From Sedimentisphaerales bacterium (lineage in GTDB: Bacteria > Planctomycetota > Phycisphaerae > Sedimentisphaerales > SM23-30), in the NCBI GenBank assembly GCA_963666285.1, contig OY762711.1: a stretch of 64,000 bases of DNA; one strand, written 5' to 3'. Positions 1-64,000 of the stretch are shown in pieces. The position numbers and the translations under genes are program-made. The notes beneath the pieces were generated by a model. The model was not told the DNA's origin. It worked only from the letters and a program-made list of their open reading frames with translations, and ran no database searches. Position 1 is the stretch's first letter. Each line of letters starts with the position of its first letter.

Positions 1-666
1 AACAGACCAGTTGAGCGGGTCACGGTCGGGCACGTCGTTAGCGGAGATGATGGAATATCCGTCAATCACGATGGCGTTGCGGCATTTGGCCTGAATCCAG
101 AATGGCGGGTTGTTCTGGTCGCCGGTGAACCATTTGGTAGCAGCAGTGCCGTCGAAAGCCTTGAGCATGCCTTCGTAATCGTCTTTCTGGCCGCTGGCGG
201 TTACAGTTTGTATATCAAGCCCGTCAATAAAATCGAAATAGAGGTCGCCAAAGGTCTGGTAAGCACCAAACCCGTCACGGAGACCTTTGAGCTGCGGCAT
301 AAGAGAATTGACTTCATCGTATTTTTTCTGGTCGAGCAGCCTTCGTATTTGGGCGAGTATAGCGGTACGGTCGGTATTGTTGCCGCCGGTATAGGAAGCT
401 AATTCACCGGGGCCGCCGGTCCAAAGGCTTTTTTCGTTTAGATTGATATGCTCCTGGCGGACGCCACCGAAGACCATACCGCCGATATAGCCGTTGCCAA
501 GCGGCAGAGCCTGCGATTCCCAGTCATATGCGGGAGTGCTATACCAGAGGGTAAGGTCTGAACAGCTGTCGAAAGCCGGACCGGGCTCACCCGCTGCCCG
601 GGTGATTTGCGGAGTTATACATAAAATAATAGTGAGAAAACTTAAAACATAAGAATAATACTTCAT
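1..666 (-). CDS. Secreted GH95-like alpha-L-fucosidase, N-terminal part (runs off the left edge), with an F5/8-type-C-like insertion
   Basis: Not in the ORF track. Manual translation from ATG at 666 (AAGAGG upstream) gives MKYYSYVLSFLTIILCITPQITRAAG...LTLWYSTPAYDWESQALPLGNGYIGGMVFGGVRQEHINLNEKSLWTGGP, the typical GH95 N-terminal motif. The frame is open to base 1. Confidence 0.85.
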   Translation of the reverse strand, partial: MKYYSYVLSFLTIILCITPQITRAAGEPGPAFDSCSDLTLWYSTPAYDWESQALPLGNGYIGGMVFGGVRQEHINLNEKSLWTGGPGELASYTGGNNTDRTAILAQIRRLLDQKKYDEVNSLMPQLKGLRDGFGAYQTFGDLYFDFIDGLDIQTVTASGQKDDYEGMLKAFDGTAATKWFTGDQNNPPFWIQAKCRNAIVIDGYSIISANDVPDRDPLNWSV

Positions 667-716
667 AAACAAGACCTCTTTCAAAGTAAGTAATATTTAG
701 AAAACATTCAACGAAA

Positions 717-1118
717 TCACTTATTATTGTAAGCAATACAGGAAGCCATGGCAATACCACCGGCGTGGCTGATACTGATATCAAAGGCGGTGATGCCGAT
801 CTGGTCGGCTTTTTCCCGGGCGATGCCGGAAATGGTAACAAAAGGTCGACCAAGATCATCATTTTGGGTTTCGATATCGGTCATATTTATGCCACCGCGT
901 AGTCCGGTGCCAAGAGCTTTCAGGAGAGCTTCCTTAACTGCATACCGCCCTGCCAGTCTTTCGGCAGGATTTTTTTTGAATCGTGCGGCATATTCAATTT
1001 CCTTTTCGGTGAAGATTCTGCCGAGCCCGTCGAGCCCGTGCCGTTCGATCATCTGTTCAATGCGGCTGATCTCTACCAGGTCGATACCATGACTAATAAA
1101 ATTACCATTTATGTCCAT
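717..1118 (-). CDS. acpS: Holo-[acyl-carrier-protein] synthase
   Basis: HGIDLVEISRI, AGRYAVKEALLKALGTG and ISISH motifs. Confidence 0.93.
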   Translation of the reverse strand: MDINGNFISHGIDLVEISRIEQMIERHGLDGLGRIFTEKEIEYAARFKKNPAERLAGRYAVKEALLKALGTGLRGGINMTDIETQNDDLGRPFVTISGIAREKADQIGITAFDISISHAGGIAMASCIAYNNK

Positions 1119-1134
1119 ATCACAATCTCACAAA

Positions 1135-2565
1135 TTACCAAGCCAATAAAAGTACAGTAAGGACGAACACCAGGATAACGCCAAGTTTGATGAGTCTGAG
1201 TTTTTTTCTGAAACTTTTCAACATTCCCGGCTTAACGGAAAGCTCGAACAGAAGCTCCATCCTGTTGGATAAGCTGGAATGACGCCATGACCTGGCGGTA
1301 ACCGACATACCGTTAATGAATGACAGCCGCTGAAGTGAAGAAGTCATAATTGCCGAGCCGATAGAACTGAGTCGCCCGTCTATGCCAGGCTGGAAATTAT
1401 CAGCAGCTTCGGCACCATAGATATCGGCCTCACATTCCAGGTTTCTAGAGATAAACCCAAATACCGAAAGGCCGATTAGCAAAGAAATCAGCCCGAGGCT
1501 ATAACCGATAGCCTCCTGACTCCATGCAGGCCAATATTCCGGAACATAGGCCAGTGCCTCCTCAACAAACATTCCGAACATGGAAATAATGGAAATAACA
1601 GCCAGCAGCAGCAGCGGCATATGTTTATGGTATATATGGCCGGCCTCATGGCCGAAAACGGCACGCAGCTGGTCAGGGGTTAAGTTTTCAAGGAGCCTGT
1701 CGCTAACGATAACATAGCGCAGGACCGGGAGTAATCCGGTAACAGCGGCATTGCCGACCATTCGATATGTTTTCCAAAGCAGGATATTACTGTATTTGAG
1801 ATTTATACTTTTACAGAAGGCCTCAAGATGGTCACGCTGCGGGCCCTGCGGCATTGAACTGGTCATCCAGACATAACGCAGAATAAGCGGCGCAAACAAA
1901 TATGCCAGGCCGATAGCGACAACTGACAGAAAAGCTTTTAAATATGAAATAGAAGAGTCGGGCGTATCAGAAGGATAGCGGCTGTCGATATATTCAAAGA
2001 TAGAAGTCCCTGCATCGGCCATAAATGTGATAAACAGAATGGGAACTATAATACCAAGAAGATTATGTCGTAAATGGTAGGTAAGATAGCCGGATCTTGA
2101 CCATATGCCGGAATCGGGGTCACATTGTGCGGGCAGGCATCCCTTGCGACAATATATATCAAGTTCATAGCAGAAATATAGCTGCAAAAAGATTAGAATA
2201 ATAAACGGGAGCATCCAGAGCAGCATTTGCAGCATATAAATATCAGTAATATACTCCGCAAAGCGTCCCCAACCGAGCACAAAGCTGAATATTCCGGCCA
2301 GAAAAACGGTGCCGGTCCGCCATAAGGAAATAATCTTTGCGGCCTTGCTGACATACCTGCCTTTGCGAATAGCTGCGGCAATAATACTATTGACTGAAAA
2401 CACCGAGATGGCAAACAGAACAATCAGGCCACCGGTAATGCCGGCGAGCAGCCAGGGTTTATCAGCAAAAACAGCCCAGTATTGCCCCTGCTGATTATCT
2501 TCACCGGTAACGGCCTGGCCGCCGACAACCATAAGAATAATACCGATTATAATTGAAATCTGCAT
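1135..2565 (-). CDS. M48 family (HtpX/Ste24-like) membrane zinc metalloprotease
   Basis: Multiple TM segments, NAAVTG, HEAGH zinc motif and ECEAD. The ATG at 2565 is preferred over the TTG at 2577. Confidence 0.85.
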   Translation of the reverse strand: MQISIIIGIILMVVGGQAVTGEDNQQGQYWAVFADKPWLLAGITGGLIVLFAISVFSVNSIIAAAIRKGRYVSKAAKIISLWRTGTVFLAGIFSFVLGWGRFAEYITDIYMLQMLLWMLPFIILIFLQLYFCYELDIYCRKGCLPAQCDPDSGIWSRSGYLTYHLRHNLLGIIVPILFITFMADAGTSIFEYIDSRYPSDTPDSSISYLKAFLSVVAIGLAYLFAPLILRYVWMTSSMPQGPQRDHLEAFCKSINLKYSNILLWKTYRMVGNAAVTGLLPVLRYVIVSDRLLENLTPDQLRAVFGHEAGHIYHKHMPLLLLAVISIISMFGMFVEEALAYVPEYWPAWSQEAIGYSLGLISLLIGLSVFGFISRNLECEADIYGAEAADNFQPGIDGRLSSIGSAIMTSSLQRLSFINGMSVTARSWRHSSLSNRMELLFELSVKPGMLKSFRKKLRLIKLGVILVFVLTVLLLAW

Positions 2566-2583
2566 CAGGTTTCTCAAAAGACC

Positions 2584-2611
2584 AAAAGCTCCGCAAAATC
2601 ACGGAGCTTTT
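2584..2611 (-). terminator. Intrinsic terminator-like hairpin after the TPR lipoprotein gene
   Basis: aaaagctccg-N8-cggagctttt perfect inverted repeat with T-runs. Confidence 0.65.
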
Positions 2612-2678
2612 GTTTTATCAATATAAACCCAGCTGCCAGTCCATTGAAGATCGGTAACCGGATTAGAAAAATCAAAAT

Positions 2679-3458
2679 CTATTTGCTGTTGATAGCTTTA
2701 ATCCTGTTTTTGGCATAAGTAACATTTGCGGTATAAGCCGGCTCTAACTGGATAGCTTTTTCATAAAATTCGCAAGCGCGAGTATAATTATGGAACTCAT
2801 CATCATAAATTTTAGCAACTGCAAATCTAGCAGAATACGGATTGTCAGAATCCCATTGCCATACTCTTTGGTAATAGAACATAGCAACATAGCAATCGTC
2901 GAGGTCGCGATTATAAATTTCAGCAATCTGCCAGGCAGCATCATCAATCTTGTCACTGGTAGGATAAGTAGCAATAAGATTTTCCAGTTTTTCCTTGGCA
3001 GCGAGCAGCCCTTTCATATCACTAAAGACACCGCGAGAATCGGTAATCTGTTGGACAGCTTCCATGTATATTCCGTCAGCTTCAGCAATCGATTCGGAGG
3101 CTTCCAGGTCCGGGCTGGTAATTTCAGCGACAACGATATAAGGCCTCTTGTCAATCTTTGCCAAGGCGTCCAATTCCTGCTTGGCCCATACAGCTTTCAT
3201 CTGGTTGCCCTGACGATCATAGAATTTGCCGAGTTTTTCCAGCTGTTCGATATAACTGCTGCGATAGGAAACCATCTGTTCAACGAGCTGAACCTCGGTA
3301 GCACGAATAGCATCATCTTCGATAAATTTCAGCGGATCACCAGCTACTTCGACCACTTTCGGCTCTTTGCTTTCCTGAACTTCCTGAGGAGTCGGATTGC
3401 CACAACCAGAGATCAATAATGCCGCAAATACCATAAGGATCAATGATAGTTTTTTCAT
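2679..3458 (-). CDS. TPR-containing lipoprotein
   Basis: Signal peptide with lipobox LISGC; TPR-like helices (YPTSDKIDDAAWQIAEIY; ACEFYEKAIQLEP). Confidence 0.8.
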   Translation of the reverse strand: MKKLSLILMVFAALLISGCGNPTPQEVQESKEPKVVEVAGDPLKFIEDDAIRATEVQLVEQMVSYRSSYIEQLEKLGKFYDRQGNQMKAVWAKQELDALAKIDKRPYIVVAEITSPDLEASESIAEADGIYMEAVQQITDSRGVFSDMKGLLAAKEKLENLIATYPTSDKIDDAAWQIAEIYNRDLDDCYVAMFYYQRVWQWDSDNPYSARFAVAKIYDDEFHNYTRACEFYEKAIQLEPAYTANVTYAKNRIKAINSK

Positions 3459-3667
3459 TTAAGGCTCCTGTCTTTCTTCGCAATTAAATTATAAGACAAA
3501 TATTCATAAGAACTTACAAATATAAGTCGTCATTTGTAAATCATACACAATCTGCACTAAGTACTGACAGTATATGATTTTAGCGACCATAGGCCATTTT
3601 GCAAGATGAAAATCACAGCATTTGAAGGAATAGAGGATAATTTATGTCAATAAAAAGCAGAAAACAT

Positions 3668-3695
3668 GGAACTATTCACCGGGTTGGTTGTATCA
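3668..3695 (+). promoter_or_regulatory. Candidate ECF-sigma (autoregulatory) promoter
   Basis: GGAACT-N16-GTATCA about 35 nt upstream of the ECF sigma gene; fits the general ECF -35 GGAAC / -10 GTA pattern. Confidence 0.5.
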
Positions 3696-3730
3696 CTAAT
3701 AGTAAGTTAATCCAATAAAAGAAAAAATCA

Positions 3731-4264
3731 ATGGTTGATGAAGAAATCATAATTAAAGAAATACTAAGCGGAAATACAGAATCATTCAAAGTTCTTGTGC
3801 AAAGGTACGAGAGACCTGTTATCAGCATGGTAAAAAACCTGATTGGCGACTTTCACGAGTGTGAAGATATCGCCCAGGATGTTTTCCTTGAAGTATACAA
3901 TAAACTTGGTTCATTTAACGCCGAAAAGGGCAAATTTTCCACGTGGCTTTTTACCATAGCCAGAAATAAGAGTATAAATATATTGAAAAAGAAACGACCG
4001 GTAATAACAGATGAATTTCCGGAGCTGCCGGCAACCAATACGCCAATAGAAGAGCTAACAGAAAAAGAAATATTCGAGCTTTTGGATAAAGTCCTTCAAA
4101 CACTATCGACTGAACATAAAACCGCATTTGTCCTGGCGGAATTTGAAAACCTGTCTTACGAAGAAATTGCTCAAATCGAAGGTATAAAAACCGGTACTGT
4201 AAAATCCAGAATAAACAGGGCAAAGGAAAAATTGCGAAAAGCAGTAAAAGGTATAGAGCTATGA
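3731..4264 (+). CDS. ECF RNA polymerase sigma factor
   Basis: Region 2 (EDIAQDVFL...FSTWLFTIARN) and region 4 (LSYEEIAQIEGIKTGTVKSRINRAK). Confidence 0.95.
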   Translation: MVDEEIIIKEILSGNTESFKVLVQRYERPVISMVKNLIGDFHECEDIAQDVFLEVYNKLGSFNAEKGKFSTWLFTIARNKSINILKKKRPVITDEFPELPATNTPIEELTEKEIFELLDKVLQTLSTEHKTAFVLAEFENLSYEEIAQIEGIKTGTVKSRINRAKEKLRKAVKGIEL

Positions 4265-4512
4265 ACAATAGACATTACGACAAATGGGTAACCAGTAAAA
4301 GCGAATTTACAATAAGTGACAATTTCGCCGACGAAGTTATGCAAAAGATAAGTCAGCAGGATAATGACACAAGTAAAAAGTACAGCAAGATACCTGGTTT
4401 TCTCTTATCAATATACAATACGAGACTGGCGAAGGCTGGTATCTTTATAACAGCAGCAATGTTAGGTGTTTCGAGAGTTCTACTGATAATTTACCTTGTT
4501 TTTGAATTATAA
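4261..4512 (+). CDS. Small membrane protein, probable anti-sigma factor
   Basis: ATGA overlap with the sigma stop codon; 'FADEVMQKI' motif common in anti-sigma factors; C-terminal TM helix. Confidence 0.65.
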   Translation: MNNRHYDKWVTSKSEFTISDNFADEVMQKISQQDNDTSKKYSKIPGFLLSIYNTRLAKAGIFITAAMLGVSRVLLIIYLVFEL

Positions 4513-4596
4513 CAAACTCAAACAGAGCGATTGAATTGAAGTGATATTTCAATATAAAGTGCCAAATCAGTCACTTCGAATAAAAAGGAATATGCC

Positions 4597-5517
4597 ATGG
4601 AAACAAATAAATATACAAGAAAAGGCTCAACTGCATTATTGCTGTCAATGATTATGCCGGGACTTGGCCAGATATATTGCGGGGCATTTACAACGGGCTT
4701 AATAATAGCATTTATCGGCATAATACTAATCCCGGTTATAGGCTTCTCAATTATCAGTGAGAATACTACCATGATTATCTTGAGCTGTACAGCTACAGTA
4801 ATATATATGCCGGCAGCCATGGCGGATGCTATTATTCGAGCCAGGCGTGTTGGCAAAGAATATCAACTGAAAGAATATAACCGCTGGTATGTTTACCTGC
4901 TGCTGGTACTGATAAGTATGGGTGGCGTACTGCCTACGGTACTGGTCGTTAAGAGCTATGTAGCTGAAGCATTTATTGTGCCGGTAGCGTCGAATTACCC
5001 ATCTATCCTGCCGGGCGAGCGTGTCCTGACAAACAAGTTGGTGTATAAGAAACACGAGCCAAATCGTGGCGAGATGATAGTATTTATCAACCCTCAAAAC
5101 AGGCATATTAAATATATCAAAAGAATAATCGCTATTGCAGGTGAAAGCGTTGAAATTCGTGACAATGATGTCTATGTGAATGACATAAAACTTGAAAGAG
5201 AAGCAATATCCAACCAATATCTCAACGACATAAGTATCAATATAGAAGGTCAGCCGCTAACCGGTAAAGGATATTATGAGACAAGCGGAAATAACACCTA
5301 TAAAATATTCCTGGCTGACCTGCCACACGATAAAGCATCACATAACATGGCGAAAATAACAGTTCCTGCCAATCACTGCTTTGTACTGGGCGACAACCGG
5401 AACCTGACCGAAGACAGTCGAGTATTTGGCCCGGTTCCGCTGGCGACAATAATCGGAAAAGCTGAATATTTATATTTTCCGAGTAAAGACTGGTCCAGAT
5501 TTGGCAAACTACAATAA
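4597..5517 (+). CDS. lepB: Signal peptidase I with an extended multi-TM N-terminus
   Basis: PVASNYPSI (Ser), YIKRIIA (Lys), FVLGDNR..DSRVFG; N-terminal MPGLGQIY membrane domain. Confidence 0.9.
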   Translation: METNKYTRKGSTALLLSMIMPGLGQIYCGAFTTGLIIAFIGIILIPVIGFSIISENTTMIILSCTATVIYMPAAMADAIIRARRVGKEYQLKEYNRWYVYLLLVLISMGGVLPTVLVVKSYVAEAFIVPVASNYPSILPGERVLTNKLVYKKHEPNRGEMIVFINPQNRHIKYIKRIIAIAGESVEIRDNDVYVNDIKLEREAISNQYLNDISINIEGQPLTGKGYYETSGNNTYKIFLADLPHDKASHNMAKITVPANHCFVLGDNRNLTEDSRVFGPVPLATIIGKAEYLYFPSKDWSRFGKLQ

Positions 5518-5520
5518 CAG

Positions 5521-5551
5521 TACTCAAACTGCCCGATGGCCAGTTTGAGTA
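5521..5551. terminator. Hairpin between convergent lepB and sulfatase genes
   Basis: tactcaaactg-N9-cagtttgagta. Confidence 0.55.
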
Positions 5552-5566
5552 ACAGTATAGAATTCG

Positions 5567-6853
5567 TTATTGGCCAATACTTTTCCAGTAGTCCTTACTT
5601 ACCTCTTTAAGATGCGAGACAATATCAGGGTGATCAGCGGCCTGGTTATTTGCTTCACCAAGATCGTTTGGAATATCGTACAATTCTGTTTTATCGCCCT
5701 GAACAATCAGTTTCCAGTTGTCTTCACGTACAGCATATCTCTTGTCGCTATACTTCCAGTTAAAACTCTTATGCAGAGTAGTATGATCAGGAGACTTGAC
5801 AACCGGCAGCAGGCTTTTGCCATCGATTTTATGGTCAGCAGCAGGCAGCCCGCAAAGTTCGAGGATGGTCGGATACCAGTCGCAACCGGTAACCATCTGG
5901 GATCGAACCTGGTCCTGCGGCAGATGTCCGGGCCAAGAGATGATAGCCGGGATACGCAAGCCGCCCTCGTAGAGGCTGAACTTTTCGCCGCGATACGGTC
6001 CGGAGTTGCCGCCGCCGGAATGGGCACGAACCTCTTTTGATGCACCATGGTCTGACTGATAGATAATAATAGTGTCATCTCTTAGCCCCAGCGAATCCAG
6101 TTTTCCGAGCAGGCTACCGATACGTTCGTCAGCGGTAGAGACAAAAGCGGCATAAAGATTGCGAGGGTAAGGCAGGTCCTTGTAATATTCGAGCCATTTC
6201 GGTTCGCCCTGATATGGGTAATGCGGATTGTTCATGGCATAGTAAATGAAGAAAGGCTTGTCCTTGTTTTTGTCGAGGAATTCTTCAGCCTCTTTAAGCA
6301 TGAGGTCAGGGAAATACTGGCCGGGATAATGAACCTCTTTGCCGTTACGCCAGAGGTCATGCTTGTTGGGGCCGTCCCAATAGAAGAAATGGGAATAATT
6401 ATCAATACATCCGACCAGATGGCCAAAGCTGTGATCGAAGCCTTGTGCGTTAGGGATGGTATCTGCGTGATGGCCCAGGTGCCATTTACCGATATGTGCG
6501 GTGGCATAGCCGGCTTTTTTGAGCTCCTCAGCAATAGTAACCTGTGCAGACGGCATACCTTCAGCATTTATCCCGACATTGCCGTGCAATCCGCCATGCT
6601 GCGGGGTACGGCCGGTTAAAAGAGCAACTCGTGAAGGAGAGCAAACCGAGGCGGCGGCATAAAACTGGGTGAACCTGACGCCACGTTTTGCCAGGCTGTC
6701 CATGTGCGGGGTTACCAGGTCTTTGGCACCGTAAACATTCATATCAATCGAACCCTGATCATCGGTAAAGATAATAATAACATTTGGTTTCCGGGCGAAA
6801 AGACTGGAAGATAACAACAAACAAGACAAAACAATAAAACAATACTTTTTCAT
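5567..6853 (-). CDS. Secreted formylglycine-dependent (S1) sulfatase
   Basis: PNVIIIFTDDQG, CSPSRVALLTGR and GKWHLG motifs; signal peptide from ATG at 6853. Confidence 0.93.
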   Translation of the reverse strand: MKKYCFIVLSCLLLSSSLFARKPNVIIIFTDDQGSIDMNVYGAKDLVTPHMDSLAKRGVRFTQFYAAASVCSPSRVALLTGRTPQHGGLHGNVGINAEGMPSAQVTIAEELKKAGYATAHIGKWHLGHHADTIPNAQGFDHSFGHLVGCIDNYSHFFYWDGPNKHDLWRNGKEVHYPGQYFPDLMLKEAEEFLDKNKDKPFFIYYAMNNPHYPYQGEPKWLEYYKDLPYPRNLYAAFVSTADERIGSLLGKLDSLGLRDDTIIIYQSDHGASKEVRAHSGGGNSGPYRGEKFSLYEGGLRIPAIISWPGHLPQDQVRSQMVTGCDWYPTILELCGLPAADHKIDGKSLLPVVKSPDHTTLHKSFNWKYSDKRYAVREDNWKLIVQGDKTELYDIPNDLGEANNQAADHPDIVSHLKEVSKDYWKSIGQ

Positions 6854-6904
6854 TTTTTCAACCTTACTAATTTTCAATGCTTAAGGCAACCTTAATAAAA
6901 ACAA

Positions 6905-7534
6905 TTATAATTCTATTAGTATCGCCCTTGTCGGTACAGCTTCGGCATTGTGGACCTTGAGCGGGAGCCCGCAATAGGCATAATCACCTGGCGGTACGCC
7001 GGTAAGCGAAAGATTTTCAACAATAACAATTTCACCGGCAAGCAGGATCTTATGGATAAGATGATCGTGAGAATCCTGCGGGTCAACAGACATTTTTTCG
7101 ACACCGATCAGTTTGACACCGGAGTTTAGTATCAATTCAGCCGCTTCCGGGTGGATAACAAGCTCATCGCCAAGTGTTTTTATGAGAAGCCGTTCAGGTT
7201 TATCAAACAAAACCGGCTTGAGAAACTGTTCAGAGACTTCTACTTCGGCTTCGATAACCCGGGCCGGCCCCCAGAAGACATCAAGCGGAATTTGATCGGC
7301 GGATTTACCGCCTTTGAAGAAATGGGACGGGAAATCGATATGTGTCCCGGCATGGCTGGACATTTCAAACCATGAGAGGGAATAACCATCATTTTCCAGG
7401 GAAGCCTGCATATGGCGTGAAAAAGGTTTATCACCCGGCCAAACTTCCGTCTCACTAGATAATGAATTGCTTATATCGTATATCTTCACAGGGCACTTGC
7501 CTGACCAAACCCAGCCGCCCAAAAGAGGCGGCAT
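6905..7534 (-). CDS. Cyclase family protein (kynurenine formamidase-like)
   Basis: HAGTHIDFPSHF motif, VENL; start position uncertain. Confidence 0.85.
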   Translation of the reverse strand: MPPLLGGWVWSGKCPVKIYDISNSLSSETEVWPGDKPFSRHMQASLENDGYSLSWFEMSSHAGTHIDFPSHFFKGGKSADQIPLDVFWGPARVIEAEVEVSEQFLKPVLFDKPERLLIKTLGDELVIHPEAAELILNSGVKLIGVEKMSVDPQDSHDHLIHKILLAGEIVIVENLSLTGVPPGDYAYCGLPLKVHNAEAVPTRAILIEL

Positions 7535-7663
7535 AACCTAATTCGCAATCTCTCCAATTGTCCAACGCCATAGTGACAATAAAATAAAGAGATGCGAAGA
7601 CGAACTTAATACAAACTTCGCATCTATATATTTTATGTTATAAGCGTTCAGACAAAAACGCTC

Positions 7664-7900
7664 TTACTGGACAGCGATAACTTCTTCGATTTCAGGAATG
7701 TCTTCGCGAAGTTTGCGTTCGATACCCATTTTGAGAGTCATCGCAGCACCTGGACAGCCCTGACATGCTCCCTGGAAACGGATCTTAACGACCATTCCGT
7801 CGATTCCCACTAATTCGCAATCACCACCATCATTCTGAAGCATAGGCCTGATTGTATCGATGCTATCCTGTACGCGCTGTTCAAAAGTTTTTTCTGACAT
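7664..7900 (-). CDS. NifU/Nfu-type Fe-S scaffold domain protein
   Basis: IRPMLQNDGGD...GACQGCP. Confidence 0.92.
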   Translation of the reverse strand: MSEKTFEQRVQDSIDTIRPMLQNDGGDCELVGIDGMVVKIRFQGACQGCPGAAMTLKMGIERKLREDIPEIEEVIAVQ

Positions 7901-7903
7901 CTA

Positions 7904-8392
7904 TTAGTCTCCGTCATTTAATTTATCTAAAAGTTCAATCATACTGAGTTTTGATACCGGATGAACTGCGTCCGGTGCAATCTCAGCCATTAATTCCAAA
8001 ATAAATTTTCTCTCACACATTCTCGGATGTGGTACTACCAACTGTTCCTCACCCTGATCTATTATTTCATCGCCAAAAAGCAAAATGTCAAGGTCAATTG
8101 TCCTGGGCCCGTTGGTTTTCTCCCTGATACGGTTAAGCCTGCTTTCAGTTTCGAGTAGAAAATCCAGAAGTTCCCAAGGAGTAAGCTCACATCTAAGCTC
8201 GGTAATAGCATTATAATATGCACCCTGCTCCGGACCGCCCAACGGCTCAGTCTCGACAATACTTGACAGCTTAGCCATTTCAATGCCATTAGCAGCCTCA
8301 ATATAAGCAAGTGCTTTATTGATATAACCACCCCTGTCACCGAGGTTACTTCCCAGAGCAACATAAACTATTGTTTTTTCGTCATTTGTCAT
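7904..8392 (-). CDS. folK: 2-amino-4-hydroxy-6-hydroxymethyldihydropteridine diphosphokinase
   Basis: YVALGSNLGDR, GPRTIDLDILLF and PHPR motifs. Confidence 0.95.
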   Translation of the reverse strand: MTNDEKTIVYVALGSNLGDRGGYINKALAYIEAANGIEMAKLSSIVETEPLGGPEQGAYYNAITELRCELTPWELLDFLLETESRLNRIREKTNGPRTIDLDILLFGDEIIDQGEEQLVVPHPRMCERKFILELMAEIAPDAVHPVSKLSMIELLDKLNDGD

Positions 8393-8685
8393 AAAAAATC
8401 TGCTATTATCTCAAAAACAGCATCAGCAGAGAAATCGGCAAGTCGCAAAACTTTTCTCTGATCCTTTTCGCCAGAAACAATTGTAATGCCAGATTTAGGT
8501 ATGTCCAGTGTTTTAGCTAAAAATTTAACCAGCTCTTTATTGGCCTTGCCCTTTTCCGGGGCCGCAGCAACATTGACTTTAATCGCATCACCGAGCATGC
8601 CCGCAATTTTAGTTTTGCTGCTGCCTGGAACAACCTTAATATCTATCAAACTATCTGTGCCATCTGATCTAATCGCCGGACACAT
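8389..8685 (-). CDS. DUF167 (YggU-like) protein
   Basis: KVVPGSSK...AAPEKGKANKELVKFLA...IVSGEK. Confidence 0.88.
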   Translation of the reverse strand: MCPAIRSDGTDSLIDIKVVPGSSKTKIAGMLGDAIKVNVAAAPEKGKANKELVKFLAKTLDIPKSGITIVSGEKDQRKVLRLADFSADAVFEIIADFL

Positions 8686-9031
8686 AAAGCCACTTTCAGT
8701 AAAATGAGATAAAAAAATCTCGATAAAAAATTATATATCACAGATTCATAGTAAATCATGATAATCAATCAAAACTAACACTTTTTTCGGTATTAACGTG
8801 CTAACCTCTGTAATTAAATTAGCTAAGTGCTAATTGTAGTTCATTCAGCGAAATGTATCCAACATTTTCTTCGTTGTGCGGCTCGGCATATATGATAGTT
8901 CAATATATTGGCAAATGCCATAACAAGGCCGATAAAGAGAAAATATATAATAAAAATTCAAAACTAATTGATTTCAAATAATTTATAATTACATTTCATC
9001 AAAATCCAGATTCGAAATTCATAATTTATAC

Positions 9032-9060
9032 TTGCTTTTCGCACTAAAAACGGGGATAAT
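9032..9060 (+). promoter_or_regulatory. Candidate sigma70 promoter
   Basis: TTGCTT-N17-GATAAT upstream of the 9155 ORF. Confidence 0.45.
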
Positions 9061-9154
9061 TTCTGGACTACATTAATTTATTTTTTGGAGCAATAGGCCA
9101 AAAATGACATTAAATAACAGTAATTCCTTATAATACAAGTAGATAGGAGAAGCT

Positions 9155-9871
9155 ATGGGCCCAGTTCTAACTTCGCTGGTTGACCTTCAGGCCGTGGAAA
9201 ATGAGTTACGAAACACCAAGGCCAAACTAAAAAAGGCTAACCAGGCGCTGTTAAGGCAGCAGCATAAGATAAAACAGCTTCAAGAGTCGCAGGTAGCGAA
9301 AAAAGATCAAATCCTGCAGACCCGTAAACATTACGACAGCCTGGACCTTGATAGAAAAAGCCGCGAAGATGATATTGCAAAAATGCGAGTAGCTCTAAAT
9401 TCAGCCAGAACAAATAAAGAATACAGTACTGTCCTGTCACGAATCAATACCGATAAAGCCGATCTCTCCAAATTAGAAGAAAAACTGCTCCAGATCATGA
9501 TGGAAATCGAATCATTAGAGCAGGAAACCGCTCAATTTGATGAACAGATAAAAATCGAAGATGAAAACCTGGAAAAAGTCAAAAATGACCTTGAAACGAC
9601 CAAGGAAAGTATCCAGGGCGATCTAGACTCTCTAGAAGGCAAAAAAGCCGAATTATCCAACTCAATCGATCCAAAGCACTTTGACATGTTTGACAGACTT
9701 GCCGACCGTTATGACGGAGAAGTAGTATCAGAAGTCGAACAGAAAGATCAGATATGCGGCGGGTGTTATATGAGTATCCCGCTTGAACTGGTAAACAGGC
9801 TACTGACCAGAGACGAAGTAATCACCTGTCCAAGCTGTGGCAGAATCCTGACAATAAAACAAGGATCATAA
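9155..9871 (+). CDS. Coiled-coil protein with C-terminal C4 zinc ribbon (DUF164/CT398-like)
   Basis: Long coiled coil, then CGGCYMSIP...CPSCGRIL; GGAG RBS. Confidence 0.88.
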   Translation: MGPVLTSLVDLQAVENELRNTKAKLKKANQALLRQQHKIKQLQESQVAKKDQILQTRKHYDSLDLDRKSREDDIAKMRVALNSARTNKEYSTVLSRINTDKADLSKLEEKLLQIMMEIESLEQETAQFDEQIKIEDENLEKVKNDLETTKESIQGDLDSLEGKKAELSNSIDPKHFDMFDRLADRYDGEVVSEVEQKDQICGGCYMSIPLELVNRLLTRDEVITCPSCGRILTIKQGS

Positions 9872-9877
9872 AAAAAA

Positions 9878-9911
9878 CAAAGGGTGCTATCAGACGATAG
9901 TGCCCTTTTTT
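9878..9911 (+). terminator. Intrinsic terminator (likely bidirectional)
   Basis: aaagggtgctatc-agac-gatagtgccctttttt between convergent genes. Confidence 0.7.
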
Positions 9912-9962
9912 AATAGATCTTTTTCGGACAATACTTCTCCTTTTGAACCCAAAGAAAGTGAG

Positions 9963-10937
9963 TTATTGTTTAGTCCATATTCTCCTGTTAAGGTTCAGGT
10001 CTTCGACGATGCCAATGAGAGTTGTGAGATCTCGATAGTATTCCTCAATAGGGGCGAACTCTAGAACGGAAGTAAACATTTTCGGCTCGAACATATCTCT
10101 ATTATAGTTAATCGCAATATTCACATTCGAATGGATAAAGCTTATCCTGATCTCTCTGCCTGTCCGTTTACGGAATTCGGTAATCCTTTGCATAAGAGCG
10201 GGGGTAAGGATATAGCGGGCCTCAACCTGGTCACTGCCGTAGACGACGAAATACTTTTCGAACTCGGGGTCTTCGAGTTTAACAAGCTGCCCTTTACTGC
10301 TGAACTTCTGGAAGAACTGGCCTATGCCTGAAAGAAACCCTCCCCCACCACTATGATCCGGCATAACAATAGTCGATCCATTGAAATGTTTATTGAAATC
10401 GGCAATAAAAAACACTCCCTTAAAGATTGTGTGCCAGTGAGTTGTCCTTCTGCCCTTGCTGTCAGTTGTAGTAGTTTTATATTGTGAATGAAGCTCGGAG
10501 AACTTGATACTGGTTTTGCCAACCATTCCTGAGACATAATCTTCGCCTTTATACTTGTCAGGCCTGTGCTCGTACAGTCTGCTTTCAAGATAATGTTGTT
10601 TGAGTATATAGTTACCTGGTTCATAGTTAAGCTCAGGCGAAATGAACTTAACTATCTTCCCGACAATATCAACCTTATAGTTCTGGCTATAAGATCCGGT
10701 AAATATGCCGCAAAATACAAGAGTTATAATAACGGCAACGATACCTATTCCAACCAGAAACCCGGGAGAGCCGCCCTGACCGACAACAATTAAACCGGCA
10801 ATGATAGCAATGCCAAAAATAACACAGGCGGCAATCAGGCTGTTTTTTAAGATTCCCTTGCGACGAGCCTCGAACTTCTGCAAAGTTTCCATAAGCTCAT
10901 TTTCATAAAACTCTCGTAATTGACTCAAATCTTTCAT
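9963..10937 (-). CDS. DUF3137-like membrane protein
   Basis: Two N-terminal TMs; TIFKGVFFIADFNKHF and LEDPEFEKYFVVYGSDQVEARYILTPALM. Confidence 0.8.
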   Translation of the reverse strand: MKDLSQLREFYENELMETLQKFEARRKGILKNSLIAACVIFGIAIIAGLIVVGQGGSPGFLVGIGIVAVIITLVFCGIFTGSYSQNYKVDIVGKIVKFISPELNYEPGNYILKQHYLESRLYEHRPDKYKGEDYVSGMVGKTSIKFSELHSQYKTTTTDSKGRRTTHWHTIFKGVFFIADFNKHFNGSTIVMPDHSGGGGFLSGIGQFFQKFSSKGQLVKLEDPEFEKYFVVYGSDQVEARYILTPALMQRITEFRKRTGREIRISFIHSNVNIAINYNRDMFEPKMFTSVLEFAPIEEYYRDLTTLIGIVEDLNLNRRIWTKQ

Positions 10938-10973
10938 AGCAGCATTATAACAGGATAGTTACTTCCGGCCAAT

Positions 10974-11128
10974 AAAAAAGAGGACGGCCTGTATGCTGTC
11001 CTCTTTGATAAGCCATCTGCCCACTTGGCTTTACAGTTATTTTGGTTATTACTTTCGGGCCGGTTTTGCGTTTTGCCGGCTCATAACACTTCAGGCAACA
11101 GATATTAATCTAAGCCAAAGCGTTAGCC
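10974..11128 (-). ncRNA. Candidate structured small RNA or attenuating leader (about 155 nt)
   Basis: Extended -10 TGTTAAAAT at 11140-11132, several GC-rich stems in an AT-rich spacer, and a terminator hairpin (11003-10980) followed by U6. Confidence 0.35.
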
Positions 11129-11259
11129 TATATTTTAACATATCAGCATATAATAAAAGGTCATAATTCTTGCAGTCCAGGTAAAAAATCTTTGTATCAG
11201 TAAAATGGATTCAATCCAAACAAGACAATCTACCTATTTTATCATGCCAAAACAATAAA

Positions 11260-11484
11260 TCATCGATAATGGGCCTGCCGCGGCAAAAACAGGTATAGAA
11301 TACTGCCGAGGAACCCAAGGGTAACAATTAGCACAATACCTATGACCCTGTTGGTATCTGACAGGCGATTATTGCTGATGCAGTGAATAAGAGACCAGAG
11401 CCATAATATCGACCCTACAATAACCGCTAAAACAGCGATAACACCAATACCGGATACCAGGAATGATGCAAAATTCAAGTGCAT
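11260..11484 (-). CDS. Small membrane protein, PLDc N-terminal-like
   Basis: LWLWSLIHC...IVLIVTLGFLGSILYLF pattern; GGAG RBS. Confidence 0.7.
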   Translation of the reverse strand: MHLNFASFLVSGIGVIAVLAVIVGSILWLWSLIHCISNNRLSDTNRVIGIVLIVTLGFLGSILYLFLPRQAHYR

Positions 11485-11609
11485 ATACTATCTCCAAATT
11501 GTAACAGACATATTTACTACTATAACGATCAACTTTAATGTCGGGCAACAGCCTGGAATATTTCAGAAATTTAGAAAATAGCAGAACTTGTTTCGAGTTT
11601 TCCTCATCA

Positions 11610-11638
11610 TTGACAAATCGGGTTAAATACATTATCCT
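11610..11638 (+). promoter_or_regulatory. Candidate sigma70 promoter of gltX
   Basis: TTGACA-N17-TATCCT. Confidence 0.5.
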
Positions 11639-11698
11639 AATTGACTTACACGAATAAGGCGTAAATACATAAACTACTGTAATCAACGGAGTTAATAA

Positions 11699-13321
11699 AT
11701 GATAGTCACTCGTTTTGCACCCAGTCCGACCGGATATCTTCATATTGGCGGAGCTCGCACGGCATTGTTTTGCCTGCTGATGGCACGCCATAACAACGGC
11801 AAATTTATCCTGAGAATTGAAGATACCGATCAGAAACGCAATACCCCCACCGCTACTCAGCAGGTAATGGAAGACCTGAAATGGCTTGGCATCGAGTGGG
11901 ATGAAGGACCGGACTGCGGCGGACCGGGCGCACCATATAAACAGTCAGAAAGACTGGAGATCTACGATAAACATATCAACCAGCTTTTAGATGATGGTAA
12001 GGCATATTACTGCTGGGACACCTCTGAAGAGCTGGCAGAGATGCGTGATAAAGCCCAGGCGGAAAAGCGTTCGTTTATATATCCAAGGCCGGAAAAGTTT
12101 CCTACCAGAGAGGAAGCTGATGCGGCTGCCGCTGAAGGTAAACCGGTAATAGTAAGATTGTGTATGCCTGAAGGTGATATCGTCGTCAAAGACCTGGTTC
12201 GAGGTGAAGTGACCTTTCAGGCCGGCGAGTTCAGCGACTTTGTTATCCGTAAATCAGACGGGTTCCCAACGTATCATCTGGCATGTGTGGTAGATGATGA
12301 GCTTATGGGCGTAACCCATATTTTCCGCGGTCAGGAACATCTTATGAATACGCCGGGCCACCAGGCCCTGCAGGATGCGTTAGGTTTCAGCAGGCCGACA
12401 TATGCCCATATGTCTGTAACGGTGAGCGAAGGCGGCGGCAAGCTGAGCAAACGCGAACGCGGCAAGGCACTGGCAAAAGCAATAAAAGCAGACCTCGAAA
12501 TTGACCGTGAAGAACTGGCAAAGATCGGTGAGATGAGTATCGAAGATTTTGACGAGTTTTTGAACGGTAAGATAACACCAGATGCACCGCTGGTAACAGC
12601 GATGGCAAAACATATCGAGCTGCATCTTCCGGAGATCAATGTAGTAGACTTTAAGGAGTCCGGTTTTCTGCCGGAAGCAGTAACAAACTTTGTCGCACTG
12701 CTGGGCTGGTCATCACCAGACGGACAGGAGATTATGCCGTTTGAAAAACTGATAGAAAATTTCGATCCGACCAGGTTCAATAAGACCAACAGTTTGTTTG
12801 ACCGCAAGAAACTACAGGCATTCAATACCGAGCATATGAAGATGGTAGACTCAGATAAGCTGCTGGGCTATTTCAAAGACTACCTGGTTCTAAACGAGCT
12901 GGAGATGGGCAAGTTCGATGATGATACATTAGCTACATTATTGAAGCTTTGCGAAGGGGCAAGAAACTTTGAAGATGTTGTCAATAAGAGCAACTTTATC
13001 ATGCTCAAAGCTGATACTATTGAGTTTGACCCGAATGCCGTCAAGAAGGTACTGAGCAAAGACGGCGTTGCCGAGATACTGACAGAGGTCAAAGACCGCT
13101 TGAATAACCTGGAGGCGTGGGAAGCCGAGCCAATCCATAAAGTTATCGAGGTCATGTGCGAAGAAAAGCAACTTGGTATGGGTAAAGTAGCCCAGCCGAT
13201 CCGTGTTGCGATTGCCGGATGTATGGTAAGTCCGGCAATTGATGCAACCCTTGTTATGCTGGGTAAAGATGAAACTATCGCCAGGATTGACCATGCGATA
13301 GAATTTGTAAAAGGGTTATAG
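11699..13321 (+). CDS. gltX: Glutamate--tRNA ligase
   Basis: RFAPSPTGYLHIGG and KLSKR motifs, anticodon-binding domain; about 60 aa insertion after KLSKR. Confidence 0.96.
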   Translation: MIVTRFAPSPTGYLHIGGARTALFCLLMARHNNGKFILRIEDTDQKRNTPTATQQVMEDLKWLGIEWDEGPDCGGPGAPYKQSERLEIYDKHINQLLDDGKAYYCWDTSEELAEMRDKAQAEKRSFIYPRPEKFPTREEADAAAAEGKPVIVRLCMPEGDIVVKDLVRGEVTFQAGEFSDFVIRKSDGFPTYHLACVVDDELMGVTHIFRGQEHLMNTPGHQALQDALGFSRPTYAHMSVTVSEGGGKLSKRERGKALAKAIKADLEIDREELAKIGEMSIEDFDEFLNGKITPDAPLVTAMAKHIELHLPEINVVDFKESGFLPEAVTNFVALLGWSSPDGQEIMPFEKLIENFDPTRFNKTNSLFDRKKLQAFNTEHMKMVDSDKLLGYFKDYLVLNELEMGKFDDDTLATLLKLCEGARNFEDVVNKSNFIMLKADTIEFDPNAVKKVLSKDGVAEILTEVKDRLNNLEAWEAEPIHKVIEVMCEEKQLGMGKVAQPIRVAIAGCMVSPAIDATLVMLGKDETIARIDHAIEFVKGL

Positions 13322-13389
13322 AGCCGGATACAATTTATAAAAATGTTAGATAATGACATTTTTGCATTACAAATTGTTATAACAATATA

Positions 13390-13437
13390 AAAACTGCGTT
13401 ATTCCCAAGTTGAAACTTGAAATAACGCAGTTTTTTT
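13390..13437 (+). terminator. Terminator-like hairpin after gltX
   Basis: aaaactgcgttatt...aataacgcagttttttt. Confidence 0.65.
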
Positions 13438-13476
13438 GTACATTAAGTCTAAGTAAATAAATAGTTTATAAGTTGC

Positions 13477-16473
13477 ATGCCGAGGAATAGGAGCCTGAAA
13501 ATGCTAAAGAATTGTCTATTACCAGTTATCATCTTGCTATTTGCTTTCCAGCTTAATGCCGCGATAACAGCCGATGGCAGCCGCGAGACATACAACTTTA
13601 ATCCCGGCTGGAAAGTATCTGTGGGTGACCCCGAAGGTGCCGAGCAGAAGCAATTTAATGACAGCAGCTGGCAGAATGTATCACTGCCCTATTCCTGGAA
13701 CCAGCATGAAGCTTTCAAGCTGGATATCCACGATCTTTCCACAGGTATTGCCTGGTATCGAAAACATTTTCTAATTCCGACAGAACAGGCAGATAAAAAA
13801 GTATTCCTGGAGTTTGAAGGCATTCGCCAAGGAGGCGAGTTTTACCTGAACGGCAAATATATCGGCCGCCATGAAAACGGGGCAATGGCGTTTGGCTTTG
13901 ACATTACCAATCTGGCAAACTACGGTTCGGTAGAAAATATTATTGCCGTCCGCATCGATAACAGCTGGGATTATCGCGAGAAGGCGACGAATTCCAGGTA
14001 CCAGTGGAGTGATAAAAATTTTAATGCAAACTACGGCGGTATTCCCAAGAACGTATCGATTCATTTTACCGACAAACTGTACCAGACATTACCGTTATAT
14101 TCTACATTGGGCACAACAGGGGTATATGTTTATGTCGAAGATTTTGATATAGCCAATAAAACGGCAGTTATTTCAGCTGAATCGCAAGTGCGAAATGAAT
14201 ATTCGGTTGCAAGCACATTCGAATATGAAGTTACCATAAAGGAAACTGACGGCACAATATTAAAAAGCTTCAAAGGCTATCCTTGTACTGTTTCGCCGGG
14301 AGGAACCGGTATCGCAAAGGCATCAGCAAAAGTTGAAGGACTAAACTTCTGGAGCTGGGGCTACGGCTACCTGTACGATGTAGAAACTGTAATAAAAATT
14401 GACGGACGTGAAATCGATAAAGTAGTCACCCGCACCGGGTTTCGCAAGACCCAATTTGCCAATGGTATGATCTGGCTGAACGACCGGGTGATCCAGGTAA
14501 AAGGCTATGCCCAGCGTACATCGAACGAATGGCCCGCAGTTGGTATATCTATACCGCCGTGGCTAAGCGATTTCAGCAATAAGCTTATAGTCGAAAGTAA
14601 TGCAAACCTTGTGAGATGGATGCATATAACGCCAAGCAAGCAGGATATCAGGTCGTGTGACCGTGTCGGGCTTATGCAGGCGATGCCGGCCGGTGATGCC
14701 GAAAAGGATGTTACCGGCCGTCGCTGGCAGCAGCGAACCGAGCTTATGCGAGATGCAATAATCTATAACCGCAATAATCCAAGTATCATATTTTATGAAG
14801 GCGGTAACGAAAGCATCAGCGAAGAACACATGCAGGAGTTGAAAAATTTCCGTAATACATACGACCCGCACGGCGGACGTGCGATCGGCAGTAGAGAAAT
14901 GCTCGACAGCGAAGTAGCTGAATATGGCGGTGAGATGCTGTATATCAATAAGAGCGGCGATATCCCGATGTGGGCGATGGAATATTCCAGGGATGAAGGA
15001 CTACGTAAATACTGGGATGAGTTTTCACCGCCCTACCACAAGGACGGAGCCGGCCCCCAGCGAGGCAAAAACGCTCCCGGACCGTACAACCACAACCAGG
15101 ACTCACATGCAATTGAAGATATCATCCGCTGGTTCGATTACTGGGAACAGCGTCCCGGCACAGGCAATCGCGTAAGTTCCGGCGGAGTTAACATTGTTTT
15201 TTCCGATACCAATACCCACTATCGCGGCGAAGAGAACTATCGTCGCAGCGGCGAAGTTGACCCGATGCGTTTGCCAAAGGACGGTTTTTATGCCCACCAG
15301 GTTATGTGGGACTGCTGGGTTGATATCGAAAAGCCGCTAATCCACCTGATGGGACACTGGAACTATCAACCGAACACCGTTAAAGATATTTACGCTGTTT
15401 CTACCGCTGAAAAAGTGGAGCTGTTCGTTAACGGCAGATCAATGGGCTTTGGTCAACAGAGCTATCGTTTCCTTTATACTTTCAAGAATATCAAATGGCA
15501 GCCGGGCAAAGTACAGGTTGTTGGATACGATAAAGACGGACATAAACTTTGCGAGACAGAGCTTCAAACAGCAGGCGAACCGAAACGGGTACGGCTGACA
15601 GTTCATACCGGACCTGGCGGACTCAAAGCCAACAACACTGACATCGCCCTGATAGATGTCGAGGTTGTAGATAAAGAAGGCAGACGATGCCCGGTAGCGA
15701 TGAATATGATAGATTTCGAACTTGCCGGTCCGGCGAAATGGATAGGCGGCATCGCACAAGGGCCGGACAATTATATAATGTCTAAAAAGCTGCCGGTAGA
15801 ATGCGGAGTTAACCGAGTGATGGTTGGATCGACAAATGATGCCGGCAAGATAATCATGACGGCAAAATCAGAAGGCCTGGAGCCTGCTTCAATTGAACTT
15901 GTCTCTACCCCTGTTGTAGTTTCAGGAGGATTGTGCCATAACATGCCGGACGATGGATTACCTTGCAGCCTGGATAGAGGCCCTACACCAGCCGGGGAGT
16001 CTTATACAGTTTCACGAATACCTATTAAGATATTAAAAGTAACTGGCGGAGCCAACCTGGAAAATATCTATGCAACCATTGATGACAATGAACTGACAGA
16101 CTGGCAAAATGACGGCAAGCTGTCAACAGCATGGCTTAAATACGATTTCACAGAAGCTGCCGATGTAAGTGAGGTAGTTGTAAAGTTTGGCAACTGGCGT
16201 CGACAGAGCTACCCGATACGAATCCTGGTTGATACGAAAGAAGCTTTCACAGGAGAAACCAAACAGAACCTGGGCTATTATACGATCAAATTCGAGCCGG
16301 TACGAGGCAAAAGTCTGACACTTGAACTGATCGGAGCCGGTTCCAATCGAGACGCTTTTGGTCTGGTCGAGGTAACCGGCAAAGTTGACCAGGCAGACGA
16401 TGCTTCAAAAGATCCTAATGCCAAAGGAACATTAAAGGTAGTCGAACTGGAAATTTACCGTAAAACTGAATAA
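13477..16473 (+). CDS. Secreted glycoside hydrolase family 2 (beta-galactosidase-like)
   Basis: WYRKHF, FLEFEG, RNNPSIIFYEGGNE, C-terminal Ig-like and F5/8-like domains; start may be 13501. Confidence 0.9.
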   Translation: MPRNRSLKMLKNCLLPVIILLFAFQLNAAITADGSRETYNFNPGWKVSVGDPEGAEQKQFNDSSWQNVSLPYSWNQHEAFKLDIHDLSTGIAWYRKHFLIPTEQADKKVFLEFEGIRQGGEFYLNGKYIGRHENGAMAFGFDITNLANYGSVENIIAVRIDNSWDYREKATNSRYQWSDKNFNANYGGIPKNVSIHFTDKLYQTLPLYSTLGTTGVYVYVEDFDIANKTAVISAESQVRNEYSVASTFEYEVTIKETDGTILKSFKGYPCTVSPGGTGIAKASAKVEGLNFWSWGYGYLYDVETVIKIDGREIDKVVTRTGFRKTQFANGMIWLNDRVIQVKGYAQRTSNEWPAVGISIPPWLSDFSNKLIVESNANLVRWMHITPSKQDIRSCDRVGLMQAMPAGDAEKDVTGRRWQQRTELMRDAIIYNRNNPSIIFYEGGNESISEEHMQELKNFRNTYDPHGGRAIGSREMLDSEVAEYGGEMLYINKSGDIPMWAMEYSRDEGLRKYWDEFSPPYHKDGAGPQRGKNAPGPYNHNQDSHAIEDIIRWFDYWEQRPGTGNRVSSGGVNIVFSDTNTHYRGEENYRRSGEVDPMRLPKDGFYAHQVMWDCWVDIEKPLIHLMGHWNYQPNTVKDIYAVSTAEKVELFVNGRSMGFGQQSYRFLYTFKNIKWQPGKVQVVGYDKDGHKLCETELQTAGEPKRVRLTVHTGPGGLKANNTDIALIDVEVVDKEGRRCPVAMNMIDFELAGPAKWIGGIAQGPDNYIMSKKLPVECGVNRVMVGSTNDAGKIIMTAKSEGLEPASIELVSTPVVVSGGLCHNMPDDGLPCSLDRGPTPAGESYTVSRIPIKILKVTGGANLENIYATIDDNELTDWQNDGKLSTAWLKYDFTEAADVSEVVVKFGNWRRQSYPIRILVDTKEAFTGETKQNLGYYTIKFEPVRGKSLTLELIGAGSNRDAFGLVEVTGKVDQADDASKDPNAKGTLKVVELEIYRKTE

Positions 16474-16500
16474 GCAGCCAGATGGTTTCGAGGCCGGCAA

Positions 16501-17964
16501 TTATACCATTTTGCCCAGATCGTATACCAATTCGTTCAATGATTCGACCTGACTGTTTAATTCCTCGGCAGCACTGGCAGATTCCTCAGCACTGGCAGCA
16601 TTCTGCTGAGTTGCCTTATCCATCTCGGCAATAGCATTTGACAGCTGCTGAATACCGAACGATTGTTCCTGGCTGCCTTCACTAATATCATTAACCAGAG
16701 AAGAAGATTCGGTAACCGAACTGTTAATTTCATTGAGCAGATTAGAGACATTCTCTACAACCTGAATATCACCGGCAGCACTTTTAACTGATTTGTCAAT
16801 TATTATAGAGGTATTATGAGCTGCTTCTGCACTTCTCATAGCAAGGTTACGCACCTCTTCGGCAACAACAGCAAATCCTTTACCGGACTCACCTGCCCTG
16901 GCAGCTTCAACCGCGGCATTTAATGCCAGCAAATTAGTCTGAAATGCAATCTCATCAATTACTTTAATAATTTTGGCCGACTCATTTGCGTTATTCTGAA
17001 TTTCGCCAATTGCACCATTCAAAAGTTCAATAGATTCACCCCCGCGCTCAGCAACTTCCCTGGCTCTTCCTGCCATTTCGTTAGCTTTAAGAGACTTGCC
17101 TGCATTATCCTTTGAAATAGAATCTACATTGGCAATATTACTATTACTTTCTTCAAGACAAGCGGCAACTTCCGAAGCAGACTGCGCCAGGGATTGGGCA
17201 GAATCGGCTATCTGGCCGGAAGCAGATGCCAGCTGTTCGGCTCCATTTCTCAGGCATGATATAACTTTCTTTAACTTACCAACAATACTTCTCGAAATTA
17301 GCCAGGCAGCTAAAACCGAAATAAAGATTGCAGCAGCACCGCTGATATACATGACAAACTGAACCATAGAATTCAGATCCACTATTTCAGCTTTTTGCTG
17401 TTCAGCAGCACCGGACACAGACGCACGTATTTCGCCCAGAATCTTTTGTACCTTTGCCAGGGCAGCTTTTGTCTGCTCATTATATATCTTGCATGCCTGT
17501 TTGATTTCAGAAGGCAGCAGTTTCCCAAATTCATCCTTTTGACCATTTGCATATACATTACCAATAGCTATTGCTGAACTATGAAGCTCATGATGGTACG
17601 GTTCGATTTCTACAAGAATCTCAGTTAATTCCGGAACCAGCTGTTCTGTATACTTTCGTTCATCACCAAAAAGCCACTTGCCAAAAGCACATTTATGATC
17701 ATCTGTCTGTACTGAAAGCTGAGTGGACGAATCATCAGTTAAAACCTTTGCTATCGCCTCACACCAGTTGAGATGATCTATTTCACGCTGTGCGATATTC
17801 ATCTCAAGTTTGTCAAGTTCAATAACAACATTAGTTTTTTGTGAAATGCTATGAATTAAAAAGGAAGCACATAAAACCAGCATTAAAATAGAAGCGATAA
17901 TTAATCCAAAGCCACAATACAGCTTTGTTGATATTTTTAGATCTTTCAACATTTTTCTCTCCAA
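16501..17964 (-). CDS. Methyl-accepting chemotaxis protein with CZB domain
   Basis: [37 protein letters not shown] ligands HLNW...CAFGKW...HHELH between two TM helices. Confidence 0.93.
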
Positions 17965-18000
17965 TATTACTTACATTCTTCACATATATCTTATAAGAAA

Positions 18001-18027
18001 ATATCGGCATAGAATTTCATGACTTAA
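18001..18027 (-). promoter_or_regulatory. Sigma28 (FliA)-type promoter of the MCP gene
   Basis: TTAAGTCA-N11-GCCGATAT on the minus strand, close to the TAAAGTTT-N11-GCCGATAA consensus. Confidence 0.7.
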
Positions 18028-18431
18028 GCTAATTTGGCCGGCAATACAAACCTCTAAGCTCTAGAAAGGTCCTATAAATATCTGAAATTTCACCACTACT
18101 TCAAATTGCTGTTATCGCAATATTTTTCAAACATGCATAACGCGAAGAAATAACTCTATTTCATAGAATCTAATATATAAAAACTCCATTAAATCACAAA
18201 TACAGTAGAAAACACAGCCTGACCGCTTATTCAGACCACAAGATATGTAAAAAACAATTAAATATTGCAGACAATCGTCAATGTAATTCGTTGAAGTTTT
18301 AACTCAAACTGCATTAACAATAACTACCAGAATACAGTGGAGTTCAAATTTTAAAAAGATAAATTATTTTTACCAAAAAACCCTGGAAAAACACTTTTTT
18401 GAGGCCAAATACAGGCACAGCATTAAAATCC

Positions 18432-20771
18432 TCACTGAGAAACAATTTCGCTTAGATACTTAACAACTTTTTTCTTGCCGCGTTTTTCGGCAATCTGCAA
18501 TGGTGTAATACCGGTTTTACTGGCTATTGTAATATCGGCACCAGACTTAAACAAAACCTTAACAACCGGCAAAAAGTCTGCTTCAGCTGCTTTATATAGA
18601 CCGGTTTCACCGGCTTTATCCTGTATGTTAATATCGAATTTCGGCAGTATCTTTTTATCAAGAAAAACTTTTACCGCATCAGCTTTTCCCCTGGCACATG
18701 CGACATGGAAAGGAATAATACCTTTATTATCTGCTGACAGGTAATTTGCTTTTCGGGCAAGTAAAGTCTTTATTACAGGAACACAATTGAGCTCGGCTGC
18801 ATAATGCAGAGCAGTAAAGCCGTTATCAGCGGAAGCATTGACATCGGCACCGTCGGCAAGCAACTGTTCCACAACAGCATTGTTTTTATTAGCAGCGGCA
18901 GTCATAAGAGGAGTTATCCCACTTTCATCCCTGACATTAGCTGATGCCCCCGCCTCAAGCAGTGGCTTAACAACATCCCTGTTCTTTTCACATGCCAGAT
19001 GCAACGGTGTTTTACCACGGCTATCAATAGCATTTATATCAGGATTAGCCTTCAGCAGCAGTTTCAATATTCCGATATTGCCATTTGCCGCGGCAATATG
19101 CAACGGGCTTTGACCTGACCGGTCAACAATATCAACATTTACCCCGGCATCAATTAAAACTTCAAGAACCGCCTTATTAGTTTTTTTAACAGCCAGCATT
19201 AAAGAATTATTATTTTCACTGTCAACAGCATTAAGATTTGCTCCTGCTTTTATAAGCAACTCTGCAATCCTTGCGTTGCCTTTTTCTACAACCGCCAGCA
19301 AAGGAGTCATACCGGATTTATCTTTAGCTTCAAGATTCATGCCGGATTCCAGCAGAAGATCGACAATTTTTGCTTTTCCAGCCAGGGCAGCGTTAAATAA
19401 CTCGGTACGACCATCTTTATCTACCGCATCGGCATCGGCACCTGCCTTTACAAGCTCCTTAATAACATCAAGACGCTCTTTCCGGATAGCGATACTTAAA
19501 AGTGAATTGCCCTTTTTATCGGTTTGGTTTAGATTGGCACCGGCACCAATAAGCAATTTGACAATATCATCCTGACCTTTTTCTACAGCAAAAAGCATAG
19601 CAGTTCGATCATTGCTGTCTTCAACGTCAACCCGGGCACCCGCATCAATTAAAGCTTTAACAATACGACGATGATCAGACTCAACTGCCGTCAGAAGCGG
19701 CGTAACCCTTTCATCATTATAAAGGTTTACATCAGCACCATGCACGATAAGTTCTTCAGCAGCTTCGAAATGGCCATTTTTGCACGCCAGCCAGAGCGCT
19801 GTTCGATCCTGGCCATCCTGTTTGTTTATCCTGGCTCTTGCCTTTATAAGCTGCCTGACAACCCGGTCGTGACCCTGCGAGGCAGCTTTATGTATCGCCC
19901 TGCTGCCTTTGGTGTCTGATCTTTCGACATCAGCATCAGCAAATACCAGCAACTTAACCATATCGGCATGACCCTCTTTGGCAGCCGCCATTAAAGGGGT
20001 TTCCATTTCATTATCACAGCGGTCTATCCCGGCACCTGCGGTAAGTAATACCGATGCGTTCGATTCATTTCCATTGGCACTGGCAAGCCAAAGGGCTGTT
20101 CTCCCATTGGTATCAACAGCATTAACATCAGCACCGGATAAAATCAGATCACGAACCTTGTAAGGGGTATCATTAACCGCAGCAATAATCAACTGCTCGT
20201 TGAGCTCTGCCTGCGTTATTTCATTTTCATTCAGTACATTATTGACAGATTTAGATATTTCCTGGTTACTGGCAACCACAACAGGTATATTATTATTTTC
20301 AAACTCCGGCTCTATACTGTCTTTTTTATTTTTCTTTTCCCGGGCTTGCTCTTCTTCATCACCGGTATAACGCTTATCGAAAATCTTATCTATTTCACTT
20401 ACAACCGTTACAACATTACTAATCGGGTCAGATTCCGCATTGTTTCCCTGATTCAAAACCTCTGAAACTTTCTCTATTTTGGTAACAACATCTCTAACTT
20501 CCGGATCAATAGTCTTGGGATCTTCAATTGCCTCTTTGACTTTTTCGATAGTTTCATTAGCTTTGGCAACTTTTTCGATGACTTCCTTATTAACCTCTAT
20601 ACCAATATCTGATTTTTCATTTTCCTGGTTATTGAGAGATTTATCGGCGGTAGAAGTAACCTGGACAGCAGAGCCTGATTTATCTGCAGTATCATCTTTA
20701 CAGCCACTCAAAGCGAAAAGAAACTGGAGAATAATAAACGTATAAACAATATTTCTGAACTTCATGGGCAA
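18432..20771 (-). CDS. Ankyrin-repeat lipoprotein (about 17 repeats)
   Basis: Lipobox LSGC; repeated GxTPLxxA...LLxAGADVN 33-aa units over the last ~590 aa. Confidence 0.92.
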   Translation of the reverse strand: MPMKFRNIVYTFIILQFLFALSGCKDDTADKSGSAVQVTSTADKSLNNQENEKSDIGIEVNKEVIEKVAKANETIEKVKEAIEDPKTIDPEVRDVVTKIEKVSEVLNQGNNAESDPISNVVTVVSEIDKIFDKRYTGDEEEQAREKKNKKDSIEPEFENNNIPVVVASNQEISKSVNNVLNENEITQAELNEQLIIAAVNDTPYKVRDLILSGADVNAVDTNGRTALWLASANGNESNASVLLTAGAGIDRCDNEMETPLMAAAKEGHADMVKLLVFADADVERSDTKGSRAIHKAASQGHDRVVRQLIKARARINKQDGQDRTALWLACKNGHFEAAEELIVHGADVNLYNDERVTPLLTAVESDHRRIVKALIDAGARVDVEDSNDRTAMLFAVEKGQDDIVKLLIGAGANLNQTDKKGNSLLSIAIRKERLDVIKELVKAGADADAVDKDGRTELFNAALAGKAKIVDLLLESGMNLEAKDKSGMTPLLAVVEKGNARIAELLIKAGANLNAVDSENNNSLMLAVKKTNKAVLEVLIDAGVNVDIVDRSGQSPLHIAAANGNIGILKLLLKANPDINAIDSRGKTPLHLACEKNRDVVKPLLEAGASANVRDESGITPLMTAAANKNNAVVEQLLADGADVNASADNGFTALHYAAELNCVPVIKTLLARKANYLSADNKGIIPFHVACARGKADAVKVFLDKKILPKFDINIQDKAGETGLYKAAEADFLPVVKVLFKSGADITIASKTGITPLQIAEKRGKKKVVKYLSEIVSQ

Positions 20772-20939
20772 GCTTCCTTCCCTGAAATCATAAGTCCTTA
20801 TTCTATATTAAAAAGCAGACAAAACGTCCCTGCTGACAATTTATATCACAGTTATCGGAGAAAAGTTACACAATTTCCACTGAAAAATCTAAACTTATGA
20901 AAAAAAACTATAAAGATAAAAATTGTTAACATATTGATA

Positions 20940-21929
20940 TCAAAGGTCTTCAGAAAAATCTACATACCATTTTTTCAGACCGGCGACCATCTGTTCTCTG
21001 GTTTTAGCAAAGATAAGCTCCATCATCATCTTTTTGCGACTAGGATGACGGCGAGCGTATTTGGCCATAAATTTGCGGAAATAACGTACGGCACCAATCT
21101 CTTCGCTATGCTCCAATATACGGCTAAAATGTTCGGTGATAACATCGTACTGCTCGGCAAGATCCGGGGGGGCAGGTAATGGTTCACCGTTGAGAACGGC
21201 CCTGCAATCACTAAAAATCCACGGGTTGCCTATCATGCCGCGGGCCGCGATCACCCCGTCAATACCCGTTTGCTCCAATCTTTCCTTAATGGTCTGTGCA
21301 TCCATAAGATCGCCGCTGCCGATAATAATACTATCAGGGTACTTTTGTTTGACCTGCTCAATGATCTTCCAGTCAGCTTCGCCTTTATAAAGCTGCATCG
21401 TGGTACGCCCATGAATATAAAGTGCTTCCAATCCGATATTTACAGCCCCTTCGCAAATCTGCCAGAATTTCTCTCGAGACTCTTCTGAGTTGTCAAAACC
21501 GCGACGCAGTTTGACAGAAAGCGGGCATGAAACAACATCTCTTACAGCTTTGATTATTTCAAGAACACGCGATGGGTCTTTAAGGAGAGCTCCTCCCCTG
21601 CCGCGACGAACAACTTTCGGTGCCGGACAGGCAAAGTTCAGGTCCACAATATCATAACCAAACTCCACCAGGGCTTTTGCTGCTTGGGCCATAACCTCAG
21701 GCTCTGTGCCGCATATCTGACCGCCAACCGGGTGGTCGCCGTCTATAACAGTGAACTCCGGCTTGCGAAGAACTTTCTTATAAGCAGTCGATTTATCCAG
21801 CATAAGCCCGCCAAAAGTAAGCTCACAGCCAAAACGGCGGTTGATCATTCGCATAGCGGTATCGGAATAGCCGCTAAGAGGTGCAGCTATTACTGGTGAC
21901 GAAAGAGTGATATTTCCTATTTTTAGCAT
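20940..21929 (-). CDS. dusB: tRNA-dihydrouridine synthase (DusB-like)
   Basis: APLSGYSD, DLNFACPAPKV, HGRT and RGMIGNPWIF motifs; start taken at MLKIGNI (21929). Confidence 0.88.
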   Translation of the reverse strand: MLKIGNITLSSPVIAAPLSGYSDTAMRMINRRFGCELTFGGLMLDKSTAYKKVLRKPEFTVIDGDHPVGGQICGTEPEVMAQAAKALVEFGYDIVDLNFACPAPKVVRRGRGGALLKDPSRVLEIIKAVRDVVSCPLSVKLRRGFDNSEESREKFWQICEGAVNIGLEALYIHGRTTMQLYKGEADWKIIEQVKQKYPDSIIIGSGDLMDAQTIKERLEQTGIDGVIAARGMIGNPWIFSDCRAVLNGEPLPAPPDLAEQYDVITEHFSRILEHSEEIGAVRYFRKFMAKYARRHPSRKKMMMELIFAKTREQMVAGLKKWYVDFSEDL

Positions 21930-22088
21930 AATAAAGTAATAAGTATCAAATAATAAGATATAAGCCAAGAGTATTTGTTTGTATGAAACAAACTCATGGA
22001 TAGCGATATCACATACGGTAATTCTGAGTTGCTTCATTCATCAAGATTATGATTGAAGATAATGCTCTGAAATCACCTCATCTTTAGC

Positions 22089-23372
22089 TTACAAATTGAA
22101 TTTTATAACGCCGTTGACGATAGTACAGATTGGTCTGGCTGGCAGTTCCCAGCCGTGCCATGGGCAATTCCTGCTTTGAGATTTGAAATTGTTAACGTCA
22201 ACAGACCATTTCATATCCGGGTCAATTATGGTTATATCGGCATCAGCACCAACAGAAAGAGTACCTTTATCGATATTAACAATCTGTGCCGGTTTGATAG
22301 TCATCATTTCGATCATTCTCGGCCAGTCACATACCTTTTCCTCAATGAGAGCTTTTGCATACAGGCCGAAAGCACAATCCAGGCCAACAATGCCAAATGG
22401 AGCGGTCAGGAACTCAAGCTCTTTTTCGCTAAGCAAATGAGGAGCATGGTCGGTAACCAGACAATCGATAGTACCATCTGCAACTGCTTCACGTACAGCC
22501 TCCACATCTTTCTGACGACGCAGCGGCGGATTCATCTTGTAGTTGGTGTCATAACCGTAAACACATTCCTCAGTGAGCAGCAGATGATGCGGGGTAACTT
22601 CTGCGGTAACAGCAACACCTTCGGCCTTGCCCTGTCGCAGAATCTTGACAGCACCGGCAGTTGAGATATGCTGGGCATGGATACGTCCACCGCAAGCCTT
22701 GGCAAGCTGGATATCACGCTGGAGCATAAGTTCTTCGGCCAGATGGCTCATGCCCGGCAGGCCCAGCACGGTAGCATGGTAGCCGGAGTTCATAACGCCG
22801 CTGCCGGCAATAGCATTACACTGGCAATGCTGCATAAGAACCTTATCGAACATTTTTACATAATTGAAAGCTTTGAGCATAACAGCGGGGTTCTGGACAC
22901 CGCTGCCATCATCGGTAAAGGCAACAGCCCCGGCACGAACCATCTGGCCCATCTCGGCGAGCTCTTCGCCGCTGCGACCCTTGGTAATGGCACCAGAGGC
23001 AAATACATTGGCCATATTGGCACGAGCTGCCTGGCGATAGACAAAATCAACCGTAGCTTCGCTGTCTATAGCCGGTTCGGTATTAGGCATGCATACAATA
23101 GAACTAAAACCGCCGGCAACCGCAGCAGCAGAACCGCTGGCAATAGTTTCTTCTTCTTCGTCGCCTGGTTCACGCAGATGAACATGAATATCAATAAGGC
23201 CTGGAGCAACAATCATGCCCTTGGCATCGATGACTTCTGCACCTTTGCTGTCAGCCGCCAGGTTTACACCGACAGCTTCAATTTTACCGCCGGAAACAGC
23301 TACATCAGCAACTTTGTCAATATTATTCGCAGGATCAATAATCCTGCCATTTGCAATAATCAAATCAGCCAT
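22089..23372 (-). CDS. pyrC: Dihydroorotase
   Basis: PGLIDIHVHLREPG, MPNTEP, KMNPPLR and TDHAPH motifs. Confidence 0.95.
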   Translation of the reverse strand: MADLIIANGRIIDPANNIDKVADVAVSGGKIEAVGVNLAADSKGAEVIDAKGMIVAPGLIDIHVHLREPGDEEEETIASGSAAAVAGGFSSIVCMPNTEPAIDSEATVDFVYRQAARANMANVFASGAITKGRSGEELAEMGQMVRAGAVAFTDDGSGVQNPAVMLKAFNYVKMFDKVLMQHCQCNAIAGSGVMNSGYHATVLGLPGMSHLAEELMLQRDIQLAKACGGRIHAQHISTAGAVKILRQGKAEGVAVTAEVTPHHLLLTEECVYGYDTNYKMNPPLRRQKDVEAVREAVADGTIDCLVTDHAPHLLSEKELEFLTAPFGIVGLDCAFGLYAKALIEEKVCDWPRMIEMMTIKPAQIVNIDKGTLSVGADADITIIDPDMKWSVDVNNFKSQSRNCPWHGWELPARPICTIVNGVIKFNL

Positions 23373-23712
23373 AGAAGTTTAACCTCTTAGCATATAATAA
23401 CTTAAAATAGCATCCAACCAGAAGCACCGCAAGCATATCCTGGACAGCCCTTGCTGGTAACTCGTTATATGGTAATCGTTTCAGTAATAATATGCTATAA
23501 AAAACTCTATTGTCCAATAATCAAGATAAAATATAAGTATTTATGCATAATTGCTGTTTGTGTCCTATAATATCTTGTTTTTCAATATTAGCACGCTACC
23601 TGGTATCCCATAGTATTATCTGACTAAATATCCAGGAAGAACTTTCCGAAATAACTATACATAAAGGCAACATAAAAAAATATTACCCTTTATTGGGCTT
23701 GAGGTAATAAGA

Positions 23713-24120
23713 ATGGCAATTATGCAATGGTCTGATGAACTATCTATTGGCATGCCGGAGATAGATCATCAACATCAGACGATAATAAATATTATCAATA
23801 AAATTCACAGCAGCTACTCTGAAAATAAAAATAATGAGACAATGAATAAACTGCTGCCGGAACTGAAATGGTATGCCGAAGAACATTTTAAGCATGAAGA
23901 GCTGCTAATGCTGGAAACAGATTTTCCACACTACAAAGAACATAAAGCAATTCATCAGGAAATGCTGGAAAAAGTAAATAATCTCATCCAGGTATATTCA
24001 AAAAATGAAATACCTGACGGAAACGAAACACTAAACTTTTTTGTAAACTGGCTAACCGGCCATATCAAAGTAGATGACCTCAAGCTTGGTAAACATGCTA
24101 ATATAGCTGCAGCCCAGTAA
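23713..24120 (+). CDS. Bacteriohemerythrin
   Basis: WSDELSIGMPEIDHQH, HFKHEE, HKAIH and WLTGHIKVDD di-iron ligands. Confidence 0.92.
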   Translation: MAIMQWSDELSIGMPEIDHQHQTIINIINKIHSSYSENKNNETMNKLLPELKWYAEEHFKHEELLMLETDFPHYKEHKAIHQEMLEKVNNLIQVYSKNEIPDGNETLNFFVNWLTGHIKVDDLKLGKHANIAAAQ

Positions 24121-24171
24121 TATTGTAAAATAACTTTTCAACAGTATATAAGAGAAAGCAAGGAACAAAAA

Positions 24172-24576
24172 ATGTCAATAATGCAGTGGACAGAAGATTT
24201 GTCAGTTGGTGTAACAGAAATTGACTACCAACACAAAGCTCTAATCAATATCATCAATAAAATTCATTCCTGTTATTCAAACGAGGGAAGTCGCGATAAT
24301 TTAATTTCACTGCTTCCTGAGTTGAGCTGGTATGCCGGAGAGCATTTCAAAAATGAAGAAGAATTTATGGAAAATAACGGGTATCCTGACCTGGAACAGC
24401 ATAAACAAATCCATGCATCCATGCTAAGGCAGCTTGGCCAATTAATCGCAAAATGCCAAAACGGCAACAATCTGGCATCAAGCGAGACTTCGGAATTTCT
24501 AAAAAACTGGCTGATCAATCATATCAAAGTTGAAGATCATAAATATGCCAAACACGCACAAACCGTTAAGGCATAG
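24172..24576 (+). CDS. Bacteriohemerythrin (tandem paralogue)
   Basis: IDYQH, HFKNEE, HKQIH and WLINHIKVED motifs. Confidence 0.92.
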   Translation: MSIMQWTEDLSVGVTEIDYQHKALINIINKIHSCYSNEGSRDNLISLLPELSWYAGEHFKNEEEFMENNGYPDLEQHKQIHASMLRQLGQLIAKCQNGNNLASSETSEFLKNWLINHIKVEDHKYAKHAQTVKA

Positions 24577-24610
24577 TTCAAGCCAATAGTGTTGAGCTAG
24601 ATTAAAAATC

Positions 24611-24645
24611 TACAGGCAGGTAAGTCATGAAAACCACCTGCCTGT
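24611..24645. terminator. Hairpin between convergent genes
   Basis: tacaggcaggt...acctgcctgta. Confidence 0.55.
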
Positions 24646-24681
24646 AAGAAAATTTATTTAATTGTAATCATATCCCGATTG

Positions 24682-27315
24682 TTAAGGATTAACATCTATC
24701 AGCCAGTTTTCTGCCATGGCCGCAAAGTCGCTTAGATCTACCCTGCAGTCCGGCATTCCGCCGGGACCGGTAATATCGCCAACCGGATATGGATGTTCCA
24801 AGTCGCCACAGACCGGACCAAGCGGAGTATCAACACTTAACTTATACAGACCGGCCGCATCAGAAATTTTTATTAGATGAAGACCGGCAGACAAGTCAAA
24901 TGAATACTCTTCAACTTCCGCCCTTACATTGGCATCATAAATTTGCGACAATGTTCCTGTACCTGTTAAAGAATACAGTCTGAAATGCATATAAGAAGAT
25001 GTGACATTTTCATACATCAATTCAAATGCCCCATCCTGTGGAACAATAAAGCTATACCAGTCAATATCATCACTTGTGGAAATAGTATTCACAGTTATAC
25101 TTCCATCATGTTCAACAGGAGTAACTTCTAATTCTTCAACAACAATAGTATAAAAACTGCTGGTGCCGCCATCGATACTGATATAATAATCGCCAGATTG
25201 AGGGGCAGCAAACATATAACTGGATGAGTTATTGCTAACTAGATTGTTAAAATTGCTGTCATAAAGATCGAATGCAGCAGATGAACCAACGGCACCACGG
25301 TCAATAGTAACCTGGTAAAGCTTCCATTGATCTGCAGCAAATACAAAGGTGTCAATATCACCATCTTCCAGATTGTCAGGGCAGGTAGTTCCGGCAAGCG
25401 GAGCAGCATCAACTATTATCTCCTGCGGACTATCAAATGTTTCCGGGTAATAATCCGGAGGCGTAACGTCTAAAAGATCAACACATATTGTGTATTCTCC
25501 AGTATATTGTGAACTGCTATTTGGACCACTTCCAGCAACATTAATATAACAAGTAGCATCGCTAGTCAAAAAAACTGTAGAAGAAATTGGCGACGAAGTT
25601 AAATAAGTGAACACATGCGTACCACTTGACGAAGAAAGATCTATTGGAGCTAAAGATCCTTCAGATGCCTCTTGATATAAATTACAATACCGATATCCAC
25701 CTCCTGTTGTAAGTGTTATCTCATACCGACCATATTGGACAGGAGTGAAAGCGAACCAATCCTCATCGCCAGCTTCTCCAATAAAACCTCCTGTAACTGT
25801 GCCATCAGCAGCGATTGGAGTCAGCGGAATTTCTTCCACCCATATTTCATAATAACTGGAAGAGCCGCCATCAATACTTAAATAATACTCTCCTGTATAG
25901 GTAGATGTAAATATCTTTTCTGTTGTATTACTCACAAGATAATTAAATGAATCATCACATAGATCAAAACCTGCAGATGACCCTACCGCTCCTCTACCCA
26001 AAACAACTCTATACACACGATCAGCTTCAGTAGCGAAGCTAAAACAATCAAAATCAAAACCTTCCAGATTATCCGGACAGGTTGTACCGGCAAGTGGAGC
26101 ATCACCAACTATTATCTCCTGTGGACTATCAAATGTTTCCGGATAATAATCCGGAGGTGTAACATCTAAAAGATCAACACATATTGTATATACTCCAGTA
26201 TCTTGTGAACTGCTATTTGGACCACTTCCAGCAATATTAATATAACAAGTAGCATCGCTAGTCAAAAAAACTGTAGAAGAAATTGGCGACGAAGTTAAAT
26301 AAGTGAACACATGCGTGCCACTTGACGAAGAAAGATCTATTGAAGCTAATGATCCTTCAGATGTCTCTTGATATAAATTACAATACCGATATCCACCTCC
26401 TGTTGTAAGTGTTATCTCATACCGACCATATTGGACCGGAGTGAAAGTGAACCAATCCTCATCGCCAGCTTCTCCAATAAAACCTCCTGTAACTGTGCCA
26501 TCAGCAGCGATTGGAGTCAGCGGAATTTCCTCCACCCATATTTCATAATAACTGGAAGAGCCACCATCAACGTTTAAATAATAATTTCCTGTATAGGTAG
26601 ATGTAAATATCTTTTCCATTACATTGCTTGCCATTGCATTCATGCTACCGTCATAAAGATCAAAAGTAGCATTTGCCCCAATTGCCCCATTAACTAGTAA
26701 AACACTATACATATGACCTGATTCTGTAGCAAAGCTGAAACAGTCAAGATCAAAACCTTCCAGGTTATCCGGACAGGTTGTACCGGCAAGTGGAGCATCA
26801 CCAACTATTATCTCCTGTGGACTATCAAATGTTTCCGGATAATAATCCGGAGGTGTAACATCTAAAAGATCAACACATATTGTATATACTCCAGTATCTT
26901 GTGAACTGCTATTTGGACCACTTCCAGCAATATTAATATAACAAGTAGCATCGCTAGTCAAAAAAACTGTAGAAGAAATTGGCGACGAAGTTAAATAAGT
27001 GAACACATGCGTGCCACTTGACGAAGAAAGATCTATTGAAGCTAATGATCCTTCAGATGCCTCTTGATATAAATTACAATACCGATATCCACCTCCTGTT
27101 GTAAGTGTTATTTCATACCGACCATACTGAACCGGAGTAAAGACAAACCAATCCTGGTCACTAGTAGACGTTATCTCACCTTCTACTACAGTACCATCAG
27201 CAACAATAGGTTCTGCGGTTGATTCATCGTTACCATAATCCGGACTTTCCGCCATAACCATACCACACAAACATACCAGAACCAGAGCCAACATTCTTTT
27301 CGTTTTGTTGAACAT
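24682..27315 (-). CDS. Secreted acidic protein with tandem PPC-like beta-sandwich domains and a C-terminal dockerin-like motif
   Basis: Signal peptide from MFNKTK (AAGGAA RBS); DxDWF/DxDxF PPC-like motifs; three 232-aa repeats; GDITGPGGMPDCRVDLSDFAAMAENWL tail. Confidence 0.8.
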   Translation of the reverse strand: MFNKTKRMLALVLVCLCGMVMAESPDYGNDESTAEPIVADGTVVEGEITSTSDQDWFVFTPVQYGRYEITLTTGGGYRYCNLYQEASEGSLASIDLSSSSGTHVFTYLTSSPISSTVFLTSDATCYINIAGSGPNSSSQDTGVYTICVDLLDVTPPDYYPETFDSPQEIIVGDAPLAGTTCPDNLEGFDLDCFSFATESGHMYSVLLVNGAIGANATFDLYDGSMNAMASNVMEKIFTSTYTGNYYLNVDGGSSSYYEIWVEEIPLTPIAADGTVTGGFIGEAGDEDWFTFTPVQYGRYEITLTTGGGYRYCNLYQETSEGSLASIDLSSSSGTHVFTYLTSSPISSTVFLTSDATCYINIAGSGPNSSSQDTGVYTICVDLLDVTPPDYYPETFDSPQEIIVGDAPLAGTTCPDNLEGFDFDCFSFATEADRVYRVVLGRGAVGSSAGFDLCDDSFNYLVSNTTEKIFTSTYTGEYYLSIDGGSSSYYEIWVEEIPLTPIAADGTVTGGFIGEAGDEDWFAFTPVQYGRYEITLTTGGGYRYCNLYQEASEGSLAPIDLSSSSGTHVFTYLTSSPISSTVFLTSDATCYINVAGSGPNSSSQYTGEYTICVDLLDVTPPDYYPETFDSPQEIIVDAAPLAGTTCPDNLEDGDIDTFVFAADQWKLYQVTIDRGAVGSSAAFDLYDSNFNNLVSNNSSSYMFAAPQSGDYYISIDGGTSSFYTIVVEELEVTPVEHDGSITVNTISTSDDIDWYSFIVPQDGAFELMYENVTSSYMHFRLYSLTGTGTLSQIYDANVRAEVEEYSFDLSAGLHLIKISDAAGLYKLSVDTPLGPVCGDLEHPYPVGDITGPGGMPDCRVDLSDFAAMAENWLIDVNP
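25130..27150 (-). repeat. Three intragenic direct repeats with a 696-bp period
   Basis: 'attacaataccgatatccacctcctgttgtaagtgttat' recurs at 25681, 26377 and 27073. Confidence 0.95.
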
Positions 27316-27843
27316 TTCCTTTTTCCTTTCTGCCCCTAAAGGCATATACCAGATTAACACACTAATGCTATATAGAATAAGTAAATAAAGACTTATCAAA
27401 AATTGAAACAAGGTGCAAACGAAATCCAGATACAATGACATTTGTCATTTTATCTGAACATAGTAATTGCCTCAACAAAAAAACATGCAACAAAGTTATA
27501 AATCACATTTGGCAACAATTATTCCACTCACAACCACTACAATCAACACATTTGCCCCAATTTTACAATAAAACGTCAAAAAAAAACAAAACAAGGTTTA
27601 TTTCGAAAAAAATCATTAAAATTGGCCTGTACTATTCCGTGCAGACCTGGTTAAAATAAACTTTTACTAAGATAAATTGATAACAAAAATCAGCTAGAAC
27701 AGTCATTCCCTGAGTTCAACATCGAAATACCCAGTCAGTTATGCTGATCGTAGATATGTTGCTGTTGGTGGTACTAAAGTTGAAATCACAAAAAAACATT
27801 TGAAAGCCTGTAATTAACTCTATCCACCACATCACAGAATATA

Positions 27844-27872
27844 AAAAGGCCCGGAGCAAAAGCCCCAGGCCT
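27844..27872 (-). terminator. Intrinsic terminator
   Basis: Minus strand aggcctggggc-tttt-gctccgggcctttt. Confidence 0.65.
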
Positions 27873-27933
27873 AATCCTTTAATTACATACATGCCGCAGC
27901 ATAAGTGCTATACTGCAAAACATTCAACAACCA

Positions 27934-30078
27934 TTAGTTATTATCATCATAGATACGATGAGAATCCATCCAGGTTGCTGCAAAGATTGCAAAGTCAGGC
28001 AGGTCGATTACACAGTTGCCATTGTAATCATAAGGTAATGATTCCTGGTCATAGTCACATACCCAGCCGCCTGCAATATTCATATAATCCTGAGCAACTT
28101 CCTCTGTTGTCAAAGCGTAGTTATAGATTTTAACTTCGTCAATCTTACCTTCGAAATATGGATCCACTGCAAATTGGCTCTTAGCGAAATAGTTCAGCTC
28201 TGGATCTACATCGATAGGATCAATTGTTGTTTCCTCATTGATACCTAACATTTCACCATTAACATACAGTTTGGCAGTGTCGCCGGAAAGAGTAACAGCA
28301 ATATAAGTCCATTCATCCTGAACCATTGCAAAGGTAGAGTCAACTATCTGCTCATCGCCGCCATTACGAATAACAAAACGAACTGTATTACCATCACTTG
28401 GTGTCAGGAATACATAGTGAGTATCATCATTACCAAAATCCCATATACGCTGGAATGCGGAGCTACCTGACCATTTGGCCCAGCATGATATAGTCATATC
28501 ACCATAGTTTACTGCACCGGCAGGAATCTGGCCATATACACCATTGGGATCATTTTCAGAAGGATTAACAAAGCTCATACTGCTTGCACCCAGCTCGACA
28601 TCTACAACATCAGTATCTAAAACTGGAAGACCGATAGCTGCCTCATCATCACTCATCAGAGCCATGTCCCAACCATCAACAGTATCAGGAGTAGCTCCTT
28701 CACTGACAGATTCGATTGGATAATAGCTAACCAGCCTGGCTACCATCGCATGGCCGGAACCGGTTTCCTCATTAGATACAGAACCTACTGTATTAGAACC
28801 AACACAGTAGAATACACCTTCATCAGCAAGCTGCATATCCAAAATTGTAAGAGTATCTGTTGTCACACCGGAATATTCAGCTCCATCTACCAGCGGCTCT
28901 GTTTCGCCAACCTTGTACCACTGGAAATTTGCAATATTAATAGCCCTACTAAGGCCAAATACAACTGGAGAACCGGCTTCGGCAACACCAACTTCTGGAA
29001 CAACATCACCGATAACAGGATGTTCCGGCACTGTCCTAAAGCTGGAAACCGGGGTAGGTGATATCACATTAGAACTGGCATCATAAGCAATTACTTTCCA
29101 GTAATATACCGTGTCATATTCCAGGTTGGCAGATAATTCGCTTTCCAGGTCAACCGTATATTGCTCTCCGTTTGTAACTGCCATGTCTTGCACTAGTGAG
29201 TATTCAGCCCAGCTCAAGTTAGGATCAGGATACGGTGCCAACTGTACATCTACAGATACAATCCTTGGATCGGAAACAGTAAAGCTCAAATCATTTGAAG
29301 AGTTTTCAGGTTCCACATTAATTTCACCTTCACCCTCAGGAACATCTACACCACCATCAGCAGGTGAATTATTTTCTACTGTCAGAATCCTGATATTGTC
29401 AACTCCTATAAAGTTCCAGGAATCAATCGTCAATTCATACTGATGTATACGAAGGAAAAGTTCGCCGCTCCCTGCTGATGATAAATCAAACTGCCATACT
29501 TCTTCTTGCCCAGGATCACCGGTTGTCAATACAGATGTCTTGGTAACCTGGTCAACCACTGTTACTCCTGATGCTCCAAAAATATCAAGAGCTGCTCCAT
29601 TTTCCGGAGTAAAAGTACCATTTGATTCCAGAATTGTGAAAGTCAAACCAATTTCCAGTGGATCCGCACCCTGATCTGTTAGGCGAGCCCAATCAAACGC
29701 TATTTGGATGACAGTATCTCCAGCTTCCTTTGTGCCGATACTTTGATATGCCCAGTTATTTTGTAAATCCGTTCCTAAATCACCAGGATCAGGATTAGTA
29801 TTGATATTATCAGCCTCTCCTGACAATACCAGAACACCACCTTCATTATAAGAGGAGCCGGCAATCTTTACCCAGGCATTATACCAGCTGTATGAATGAA
29901 TATACCAGCCTACTTTATTCACCTCAAAATCCCAGATATCGGCTGCTACAACAAGACCGTCTTCGTCATATTCTGTATTAGCCTCAAAATCTCCATTTGT
30001 AATCCCAAGCTCTGCTTTTAAAACACCAGCAAAACATACAATAAAACATACCAAAACCAACAGAAATGTTTTTTTCAT
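27934..30078 (-). CDS. Secreted protein with Ig-like, LamG-like jelly-roll and dockerin-like domains
   Basis: Signal peptide; FQWYK...DEGVFYC (Ig); FQRIWDFGN...FEGKIDEVKIYNYAL (LamG); DYNGNCVIDLPDFAIFAATWM. Confidence 0.85.
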   Translation of the reverse strand: MKKTFLLVLVCFIVCFAGVLKAELGITNGDFEANTEYDEDGLVVAADIWDFEVNKVGWYIHSYSWYNAWVKIAGSSYNEGGVLVLSGEADNINTNPDPGDLGTDLQNNWAYQSIGTKEAGDTVIQIAFDWARLTDQGADPLEIGLTFTILESNGTFTPENGAALDIFGASGVTVVDQVTKTSVLTTGDPGQEEVWQFDLSSAGSGELFLRIHQYELTIDSWNFIGVDNIRILTVENNSPADGGVDVPEGEGEINVEPENSSNDLSFTVSDPRIVSVDVQLAPYPDPNLSWAEYSLVQDMAVTNGEQYTVDLESELSANLEYDTVYYWKVIAYDASSNVISPTPVSSFRTVPEHPVIGDVVPEVGVAEAGSPVVFGLSRAINIANFQWYKVGETEPLVDGAEYSGVTTDTLTILDMQLADEGVFYCVGSNTVGSVSNEETGSGHAMVARLVSYYPIESVSEGATPDTVDGWDMALMSDDEAAIGLPVLDTDVVDVELGASSMSFVNPSENDPNGVYGQIPAGAVNYGDMTISCWAKWSGSSAFQRIWDFGNDDTHYVFLTPSDGNTVRFVIRNGGDEQIVDSTFAMVQDEWTYIAVTLSGDTAKLYVNGEMLGINEETTIDPIDVDPELNYFAKSQFAVDPYFEGKIDEVKIYNYALTTEEVAQDYMNIAGGWVCDYDQESLPYDYNGNCVIDLPDFAIFAATWMDSHRIYDDNN

Positions 30079-30951
30079 TTTTCAGTCTCCATTTTTCTCG
30101 AATTACACCAGTTAAAACGTTCCTTTGTATATTTAGAACTCCACGAACACACAAATATTTAGACGTCCAGTAACCTCCTTCCAGAAGAACCTGTAAAAAT
30201 AGCTGAAAAGCTAATCATAGATAGAAATAGTCTTTTATATTTTTGAACTTATTATAATTTTACAATATTTATACAATAAGGTATAGAATAAGACCTGACA
30301 AATGACTGAATTTAGCGCATATTGCTCCAGATTATAAGTATTTACTGAAATAGAATTAATATAGCAGAATCACAAATACCTCTTTACCACTTTTAGACTA
30401 ACACAATAACAAGTCTCACGAAAGCGCGCAAACACACACAGTCAAGTGACTTACACAACAAAGCCAAATAACTGTACATTGTATTATTTGCATCCAAAAA
30501 ATATTATATTGCGCGAAATACGCTATATAACTTGAAATTTCATTGAACTAATTAAAATTAGCAACATTAACTAAGTCCAGACGCCCAAGAATGACGCCTA
30601 CACAGGACAATAACTTAGTCAATACTAATACATTTTACCTAACCGCAAAATTATTTTCAATATTATTTTTTAGGCAGATAAAAACGCCCCGGAATGATAT
30701 TTTTCTGGTTTCCAGATTCCATTCCAATGACATTCCATTTACTACCTTAAAGCAGAATCTGGCCAGACTGTGCCGCAAGTTAGATAGTGATATATCTCTC
30801 CGCAGAATTAAATTTACATAAGAAAATGATGCTGAACAGCCAAAAGTGCGATACCACACAATACTGTATCTCTATAGTAATTATCAAAGCGATAATAACA
30901 CAATTTCTAATACACCATATACTAAATAAAATTAAGTAAGAAATGTGATTA

Positions 30952-31971
30952 TTATGCTTTCACATATTTCTGTTCAAACTTACTTATCGAACCGGCCTGA
31001 CCGGTCATAATAATTGTATCGCCTACTCTCAAAATAGTGTCAGGATGCGGGTTAAACATATTGGTGCCATCTCCGCGAGTAACAGCAATAACGAGAATGC
31101 CAAGCTCCCGTGGCAGATTGGCATCGCGAAGAGAAACTCCTTCCAATCCGTCTTTTTCTCGTACAGTATACTGGTCCGCTTCGAGATCAATTCCATGTGC
31201 TGCAAAATCAATAAAGTCAACCACCCCCGGTCTGGTCATAATATTAGCAAGCCGCGAACCGCTGATCTCATACGGACATATTGCCCTGTTTGCACCTGCA
31301 CGCATTAACCTGTTCTGACTTTCCGGACGATCGCTTCTCGCAACAATAGTAACCTTGTTGTTAAGGTCCCTGGCAACAAGAGTAGCAAATACATTCGATG
31401 CATCATTGCCAAGTACACAGATAACTCCCCTGGCCTGTTCGATGCCGGCACTCTTTAAAACATTCTCATCTGTAGCATCACCTAACACATAAAGCAGTCC
31501 GGCCTGTTCTGCCTCTGAGGTATACTCGCTATCTTGGTCGATAACCACTATCTGCACTTTATGCATCTTGAGGTTTTCGCATACTGATGAACCCATACGA
31601 CCGTAGCCGCAAACGATAATATGATCTTGTAAAGAAGCTATTTTTCTGTCCACTTTACGTCTCCCAAAAACACCACGAATCTGACCTTCTACAACAGCAC
31701 TGGTAATAATAGTAAGGGATATCATTGCAGTAGCAATACCGCCTGCAATCATAATAATTATCCATATTTTTTCCAGTTCCGATAAAGGGTCAGCTCCGCT
31801 TGGAGCCATTCCAAGAGTACTAACAGTAATAAGAGAAAAGTATAGAGAGTCGATGAAACTGCGATTGCCGAGCAATGCAAAACCCATCGTTCCAATAACA
31901 ACGACACCTACCAGCAGCAGGAACGCTACCATAATATTTTTCAATGATGACGGTATTTTTTTTACAGGCAT
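30952..31971 (-). CDS. Potassium channel protein with TrkA-N/TrkA-C (RCK) domains
   Basis: TVSTLG pore segment, IVCGYGRMG Rossmann motif, C-terminal RCK-C. Confidence 0.9.
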   Translation of the reverse strand: MPVKKIPSSLKNIMVAFLLLVGVVVIGTMGFALLGNRSFIDSLYFSLITVSTLGMAPSGADPLSELEKIWIIIMIAGGIATAMISLTIITSAVVEGQIRGVFGRRKVDRKIASLQDHIIVCGYGRMGSSVCENLKMHKVQIVVIDQDSEYTSEAEQAGLLYVLGDATDENVLKSAGIEQARGVICVLGNDASNVFATLVARDLNNKVTIVARSDRPESQNRLMRAGANRAICPYEISGSRLANIMTRPGVVDFIDFAAHGIDLEADQYTVREKDGLEGVSLRDANLPRELGILVIAVTRGDGTNMFNPHPDTILRVGDTIIMTGQAGSISKFEQKYVKA

Positions 31972-32082
31972 ACAGCATTTTTCGGCTATCTATATGCTGT
32001 TACTTGAGTTAAAGAAATGAAATATGACCCAACTCAGCACAAAATATTAAAAATAATATGTATTTGATCCCAAAACTACCCG

Positions 32083-32379
32083 TTATTTATCGTCAATAAC
32101 ATTAACATCAATATGTATTGTATCTTCATTACCAGATGGTCGACCCGAAGGAGGCGAAATCCTTCGCCCCAAACGCCAGAGCTTAAAACCGTAAACAAAA
32201 CAAATTGCCGCTATAAAATACAGGATAAAAGCCACCACCCCCGCAAAAATATCCGGGTATGCGGTTATTAATAAACCAAGGATAACTAAAATTATCCCAA
32301 GCGAAAAAAGTGGTTTCACCGCAAAAGAAAGCGGCGAGCCAAATTGCCCGTTAGATAAGTTCTGAAATTTGAAGAACAT
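32083..32379 (-). CDS. Small two-TM hypothetical membrane protein
   Basis: Two hydrophobic helices; overlaps the upstream HAD gene end. Confidence 0.6.
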   Translation of the reverse strand: MFFKFQNLSNGQFGSPLSFAVKPLFSLGIILVILGLLITAYPDIFAGVVAFILYFIAAICFVYGFKLWRLGRRISPPSGRPSGNEDTIHIDVNVIDDK

Positions 32380-33118
32380 CTGGCAAACTCCTGATCTTAG
32401 CAGGCTTTACAGAGTACTCTGAAGTCCTCAGCCCGTAATCCATATATACAACGTCGTCTTCTATTGTTTCAGTACCGCCGGTAAGCCACAGAGGTATCAT
32501 ACCAACTCCACTGGCACCCAGAACGTCAGCATCATACCGATCACCAACATACACTGTCTTTGCCGGGTCCAATTCCATTCTTTCTATCGCAGCCTTAAAA
32601 ATTACCGGGTCCGGCTTAAAGGAATTTTCCAGTGCAGAGTCAACCATAACCTCAAAAAAACCATCATAGTTGACCTGGCGGCACCACCCGGAGATATTGC
32701 CCCAGTTATTACTTATACACCCTAGTCGATATGCTCCATGTAATTTTTCAAGAGTTTCAATATTTCTTTTTAAAATATCATGCGAGTCAGCCATAAACTC
32801 AGCTGCTATATCTAGTGGGTCCCATAAGTCAGCCGTCTGCTGCCAGTTATCACCTTTTGCCTTATCAGCTTTAATTATCTGATGAGCATGAGACATCCAC
32901 CTGACTACAGTCTCATCGACATTGAGCTGCATAATATCATCCATATCATTCATCTCAACCGCGGACTGCTTAATCGAGGTAAAGAAAAACTCTTTATCTA
33001 TTTTCCGGCCATCGGCCCTGTCTAATACATAGTCATAAAATCTGGTAAACCAGTCTACCCCGTCAAAATCCAATGTACCACCGAAATCGAATAAAATCGC
33101 ATCTATTTCTTTTGTCAT
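32351..33118 (-). CDS. HAD-family hydrolase
   Basis: FDFGGTL, ISNN, KPDPVIF and VGDRYDADVLG motifs. Confidence 0.9.
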   Translation of the reverse strand: MTKEIDAILFDFGGTLDFDGVDWFTRFYDYVLDRADGRKIDKEFFFTSIKQSAVEMNDMDDIMQLNVDETVVRWMSHAHQIIKADKAKGDNWQQTADLWDPLDIAAEFMADSHDILKRNIETLEKLHGAYRLGCISNNWGNISGWCRQVNYDGFFEVMVDSALENSFKPDPVIFKAAIERMELDPAKTVYVGDRYDADVLGASGVGMIPLWLTGGTETIEDDVVYMDYGLRTSEYSVKPAKIRSLPDVLQISELI

Positions 33119-33172
33119 AGCTGTTTCTACTTGTCTCTCTTACTACCTGATTACTATAAAATATTATCCGAA

Positions 33173-34285
33173 TCAAAAGTCCATAATCATACAATTGCCA
33201 TTTTCAAAAATGACCTCATCGTCCATTACCACTTTTCCGCCGGGCCGCAGGTCGCAAACCATATCCCAATGCAGGCCAGACTGGTTAACTCCACCGGCTT
33301 CCGGGAAACCCGCACCAACAGCCAGATGAACTGTTCCGCCGATTTTCTCATCGAAAAGAGTATTCTTGGTAAATTGCTGGATACCGTAATTTGTACCTAT
33401 AGCAAACTCACCGGCAATCCTGGCACCATCATCCATCGCCAGCATACTCATCAAAAAGTCTTCTCCTGTTTCCGATGAAGCTTTTACTACCCTGCCTCTT
33501 TCAAACTCTAACACAACTCCCCGGCATTCATGCCCCATATGACATGCCGGAAAACTGAAGACAATTTTACCTTCCAGGGAATCTTCAACCGGAGAAGTAA
33601 AAATTTCGCCATCAGGGAAATTCTCTTTACCACAGCAGTTAATCCATTTCCTGCCTTCAACTACCATCCTTAAATCCGTTCCATTATCAGCCTGAACGTG
33701 AACTGTTTTTTTATCAGCAATAAGATCTATAAGCTTCTGCTGTTTCTCAGAAACTTCCTGCCAATGTTTTACCGGCTCCTCTTCATGTAACAAACCGGCA
33801 CTATATACAAAATCTTCATATTCCATTAGTGACATGCCGGCATCCTGGGCACTGGCCTCTGTCGGGTAAAGAGTGCCTGACCATCGCAGATCACCGGAAG
33901 CTGTCCGCTCGAAAAATCTATTCAGGATTGGCTTTTGAGAAGCTGCCAGCATCCCCTGCCGGGCAGAATCGCATTGGCTCAAAGACTTTGTATTCGTTTC
34001 AGCCCACAATGAAATAAATACATCAGCTTTTTCAACTTCATTTTTAGCAAACGGAGAAACATATTTCAACTGCTCTTCGCTGCCATTTTTCAGCATAAGC
34101 TCTTTTAGGGTAGCCGGAGCCATACGAACATGAGGGTGACCGCCCGCTAATAGTACGTATTTGTACAATGCGACAATCAGCGGTTCAGATACCGGCGGTC
34201 CCTGGATAATCACTACATCATCTTTTTTTACCGAGACTGAATAATTAACAATAACTTCTGAAAGTTTTTCAACTCTTGGGTCCAT
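33173..34285 (-). CDS. M29 family aminopeptidase (AmpT/PepS-like)
   Basis: NFPDGEIFTSP, GEFAIGTN, FDEKIGGTVHLAVG and SGLHWDMV motifs. Confidence 0.92.
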   Translation of the reverse strand: MDPRVEKLSEVIVNYSVSVKKDDVVIIQGPPVSEPLIVALYKYVLLAGGHPHVRMAPATLKELMLKNGSEEQLKYVSPFAKNEVEKADVFISLWAETNTKSLSQCDSARQGMLAASQKPILNRFFERTASGDLRWSGTLYPTEASAQDAGMSLMEYEDFVYSAGLLHEEEPVKHWQEVSEKQQKLIDLIADKKTVHVQADNGTDLRMVVEGRKWINCCGKENFPDGEIFTSPVEDSLEGKIVFSFPACHMGHECRGVVLEFERGRVVKASSETGEDFLMSMLAMDDGARIAGEFAIGTNYGIQQFTKNTLFDEKIGGTVHLAVGAGFPEAGGVNQSGLHWDMVCDLRPGGKVVMDDEVIFENGNCMIMDF

Positions 34286-34621
34286 TACTCCACTCCTAAT
34301 TCATTTGAAAAATCAATTTGCACATATTCATTATAGTTAAATATAGGACCTGGGTCAAAATATTTCCAAACAGGAAGTAATTGAGAAAAAAGCATTTACA
34401 CAACATCCGATAACTATGAAACATTCAGGAAAAGCAGAAAAACCGTTCCGTACAGCGGCGATTTATAACTTATTGCTCTGCATAACCTTATTGGTTACAA
34501 GCATATATTTCAATCTTGCAATGCTGCTTTTTGGCAATATATTCTGTCTGCGTCCATAATATCTCCCGAAAATATAAAAGAGAATCTTAGCGAAAATAAA
34601 TAACGATAATGGTATCTATTT

Positions 34622-35083
34622 ATGGCTGTAAGAATCAGAGAAATACTAACCTGCCTGAAAGATTGCAAAAAGGAAGTAATAATTTGCATTATCTTGATAT
34701 GGCTTACCATAGCCACATTATTTTGGCCGGGTAACGGTCCGTCTGTCGTACTTACCTCTGCCCAAAGTTCGGAAGGTCAGTATATTACCAAAGAAGATTT
34801 CTACCTCTGCAGCATAGATTTCACTAACTCAAAATGGTCCGGGAAATACCAGAAGTTTGCCTGTTACCTGGAAATAGATGGTCAGGAGTATCATTTGCTG
34901 GATGAATTTGTATCTGCACAAGAGAAATTCGTCGCCTTTGGCCTGCCAGATTACTTATTCCGTGAGATTACACCTGGCAGCCATAAATGCAGGCTGATAA
35001 TAAGACCGTCATACCAAAATAGCGGCACACTTGAACCTGGACTTATTGAAATAAAATCAAACCTGATTACTCTAACCTTCTAA
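34622..35083 (+). CDS. Hypothetical protein with N-terminal membrane anchor
   Basis: 153-aa ORF filling the intergenic gap; one TM segment; no recognisable family. Confidence 0.5.
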   Translation: MAVRIREILTCLKDCKKEVIICIILIWLTIATLFWPGNGPSVVLTSAQSSEGQYITKEDFYLCSIDFTNSKWSGKYQKFACYLEIDGQEYHLLDEFVSAQEKFVAFGLPDYLFREITPGSHKCRLIIRPSYQNSGTLEPGLIEIKSNLITLTF

Positions 35084-35112
35084 GGTAAACAGCCGGCCGG
35101 AATTTATATCTA

Positions 35113-36087
35113 TCAAAGTGAAACTACAGCATCAATTAAAGTTTCAAACGATTGTCTCAGGCCGCTATCATCGATAGACTCAACAAAAGAGCGTAAACCT
35201 TGCGATAATTTTCTAACTTTTTCCTTACAGTAATCAATACTATCGGTAGCATTTAACCTGGCTATCAATTCCTGCTTGAGTTCTAAAGTAAAACCTGAAC
35301 CGGAAATCTCATTCAACCACCCCAGTGTATTGTCTCCGGCTATCGCAATATGATGAATGACAGGCAGGGTATTTTTGCCCAGTATAATATCTGTACCAAC
35401 AGTCTTTCCACTTTCAACTTCAGGACTGATAATATCTCTCAAATCATCCATTACCTGAAAGGCTATCCCGAAATCCCTGCCAATCTCAAACGCACGCTGA
35501 CATTGCTCCGGGCCGGCACCGGCTAAAAACGCACCCCTCTCGACACAGCAGGCTATAAGTGACGCCGTTTTTTTCGAGACAATATCAAGGTACTGTTCTT
35601 CAGAAAGAGAAAAATTACCACTGGTTCGCTGCTGGGCCAATTCTCCCTCGCAGATATGTCCGACAACTTTTGCAACAGAGCCAAAATCGCGTTGATTTTC
35701 CAGCTCAAATGTGGTTGCCAGAACTATACTTAACAGTAAGTCTCCGGCCAGTACTGCCGCTTTATTGCCTACTAATTTGTTCAGTGACGGCTGATGCCTC
35801 CTGGTATCAGCTCCATCCAGAACATCATCATGCAGCAGAGAAGCAACGTGAACCATTTCGATCAAAGCAGCGGAAATGTAATGGTCTTTAACCAGCGAAC
35901 CATAAGCTTTACCTGAAAGCAAAACCAGGATCGGCCTGATCATTTTGCCATTACGCGCCTTTACCAGCTCCAATACTCCAGAGGCTTCCGGAAGACTGCA
36001 TTGACAATACTTTTCAATCAGGGATTGAACCTGCCGCAAATCTTCGGCAAGGTAATCGTATATTAAATTAATACTGTTTTTCGACAT
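35113..36087 (-). CDS. Polyprenyl diphosphate synthase
   Basis: GKMIRP, HDDVLDGADTRR and FQVMDDLRD motifs; start taken at MSKNS. Confidence 0.9.
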   Translation of the reverse strand: MSKNSINLIYDYLAEDLRQVQSLIEKYCQCSLPEASGVLELVKARNGKMIRPILVLLSGKAYGSLVKDHYISAALIEMVHVASLLHDDVLDGADTRRHQPSLNKLVGNKAAVLAGDLLLSIVLATTFELENQRDFGSVAKVVGHICEGELAQQRTSGNFSLSEEQYLDIVSKKTASLIACCVERGAFLAGAGPEQCQRAFEIGRDFGIAFQVMDDLRDIISPEVESGKTVGTDIILGKNTLPVIHHIAIAGDNTLGWLNEISGSGFTLELKQELIARLNATDSIDYCKEKVRKLSQGLRSFVESIDDSGLRQSFETLIDAVVSL

Positions 36088-36179
36088 CGTATCAATAGCA
36101 CAAAAAGAACTGAGCGTAGCTAACAGATTAAAGTATGCTACGCCCATATTAAAAACTTCACTTATTAAATTGCATAAGA

Positions 36180-37037
36180 TTAACTTCGAACATAAGCATC
36201 AAAAACTTCCAGCAACTTACGGGTAACCGGGCCGGGCTTACCGTCTTTGATTACTCGTTTGTCAATCTCTACTACAGCAATAACTTCCGCCGCAGTTCCT
36301 GTCAAAAACATTTCATCCGCAACATAAAGATCAAACTTGACCAGGTTTCTTTCAACTACTTCGTAACCGGTCTCTCTGGCCAGTTTTATTACGACCTTGC
36401 GGGTAATACCGTCCAATGATCCGGAAGATACCGGTGGTGTATATATAATACCATCTTTAACTATAAATACATTGTCACCGGTAGCTTCGGCAACATAGCC
36501 ATAATGGTTATACATGATTGCTTCCAGCATGCCGTGGTCAAGAGCTTCAAGCTTGGCAAATATATTATTCAGATAGTTCAGGCTTTTTACCTGCGGCGGC
36601 AAACTCAACGGATGGTTCCTCACCGTATTGGCACTGATTACCTGCAAACCATTCTCATACAACTCCTGGGGATAAAGCTGAATTGTGGAAGCTATAATTA
36701 TAACTATCGGATCTTTACATACCATCGGATTCAATCCAAGAGTGCCTGCGCCACGGGTAACGACTAACCGTATATATCCATCTGATATGTTATTTGCTTC
36801 TACTGTTTTCTCAGTATTAGCCATCATTTCATCAACAGTAAATGGAATCTTCAACCTGATAGCTGCTGCTGATTCGTAAAGACGCAAGACATGCGCCTTC
36901 AATTCAAATATCTTGCCGCTGTAAACGCGGATTCCTTCAAAAACTCCGTCACCATAAAGTAAACCATGGTCGAAAACTGAAACTTTTGCCTCCGACTCAT
37001 CTACTAACTTATCCTTTAGCCATATTTTCAAACTCAT
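36180..37037 (-). CDS. ilvE: Branched-chain amino acid aminotransferase
   Basis: HGLLYGDGVFEGIR, KSLNYLNN, LDGITR and FLTGTAAE motifs. Confidence 0.95.
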   Translation of the reverse strand: MSLKIWLKDKLVDESEAKVSVFDHGLLYGDGVFEGIRVYSGKIFELKAHVLRLYESAAAIRLKIPFTVDEMMANTEKTVEANNISDGYIRLVVTRGAGTLGLNPMVCKDPIVIIIASTIQLYPQELYENGLQVISANTVRNHPLSLPPQVKSLNYLNNIFAKLEALDHGMLEAIMYNHYGYVAEATGDNVFIVKDGIIYTPPVSSGSLDGITRKVVIKLARETGYEVVERNLVKFDLYVADEMFLTGTAAEVIAVVEIDKRVIKDGKPGPVTRKLLEVFDAYVRS

Positions 37038-37226
37038 CTTAATACCCTGTCAGTCAATGGTAAAAACTATAATTCCTTATATAGACTAGTCTTATATATT
37101 TGTCCATTTCTTTAATCTATATATTTTAAGTACAGTATTTTCCTGTATTTAACGAATAAATTCCAGTAAAAAATGCTCTCAGAAAACTTATTGTCGGCAA
37201 ATTCCCGAACATAATTATCTTAAGAA

Positions 37227-39134
37227 CTAAAAATGGCTGATATTAGCCTCTTTTAGCTGGCAGATGCGAGATTTGATATTATCGGCAATTGCCTTACTAT
37301 TGATTCCGGCCTCTTCCAACTGCCCTTCTCTGGTATCTGGTCCAATATATTTATCAGGAAAACCCATTCTAAACAATCGAGAAGTATCAAGACCGCTTTC
37401 CTGAACAAATTCCAGCACAGCAGAACCAAATCCGCCTATTAATGCATGGTCTTCAACGGTTATTATTGGAACTCCATTAAGGGTTCGGTAAATCTCCACA
37501 ATCGTATCCATATCAAGCGGCTTGGCAAATCTGCAGTCGTAAACGGCAACCTCAATACCCTCATCCTGAAGAATATTAGCTGCGGTCATACTATCATATG
37601 CCATTGATCCATATGCCAGTATCACAGCTTTATCGCCCTCTTTAAGCTGCCTCGCCCTTTTGTCAGAAAAACCTGACGGGCCGCCTATTTCCGCATACTC
37701 ATGTTTGGCAACACTTGCTCTTGGATAACGTATCAGGCAGGCTTTACCGCTGTCAACAGCATATTCCAGGGCACCCAGCATCTCAGAATTATCTGACGGT
37801 GAGATCAGTTCAAGGTTTGGTAAAGTACGAAATATCGCAATATCGGTAAAGCCGTGATGTACGGCACCATCACCGCCCACCATGCCGGCACGATCCAGAC
37901 AAAAAACTACCGGTAATCCCTGCAGGGACACCTCCTGGAATACCTGGTCAAAACCTCTTTGCAAAAAGGTAGAATATATGGCTACCACCGGCTTGAGACC
38001 TGTCTTAGCCATACCGGCTGCTATATCTACCGCAGCTGATTCTGCAATACCAACATCAATTACTCTGTCTGGAAATTGCTCTCTCACTGAAGACAAACCG
38101 GTACCATCCGGCATCGCTGCCGTAATAGCATAAACTTTTTCATCTTTTGACATTATTGCAGCCAGAGAATCCGCAAAAGAAGCTGTAAAGCTTTTACCCT
38201 TGGACTTGTCAAAACTGGCTGATTCACCATCGATCTTAAACGGTCTGGGACTATGGAAAGTCGTTGGGTCATCTGTCGCTGGAGTAAAGCCCCTGCCTTT
38301 ATCTGTATGAACGTGAAGAATAATTGGATGTTCAAAATCCTTTATTGCACTGAATATTTCAATCAAATTTGATATATTATGGCCGTCAATAGGACCGTAT
38401 ACCGGAACGTTCAACTGGTCAAACCAGTGGTTACCCAAAAAGGCAGTCTTAACGCCTTCCTTGAATTTATCCAGCTGTTTCTTGAGCAGCGGGAGCCTGC
38501 GCATAAACATATGAGTGCTGCGATTGAGAAAATCATTTGGCCTCGATACCCGCATTTTTGTCAGGTAATTGGCAAAAGCTCCCTGGGTTTTATCTATCGC
38601 CATTTCGTTATCATTCAAAATAAAAAGCAGCTGTCTCTTCACCAGGTTGGTATTATTCAACCCTTCAAATGAAAGCCCGTTCACAATACTGGCATCACCG
38701 ATAACGGAAACAACCTTTTCGGTGCTGTTTTGAAGCTGAGCTCCTAAAGCCAAACCTACTGCGGTGGCTACCGCTGTACCTGCATGGCCAACTGCAAACT
38801 GATCGTAATCGCTCTCTTTGGGATTGGGAAAACCGCTGATCCCGTCTTTTTGCCTTAGTTTATCAAACTGGCTCGCCCTGCCGGTTAGCATCTTATGTAC
38901 ATAACATTGATGCCCGACATCCCAAACCAGCCTGTCCCTGGCAAAATCAAAGACATAATGCATGGCAATTGTCAACTCTACAATACCAAGGTTACTGGCT
39001 AAATGACCGCCATGAATTGAAACACTGTCCTTTATATGCTGACGAAGTTCTTCTGCTAGATTATTCAGCTGGCTGATAGATAACCGGCATATATCTGAGG
39101 GAGCTTTGATTGTACTAAGTAGTTTTCCTATCAA
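37227..39134 (-). CDS. dxs: 1-deoxy-D-xylulose-5-phosphate synthase
   Basis: GGHLASNLG, WDVGHQCYVHK, DVGIAE and DRAGMVGGDGAVHHG motifs. Confidence 0.96.
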   Translation of the reverse strand: MIGKLLSTIKAPSDICRLSISQLNNLAEELRQHIKDSVSIHGGHLASNLGIVELTIAMHYVFDFARDRLVWDVGHQCYVHKMLTGRASQFDKLRQKDGISGFPNPKESDYDQFAVGHAGTAVATAVGLALGAQLQNSTEKVVSVIGDASIVNGLSFEGLNNTNLVKRQLLFILNDNEMAIDKTQGAFANYLTKMRVSRPNDFLNRSTHMFMRRLPLLKKQLDKFKEGVKTAFLGNHWFDQLNVPVYGPIDGHNISNLIEIFSAIKDFEHPIILHVHTDKGRGFTPATDDPTTFHSPRPFKIDGESASFDKSKGKSFTASFADSLAAIMSKDEKVYAITAAMPDGTGLSSVREQFPDRVIDVGIAESAAVDIAAGMAKTGLKPVVAIYSTFLQRGFDQVFQEVSLQGLPVVFCLDRAGMVGGDGAVHHGFTDIAIFRTLPNLELISPSDNSEMLGALEYAVDSGKACLIRYPRASVAKHEYAEIGGPSGFSDKRARQLKEGDKAVILAYGSMAYDSMTAANILQDEGIEVAVYDCRFAKPLDMDTIVEIYRTLNGVPIITVEDHALIGGFGSAVLEFVQESGLDTSRLFRMGFPDKYIGPDTREGQLEEAGINSKAIADNIKSRICQLKEANISHF

Positions 39135-39543
39135 TATTTACAATCCTTAATGATATTTCATAATATCTTATTCAAGCTTGTTAGTATTAATCGAGCTGTA
39201 TATATACAAGCTTAGTATTATATCTCAAAAAAAGACATTTGAAAAGATTTTTCAAAATTATAACTCATATAATATAAAAACATTACGCTTCAATGTCGTT
39301 TATTGTATGTATAAAAAACAAAGCTCTTACTTTTTTGAGCATAAACCTATTATTAACAAAAACTTAACTTTATATATGACGCCAAAATCAATTACAGCGG
39401 CTAAATATACTAAAAATTTAGTTATAAGACCTTGCTAGACGATAATTTTAGAGTTAGAATAGTTACATCTTTTTTGGCCCGTCCACATTGAGGTCAGATG
39501 ATTCAGCCAGGAATGGCTCAAAACACTTTTTCAAGGATGAAAA

Positions 39544-40542
39544 ATGGAATCACCTAAAAACAGAAAATCTGTGTTAATAATCAAACATGGATATTCAGAA
39601 ACATGTGACCATAATATCTCTTCAACAATAAGTTACGGAGATGTATTCCGTTGCACTTGCCTGCTTGATTTCTTTCGAGGAGAACATGTAACATGGATCA
39701 GTGCCCCGGCTGCTGAAGACCTCCTGGCACACAACCCATTAATCGACCAGCTGATTCTGGCCGAAAGCCCATCTGAAATCAATGGAGAACGACTCCTGAA
39801 ATCGTACGACATTGTCATTAACCTTGAAAAACAGAGAGACTGGTGTGAGTTTGGCAAGAATATAAAAAGTAAAAATAAATATGGTTTTAGAAATTGGGCC
39901 GCTACTGGAGATGATGCCTATTATCCGGAATCCGCTCAGGCTCTTTCTGAAGGACTCGAACGTGATAACTTCACCCCCCTTCAAGACACTCTTTTCAAAT
40001 CAATTGGCGAAGAGTGGACCGGAGAAAGATATTCTCTGGGATATAAACCAAGAGTCCATAATATCTACGATATAGGCTTCAACTGTCATGTTGGGTCAAA
40101 GTGGCCGAATAAGGCATGGCCTCTGGAATACTGGAAAGATTTACACAAAAGACTCAGTCCGGGATATTCCATCTGCTGGCAGCAGTCGCTGGATAATGTC
40201 AAACAGTATATTGACTGGCTGGCATCATGCAGGCTGATTATCACTAACGATTCTCTTGGACTGCATCTGGCTATTGCATTAAAAAAGAAGATTATTGCAT
40301 TGTTCGGGCCAACCTCTTCTGAACAGGTATATCTTTACGGCCATGGAGTCAGCCTCACCCCAAAAGAAAAACACAGCTGCAACCCATGCTTTTTAGCTAA
40401 ATGCCAAAGAGGTAAAAATTGTATGCACGATATCTGTGTTGACGACGTTGCCATACATGTCGAAAAACTACTGTTAATGAAAAAAAATGCTATCAAAGAA
40501 CGGGCCGCTATTGATACCACTAAAAAAGTTGCCCAGCCTTAG
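39544..40542 (+). CDS. Glycosyltransferase family 9 protein
   Basis: GDVFRCT, KWPNKAWP and ITNDSLGLHLAIAL...LFGPT motifs. Confidence 0.88.
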   Translation: MESPKNRKSVLIIKHGYSETCDHNISSTISYGDVFRCTCLLDFFRGEHVTWISAPAAEDLLAHNPLIDQLILAESPSEINGERLLKSYDIVINLEKQRDWCEFGKNIKSKNKYGFRNWAATGDDAYYPESAQALSEGLERDNFTPLQDTLFKSIGEEWTGERYSLGYKPRVHNIYDIGFNCHVGSKWPNKAWPLEYWKDLHKRLSPGYSICWQQSLDNVKQYIDWLASCRLIITNDSLGLHLAIALKKKIIALFGPTSSEQVYLYGHGVSLTPKEKHSCNPCFLAKCQRGKNCMHDICVDDVAIHVEKLLLMKKNAIKERAAIDTTKKVAQP

Positions 40543-40568
40543 CTTATTATTTTGGGAGACCTGAGAAA

Positions 40569-41504
40569 ATGCCTGATTTGCCTGATATTAGGATAAATGA
40601 TGACTGCAATTATATTGCAGCGTTCCTGACAATGGCATGCTCGTACAAATGCAATTATTGTATCAATGCATTTGGCGGAGACAGAAAACATCACAAACTT
40701 CTTAGCGCCGAGCAATGGATTTCCGGGCTAAGCAGGTTAACTAACCTGGAACATGATGATGGACTTGTACCTATCACTCTTCAGGGCGGTGAACCCAGCC
40801 TTCACCCGGGATTTTATGATATTATTAACGGCCTGCCTGAACGGATAAAAATTGATATCCTGACAAACCTGGATTTTGATATTGAAGAAATGATCGCTAA
40901 GGTTAATCCTGAAAGACTCAAGCGAGACGCCCCCTACGGCTCTATTCGGGTTAGTTACCATCCTACCGAATGCAGTCTGGATGAGCTTTTTGAAAAGACT
41001 CTTCGAATGATGGAAGCCGGTTTTCAAATCGGAGTATATGGCGTACTCCATCCAGACCAGCAGGAAATCATTCTGGAAGCACAGGCTAAAGGACAGAAAC
41101 TTGGAATAGATTTCAGAACCAAGGAATTTTTGGGATTCTATAACGACAAACTTTACGGCCACTTCAAATATCCCGAAGGATGCAGCCTGGCTAAACCTGT
41201 TACCGGTCCCGGCAGCAGCACTGTATGGTGCAGAACAACTGAAGTTCTCATCGGGCCCGACGGGGGAATTTACCGCTGCCATCATGACCTGTACGAAAAG
41301 GAACCGCCTATTGGCGACATTCTTGACCCGGCTTACACTATCTCGAACAAACATACCGCTTGTGACGATTTCGGTCTTTGCAATCCATGTGATATTAAAG
41401 TCAAAACCAATCGCCTGCAGCAGTTCGGTCATACCTCGGTAGATATTAAATTTGAAGAGCCTCAAGAGCCAAAATCTGAAAAAATAAACGCAAGAATACA
41501 TTAA
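40569..41504 (+). CDS. Radical SAM protein with Cys-rich C-terminal (SPASM/Twitch-like) domain
   Basis: CSYKCNYC, QGGEP, C...PDGGIYRC...C....C..C. Confidence 0.9.
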   Translation: MPDLPDIRINDDCNYIAAFLTMACSYKCNYCINAFGGDRKHHKLLSAEQWISGLSRLTNLEHDDGLVPITLQGGEPSLHPGFYDIINGLPERIKIDILTNLDFDIEEMIAKVNPERLKRDAPYGSIRVSYHPTECSLDELFEKTLRMMEAGFQIGVYGVLHPDQQEIILEAQAKGQKLGIDFRTKEFLGFYNDKLYGHFKYPEGCSLAKPVTGPGSSTVWCRTTEVLIGPDGGIYRCHHDLYEKEPPIGDILDPAYTISNKHTACDDFGLCNPCDIKVKTNRLQQFGHTSVDIKFEEPQEPKSEKINARIH

Positions 41505-41582
41505 TTGATAATACCCTGACAGATGCTAAAACTTACCGAACAGCTTATGTGTCGGATATATTCCACTTTTCATTAAACTATT

Positions 41583-43529
41583 ATGCCCAGATCAACAGAA
41601 ACAATAAACCCGCTGGATTTCATATACCCTGACAGGGAATCTGCGGCATCAGTACTGGACAATTTCCCCGCTGATGAGATATTGCAGACTAACATGAAAG
41701 CCTTACAAAGAGTTGATGCAAAACTCGCGGCTGTCATAGAAACAACACAAATACCGGAAAACTACAAACTGTCAATTACGGCAGATGGATATTTTTGTTT
41801 CAAAATATATGACCAGGATAATTTCAGCTGCTGGCCCGCTCAAAGATCTACCCCGGCAATTGCGGCCCGATGCGATACTAAAAGGCAAAACCTGGAACTT
41901 GCCAATGCTGCTATCAATGGATTTGGCGACGGTTATACTATTAAAGAAATTCTAGCTTCGCTTCTGCCCTTCCAGGCGATCTTTGTACTGGAAAAATATC
42001 CGGTTTTGATCAAAGCTTCGCTGTCTATTCACAACTTTAGCGAATATATTGAAAAAGGACAGCTTGTTATTATTTACGGAGAAAACCCTTATGATTCTCT
42101 CAAAGAATTCCTGATTGATAACAGCGGCTTTCAGTTAATTGAAAAATCTCTGTACCTCTATGAATTCACCGAACAGCAAAACAAGATATTTACCGGCGAA
42201 GTTACATCAGCGGTAGAAAAAGCCTATGAAACTATAATCCTTGACCTGGAATCAACCGGCAAAAAACTTTCATCCTTACAATCAAGAAAAATAGATATGG
42301 AAAACCTGGATAATTTTACGATTATCAATATCCCGGATTTCTTAAATCCAAAAGCTTCTATATTATCCAGGGATATTCTTGCCGGCTTCAAAGATAACGG
42401 TTTGAATACCCACCTGAACTTCTTTGACAGCCCGCGGTATGCATCAACAATTAGTCAGGCTGAAAAATATATTGAACAAAAGCCTGATGCTGTTGTAATG
42501 ATAAATAAATTCAGGAGTACATCAAGTTATAAATTCCCTGATACAATGCCGGTTATCAGTATAATGGATGGCATTTCACAAAATACTGTAGATAACCTTG
42601 ACACTTCCGCCATAAAGCCAAACGATATCATTATATGTGATAAACGATTGACCGGTGAGTTCCCAGAAAACAATGTCCTGGAACGCCAAAACTTTGTTAA
42701 TACTGATATCTATTATCCATCCGATATCAAAGATATGCATAATAACTCACTGCAAATTTCAAAACACGATGTTGTTATGATAACAGAGAGAACCCCGATC
42801 AGCCCAAATGCATACAATGTCAAGCTCAACAGCCAGATTGAACTTATCACTGCATGTTGTACGGCAATTGTAAAAGACCCGGCAGGTTATAATAAATCTC
42901 TCAATAAAATGTATTTCGAAAACGGTAAGAAAAAAGCCGGGGTTAAAATTTCAGATGATAAACTTAACGAATCTTTACTCGCAATTTTCTCTGAAATTGC
43001 CAAAGCCGTTGTGATCGACTGCTATGGTCTGGAAATAATTAAAGCCGGGTTTGATCTGGCTGTTTACAACTATGAACAGTACCTGCCAAACGGATTCTGC
43101 CCTGTTACTAGCAAAGATAACCCGCTGCCGCATTGGGAAGACTCACCGCTTCTCTATCATATTCGGGGAAAAGTATGTGACTCTCTCGAATTGAATATCA
43201 TAAATAACAGCGGTAAAATATTTGTCTGCACCTATAATGACGGACGGGTTGACCAGCTAATGCTGAATATTATTGCCTCTGGCGGATTTATCCTGACCAG
43301 GTCTCACCCACGTGACAATAAGCAGGATGGGCTGAAAGGCATTTTTGAGCCGGGCAAAGAAATAATCACTTATACCAACACCGGCGATCTATGCCGAAAG
43401 ATAGAATTTTATCTTAATAACGAAGATAAAAGATTAGCTATTGCCGATAAAGCACGCCAGAAACTGATCGAAAAAAGAACTGCCAAAAAGTTCTGCTATG
43501 AGATTCTCGAAAAACTTGCTAAAAGTTAA
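41583..43529 (+). CDS. Glycosyltransferase with CgeB/Glyco_trans_1_2-like C-terminus and Maf-like N-terminus
   Basis: C-terminal GGFILT...IFEPGKEIITY...KIEFYLNNEDKRLAIA; N-terminal NMKAL...LAAVIE, NGFGDGY. Confidence 0.7.
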   Translation: MPRSTETINPLDFIYPDRESAASVLDNFPADEILQTNMKALQRVDAKLAAVIETTQIPENYKLSITADGYFCFKIYDQDNFSCWPAQRSTPAIAARCDTKRQNLELANAAINGFGDGYTIKEILASLLPFQAIFVLEKYPVLIKASLSIHNFSEYIEKGQLVIIYGENPYDSLKEFLIDNSGFQLIEKSLYLYEFTEQQNKIFTGEVTSAVEKAYETIILDLESTGKKLSSLQSRKIDMENLDNFTIINIPDFLNPKASILSRDILAGFKDNGLNTHLNFFDSPRYASTISQAEKYIEQKPDAVVMINKFRSTSSYKFPDTMPVISIMDGISQNTVDNLDTSAIKPNDIIICDKRLTGEFPENNVLERQNFVNTDIYYPSDIKDMHNNSLQISKHDVVMITERTPISPNAYNVKLNSQIELITACCTAIVKDPAGYNKSLNKMYFENGKKKAGVKISDDKLNESLLAIFSEIAKAVVIDCYGLEIIKAGFDLAVYNYEQYLPNGFCPVTSKDNPLPHWEDSPLLYHIRGKVCDSLELNIINNSGKIFVCTYNDGRVDQLMLNIIASGGFILTRSHPRDNKQDGLKGIFEPGKEIITYTNTGDLCRKIEFYLNNEDKRLAIADKARQKLIEKRTAKKFCYEILEKLAKS

Positions 43530-43621
43530 TTGGAGCAGAAACAAAATCATACACTACTATGCACTTGTATAATTACTTGTAAGCTGAAATACTGATAATA
43601 TCTGCCGAAAGAATCTATCAC

Positions 43622-44050
43622 CTACAAGCCGGGTTCACTGTCAGAAGTTACAATAGAAAAACTATCAGAAAGGTCCTTCGGTATCGCTACCGGCCTGCCG
43701 CCATCATTAACAAACGCCCATTCGGTCTCGCCCCGACATAAAATATGATTATCTGCCGGCCTGATTATAAGATATTTACGCTTTGACCGAACCTTGGCCA
43801 TCTCAGAGACCCATGTCTTGACAACAATTTCATCACCAAGAAAACCCGGGCGAAAATAGGTGAAATTATGATTTCTTACTACCCAACCTGCCTCTATCAA
43901 CCGGTATCTTTCAACCGGCCAGCCGTTAAAATCAGAATGTGCTATCGCTGCTCGCAATGTCCACCGGATATACTCCAGGTTATTGACATGATTATTCCCA
44001 TCTATAGCCTCTGCCGGCACAACCAGTTTATAACAAAAAACATCTACCAT
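43622..44050 (-). CDS. Acyl-CoA/ACP thioesterase (hot-dog fold)
   Basis: IDGNNHVNNLEYIRW motif. Confidence 0.88.
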   Translation of the reverse strand: MVDVFCYKLVVPAEAIDGNNHVNNLEYIRWTLRAAIAHSDFNGWPVERYRLIEAGWVVRNHNFTYFRPGFLGDEIVVKTWVSEMAKVRSKRKYLIIRPADNHILCRGETEWAFVNDGGRPVAIPKDLSDSFSIVTSDSEPGL

Positions 44051-44112
44051 GATAATTTACTTCGGCCAAGCCGCGATTACAGCCCTTATGCCTTATCACT
44101 TATTCCCATATA

Positions 44113-45504
44113 TTAATATTCCGGGGCATTTGACCTGTCAACAAACCTGGTCCACTGTTTCAGCCAGGTAAGTTCAATGATACCGGTTGGACCGTTACGC
44201 TGCTTTTCGATAATAATCTCGGCCTTGGTATCATCAATTTCATCTCCGATACCCGGATCAAAATTCCCTTCATCCTGTGCAGCATCCTCAACCAGTTTTT
44301 TCCGGTAATACCCTTCTCTGTGAAGCAGCATAACCACATCTGCATCCTGCTCAATATTACCTGACTCACGCAAATCGCTCATACGCGGTTTATGCCCGTC
44401 TCGACCTTCAGGACCACGGTTCAGCTGCGCCATTGCAATAACCGGAATCTCTAGCTCACGGGCAACTGCCTTGATATGACGGGATATCAAACCAACTTCC
44501 TGTGCCCGGCTCTCACAGCCAGGCGAACTCATAAGCTGCAAATAATCAATCACGATCATCTGGATATCATACTGCATCTTCATCCTGCGTGCCTTAGCCC
44601 TCAGCTCCAGCGGTGACAGCGTACTGCTGTCATCAACATACATCGGTGCCGCGGCCAGCTCTCCGGCTGTCACTGTCAGCATCTGGTGTTCCTGGTCGTT
44701 CAGCATACCCCGACGCAGCTTCTGGGAATCTACGTGAGCACGCCCCGCCAACATACGCTCTGCCAGCAATTGCGCTGACATTTCAAGGGAAAATATGGCA
44801 CAAGGGATATTATTATCAGCTGCCACATGTTCGGCTATATTCAGGCCTAGAGCTGTTTTTCCCATACTCGGACGAGCCGCTATAATTACCATTTCACCCG
44901 GCTGCAAGCCGCAAGTCATCCGGTCAAGATCATTGTAACCGGTAGGCAGCCCTGTAACCAGGCGACCGTCCCTCGTTTCCAGCGATGCAAATACATCATT
45001 CATTACATCACGCATTCCAACTGCGGTTCGAGTGACTTTCTTCTGGGTTACTTCAAAAATCTTACGCTCGGCATCTTCAAGGATTTCTGATACCTCGCTG
45101 CTGCCGCTAAATGCTTCCTCATTAATATCATTCGCTGCGGTTATAAGATTTCTTAGAAGGGCTTTCCCATGTACTATCTGGGCGTAGTACATCCCATTTA
45201 CTGCAGATGGTACTGCTTCTGAAATGGTGACCAAATACTCAATTCCGCCGACAACTTCAAGCTTGTTTCGACGTACTAATTCATCCTTTATTGTTATTAG
45301 ATCGACCGGCCTGTTATTCTCATACAGAGCCAGTATAGCATCGAATATCTCCGCATGATCGGTTCGATAGAAACAATCTCGATCTAATAGCTGCAGAATT
45401 TCACCCAATACTTCTTTACTAAGAAGCATTGACGCTAATGCTGCCTGCTCGGCATCAAGATCCTGCGGCGGAACGCGATGCTCTGCCGCAGGGTGCGATA
45501 CCAT
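44113..45504 (-). CDS. dnaB: Replicative DNA helicase
   Basis: PPQDLDAEQA, AARPSMGKT, IDYLQLM, DLRESGNIEQDAD and KQRNGPTG motifs; no intein. Confidence 0.96.
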   Translation of the reverse strand: MVSHPAAEHRVPPQDLDAEQAALASMLLSKEVLGEILQLLDRDCFYRTDHAEIFDAILALYENNRPVDLITIKDELVRRNKLEVVGGIEYLVTISEAVPSAVNGMYYAQIVHGKALLRNLITAANDINEEAFSGSSEVSEILEDAERKIFEVTQKKVTRTAVGMRDVMNDVFASLETRDGRLVTGLPTGYNDLDRMTCGLQPGEMVIIAARPSMGKTALGLNIAEHVAADNNIPCAIFSLEMSAQLLAERMLAGRAHVDSQKLRRGMLNDQEHQMLTVTAGELAAAPMYVDDSSTLSPLELRAKARRMKMQYDIQMIVIDYLQLMSSPGCESRAQEVGLISRHIKAVARELEIPVIAMAQLNRGPEGRDGHKPRMSDLRESGNIEQDADVVMLLHREGYYRKKLVEDAAQDEGNFDPGIGDEIDDTKAEIIIEKQRNGPTGIIELTWLKQWTRFVDRSNAPEY

Positions 45505-45511
45505 ATTAGCT

Positions 45512-46021
45512 CTATTCGTCTCGCTCAGCGCCGTTTTCTTCTTCGACTTCTGATTCTGTTGCTGTGTCACTAGCTCCTCCCGGACCTACAACATTTACCT
45601 TAACTGATGCTGTGAGGTCAGATGCAAATTTCAATGTAACATCATAAACACCGACTTCTGTGATATGATGCGAAAGTACAACATGTCTGGTCTGTACTTC
45701 ATATACTGCATCCTGAAGAGCCTTGGCAATATCTGCTTCTGTAACTGAACCATACAGGTGCCCTGCGGCATTTGCATTCGATTCAATGGTTACTGATGCA
45801 TCTGCTACTTTCGCAGCAACCTTCTCGAGGGCTTCACGAGCCATACGACGTTCTTCTGCTCGTTTTGCTCGTTCTTCTTCGATTGCCTTGATTTTTGACT
45901 CTGTCGGCATTGTCGCCAACTGCTGCGGCAGCAAATAATTGCGACCGTATCCGTTTTTTACCTCTACAACATCCCCAAAATAACCGAGATCGGGAACATC
46001 TGCAAGTAATAAGAGTTTCAT
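45512..46021 (-). CDS. rplI: 50S ribosomal protein L9
   Basis: LGYFGDVVEVKNGYGRNYLLPQ; LYGSVT. Confidence 0.96.
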   Translation of the reverse strand: MKLLLLADVPDLGYFGDVVEVKNGYGRNYLLPQQLATMPTESKIKAIEEERAKRAEERRMAREALEKVAAKVADASVTIESNANAAGHLYGSVTEADIAKALQDAVYEVQTRHVVLSHHITEVGVYDVTLKFASDLTASVKVNVVGPGGASDTATESEVEEENGAERDE

Positions 46022-46139
46022 CTTAAAAAACCTCTTTCTTTTATAACTTATCCGTCAACTGCTAAAGTTAACTTAATAACCTGTAAACAATGAGATTATG
46101 TTTATGTTTCGTTTGATTATTTACAAGATTTACTACAAT

Positions 46140-46367
46140 CTAGCTTACATAAGGAAGCAACGCCATATATCTGGCACGCTTTACTGCAAGCTGAACCTTT
46201 CTCTGGCAAGCAGCACAATTACCGCTTCTTTTACGAGAGAAAATCTTGCCACGCTGGGTCAGAAGTTTTGAAAGAGTCTCGATATCTTTGTAGTCGATAT
46301 ACTTGGTCTTTGATCTGCAGAACCTGCATTCACTTTTTTCTCGTGTTGTTGTTACTCTTCTTGCCAC
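46140..46367 (-). CDS. rpsR: 30S ribosomal protein S18 (Cys-containing form)
   Basis: CRFC...IDYKD...CAACQRKVQLAVKRARYMALLPY. Confidence 0.96.
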   Translation of the reverse strand: MARRVTTTREKSECRFCRSKTKYIDYKDIETLSKLLTQRGKIFSRKRSGNCAACQRKVQLAVKRARYMALLPYVS

Positions 46368-46500
46368 TTTGTGTACTCCACTTAAAACTGTTTACTATTA
46401 CTGCTGTTCAGTCATACTATCTATATCAAAACGGCATCAACCGTATCATATTCTCAAGATCCTGACTCTAAAGCTTGCAAATATAAGCCATTATACATTA

Positions 46501-46575
46501 GCGTCAGCTTATAAATTCAGGGCGTGTCAGCGACACCTTTTTACTTCATTCTTAATTCGTCATTTAATTTTAACT
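46501..46575 (+). repeat. Dispersed REP-like module plus heptamer tract in the ssb-rpsR spacer
   Basis: gcgtcagcttataaattcagggcgtgtcagcgacacc followed by cttcatt/cttaatt/cgtcatt; same layout as modules at 55.8-58.3 kb. Confidence 0.55.
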
Positions 46576-46593
46576 GCCAAAAGGCTGGTAAAA

Positions 46594-47052
46594 TTAGAAT
46601 GGTATATCATCATCAGCCGGAGGCTGCGGGGCTTCCATTCCGCCCCCTGCTTCGCCATACTGGTCCATCGAAGATGATGGTCGGCCGCCGCCGTTATAAC
46701 CGCCGCCACCCTGGTTGCCGCCTGAACTGCCGACAAAGGTAAAGTTCTCAACATATATTCTATGCTTAGATCTCTTACTGCCGTCTGGTGCATCCCAGCG
46801 ATCAAGGGTTAACCTGCCTTCTACCATTATTGGCTTACCTTTACTGAAATACTTCTGTATTACTTCAGCACGCTTACCATACATACGACAGTCAATAAAA
46901 CAGGTATCTTCTCGATCCTGACCGTCACTGCCGCGAAAACGATGAGTAGATGCTAATGAAAACTCTACTACCGCCGTTTGACTCGGCAGATAAGACAACT
47001 CCGGATCACGAGTCAGATTGCCCATCATTATTACTTTGTTAAAACTAGACAT
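46594..47052 (-). CDS. ssb: Single-stranded DNA-binding protein
   Basis: NKVIMMGNLTRDPEL; C-terminal DDDIPF. Confidence 0.97.
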   Translation of the reverse strand: MSSFNKVIMMGNLTRDPELSYLPSQTAVVEFSLASTHRFRGSDGQDREDTCFIDCRMYGKRAEVIQKYFSKGKPIMVEGRLTLDRWDAPDGSKRSKHRIYVENFTFVGSSGGNQGGGGYNGGGRPSSSMDQYGEAGGGMEAPQPPADDDIPF

Positions 47053-47132
47053 TCCATGCTCCTGTCATCGCAATTATATATAAATTAAGATGCGATAAGC
47101 TTGATTAAAACAGATGCAAAGCAACTGAGCAA

Positions 47133-47588
47133 TTAGTCATCGATGTCATCTATTGAAGGTGCATTTTCCAGCTCTTCTTCAATTTCATCATCTTCTTCTT
47201 CAAGCTTATCTTCTTCTGCTGATTCTTCTTCTGAACGACTTACACCGCTCTCCAATGGAGTTGGCCTGTCCTGAATCTCTTGAGGTATTATGTCACCCTT
47301 CAGAATGAGAACTCGCAGAATATCTTCTGATATCTGTACATCTCTTTCAATTCCTGTAATCTTCAAAGGATCTGCATTGAAATAGGTCAAAATGTATGTT
47401 CCGCGAACTGATTTTGCTACTGGGTAACATAATCTGCGGTCATCCCACTTCTTAAGTGAAATAACTTCTGCTTCCGCGCGACTTAGAATTGTTTGAACTG
47501 CTTCAACGGTAGCGTCCCAATTGCCGTTAGCAAGGGCTGAATCTACCAGGAACATTCCTTCGTATTTACGAACTTCGCTGCTACTCAA
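47133..47588 (-). CDS. rpsF: 30S ribosomal protein S6
   Basis: KYEGMFL, KWDDRRLCYPV, acidic tail; TTG start at 47588 behind GGAGG. Confidence 0.93.
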   Translation of the reverse strand: MSSSEVRKYEGMFLVDSALANGNWDATVEAVQTILSRAEAEVISLKKWDDRRLCYPVAKSVRGTYILTYFNADPLKITGIERDVQISEDILRVLILKGDIIPQEIQDRPTPLESGVSRSEEESAEEDKLEEEDDEIEEELENAPSIDDIDD

Positions 47589-47659
47589 AGCAACCTCCCG
47601 CACGTAAAGTGCATCTAATAATTAAACTAAAAAAATCTTATTAACTTTTATATTTTCAA

Positions 47660-48229
47660 TTACGGCTCTATCGAACCATTGTACTCATTCATCGTCGATT
47701 TTATTCCGTTTGCAATCCAGTACTCAACGGCATCTGCCGATTTCTCCAGTACTCGATCAAGCATCGGAACCTCATCGTCTTCAAAATTGCCAAGCACATG
47801 CTTGACTGTATTGCCAAATTTCGGACCGCTTATTCCTACCCGCAAGCGGGAAAAATCATCGGTGCCTAGTCGGTTTATTATATCTTTTACACCGTTATGG
47901 CCGCCGGCTGAGCCTTTCGCCCGGCATCGTATCGTACCCAGGTCAATTGCAAGGTCATCATAAATTACCAGCAGATCGTCCAGGTCGGCCTTATAAAAGA
48001 CCATCGCCTCAAGAACACTTCCGCCGCTGCGATTCATAAACGTCTGCGGCTTGATCAGTACGACATTTTCATAGCCGCACATCCCGCCGCCGTATCGGGC
48101 CTGAAATTTCTTCTTGCCCATTTCGATCCCCCATCGCTGAGACAGCTTGTCAACCAGCATAAAACCTATATTATGGCGGTTGTTCTTATACTCAGCACCT
48201 GGGTTGCCTAGTCCAACAATAAGCTTCAT
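47660..48229 (-). CDS. pth: Peptidyl-tRNA hydrolase
   Basis: LIVGLGNPG, RHNIGF, KPQTFMN and GGHNG motifs. Confidence 0.96.
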   Translation of the reverse strand: MKLIVGLGNPGAEYKNNRHNIGFMLVDKLSQRWGIEMGKKKFQARYGGGMCGYENVVLIKPQTFMNRSGGSVLEAMVFYKADLDDLLVIYDDLAIDLGTIRCRAKGSAGGHNGVKDIINRLGTDDFSRLRVGISGPKFGNTVKHVLGNFEDDEVPMLDRVLEKSADAVEYWIANGIKSTMNEYNGSIEP

Positions 48230-48308
48230 AATAGTCCTGACTCTGGCTCAGTTTTGATCCTGAAGATATTCGTCTCTAGACCGGCAAGCAGCTTCAAGGC
48301 AGCAGAAA

Positions 48309-48950
48309 TTACTCTGCTGATTCCTCATCTTCTTTCTTGCGACCGATTACTTCTGGTTCATCTCCGGCGCCTTCGCCTTCTTCACCTTCTTCTTCAGCCT
48401 TCTCAACCACTACAGAGCATGCTGCTACTGGTGTCGAAGGATCGGTGATTAGTGTTGAACCGGCTGGAAGCTCGATTTCACCTGCGGTAAGAATCTCGCC
48501 TATGCCTAGCTCTGAAACGTTTACACGAACTTCGTCTGGAATACTCATTGCTTCACATTCCAGCTCGATATCCGTTACACGCTGCTCCAGAACACCGCCT
48601 TCTGATGTACCCTTAGCTGTACCTTTCAATACAACTTCAACATGCACCTGTACTTTCTCGTGAATATCTACACGTGCAAAGTCGATATGGATAATCGTAT
48701 CGCCAAGGTAATCATACTGCACATCTTTTACCATAACGGTCTCTTTTGCACCACCAAAGTCCAGGTTGAACAAACGGTGATGATGGTGTAGTGCTAATAC
48801 CAGTTCATGAGCATCTACACTAACCGCCACGGGTTCTTGCTTGTGGCCGTAAACGATAGCAGGCATTTTTCCTGTTGCACGCGCTTTACGGGTCGTGCGG
48901 GTACCTAACTTCTCTCGCTTTTCAGCTTTTATTAATACTGCGTCTGACAT
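48309..48950 (-). CDS. rplY: 50S ribosomal protein L25/CTC
   Basis: MPAIVYG, HIDF, long CTC-type C-terminus. Confidence 0.95.
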   Translation of the reverse strand: MSDAVLIKAEKREKLGTRTTRKARATGKMPAIVYGHKQEPVAVSVDAHELVLALHHHHRLFNLDFGGAKETVMVKDVQYDYLGDTIIHIDFARVDIHEKVQVHVEVVLKGTAKGTSEGGVLEQRVTDIELECEAMSIPDEVRVNVSELGIGEILTAGEIELPAGSTLITDPSTPVAACSVVVEKAEEEGEEGEGAGDEPEVIGRKKEDEESAE

Positions 48951-48952
48951 CT

Positions 48953-49900
48953 TTACCTCATCAATTTGTACTTCTTAAATATTGCGCTTACTGATTTATC
49001 GTGATGGATCCGATCGATAGCTTCACCTATTAGCTCTGCAACAGACAGAACTTTTAGCTTATCCATGCTTTTTACATCTTCACGCATCTCTATTGTATCA
49101 GTAACAACAACTTCATCTATTACTGATTGTTTCAATCTTTCTACTGCCGGACCGGCAAATACGCCGTGTGTCGCTGCTACTCGTACTGAATTCGCTCCGT
49201 GTGATTTTACTACCTCTGCCGCAGTACATATTGTACCGGCCGTTGAGATCATATCATCAAACATCAACACATCTTTGCCGCTGACTTCACCTATTATATG
49301 GCCCATCTCTACTTCGGTACCGCTTTTTCGGTGCTTATCAATTACCGCCATGTCACCGCCAAGCATCCTGGCATAAACATTGGCTGTTTTCATGTTACCC
49401 ACATCAGGAGAAACTATCACCATATTTTTCATTTCCATCTCATCGAAATAGCTGCCTATTACAGGCACCGCGGTCAGGTGATCCAGCGGAATATCGAAGA
49501 AACCCTGAATCTGCTCGGCATGCAGATCTATTGCCAGAACCCTGTCACACTTTGCCGCGGTCAGCATATTCGCTACCAGCTTGGCTGTTATAGGGGTGCG
49601 GCCCTGGCTCTTGCGGTCCTGCCGGGCATATCCGTAATATGGTAACACTGCGGTAATACGTCTGGCTGATGCGCGATGCAGTGAATCGATAAAGACAAGT
49701 AATTCCATTAGATTGTCATTTACCGGCGAACAGGTAGGCTGTATCACAAAACAATCCTGCCCGCGAACATCATCATAAATGCGTACATGAGTCTCACCGT
49801 CCGGAAACGGTTTAACTTCGGCACTGCCCAAAGGCACTTCCAGATAATCGCATATCTTATTTGCGAGGTCTGGATTCGCATTACCACTAAAAATTCTCAA
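48953..49900 (-). CDS. prs: Ribose-phosphate pyrophosphokinase
   Basis: FPDGE, PYYGYARQDRK, DLHAEQIQGFFD and DDMISTAGT motifs. Confidence 0.96.
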   Translation of the reverse strand: MRIFSGNANPDLANKICDYLEVPLGSAEVKPFPDGETHVRIYDDVRGQDCFVIQPTCSPVNDNLMELLVFIDSLHRASARRITAVLPYYGYARQDRKSQGRTPITAKLVANMLTAAKCDRVLAIDLHAEQIQGFFDIPLDHLTAVPVIGSYFDEMEMKNMVIVSPDVGNMKTANVYARMLGGDMAVIDKHRKSGTEVEMGHIIGEVSGKDVLMFDDMISTAGTICTAAEVVKSHGANSVRVAATHGVFAGPAVERLKQSVIDEVVVTDTIEMREDVKSMDKLKVLSVAELIGEAIDRIHHDKSVSAIFKKYKLMR

Positions 49901-50043
49901 ACTGATCGTTACCTCAAATATCTATATTCACTTGTTATTTTTTGTTTCGCCGCTAGGCGATAATATTAGAAAGAGCTTTTGCGAGTACTATAACTCTTAA
50001 CTCTTAGTTCTTAACTTATTCCAGTACCTAATACTAGATAAAA

Positions 50044-50115
50044 CAACCCGACCAGGACTCGAACCTGGAATGGAAGTACCAAAAACTTCTGTGTTACCGA
50101 TTACACCATCGGGTT
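50044..50115 (-). tRNA. tRNA-Gln (TTG), CCA not encoded
   Basis: AACCCGA-TG-GTGT-AATCGGTA-ACAC-A-GAAGT-TTTTGGT-ACTTC-CATT-CCAGG-TTCGAGT-CCTGG-TCGGGTT-G folds as a full cloverleaf; usual position upstream of prs. Confidence 0.96.
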
Positions 50116-50370
50116 ACTTTATTTATTTTTCACTATACGCCATTGGCGATTATAATTTAACCGTGCGAAGCGAGCACCGCCCCTAATACCTAATATCAAG
50201 GACCTAAAACTTATCAAAAACGGAAACAGACCAAAAAGACATGATACAGCAAGACAATTATGTCTTTCGCTAGTAGCGGGAAAGTGCTGTATCTGTCGAG
50301 GCCTGTACCGGGTTAAACCGCTCTGCCCGGCCCATCGCATAGCTTGCCCCATACGACAGATAGACGAATA

Positions 50371-50398
50371 ATTATACTACAGATTCCACTTTATGCAA
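50371..50398 (-). promoter_or_regulatory. Candidate sigma70 promoter of the tRNA-Gln-prs operon
   Basis: TTGCAT-N16-TATAAT. Confidence 0.6.
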
Positions 50399-50493
50399 CC
50401 TTTTTCTTTAAAAAAACTGCGCCTACTGGCATTAAACCATAAATCCTTGTAAAAAAAATATTTACAAGAAAACACTGACCTGAAATAGGCATA

Positions 50494-52425
50494 TCACTCA
50501 TAACCGGTCCCATAAAGCCAATATTGTGTAATATCATACAAATAAGATAAATAGTCCGCCGAGGAAACCTCCAATGCTATACTTTGCAGGTCAAACAGAT
50601 CTACTTTCCCATCACCTGACATGTCAGCAGTGTTACTAACCTCTATAAATTCGAGTGTAACAGAATCAACCCCACACCATTTGTCACAGCCCTGTCCATC
50701 AGTATCGGCTGTTGTTATTTCAATTTCAAAATAATTACCCAGACATTCCATATCATTAGTTGCAGTAAATGCCGTTGAATATTTTTTCCAACTCGCAGAA
50801 GAATCACTTAAAATAAAAGTCTCACTTAAAATTTGACATTCTTCTTCCCCTGCCGAATTAAAAGCCAGAATCAGCTTGTCTGCATTATCGTAATTGTTTA
50901 CCCATACGGAAAAAATATATTTATCGCCAGACTTTATGGCTTGGTTGATCTTCTGGCTAACAGAAATTTCTCCGTTTAACCACATCCCATAGCTCCCAGA
51001 ATGTACTAAAAGAGGGTGAGACATGACTCCCCAACTTGAATAATATTCTCCTTCAGAACTCCACCCTGAATTGTCGCCGCTTTCAAAACCAGGATTAACA
51101 ATATTAACAGGACAACCTTTAACTATAATATCAACATCTGAACTATTGCTATATTCAATTCCATTAAATACCTGATACGAAAAACTATCTTTACCTGACA
51201 CTCCGGGATACGGAACATAGGTAAAAGCTCCGCTGTCTTCTACATGCAAATTACCTTTACCCGGCTTCGCAGAAATAAAAACAGCCGTTTTACCTGCAAC
51301 ATAAAGATCATTGCCAAGAATTCCCGGTGAATCAACCACCAGCTTTTCAGATGCAAACATTTCATAGTTATCATTATATGTCGATACAGACTGCGGCAAA
51401 TTAGGATCACGAATAAATATTGGCGAAGACCAGGCACAATCGCCATCCTCTTGTGCAATAAATAAGTATAAATAATCTCCATGCTCGGTTGATATTACAA
51501 TATTCTCATTTACATTTGATATTTGCGGGTATATTGTCATTTCACGCAAACCATTTTTTATGATAGCTATCTCTGTAATGAACTCTCCATCACTATCTGA
51601 AACTTGTATTTCTGCAATATGATCGCCCGCTTTTTCTACAATATCACCCTGATAATGTCCATCAATCTTAAAATGAATATCCAGGTTTTTATCCAGAGTA
51701 GAAAAAAAACGTCTCTTTGTTAACGCATCAAGAATATCAGCTCGAGTGTTCGCTTCTGCCCTGACAGCCAAACGATAATCATTTAGCGCTCCCCACAACT
51801 TCCTGTGGTTATCCTGACTACCTGCTGCACCAACCATCCACCCCCTTGTCAAAGCCTCGTCATAAACAGGTAAATCATCATCTTGGTATAAGCCTCCGTT
51901 AAAATAAAAATCAGTCCTGGATATATTCCAAAGCTCCATACCTACAACCTTATAAGAAAAGCTGCCTTCAAACCTATTAAATTCTAATGGTACCCCAATT
52001 CTGGGATGGTTAAAAAAAGCAACAGCATTGTCTGTATTATTTAACCATATCAGAAAATCGTCAAACGTTTTAGAAGAATAAATATCAGTATAACTGCTAG
52101 CTCCGGTTACCGTCATATGACCGTAATCTTCGCTTGTCCATTCAAAGCCCCATAATGCAGTATAAACATTATCCTGATTAAAATTGTTTGCTGTATCAAT
52201 AATCTCTTCATATTTTTCTTCAGTAAGATAAAAAGCATGATCTGCTAACGAAAAAAAATCAAGCTGTGCTACATCTCTGGCATACTCGTAGGCTTCTGCA
52301 GGTGTCCCATGACCATCAGAAAAATTACTGTGACTATGAAGCATACCGTAATATGTATGCAGCTCACCTGCCCCCAGAACCGAACATAACGTCAGTAAAA
52401 ATAAAACTTTACAAATTATACGCAT
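50494..52425 (-). CDS. Secreted PHP/CehA-McbA-like metallohydrolase with Ig/cadherin-like, CBM-like and dockerin-like domains
   Basis: HSHSNFSDG, DH, NHP and QDNH metal ligands; GAFTYVP..DSFSY; NPGFESG; ADMSGDGKVDLFDL. Confidence 0.82.
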   Translation of the reverse strand: MRIICKVLFLLTLCSVLGAGELHTYYGMLHSHSNFSDGHGTPAEAYEYARDVAQLDFFSLADHAFYLTEEKYEEIIDTANNFNQDNVYTALWGFEWTSEDYGHMTVTGASSYTDIYSSKTFDDFLIWLNNTDNAVAFFNHPRIGVPLEFNRFEGSFSYKVVGMELWNISRTDFYFNGGLYQDDDLPVYDEALTRGWMVGAAGSQDNHRKLWGALNDYRLAVRAEANTRADILDALTKRRFFSTLDKNLDIHFKIDGHYQGDIVEKAGDHIAEIQVSDSDGEFITEIAIIKNGLREMTIYPQISNVNENIVISTEHGDYLYLFIAQEDGDCAWSSPIFIRDPNLPQSVSTYNDNYEMFASEKLVVDSPGILGNDLYVAGKTAVFISAKPGKGNLHVEDSGAFTYVPYPGVSGKDSFSYQVFNGIEYSNSSDVDIIVKGCPVNIVNPGFESGDNSGWSSEGEYYSSWGVMSHPLLVHSGSYGMWLNGEISVSQKINQAIKSGDKYIFSVWVNNYDNADKLILAFNSAGEEECQILSETFILSDSSASWKKYSTAFTATNDMECLGNYFEIEITTADTDGQGCDKWCGVDSVTLEFIEVSNTADMSGDGKVDLFDLQSIALEVSSADYLSYLYDITQYWLYGTGYE

Positions 52426-52481
52426 AAAAACTTCAGATTACAAAATTATCTATATATATTACGAATACTGCAATACAACAT

Positions 52482-55400
52482 TCATTGTAACATAATCGAC
52501 TCTTCATACTCACTAAATTTTATCCCAAAACTCGCCTCACTTCCCTGCTCTCCTATATCTGCTTTACGAACACTTATCGAATACTTACACTTCTCCAGGT
52601 CAATCGTCGCAGATACCTTCTCCCCACTGCTCCCCTTCGGCGACTTATACTTAAACACCTTCTTCTCCCCCTGCCTGACAATATTCTCAGCTTCCAGGGT
52701 CACACTGTAATCACCATAGGTAATAACAATATCCTCCGCCGCAATATCCGCACTCACATCCGCCACAACTATCTGACCCTGCACACTCAAACTGTCAGTC
52801 CCGGCCTTCTTACCAGCCTTAAACTTCACCTTATCAACCGTTAGCACATCTTCAACCCCACTCATCAATTCCACTGGCATACTCTTCTTGCCATTAATCA
52901 CATCAACCCCACCGCCTGAACCTAACACTCCGCGATCATAACCAGTCGCCGAAGCCGTACAACCTGTTCCTGTTTCAATCACAACTGTTACAGGTGCTTC
53001 CAAACCGGTCAGGTTCAGCCCCTTGCCAATATACTGGAAAGTATCTGTAGTTAAATCGAAGCTATATTGCGATGCACCATTCTTAACCCTATACAACTGT
53101 TTCTCATTAGTGCCCAAATATATCGTCTGATTATGCACAACCGTCATATTACTACCGGCATAGATACTGAAATTCACCTGACCTTCAAACAACTCAGCAG
53201 GTATCTTAAACAAAGAACCCTTCAAACTGATACTGTCACCATTATCACCTCGAGACCGACCTGCCTTAACCGTCATCTTATCCAACACAAAACGATAGCT
53301 CAGACCCTGTACTCCCATATTTCCAATCTCAGCTAAAAACGGAGTGCCATCTTCAATATCCCAAACCTGCTCGTATCCATTTTCTGTCTCATCCACAAAA
53401 TCCCAGCCTGCATCAAGAAAAGTTCCAATATTCACCATCTCGACAGAACTCTTTCCGATAGCACCCAGGCTACCATCTCCAGATTCGCCAATACCAGAAC
53501 TGTCAACATCCCAGAAACTCTTCTGTATTCCGCCAATCGGATAAACGGTTACACCTCCTGAACCGGCAGCAGCACCCAAAACAAAATCATCGGTTATTAT
53601 TAAATCTATTAAACCTGCATCCTGTATCGCAGCGGCAAATCCGCCCGTCACTCCCTCTCCACCGGAAACCGTACCGCCCGAATAACAGTATTTAACGTAA
53701 CCTGTATTCAAACCTGCGAAACCGCCCGCACTATAATCGCTGGCAACCAGGCCGGTACAGTAACTGTTTTCTATATCTCCTGTATTACGCCCAACAAATC
53801 CGCCGCTATAGCCATATACACTATCGTATTCATAACCCAGCATACTACTAACTGCCATACCGGTATAACTCCGATCAATTGCCCCATAATTTTCACCAGC
53901 CAATCCGCCTTCAATATGGTTATAGGCATAACAATATATATCTAATCCCCCTGCTGCACTACACGACGATATATAGCCGTAATTCTGTCCGACAAAACCA
54001 CCTGTAATATAATACGGAATCTCGCCCTTAACACTTGGATCAGTATAGCAATACAAAGCTGAAACGCTTCTCCTGTCTGCCATATTATCATACAATATAC
54101 TCCATCAAAATGGCAGTTATTGATTATTCCATTATTTACTACTGCAATACCACCAGTAACACTGGAATAATACGACCTCATTACAAGGTTATCAAATGTA
54201 ATATTCTTTACAACTCCATAATTACTGCCAAAGAACCCACAACAACCGCCTAATTCCATATTTGATATTTTATACCCATCGCCGTCAAATGTACCATAGA
54301 AATCGCCTTGAATATAACTGTCACATACACTGCTAGACGATGTAAGCGAAATATCCACACCTTCCAGATCTATATCATTTGCCAACCTGTAAAACCCGAA
54401 CTGCAAACCACCATTAGCTGCAAACTCTTTCAAGTCTTCAGCATCAGCAATAATAAACGGATCGTCATTGGTACCGCTTCCCGCCAAAACGGTATCAACA
54501 TCCAGCAGATACAGCGGCTCAAAACCGGCATCCGCCTCCCATGCCAGTTTAGGCATACAGCCTTCCTCTATCGCCCATATATCATCCGTACCGTCAGTAT
54601 CATCACCAACAAAATCAAATCCTGCAAAACTGGATTGCTCGGTTAGCTCTGAATCACTTAACGCCACTTCGCTGCCCTCACCTGTTTCTCTCTCATCTGT
54701 TGCACCACTGTATTCATAATAATAACTGTTACTTATAACCGGCATTGCTTGAATAGAATATGCTCCTTCAGGTAATATTGGAAAATAACCAGCAAGACCT
54801 CCCGCATTTTCCAAACCCGTTACCCTGCCTGCCGCATAACTTTTTGTGATATTACCCCCGGAATGACTTCCAACCAGCCCGCCAACATTTTCTAATCCCA
54901 TAACCGAACATACAGAATATGAATTAATTATTCCTTTACTCATATTATTACCACTTGTATATCCTACCAGCCCACCAACATTTTCCTTACCCGAAACAAT
55001 CCCAGAGCTATAACACCCTTCTATCAACCCGGAACTGCTGAAACCTGCTAATGCTCCGCAATATTTGCCGGAACTTTTAACAGACACATCCTCTAAACCC
55101 AGGTTCTTAACAATTCCTTTCAAATCACCAAACAATCCGCAATAAGACCATCCTGTAATAGAAAGATTACTTATTACATGACCTCCCCCATCAAAAACAC
55201 CGCCATAATACGATGAATAAGAGGATGGCAAAGTTAAAGCATTCGGGTCATCATTCGGAGGAAGAACTGAAACCATCATATTTGGGGACCCAATAACAGC
55301 ACGGTCATAAACACCGATTGCTGATAAATCCAGGTCTGTTTCTAAACGCGTATGAGCACTTCTCCAATATTTATGAAAATTACTTACATCTGCAAACTCT

Positions 55401-55564
55401 TTAAAATCCGCCAGATCTTCTATCAAATACGGATCAGATTCCGTCCCGCTGCCCGGCAAAACACCACCTGCGGCATAAACCAATGACTCTACACACAACA
55501 ACAATACAAAGATGTAATTAATAATTTTACTCACTTGCAAACTCCAATTTTTCTTTATTCTCAT
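52482..55564 (-). pseudogene. Secreted GLUG-motif repeat protein split by a frameshift (ORFs 53942-55564 and 52482-54095)
   Basis: GSGTESDPYLI and NVGGLVG/GGFVG GLUG repeats continue across the frame change near 54010-54100; real lesion or assembly error. Confidence 0.7.
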
Positions 55565-56199
55565 CTTAATTATTTTTCAGACTTCAGCTTATCTGGTAGG
55601 CCTACAATAGCCGACCAAAACAAAATATCAATTTTCAATACACAATAATACCAATATATTCCGAATGATGCCACATTATTGTCTCCTGTATTTTATTAAA
55701 ACATTAAAACTATAATGTGACAACTTATCACAGGACCAGACACCGTTTCCTTCTCACTTCTCGCCTCTTTCTTCTAACTCTTCTCATCCTTCAGGTGCCG
55801 CAATTTTGATTGAACTTTACCTACGCGTCAGCTTTAAAACAAGTCGTGAGCGACAGCGAATTATTCCTGATGTCAACGTACATCAGGACACCTCAATTCT
55901 TCACTATTCACTTTTAGTTCTTCACTTGTCGCACAGCGGCCTCTGCGAGCAACAGTATTTTTTTTCGTGTTCTTTCGTGAATTTTCTATGAAGCCAGAAT
56001 GCAACATTAATTTTCTAATTTTATTCATTTTTGCTATAATTCCTTTATCTTGCAAAGGATAGGGCTCTGCTGAGGAGCAACCCGAGCGTTGCAAGTTGTC
56101 AAGAAGCCGGGGCGGTTTTACACCGCCTCGTTTTTTGCTTTTTGACCTTATGCGATAAACCTATTTAAAACAATTTTCGCGTAGCGAATCATTATTTAC

Positions 56200-56350
56200 C
56201 TGATTGTTTCATCTTTCTATCCGGAGTGTCCGAGGCTGTATTTTACGCCATGGTTCCATTATATATATTGCGATACGGCTTAATTTTCGTGTCAGGTTCA
56301 AAACCCAAATGCACGACCAAGGTTCCGTATCGATTTCAATCGGGCAAAAT
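56200..56350 (-). ncRNA. Bridge/seek RNA of the IS110 element
   Basis: Stem cgatacgg/ccgtatcg (56332-56271) enclosing guide-TG-GGTTTTGAACC-TG-guide; the guides match the insertion site; RNA ends are approximate. Confidence 0.8.
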
Positions 56351-56384
56351 CATAGGTAATATTTATATTTTACTTATATTGGTA

Positions 56385-57431
56385 TCAAACACTTTGCAAT
56401 TCAGGCATCTGCCAACTTGTCCCATCTCGCATCATCGCCCACAATCGTACGAACAACCGTCGGGCTGTAGCTACTATCGCTATTTTTGCACGAGTTTTAC
56501 TTCCCCTCTTTATTCTTTCGTATGTTTCTTTTATCCATGGATTCCAACGCAAACCCAGCCAGCAAACCTCAACAAGTAATGCTCGCAATAACCTATTGCC
56601 ATATTTACTTATCCGCCCATGACGGTCTGTATTACCTGATTGGTACTGACGCGGTGTCATACCAATATAGCTGCCAACTTGTTTGCAATTCTTAAATCTA
56701 TGTGGATCATCAATATAAGCTGCAACTGCCTCTGCCAGACGTGGGCCAACTCCGGGAACAGTCTGTAATAGTTTTACCTTTTCATCAGTACTATTTAACT
56801 CTTCCAGTTTATCTTCAACTACTTGCAAAGCGTCTGTTAATTGTTCCAGTAATATAAGCTCGCTCCATAGATTGCCTTTCCAGAGCTCATCTGGTTTAAC
56901 TTTATCCATTGGCATAGCCATACTTCTTAACTGTTCCAGATTCTGCTTAGACCAGCACTTTCTGCCTGACGGCAACGAATACGCCTGGGCATTTAATAAA
57001 GAACGAATAGTATTTTTTACCTGAGTTATCCGTTCTGTAAGGCTCTGGCGATAATTAATTAAAGATCGTTTCTCTCGAATTTCCTTTTTAGGAACATAGA
57101 CAGTTGATAAATCTCCTAAAGCAGCACGCTTGGCCAGCCAAAATGCATCCTTTTTATCTGTTTTCTTCTTCAATTTTCTGCCAGACCATTCGCCGGTATT
57201 AGTATTTGCCACTTCATATTTTAATTCCAGGGTGTCAAAAAGGTCACAAATCCAGCCTATGATATCACAAGCCTCAAATACAATAAGATCAGCAGGGTGA
57301 GATACTGCCAGGTCATGAAGCTCTTGAGGGTTAGTCTTAAACGACTTATATATAGCCTTACAGCTTTTTACCTCATAAAAACAAACTACACTCTTGAATT
57401 TTCCTAAATCAATTGACATAATAGTCTTCAT
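56385..57431 (-). CDS. IS110-family DEDD transposase/recombinase
   Basis: SIDLGK (D), VFEAC (E), KTDKKDA (DD), TVPGVGP, GMTPRQYQSG (Ser) and ISKYGNRLLR motifs; intact 348 aa. Confidence 0.96.
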   Translation of the reverse strand: MKTIMSIDLGKFKSVVCFYEVKSCKAIYKSFKTNPQELHDLAVSHPADLIVFEACDIIGWICDLFDTLELKYEVANTNTGEWSGRKLKKKTDKKDAFWLAKRAALGDLSTVYVPKKEIREKRSLINYRQSLTERITQVKNTIRSLLNAQAYSLPSGRKCWSKQNLEQLRSMAMPMDKVKPDELWKGNLWSELILLEQLTDALQVVEDKLEELNSTDEKVKLLQTVPGVGPRLAEAVAAYIDDPHRFKNCKQVGSYIGMTPRQYQSGNTDRHGRISKYGNRLLRALLVEVCWLGLRWNPWIKETYERIKRGSKTRAKIAIVATARRLFVRLWAMMRDGTSWQMPELQSV

Positions 57432-58974
57432 AGCCAGAATACTCCGTATAAAATTGGTTAAATATTTGAGCGTCCCTGTGACAGCTCGTGCTAAAATTAT
57501 TGTGTATTATAACACAAGCCATGCTACAGGAATATTCTGGCTTTCATTGTATTTTCGTGGTTGACATCTTTTTCAGAATTCAGACTTCAAACTTCAGACT
57601 TCAGGTGCAAACAATTTTGATATAATCTTTACTCCCGCGTCAGCTTTAAAACAAGCCGTGAGCCGCAGCGAATTATTCCTGATGTCAACGTACATCAGGA
57701 CACCATTTTAATTTTTCATTTAGCAAAGTTCGCCACTCCAAACTTTTCAACATCCTTTTTACATTCTTTTTCATCCTTCATCCTTTACCCTTTACACTTT
57801 GATGCCGCTCCGCGGCATCTGGTCTGCCCACAAACCAAAAATAACAACTTACATCAATTCACGAAAAATCCCCTCCCCGCCGCAACTCTTCCCTGAACCC
57901 ACCTCGCACTCATTCATATATCCCCGCACTCTTCAATTTCATTCCGTTTTTTAACATCTCCTTCACCCACTACTCTCACACTCACACTTATAAATCAATT
58001 AGCCTCGCCGCCCCCCTTTAAAACAGGTCGCGTAGCGACACCTTCACATCATTGGACAAGTCCAATGATGTGCCCCAGTGCGCAGCACGAAGTTTATCTG
58101 CTGACAGCTGGCAGCTAGTCGCTCGCCGCTGTTGGCTCTTGATTTTTGATACTTTATCCTTTATACTTTATACTTCAGAAACGCTTTTCATTTCTTTCTT
58201 TATCAGTATGCATCTGCTTATCTGTGGTTCTCTTTTCAGGCGTTAGCCGTTTAAATAAGCTGTCCGCGAAGCGGACACCTCAACTCTTACCTCTTATCTC
58301 TAACTTTTTACCTACCTCCCCGTCTCCGCTTCGTTCCCGTCCGCATACCGCCGCACCCATTCAACGTTCCGCCGTATACTGTCCGCGGCCCGCAATTCAC
58401 CGCCGCTCAAATCCATTTGCCTTTTCACCGCCGTTCACCCGCCGCGCTGCCCCGTATATATGCCGCACACCTCCCGTCACCCATCAATCAGCCGCGAGCG
58501 GTAGCGAGCAACATTCCCTGGCACCTTAAACCTGATCCCTGGCACCTGATTTTCTCGAAAAAATCACCGCGTTTTTACAACCACCAAATCGCGAAAATCT
58601 AAAATCTCCAAAATTTTTATCCTGCTTTCCCACAACCCTTTACAATCTTCCACACCAACCATCCCACCCAAAAAATCAGCGCACTTTCGACATACCGTCC
58701 AATTGTAGAGAGCCGACAAAAAATGATTACCAGCAAAAATCAGCTCTCGCTAAAACTTAACAACGACGAAAACTTCGTCTTTAATATAAACAACGCTCAA
58801 TAAAAACTAAATATTTGAATACAGTCTCGGCAAATCAGAATGATTTGCCCTCTAAAATTGACAATCTCAATTCGTCGCCGAGCGAAGCGAGGTATTGTCC
58901 AGACTATGTCTGATCCGAGCGAAGCGAGGTATTGTCCAGGCTTTGCCTGGTGCCCGCTTTACCGCAATGGCTGC

Positions 58975-59013
58975 AAAAAAAAATAACCCAGGCCAATACT
59001 AATCAGCCTGGGC
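58975..59013 (-). terminator. Intrinsic terminator of metE
   Basis: Minus strand gcccaggc...gcctgggt followed by a long T-run. Confidence 0.7.
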
Positions 59014-59117
59014 ATACTATTTTTCAAAATCTAATCTGTTCAGTTTGAACGATCATTTAGATAATACAATTTCTATCCATCTCCGAACCCAACTTGCCTG
59101 GGTACGGTCTAGTCCAA

Positions 59118-61388
59118 TCAAGGTTTGGCCCGCAATATTTTTGCCGCTTCGACCATATTGATCAACGCCGCTTCAGTCTCCGGCCAGCCGCGAGTCTTCA
59201 ACCCGCAATCAGGGTTAACCCACAGCTGCTCTGCCGGAATAACCTTCAGCATCTTCCTCAACAGCTCTACCATCTCGTCTACCGGCGGCACACGCGGGCT
59301 GTGAATATCATATACACCCGGCCCGATCTCGTTCGGATAATCATACTCCTGGAATACATCCAGCAGCTCAATATCAGACCGGCTCGCCTCAATCGAAATA
59401 ACATCAGCATCCAATGCCGCGATCGCCTCGATTATCTCGTTAAAGTCAGAATAACACATATGCGTATGAATCTGGGTCTCATCCTTTACCACACATGCCG
59501 AAAGCTTAAACGCATCTACCGCCCAATCAAAATATTCCTGCCAGTCGCCCTTACGCAACGGCATCCCCTCACGAAACGCAGGCTCATCTATCTGGATTAT
59601 ACAAATCCCGGCATCTTCAAGGTCGGCAACCTCATCACGAATCGCTAACGCTATCTGGTTCGCTGTAACATCTGCCGGCTGATCTTCACGAACAAAAGAC
59701 CATTTCATTATCGTCAGCGGTCCTGTCAACATACCTTTAACATAGCTCTTACTCTGCGACTGGGCATACTCCGCCCACTCTACCGTCATCGGAGCTGACC
59801 GGGAAACATCACCATATATTATCGGCGGCTTCACACAGCGAGAACCATAGCTCTGCACCCAGCCAAACTGGGTAAACGCAAAACCGTTCAGCTGCTGACC
59901 AAAATATTCTACCATATCGTTTCGTTCCGGCTCACCATGAACCAATACATCCAGCCCGATCTCATCCTGAAACTCAACTACATGCTTTATCTCTTCTTTC
60001 ATCTTCTGGACATAGGTCTGCTTGTCAATGGTACCTGCCTTAAAGTCGGCACGAGCCTTCCGAATTTCAGGCGTCTGCGGAAACGAGCCAATTGTAGTAG
60101 TCGGCAATAACGGCAGTTTCAAAGCCTCTGCCTGGGCCTTCTTACGGGCAGCAAACTCACTTTTACGGTTAAACAAATCTGCCGTTATTTCACTAACACG
60201 CTTTGTTACAAAAGGATCTGTCACCTTTAACGCATCTTTTCCTTCAAATACCTCGATTATCGCGTCAAGCTTATCTTTTACTGCTCCCGCATCATCCACA
60301 GCATCCGCCAGCAATTTAATTTCATCCAGTTTCTGGGTAGCAAACGCCAAACGGCTCTTTACCGCAACATCGAGCTTCTCTTCTCGACCAAGATCTACCG
60401 GGCTATGCAGAAGCGAACACGACGGTGCTATTATCACCCTGTCCTTACCGGCTTTCTCAATCATCCCGGAAAACTCTTCAAAAATCGCCGGGATATTAGC
60501 CTTCCATATATTACGGCCATTAATCAAGCCCAATGACAAAATTGTTTTTTCACCAAACGCACCTATCGCCGCTTCCAGCTGTTTCGGACCGCGCACCAGG
60601 TCCAGATGAACCGCTTCAAAGCCAGGCTCTGCAAACAAGGCAAAATGCTCTGATACATCATTAAAATATGTCGCCAGGCAAACCTGCGGCCGTTCAGCAC
60701 TCCCAAGTAATACACTATATGCAGCCTTAAAAGCGGATTTATGCCTATCTGTCACATCCAACGCAAATACCGGCTCATCAATCTGAACCCATTCCGCACC
60801 GGCGGCCTTCAGCTTACCCAAAACCTCGCCATAAACTGTAGATACTTTATCTATCAACTCCAGCGGATCAAATCCTTCTGACTTAGACTTGCCTAATGCC
60901 AAATATGTTACTGGCCCTATCAATACCGGCCTGGTCTCGATACCAAGAGCCTTTGCCTCATTGTACTGATCAATTACCTTGGATGAGCTCAGGCTGAATT
61001 CCTGACCAACCTCAAACTCCGGTACAATATAATGATAATTCGTATCAAACCACTTGGTCATCTCCATCGCATGAACTTCACTATTGCCGCGTGCCATCGC
61101 AAAGTAAGTCTTCAGATCAACTTCTCCTCCGGAAAAACCATACCTGCCCGGCACAGCTCCCAGCATCGCTGTTGTATCCAGCATCAGGTCGTACAGAGAA
61201 AAATCATTACTCGGAATATAATCTATTCCGGCATTATGCTGTAGATTCCAGTGCACTTTTCGCAACTCTGCCGCTGTCGCTAGAAGTTCTTTTTCACTTA
61301 CATTGCCTTTCCAGAAGGCTTCAACTGTTTTTTTAAGCTCTCTATCGGCTCCTATACGAGGAAAGCCCAGGTTTGCACTTTTTGTCAT
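59118..61388 (-). CDS. metE: Cobalamin-independent methionine synthase
   Basis: [36 protein letters not shown] and [10 protein letters not shown] motifs. Confidence 0.97.
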
Positions 61389-61588
61389 TTATAACCCCTT
61401 ATTCTTATTATTTGTGTTAGTTTTTATTTTCAGTAAAAAGCAATTACTATCTGTACTTACGGATTCGACAATACAAAACCACTATTACTTATTACTATTC
61501 AACAATTTACAACATTCCTATTAGTGCGTTTGGCTGATTATATACAACCTTATACAAATATTTCCACAAAAAATAGCCCATTCAACAT

Positions 61589-62155
61589 CTAAACTTTTGG
61601 TAAAGTCATACCAGTTTGCCCCTGATACTTTCCTTTTCTATCAGAATATGACACTTCACACGCAGATTCTGATTCAAAAAACAAAACCTGAGCTAAACCC
61701 TCCCAGGCATAAACTTTTGCCGGCAAGGGTGTTGTATTAGATATCTCCAAAACAGCATAACCCTCCCAACCTGGCTCAAAAGGCGTTACATTAACTATTA
61801 TTCCACAACGGGCATATGTCGACTTGCCTACACACACTGTCAGAACATTGCGAGGTATTCGAAAATATTCAACACTCAATGCCAAAGCAAAACTATTGGG
61901 CGGTATTAAACACACATCGCCTTCAACTTCGACCAGGCTTTTACTATCAAACTCTTTCGGATCAACTACGCTACCATAAACATTAGTAAATATCCTGAAA
62001 TGATTCGACACCCTGATATCATAACCAAAAGAAGATAAACCATATGATATTACAGATTTACCTTCTTTCTGTTTGATCTGTCCCGGCTCGAACGGCTCTA
62101 TCATATTTGCTTCCTGTACGATTTCTTTTATTCGACTGTCTGAACAAATGCTCAT
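61589..62155 (-). CDS. dcd: dCTP deaminase
   Basis: [21 protein letters not shown] and TPFEPGWEG motifs. Confidence 0.95.
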
Positions 62156-62183
62156 ATAACTCTCCTGTCTACAAATAACTATC

Positions 62184-62798
62184 CTAAGACCTCAAACTTA
62201 TATCCATCGCATTTTCTGGGATAAAAGTCTGAATTTTATAATCAGCTCCAATTGGAAGCATATTCCTTATTACATCAATATCATCACTAACATGCAGTTT
62301 AGGTATATACGTGGTCCTGAATTGCACCTTTACATGACACTTCAGCAATATTTCAATACTGTCTTTTATTGTCTGGCTGTCAATATCAACTCCTATAATA
62401 TCTCCATATTTTTCAATTGGCGATTTAATATCCATCGCAACAAAATCCAGCAAATTTGCCTTTAGCAAATCCTCGATTACCCCAGGTCGGCTGCCGTTGG
62501 TGTCTAATTTTACCTTTAACCTCCTGTCAACCAGCATTTCAATAAAATCCTGAAGATCTGGCTGAATTGTTGGCTCTCCGCCACTGACTACAACGGAATC
62601 TATAAAGCGTTCTCGTTTTTCAAGTTTTTCCATAATTGCATATTGATCACATCCATTACCCTTTTCTAATGAACCGGCAATTAAACTATGATTATGACAA
62701 TACCCACAGCGAAAATTACACCCTTGGCAATATATAACCGCAGCACACCTGCCGGGATAATCGTTCATACTAATTGACTGAAAACCACCTATCTGCAA
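62184..62798 (-). CDS. nrdG: Anaerobic ribonucleotide reductase activating enzyme (radical SAM)
   Basis: DYPG...[24 protein letters not shown]; directly follows nrdD. Confidence 0.9.
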
Positions 62799-64000
62799 TT
62801 AAGCACCTCCAAGCCGATACGGTTTCCGGCTCTCAAATTCAGCTCTTTTACCATCATTCCATTGATCTACCGGACGCAAATACCCTACAACCCGTGCATA
62901 TACCTCTGAACTCTTACCGCAATCTGGGCAGTTCTCATGCTTTCCGCTAATATACCCATGGTCCGGACAAACACTGAAAATCGGAGATATTGTAAAATAC
63001 GGCAGATGATAATTTCTACACACTTTCCTTATAAACTGTTTTAATGCCTGAGGATCGGACACAGCTTCGCCCAGAAATACATGCAAAACGGTACCGCCGG
63101 TATATTTTGCCTGTAACTCATCTTGCAATTCCAAAACCTGCCATAAATCACTGGTATATTCAACTGGCAGCTGAGTAGAATTAGAATAAACTCTAGGCTC
63201 AGGCCTACCATTAGCCTCTTCATGGCAAGACATATCTGAATATTTCACAAAATCAAGTTTAGCCAGTCGATAAGATGTCCCTTCCGCCGGTGTAGCCTCC
63301 AGGTTATACATATTCCCTGTCTGCTCCTGATATTCCAATAGCTGTTCACGCATGTGGTCCAAAACTTCAGACGCAAATCGTCTGCCAACCTCAGAACCAA
63401 TATCTTCCCCTAAAAGATTAATGCATGCTTCGTTCATACCTATAAGGCCAATTGTTGAGAAATGATTATGCCAGTATTGTTTATGATTCTGAGCAACATA
63501 TCGTAAATAGTATTTTGTATAAGGATATAGATTTTTATCTGTAAACTTTTCCAGCAGTTTCCGCTTAGTTTCCAAGCTCTCTTTGGCCTTCTCCATCAGC
63601 ACATCAAGACGACTAAAGAAGTCCTCTCTATCAGTTGCCAGATGCCCCAGCCGAGGCATATTAATGGTTACCACACCAATCGATCCGGTTAGAGGATTAG
63701 CACCAAACAACCCGCCACCTCTTTTCTCCAGGTGACGCAAATCCAGTCTCAGTCTACAGCACATACTGCGGGCATCTTCAGGATCCATATCAGAATTAAC
63801 ATAATTTGCAAAATAAGGTATACCATACTTCGCTGTCACTTTCCACAACAGGTCAAGCTCCGGGTTCTCCCAGTCGAAGTCGCTACCGATATTGTAAGTT
63901 GGGATGGGAAAAGTAAATACCCTGCCATTAGCATCCCCTTCAGCCATAACCTCCAGAAAAGCCTGGTTAAACATATTCATCTCATTTTGAAATTCAGAAT
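62799..64000 (-). CDS. nrdD: Anaerobic (class III) ribonucleoside-triphosphate reductase, C-terminal part (runs off the right edge)
   Basis: FTFPIPTYN, SMCCRL, EATPAEG, CxxH/CxxC zinc site and YARVVGYLRPV glycyl-radical loop. Confidence 0.95.
   Translation of the reverse strand, partial: SEFQNEMNMFNQAFLEVMAEGDANGRVFTFPIPTYNIGSDFDWENPELDLLWKVTAKYGIPYFANYVNSDMDPEDARSMCCRLRLDLRHLEKRGGGLFGANPLTGSIGVVTINMPRLGHLATDREDFFSRLDVLMEKAKESLETKRKLLEKFTDKNLYPYTKYYLRYVAQNHKQYWHNHFSTIGLIGMNEACINLLGEDIGSEVGRRFASEVLDHMREQLLEYQEQTGNMYNLEATPAEGTSYRLAKLDFVKYSDMSCHEEANGRPEPRVYSNSTQLPVEYTSDLWQVLELQDELQAKYTGGTVLHVFLGEAVSDPQALKQFIRKVCRNYHLPYFTISPIFSVCPDHGYISGKHENCPDCGKSSEVYARVVGYLRPVDQWNDGKRAEFESRKPYRLGGA

Follow-up and report, generated by a model that had tools for sequence, protein, structure and literature searches.

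An intact IS1111-group insertion sequence with a predicted guide RNA aimed at a phased TTCGTG repeat

Contig OY762711.1 of a Sedimentisphaerales bacterium carries, within the 64,000-nt stretch of DNA that we analysed (the window), a transposase gene whose element interrupts a short direct repeat. This raises the question of whether the element is directed to the repeat by an RNA of its own, and, if so, by which arrangement of guides. An earlier note on this DNA had described an intact IS110-family element with RNA guides programmed against a multi-copy TTCGTG repeat, and this description is borne out by all nine copies of the element in the genome and by the co-variation of guides and targets. 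We conclude that the element is an intact insertion sequence of the IS1111 group (IS110 family, DEDD recombinase), and consider it very probable that a folded guide RNA of about 155 nt, aimed at the phased TTCGTG repeat, is encoded in the 3′ non-coding region.

The borders of the element were set by comparing its nine copies with uninterrupted sites, and its layout is as follows:

55986-57551: insertion sequence in its minimal extent (1,566 bp), with the transposase on the minus strand
55964-55985, plus strand: window-left part of the target, TTCGTG TTCT TTCGTG AATTTT (two repeat units, spacer and T run)
57552-57561, plus strand: window-right part of the target, TTTTCGTGGT (T run and third repeat unit)
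56385-57431, minus strand: transposase gene, an open reading frame of 348 aa with a DEDD/RuvC-like and a C-terminal domain
55988-56000, minus strand: subterminal inverted repeat of the right end, read directly on the plus strand as ATGAAGCCAGAAT
57534-57547: its partner, ATTCTGGCTTTCAT
56108-56130, plus strand: GC hairpin with a trailing T run, resembling a terminator and running antisense to the transposase gene

The extent of 1,566 bp leaves out the T run that is common to the element and the target on both sides (55982-55985 and from 57552), and the crossover remains ambiguous within this run, as the earlier note had held. A BLAST search of the genome with the element found nine full-length, near-identical copies, four of them 100% identical over the 1,566 bp and the rest 99.94, 99.87, 99.36, 99.11 and 98.98% identical; the RNA region did not turn up anywhere on its own, as a separate small-RNA module like ssr9 would. 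In the Logan contigs, a single unitig covers positions 55983-57563 at a depth of 229/274, and the adjoining single-copy contigs have depths of 26-43. The inverted repeat reads ATGAA(A)GCCAGAAT at both ends, with 8 contiguous bp and 5 bp separated by a 1-nt indel, and begins 2-4 nt inside the termini. Homologous elements end alike (ATGAAAGCCAG / CTGGCTTCATAG). GC-rich hairpins at the position matching that of the 56108-56130 hairpin were also seen in the non-coding regions of two relatives, L020 and L062.

All nine copies lie in TTCGTG-type sites with a repeat spacing of 10 nt and in one orientation, which was the outcome of the check on other copies that the earlier note had proposed. The right flank, TTTTCGTGGT, is identical in the eight of the nine copies that were compared, and the window-left flank is CGTGAATTT(T) in seven of the nine copies, CGTGTTTTT in one and TGTGTATTT in another. 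When the two flanks were abutted and searched for in the genome with up to two mismatches, eight matches were obtained: five exact uninterrupted sites, two uninterrupted sites with two mismatches, and the flank of one occupied copy. The five exact sites confirm that removal of the insertion sequence restores the TTCGTG repeat. The 10-nt phasing extends over the whole genome, with 27 exact TTCGTG arrays in this phase (19 of two units and 8 of three), and TTCGTG pairs no more than 30 nt apart are spaced by 10 nt in 35 cases, by 9 nt in 6 and by 19 nt in 4. A crude survey of the neighbouring open reading frames of 28 arrays revealed no constant distance or orientation to them, and the idea of the arrays as regulator sites beside a TTGACA box is a guess. 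Rfam gave no relevant match in two uninterrupted loci. The palindrome CAGAATTCTG found beside some targets was considered as the remnant of a collapsed inverted repeat and ruled out, as it belongs to a heptamer run (TTCAGAA TTCTGAA). One copy of the element lies inside a Cas12a CRISPR spacer, and a second IS110-family element in the genome uses another subtype of the array.

The transposase was recognised by Pfam models PF01548 (51.7 bits, cut-off 29) and PF02371 (93 bits, cut-off 21.3) and by the NCBIfam model NF033542, 'IS110 family RNA-guided transposase' (213.5 bits, cut-off 140). Its GMTPRQYQSG stretch corresponds to the conserved G-x-x-P-x-x-x-x-S/T-G motif of the C-terminal domain, described for the IS110 family in PMC11187229, and the reading frame is open in all nine copies. 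A PDB search linked it distantly to the transposases of IS621 and ISCro4, the structures of which are solved; the match to IS621 (8wt6 and related entries, E=3.5e-14) lies over the C-terminal domain and covers only residues 205-339. The assignment to the IS1111 group follows from the long non-coding region downstream of the gene (399 nt, vs 116 nt upstream) and from the subterminal inverted repeats at the ends, the length of which is within the 7-17 bp of the group. Moreover, insertion is site- and orientation-specific and free of target duplication, with only the shared T run repeated. As in the group, the stretch complementary to the top strand precedes, in the 5′ direction, that complementary to the bottom strand, and their footprints overlap, the order being read on the assumption that 'top strand' in PMC11187229 denotes the strand in transposase orientation. 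The layout is therefore not that of IS621, which the earlier note had taken as its model.

The downstream non-coding region holds the predicted RNA and its parts, all on the minus strand:

56195-56349, minus strand: predicted seekRNA / bridge RNA of about 155 nt, closed by helix P1 (56337-56349 with 56195-56206)
56325-56332, minus strand: 5′ strand of the outer stem of the target-binding stem-loop, CGAUACGG, which folds with its partner CCGUAUCG at 56271-56278
56318-56321, minus strand: closing helix CUUG, paired with UAAG at 56279-56282 and framing both guide loops (RNAalifold columns 22-25 / 65-68)
56308-56317, minus strand: 5′ target-guide loop GUCGUGCAUU, 10 nt, complementary to the top strand of the right target half
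56293-56307, minus strand: inner hairpin UGGGU-UUUGA-ACCUG between the guide loops, which folds (RNAalifold columns 36-40 / 50-54)
56283-56292, minus strand: 3′ target-guide loop ACACGAAAAU, 10 nt, with the top-strand sequence of the left target half and core, and pairing with the bottom strand
56214-56220, minus strand: donor guide AUAGAAA, identical to the terminal bases of the right end (CATAG) followed by the core AAA

We compared this structure among 23 homologous elements from related genomes and metagenomes, collected by genome searches and a metagenome scan; a scan of genome contigs with a single protein had found only two distant relatives. The closest relatives all lie in similar 10-nt-phased repeats. 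Helix P1 (9-17 bp) is present in all 23 lineages with differing sequences, and the outer stem (5-9 bp, likewise of different sequences) in 21 of them, the other two, with 4 and 3 bp, having segments that are truncated at the 5′ end. As the MAFFT alignment shifts the 5′ strand of the outer stem by two columns between clades, the stems were checked sequence by sequence. The four positions of the closing helix are CG in 20 lineages and UA in 2; CG in 12, UA in 7 and UG in 4; CG in 14 and UA in 9; and GU in all 23. Over the 23 lineages, RNAalifold predicted 17 pairs, 14 of them with compensatory changes. In the genome itself, the 140-nt core of the RNA is identical in all nine copies, and three copies have 9-13 substitutions elsewhere. 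Rfam offered no relevant family at E≤1 in 55000-58500, where a chance C/D-box match (E=0.093) was the only hit.

The loops of this structure follow the targets. The 5′ loop, which pairs with AAT-T-CACGA-A (in transposase orientation), matches its own flank at 8 of 10 positions; this flank was the best of 22 tried, and the loop was the best of 23 for it. Likewise, the 3′ loop matches its own flank at 9 of 10 positions, the flank being the best of 19 tried and the loop the best of 23. The mean match was 7.45 of 10 with cognate vs 4.23 with non-cognate flanks for the 5′ loop (n=22), and 8.68 vs 5.42 for the 3′ loop (n=19). None of 10,000 permutations reached the loop-flank totals, and the same held for a reduced set of 12 lineages with distinct targets; the lineages are related, and the permutation figures overstate their independence. 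The nearest relative, G017 (66% amino acid identity), carries CGUGAAGAU and UUCAC at the homologous positions and has the target CCGTGAAGAT / AGTGAAG. The 5′ loop fits weakly in some close relatives, with 4 of 10 positions in L062 and L063 and 6 of 10 in G017. In the element itself, the C in the 5′ loop fits none of the nine observed flanks, which carry A, T or T at that place. One mismatched loop position is tolerated at all nine insertion sites, and no site in the genome matches the guides perfectly. The guides follow their targets across homologues, as the earlier note had proposed to check. The strings it quoted, TCGTGCATTT, CACGAAAATT and CCGGATAGAAA, are the reverse complements of 56307-56316, 56282-56291 and 56214-56224, and all three lie where it had placed them. 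The bounds of the two target guides are corrected to the 10-nt loops 56308-56317 and 56283-56292 inside the co-varying 4-bp closing helix.

Could the stem-loop be a mere 3′ structure or terminator of the transposase mRNA, its likeness to the target a product of A/T-rich low complexity, with the protein alone recognising the target? Because the target is a direct repeat, its two guide loops are mutually complementary (UCGUG / CACGA), and the minimum-energy fold pairs both into one long hairpin that would close the loop. Moreover, the 9-nt exact match between the non-coding region and the left junction is by itself no more than modestly unusual, as it was reached in 37 of 500 dinucleotide shuffles. 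The strength of the guide reading derives from the place of the match in a conserved RNA structure and from the co-variation with targets in homologues. Against a terminator, the loops vary with the target over 23 lineages, in helices kept by compensatory changes, and no U run follows the stem; in the experiments reported in PMC11187229, the RNA of IS1111 elements was essential and could be reprogrammed. We give hardly any credence to the terminator explanation and retain the guide RNA.

The guide for the donor was read in the second module of the RNA. The earlier note had matched ccggATAGAAA to the right end, and the match proves to be a donor guide for the right end plus core that co-varies with the core. 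The three nucleotides after AUAG agree with the three after CATAG at 2.82 of 3 positions in cognate and 2.06 in non-cognate combinations, and 0 of 10,000 permutations reach the cognate value. AAA in this element corresponds to AAG in its nearest relatives, and this holds for the guide, the 3′ target loop and both flanks alike. For the left, transposase-proximal end, no convincing guide was found in the clade when the 10-15 nt 5′ of the donor-side hairpin were compared by eye, in agreement with the earlier note. Complementarity to this end amounted to only 3-5 nt in this element and in G017, L062, L063, L070 and L078, and more distant relatives have AGUU(U) opposite AACT at the left end (both by eye). 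These observations bear on the possibility that the RNA follows the layout of IS621 (IS110 group), with the left-target guide first in the target loop and both donor guides in the second loop. Such a layout would account for the presence of two modules in which single strands flank a hairpin, and for the one donor guide that is present, but it requires a second donor-side guide, which is not readable in the clade. We regard it as very unlikely and keep to the IS1111 order of guides.

Under the IS1111 reading, the element would be mobilised as follows. The 3′ non-coding region would be transcribed into the RNA closed by P1, and the inner stem-loop would present two 10-nt single-stranded loops flanking the small hairpin. 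The 5′ loop would pair with the top strand of the right target half and the 3′ loop with the bottom strand of the left half plus core, their footprints overlapping by about 3 nt (AAT) at the crossover, while AUAGAAA in the donor-side module would read the right end and the same core. The recombinase-RNA complex would excise the element as a circle, the joint of which is expected to read ...CTTCATAG-AAA(A)-TACAATG.... The circle junction would then recombine with the spacer that separates the second TTCGTG unit from the third, CACGAAAA^TTCACGA, and insertion would occur in one orientation, with no duplication beyond the shared A/T-run core. Two motifs may be brought together in the circle:

55999-56004, minus strand: possible -35 box TTGCAT at the right end, read as a pattern only
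57546-57551: TACAAT at the left end, 16-17 nt from TTGCAT in the circle

TTGCAT-N16/17-TACAAT is a possible junction promoter; such promoters are mentioned in PMC11187229 and PMC12288879.

It might be argued that the copies, RNA-guided by design, are now fossils, spread by segmental duplication of a larger target-bearing repeat and not by recent transposition. Seven of the nine copies do lie in one larger repeat family, and the assembled contigs of runs X1-X3, which cannot reveal rare forms, contained neither a joint nor a circle junction. Against duplication, the flanks of the copies diverge beyond about 30-60 nt, and two copies lie in unrelated contexts (the CRISPR spacer and C1:6009887). 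Decay is likewise at odds with four copies of 100% identity and with an open reading frame and an identical RNA in all nine. We therefore find the fossil explanation improbable, and the element may be active at present.

A broader proposal, which we put forward with little confidence, is that this element and its closest relatives form an IS1111-type clade specialised on short, 10-bp-phased direct repeats (of the CACGAAA, CACGAAG, CACAGAG and GTGAAG types), and that these repeats are an undescribed intergenic class in this bacterial group. They would probably occur in its phages as well, because a Cas12a spacer consists of one. Self-pairing of the guides could then serve as a lock built into the RNA, opened only on the recombinase or at the target, and the arrays would be shared landing pads, as the second IS110-family element reading another subtype of the same array suggests, addressed by their spacers and not by their units.

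A literature search at record level retrieved no report that places IS110-family elements of this bacterial group in phased repeats or in CRISPR spacers. RNA-guided elements of this kind were first described in 2024, and the present one leaves the view of their mechanism as it was. The locus offers a clean case of natural guide reprogramming, in which the 23 related elements, with loops that follow their targets, serve as an internal control series and could be used as a training or test set for IS1111 target prediction. It adds phased direct repeats to the palindromic REPs, attC sites and transposon ends of the natural target range, offers a natural example of two target guides capable of mutual pairing, and identifies the TTCGTG arrays as a genuine, recurring feature of the genome that merits explanation.

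Among the closest known systems are the IS1111-family elements with seekRNAs, ISEc11, ISPa11, ISKpn4 and ISPst6 (Siddiquee et al. 2024, PMC11187229), to which the likeness is one of features. As described there, the DEDD transposase of these elements has about 340-350 aa and a G-x-x-P-x4-SG motif, a long non-coding region follows the transposase gene, the inverted repeats are subterminal, and the elements insert into a multi-copy sequence with specificity for site and orientation; in their seekRNAs, too, the top-strand match lies 5′ of the bottom-strand match, with overlapping target footprints. In contrast to the REP palindromes, attC sites or transposon ends targeted by the elements of that study, the target here is a 10-nt-phased direct repeat, and, as a consequence, the target guides are mutually complementary. 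With IS621 (Durrant et al. 2024, PMC11208160), the element shares the recombinase superfamily and an RNA with a target module, a donor module and a shared core, whereas IS621 is described as having its RNA upstream in the left end, very short subterminal repeats and the reversed order of guides. Like ISPpu9, ISPpu10 and ISPa11, as presented in PMC12288879, it lands safely in a short intergenic repeat that is abundant in the host and occurs in several copies per genome in one orientation; unlike in these REP-targeting elements, the repeat is phased and direct rather than palindromic, and no ssr9-like module was seen.

The flanks of all copies of the element point to one type of target. The genome holds nine full-length copies (four at 100% identity over 1,566 bp, the others at 98.98-99.94%), all in one shared orientation and all with an open transposase ORF (9/9). 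In Logan contigs from three runs, the element appeared as a single unitig (55983-57563) with a depth of 229/274, as compared with 26-43 for single-copy neighbour contigs, which agrees with a multi-copy element. The window-right flank, TTTTCGTGGT, was identical in 8/8 copies displayed; the ninth escaped the exact anchor, and only its left flank was read. The window-left flank was CGTGAATTT(T) in 7/9 copies, CGTGTTTTT in one and TGTGTATTT in one. The nine left and eight right flanks compared give a TTCGTG-type target. Uninterrupted sites of the form ...TTCGTGTTCTTTCGTGAATTTTCGTGGTT... are present in the genome (5 exact and 2 with 2 mismatches), and therefore removal of the element restores three TTCGTG units repeated every 10 nt, as the earlier note had proposed. 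The crossover lies within the T run, and its exact position cannot be placed, in agreement with the ambiguity recognized before. In most copies, the left side has three T and the right side four; the window copy and one other have four on each.

Genome-wide, TTCGTG is phased in 27 exact arrays; for TTCGTG pairs up to 30 nt apart, the spacing is 10 nt in 35 cases, 9 nt in 6 and 19 nt in 4. Array variants with a 9-nt spacing and GAATTTCGTG, which has one T fewer, occur at otherwise canonical sites (e.g., C1:2801865, 3804228, 4695124 and 918250), and could be natural variants or excision footprints. G-poor heptamer runs lie beside the phased array at 57577-57605 and 55750-55800 (TTCAGAC TTCAAAC TTCAGAC TTCAGG; CTTCTCA-like units), and CGCAGAG-type phased units (55936-55955) adjacent to the target are similar to the sites targeted by three related elements (L049, L050 and L061). 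A repeat of about 65-70 nt, with roughly 85-115 copies genome-wide, also occurs twice in the window (55825-55892 and 57628-57698). It is composed of GCGnCAGC...GTGAGCnnCAGC, a hairpin CCTGATGT-CAACGT-ACATCAGG, and ACACC; about 50 copies run on into a further conserved stretch, and a search of Rfam gave no match to the repeat.

The non-coding region downstream of the transposase gene is predicted to fold into a guide RNA (seekRNA or bridge RNA), in which a long closing helix, P1, surrounds two modules. On re-reading the window sequence, every string quoted from it in the earlier note was found in place. The features of the element are as follows:

56385-57431, minus strand: transposase ORF, 348 aa
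56195-56349, minus strand: predicted guide RNA
First module, stem: 8 bp, CGAUACGG / CCGUAUCG
First module, closing helix: 4 bp, CUUG / UAAG
First module, 5' loop: 10 nt, GUCGUGCAUU
First module, small hairpin: between both 10-nt loops
First module, 3' (second) loop: 10 nt, ACACGAAAAU
56214-56220, minus strand: donor guide AUAGAAA, in the second module, 3' of a hairpin
56108-56130, antisense to the transposase gene: terminator-like hairpin, recognized by its pattern only

Read in transposase orientation, the target is CCACGAAAA^TTCACGAA. The 3' loop is identical to the left target half and the core at 9/10 positions, and as such would pair with the bottom strand. The top strand would be the partner of the 5' loop, which is complementary to AATTCACGAA at 8/10 positions. 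The footprints of the two loops overlap by AAT; the C of the 5' loop matches none of the element's nine flanks. Because the target is a direct repeat, the two loops are also mutually complementary (UCGUG / CACGA), and the minimum-energy fold pairs them; the same complementarity is seen in G017, the genome with the nearest relative, and at the homologous locus L078. All nine copies share an identical 140-nt RNA core, even though three of them carry 9-13 substitutions elsewhere; with about three core changes expected, their lack weakly suggests that the core is under constraint. In one run only (X3, from a second sample), contigs break at 56279-56281, at the 3' edge of the 3' loop, where one contig goes on with 162 nt of unrelated DNA and the depth is 196 on the right versus 71 on the left. 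A copy in that strain may have been truncated or recombined.

Judged on this element alone, the evidence for a guide-target match is modest: the A/T-rich non-coding region matches the junction exactly over 9 nt, and 37/500 dinucleotide shuffles reached such a match. The comparative evidence across lineages is, at the level of sequence, decisive. Homologous elements with 42-66% transposase identity and the same ends were collected from whole-genome searches of relatives (101 and 401 genomes) and one metagenome scan (80 loci), and the RNA region of 23 lineages was aligned, with the loop columns fixed by this alignment. RNAalifold predicted 17 pairs, with compensatory changes in 14. P1 forms in 23/23 lineages, the outer stem forms with differing sequences in 21/23, and the closing helix around the loops varies in pair type (CG:12 UA:7 UG:4 at one position, CG:14 UA:9 at the next). 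For the 3' loop, the mean match to its own left flank was 8.68/10 positions versus 5.42 for the flanks of other lineages (n=19), and for the 5' loop and its own right flank it was 7.45/10 versus 4.23 (n=22), in line with the earlier reading of the loops as target guides. The observed sums were reached by 0/10,000 flank-label permutations, likewise in a reduced set of 12 lineages chosen for distinct targets; these figures overstate independence, as the lineages are related, but many distinct target types are represented even so. Among the flanks of all lineages, the element's own gave the best fit to its loops, and among the loops of all lineages, its own gave the best fit to its flanks.

The nearest relative, present in two copies in G017 (66% identity), carries CGUGAAGAU and UUCAC at the corresponding positions, and its target is CCGTGAAGAT / AGTGAAG. 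The fit of the 5' loop is poor in some relatives (6/10 in G017 and only 4/10 in L062 and L063), and in several close ones the best match lies one repeat unit further on. All of the closest relatives with both flanks read (G017, L062, L063, L070 and L078; 58-66% identity) are inserted in purine-rich repeats of roughly 10-nt periodicity, as is L065 (54% identity), judged on its right flank only; the motifs at these sites include CACGAAG, CACAGAG and GTGAAG. More distant relatives occupy unrelated sites. The 5' loop of one relative, L059, matches AAGGGTTCGA, which is tRNA T-arm-like, and the flanks of three others (L088, L097 and L071) look coding-internal when read by eye (...SDNG / PEF...), possibly belonging to another transposase gene.

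At the right end, the similarity of ATAGAAA to the element's terminus pointed out in the earlier note was borne out: AUAG of the donor guide equals the last bases of the end (CATAG), and the three bases that follow are those of the core. In a comparison of 22 lineages, the three bases after AUAG agreed with those after CATAG at 2.82/3 positions for cognate versus 2.06 for non-cognate pairs (0/10,000 permutations). The contrast between AAA in the element and AAG in its nearest relatives is an informative case, as it occurs concurrently in the donor guide, the 3' target loop and both flanks. At the transposase-proximal end, AGUU(U) is found opposite AACT in distant relatives; in the element and its closest relatives, reading by eye gave only 3-5 complementary bases, and the earlier statement that this end has no convincing guide stands.

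Other loci outside the window also involve TTCGTG repeats:

C1:1589823, 2394713, 5026826 and 5746309: transposases of a second IS110-family element
C1:3248295-3250718 (locus L142, 8295-10718): type V-A CRISPR locus, 14 repeats and 13 spacers

The second element (36% transposase amino acid identity, about 1,568 bp, four copies, long downstream non-coding region) splits another TTCGTG array subtype, ACCACGAAT^GGACACGAATTC (also given as ACCACGAAT^GGACACGAATTCACACC), and therefore two different guided elements use one repeat family. The CRISPR array adjoins cas12a (1,290 aa), cas4 and cas1, as assigned by Pfam, and one copy of the element under study lies inside spacer 10 of 13, itself a three-unit TTCGTG repeat for which the genome contains no protospacer. 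The inserted copy probably separates the three spacers beyond it from the leader transcript.

The transposase has both IS110-family transposase Pfam domains (PF01548 and PF02371) and matches the NCBIfam model NF033542, 'IS110 family RNA-guided transposase', with 213.5 bits (cut-off 140); its only relatives of solved structure are the IS621 and ISCro4 transposases, with the match limited to the C-terminal domain. In transposase orientation, the non-coding sequence measures 116 nt from the left end to the start codon and 399 nt beyond the stop codon, and both ends carry the subterminal inverted repeat ATGAA(A)GCCAGAAT. If the element formed a circle, TTGCAT from the right end would come to lie 16-17 nt from TACAAT of the left end, a pattern that resembles a junction promoter; such promoters are described for the family in excerpts of PMC11187229 and PMC12288879.

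Since its downstream non-coding region is long and its repeats are subterminal, the element is placed in the IS1111 group, defined by these traits in excerpts of PMC11187229 and PMC11208160, and not in the IS110/IS621 group. Its guide order and overlapping footprints are also those of IS1111 seekRNAs in the excerpt of PMC11187229, where the top-strand match lies 5' of the bottom-strand match and the order is reversed in the IS110 type, if 'top strand' there is taken as the transposase-orientation strand. All sequence-level traits of the IS1111 group that could be tested were found in the element. New and interesting details are the target class of phased repeats, the mutual complementarity of the guides and the insertion into a CRISPR spacer, but they do not amount to a new mechanism. 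The element is another member of the IS1111 group and, as far as its sequence can show, would work like ISEc11, ISPa11 and ISKpn4.
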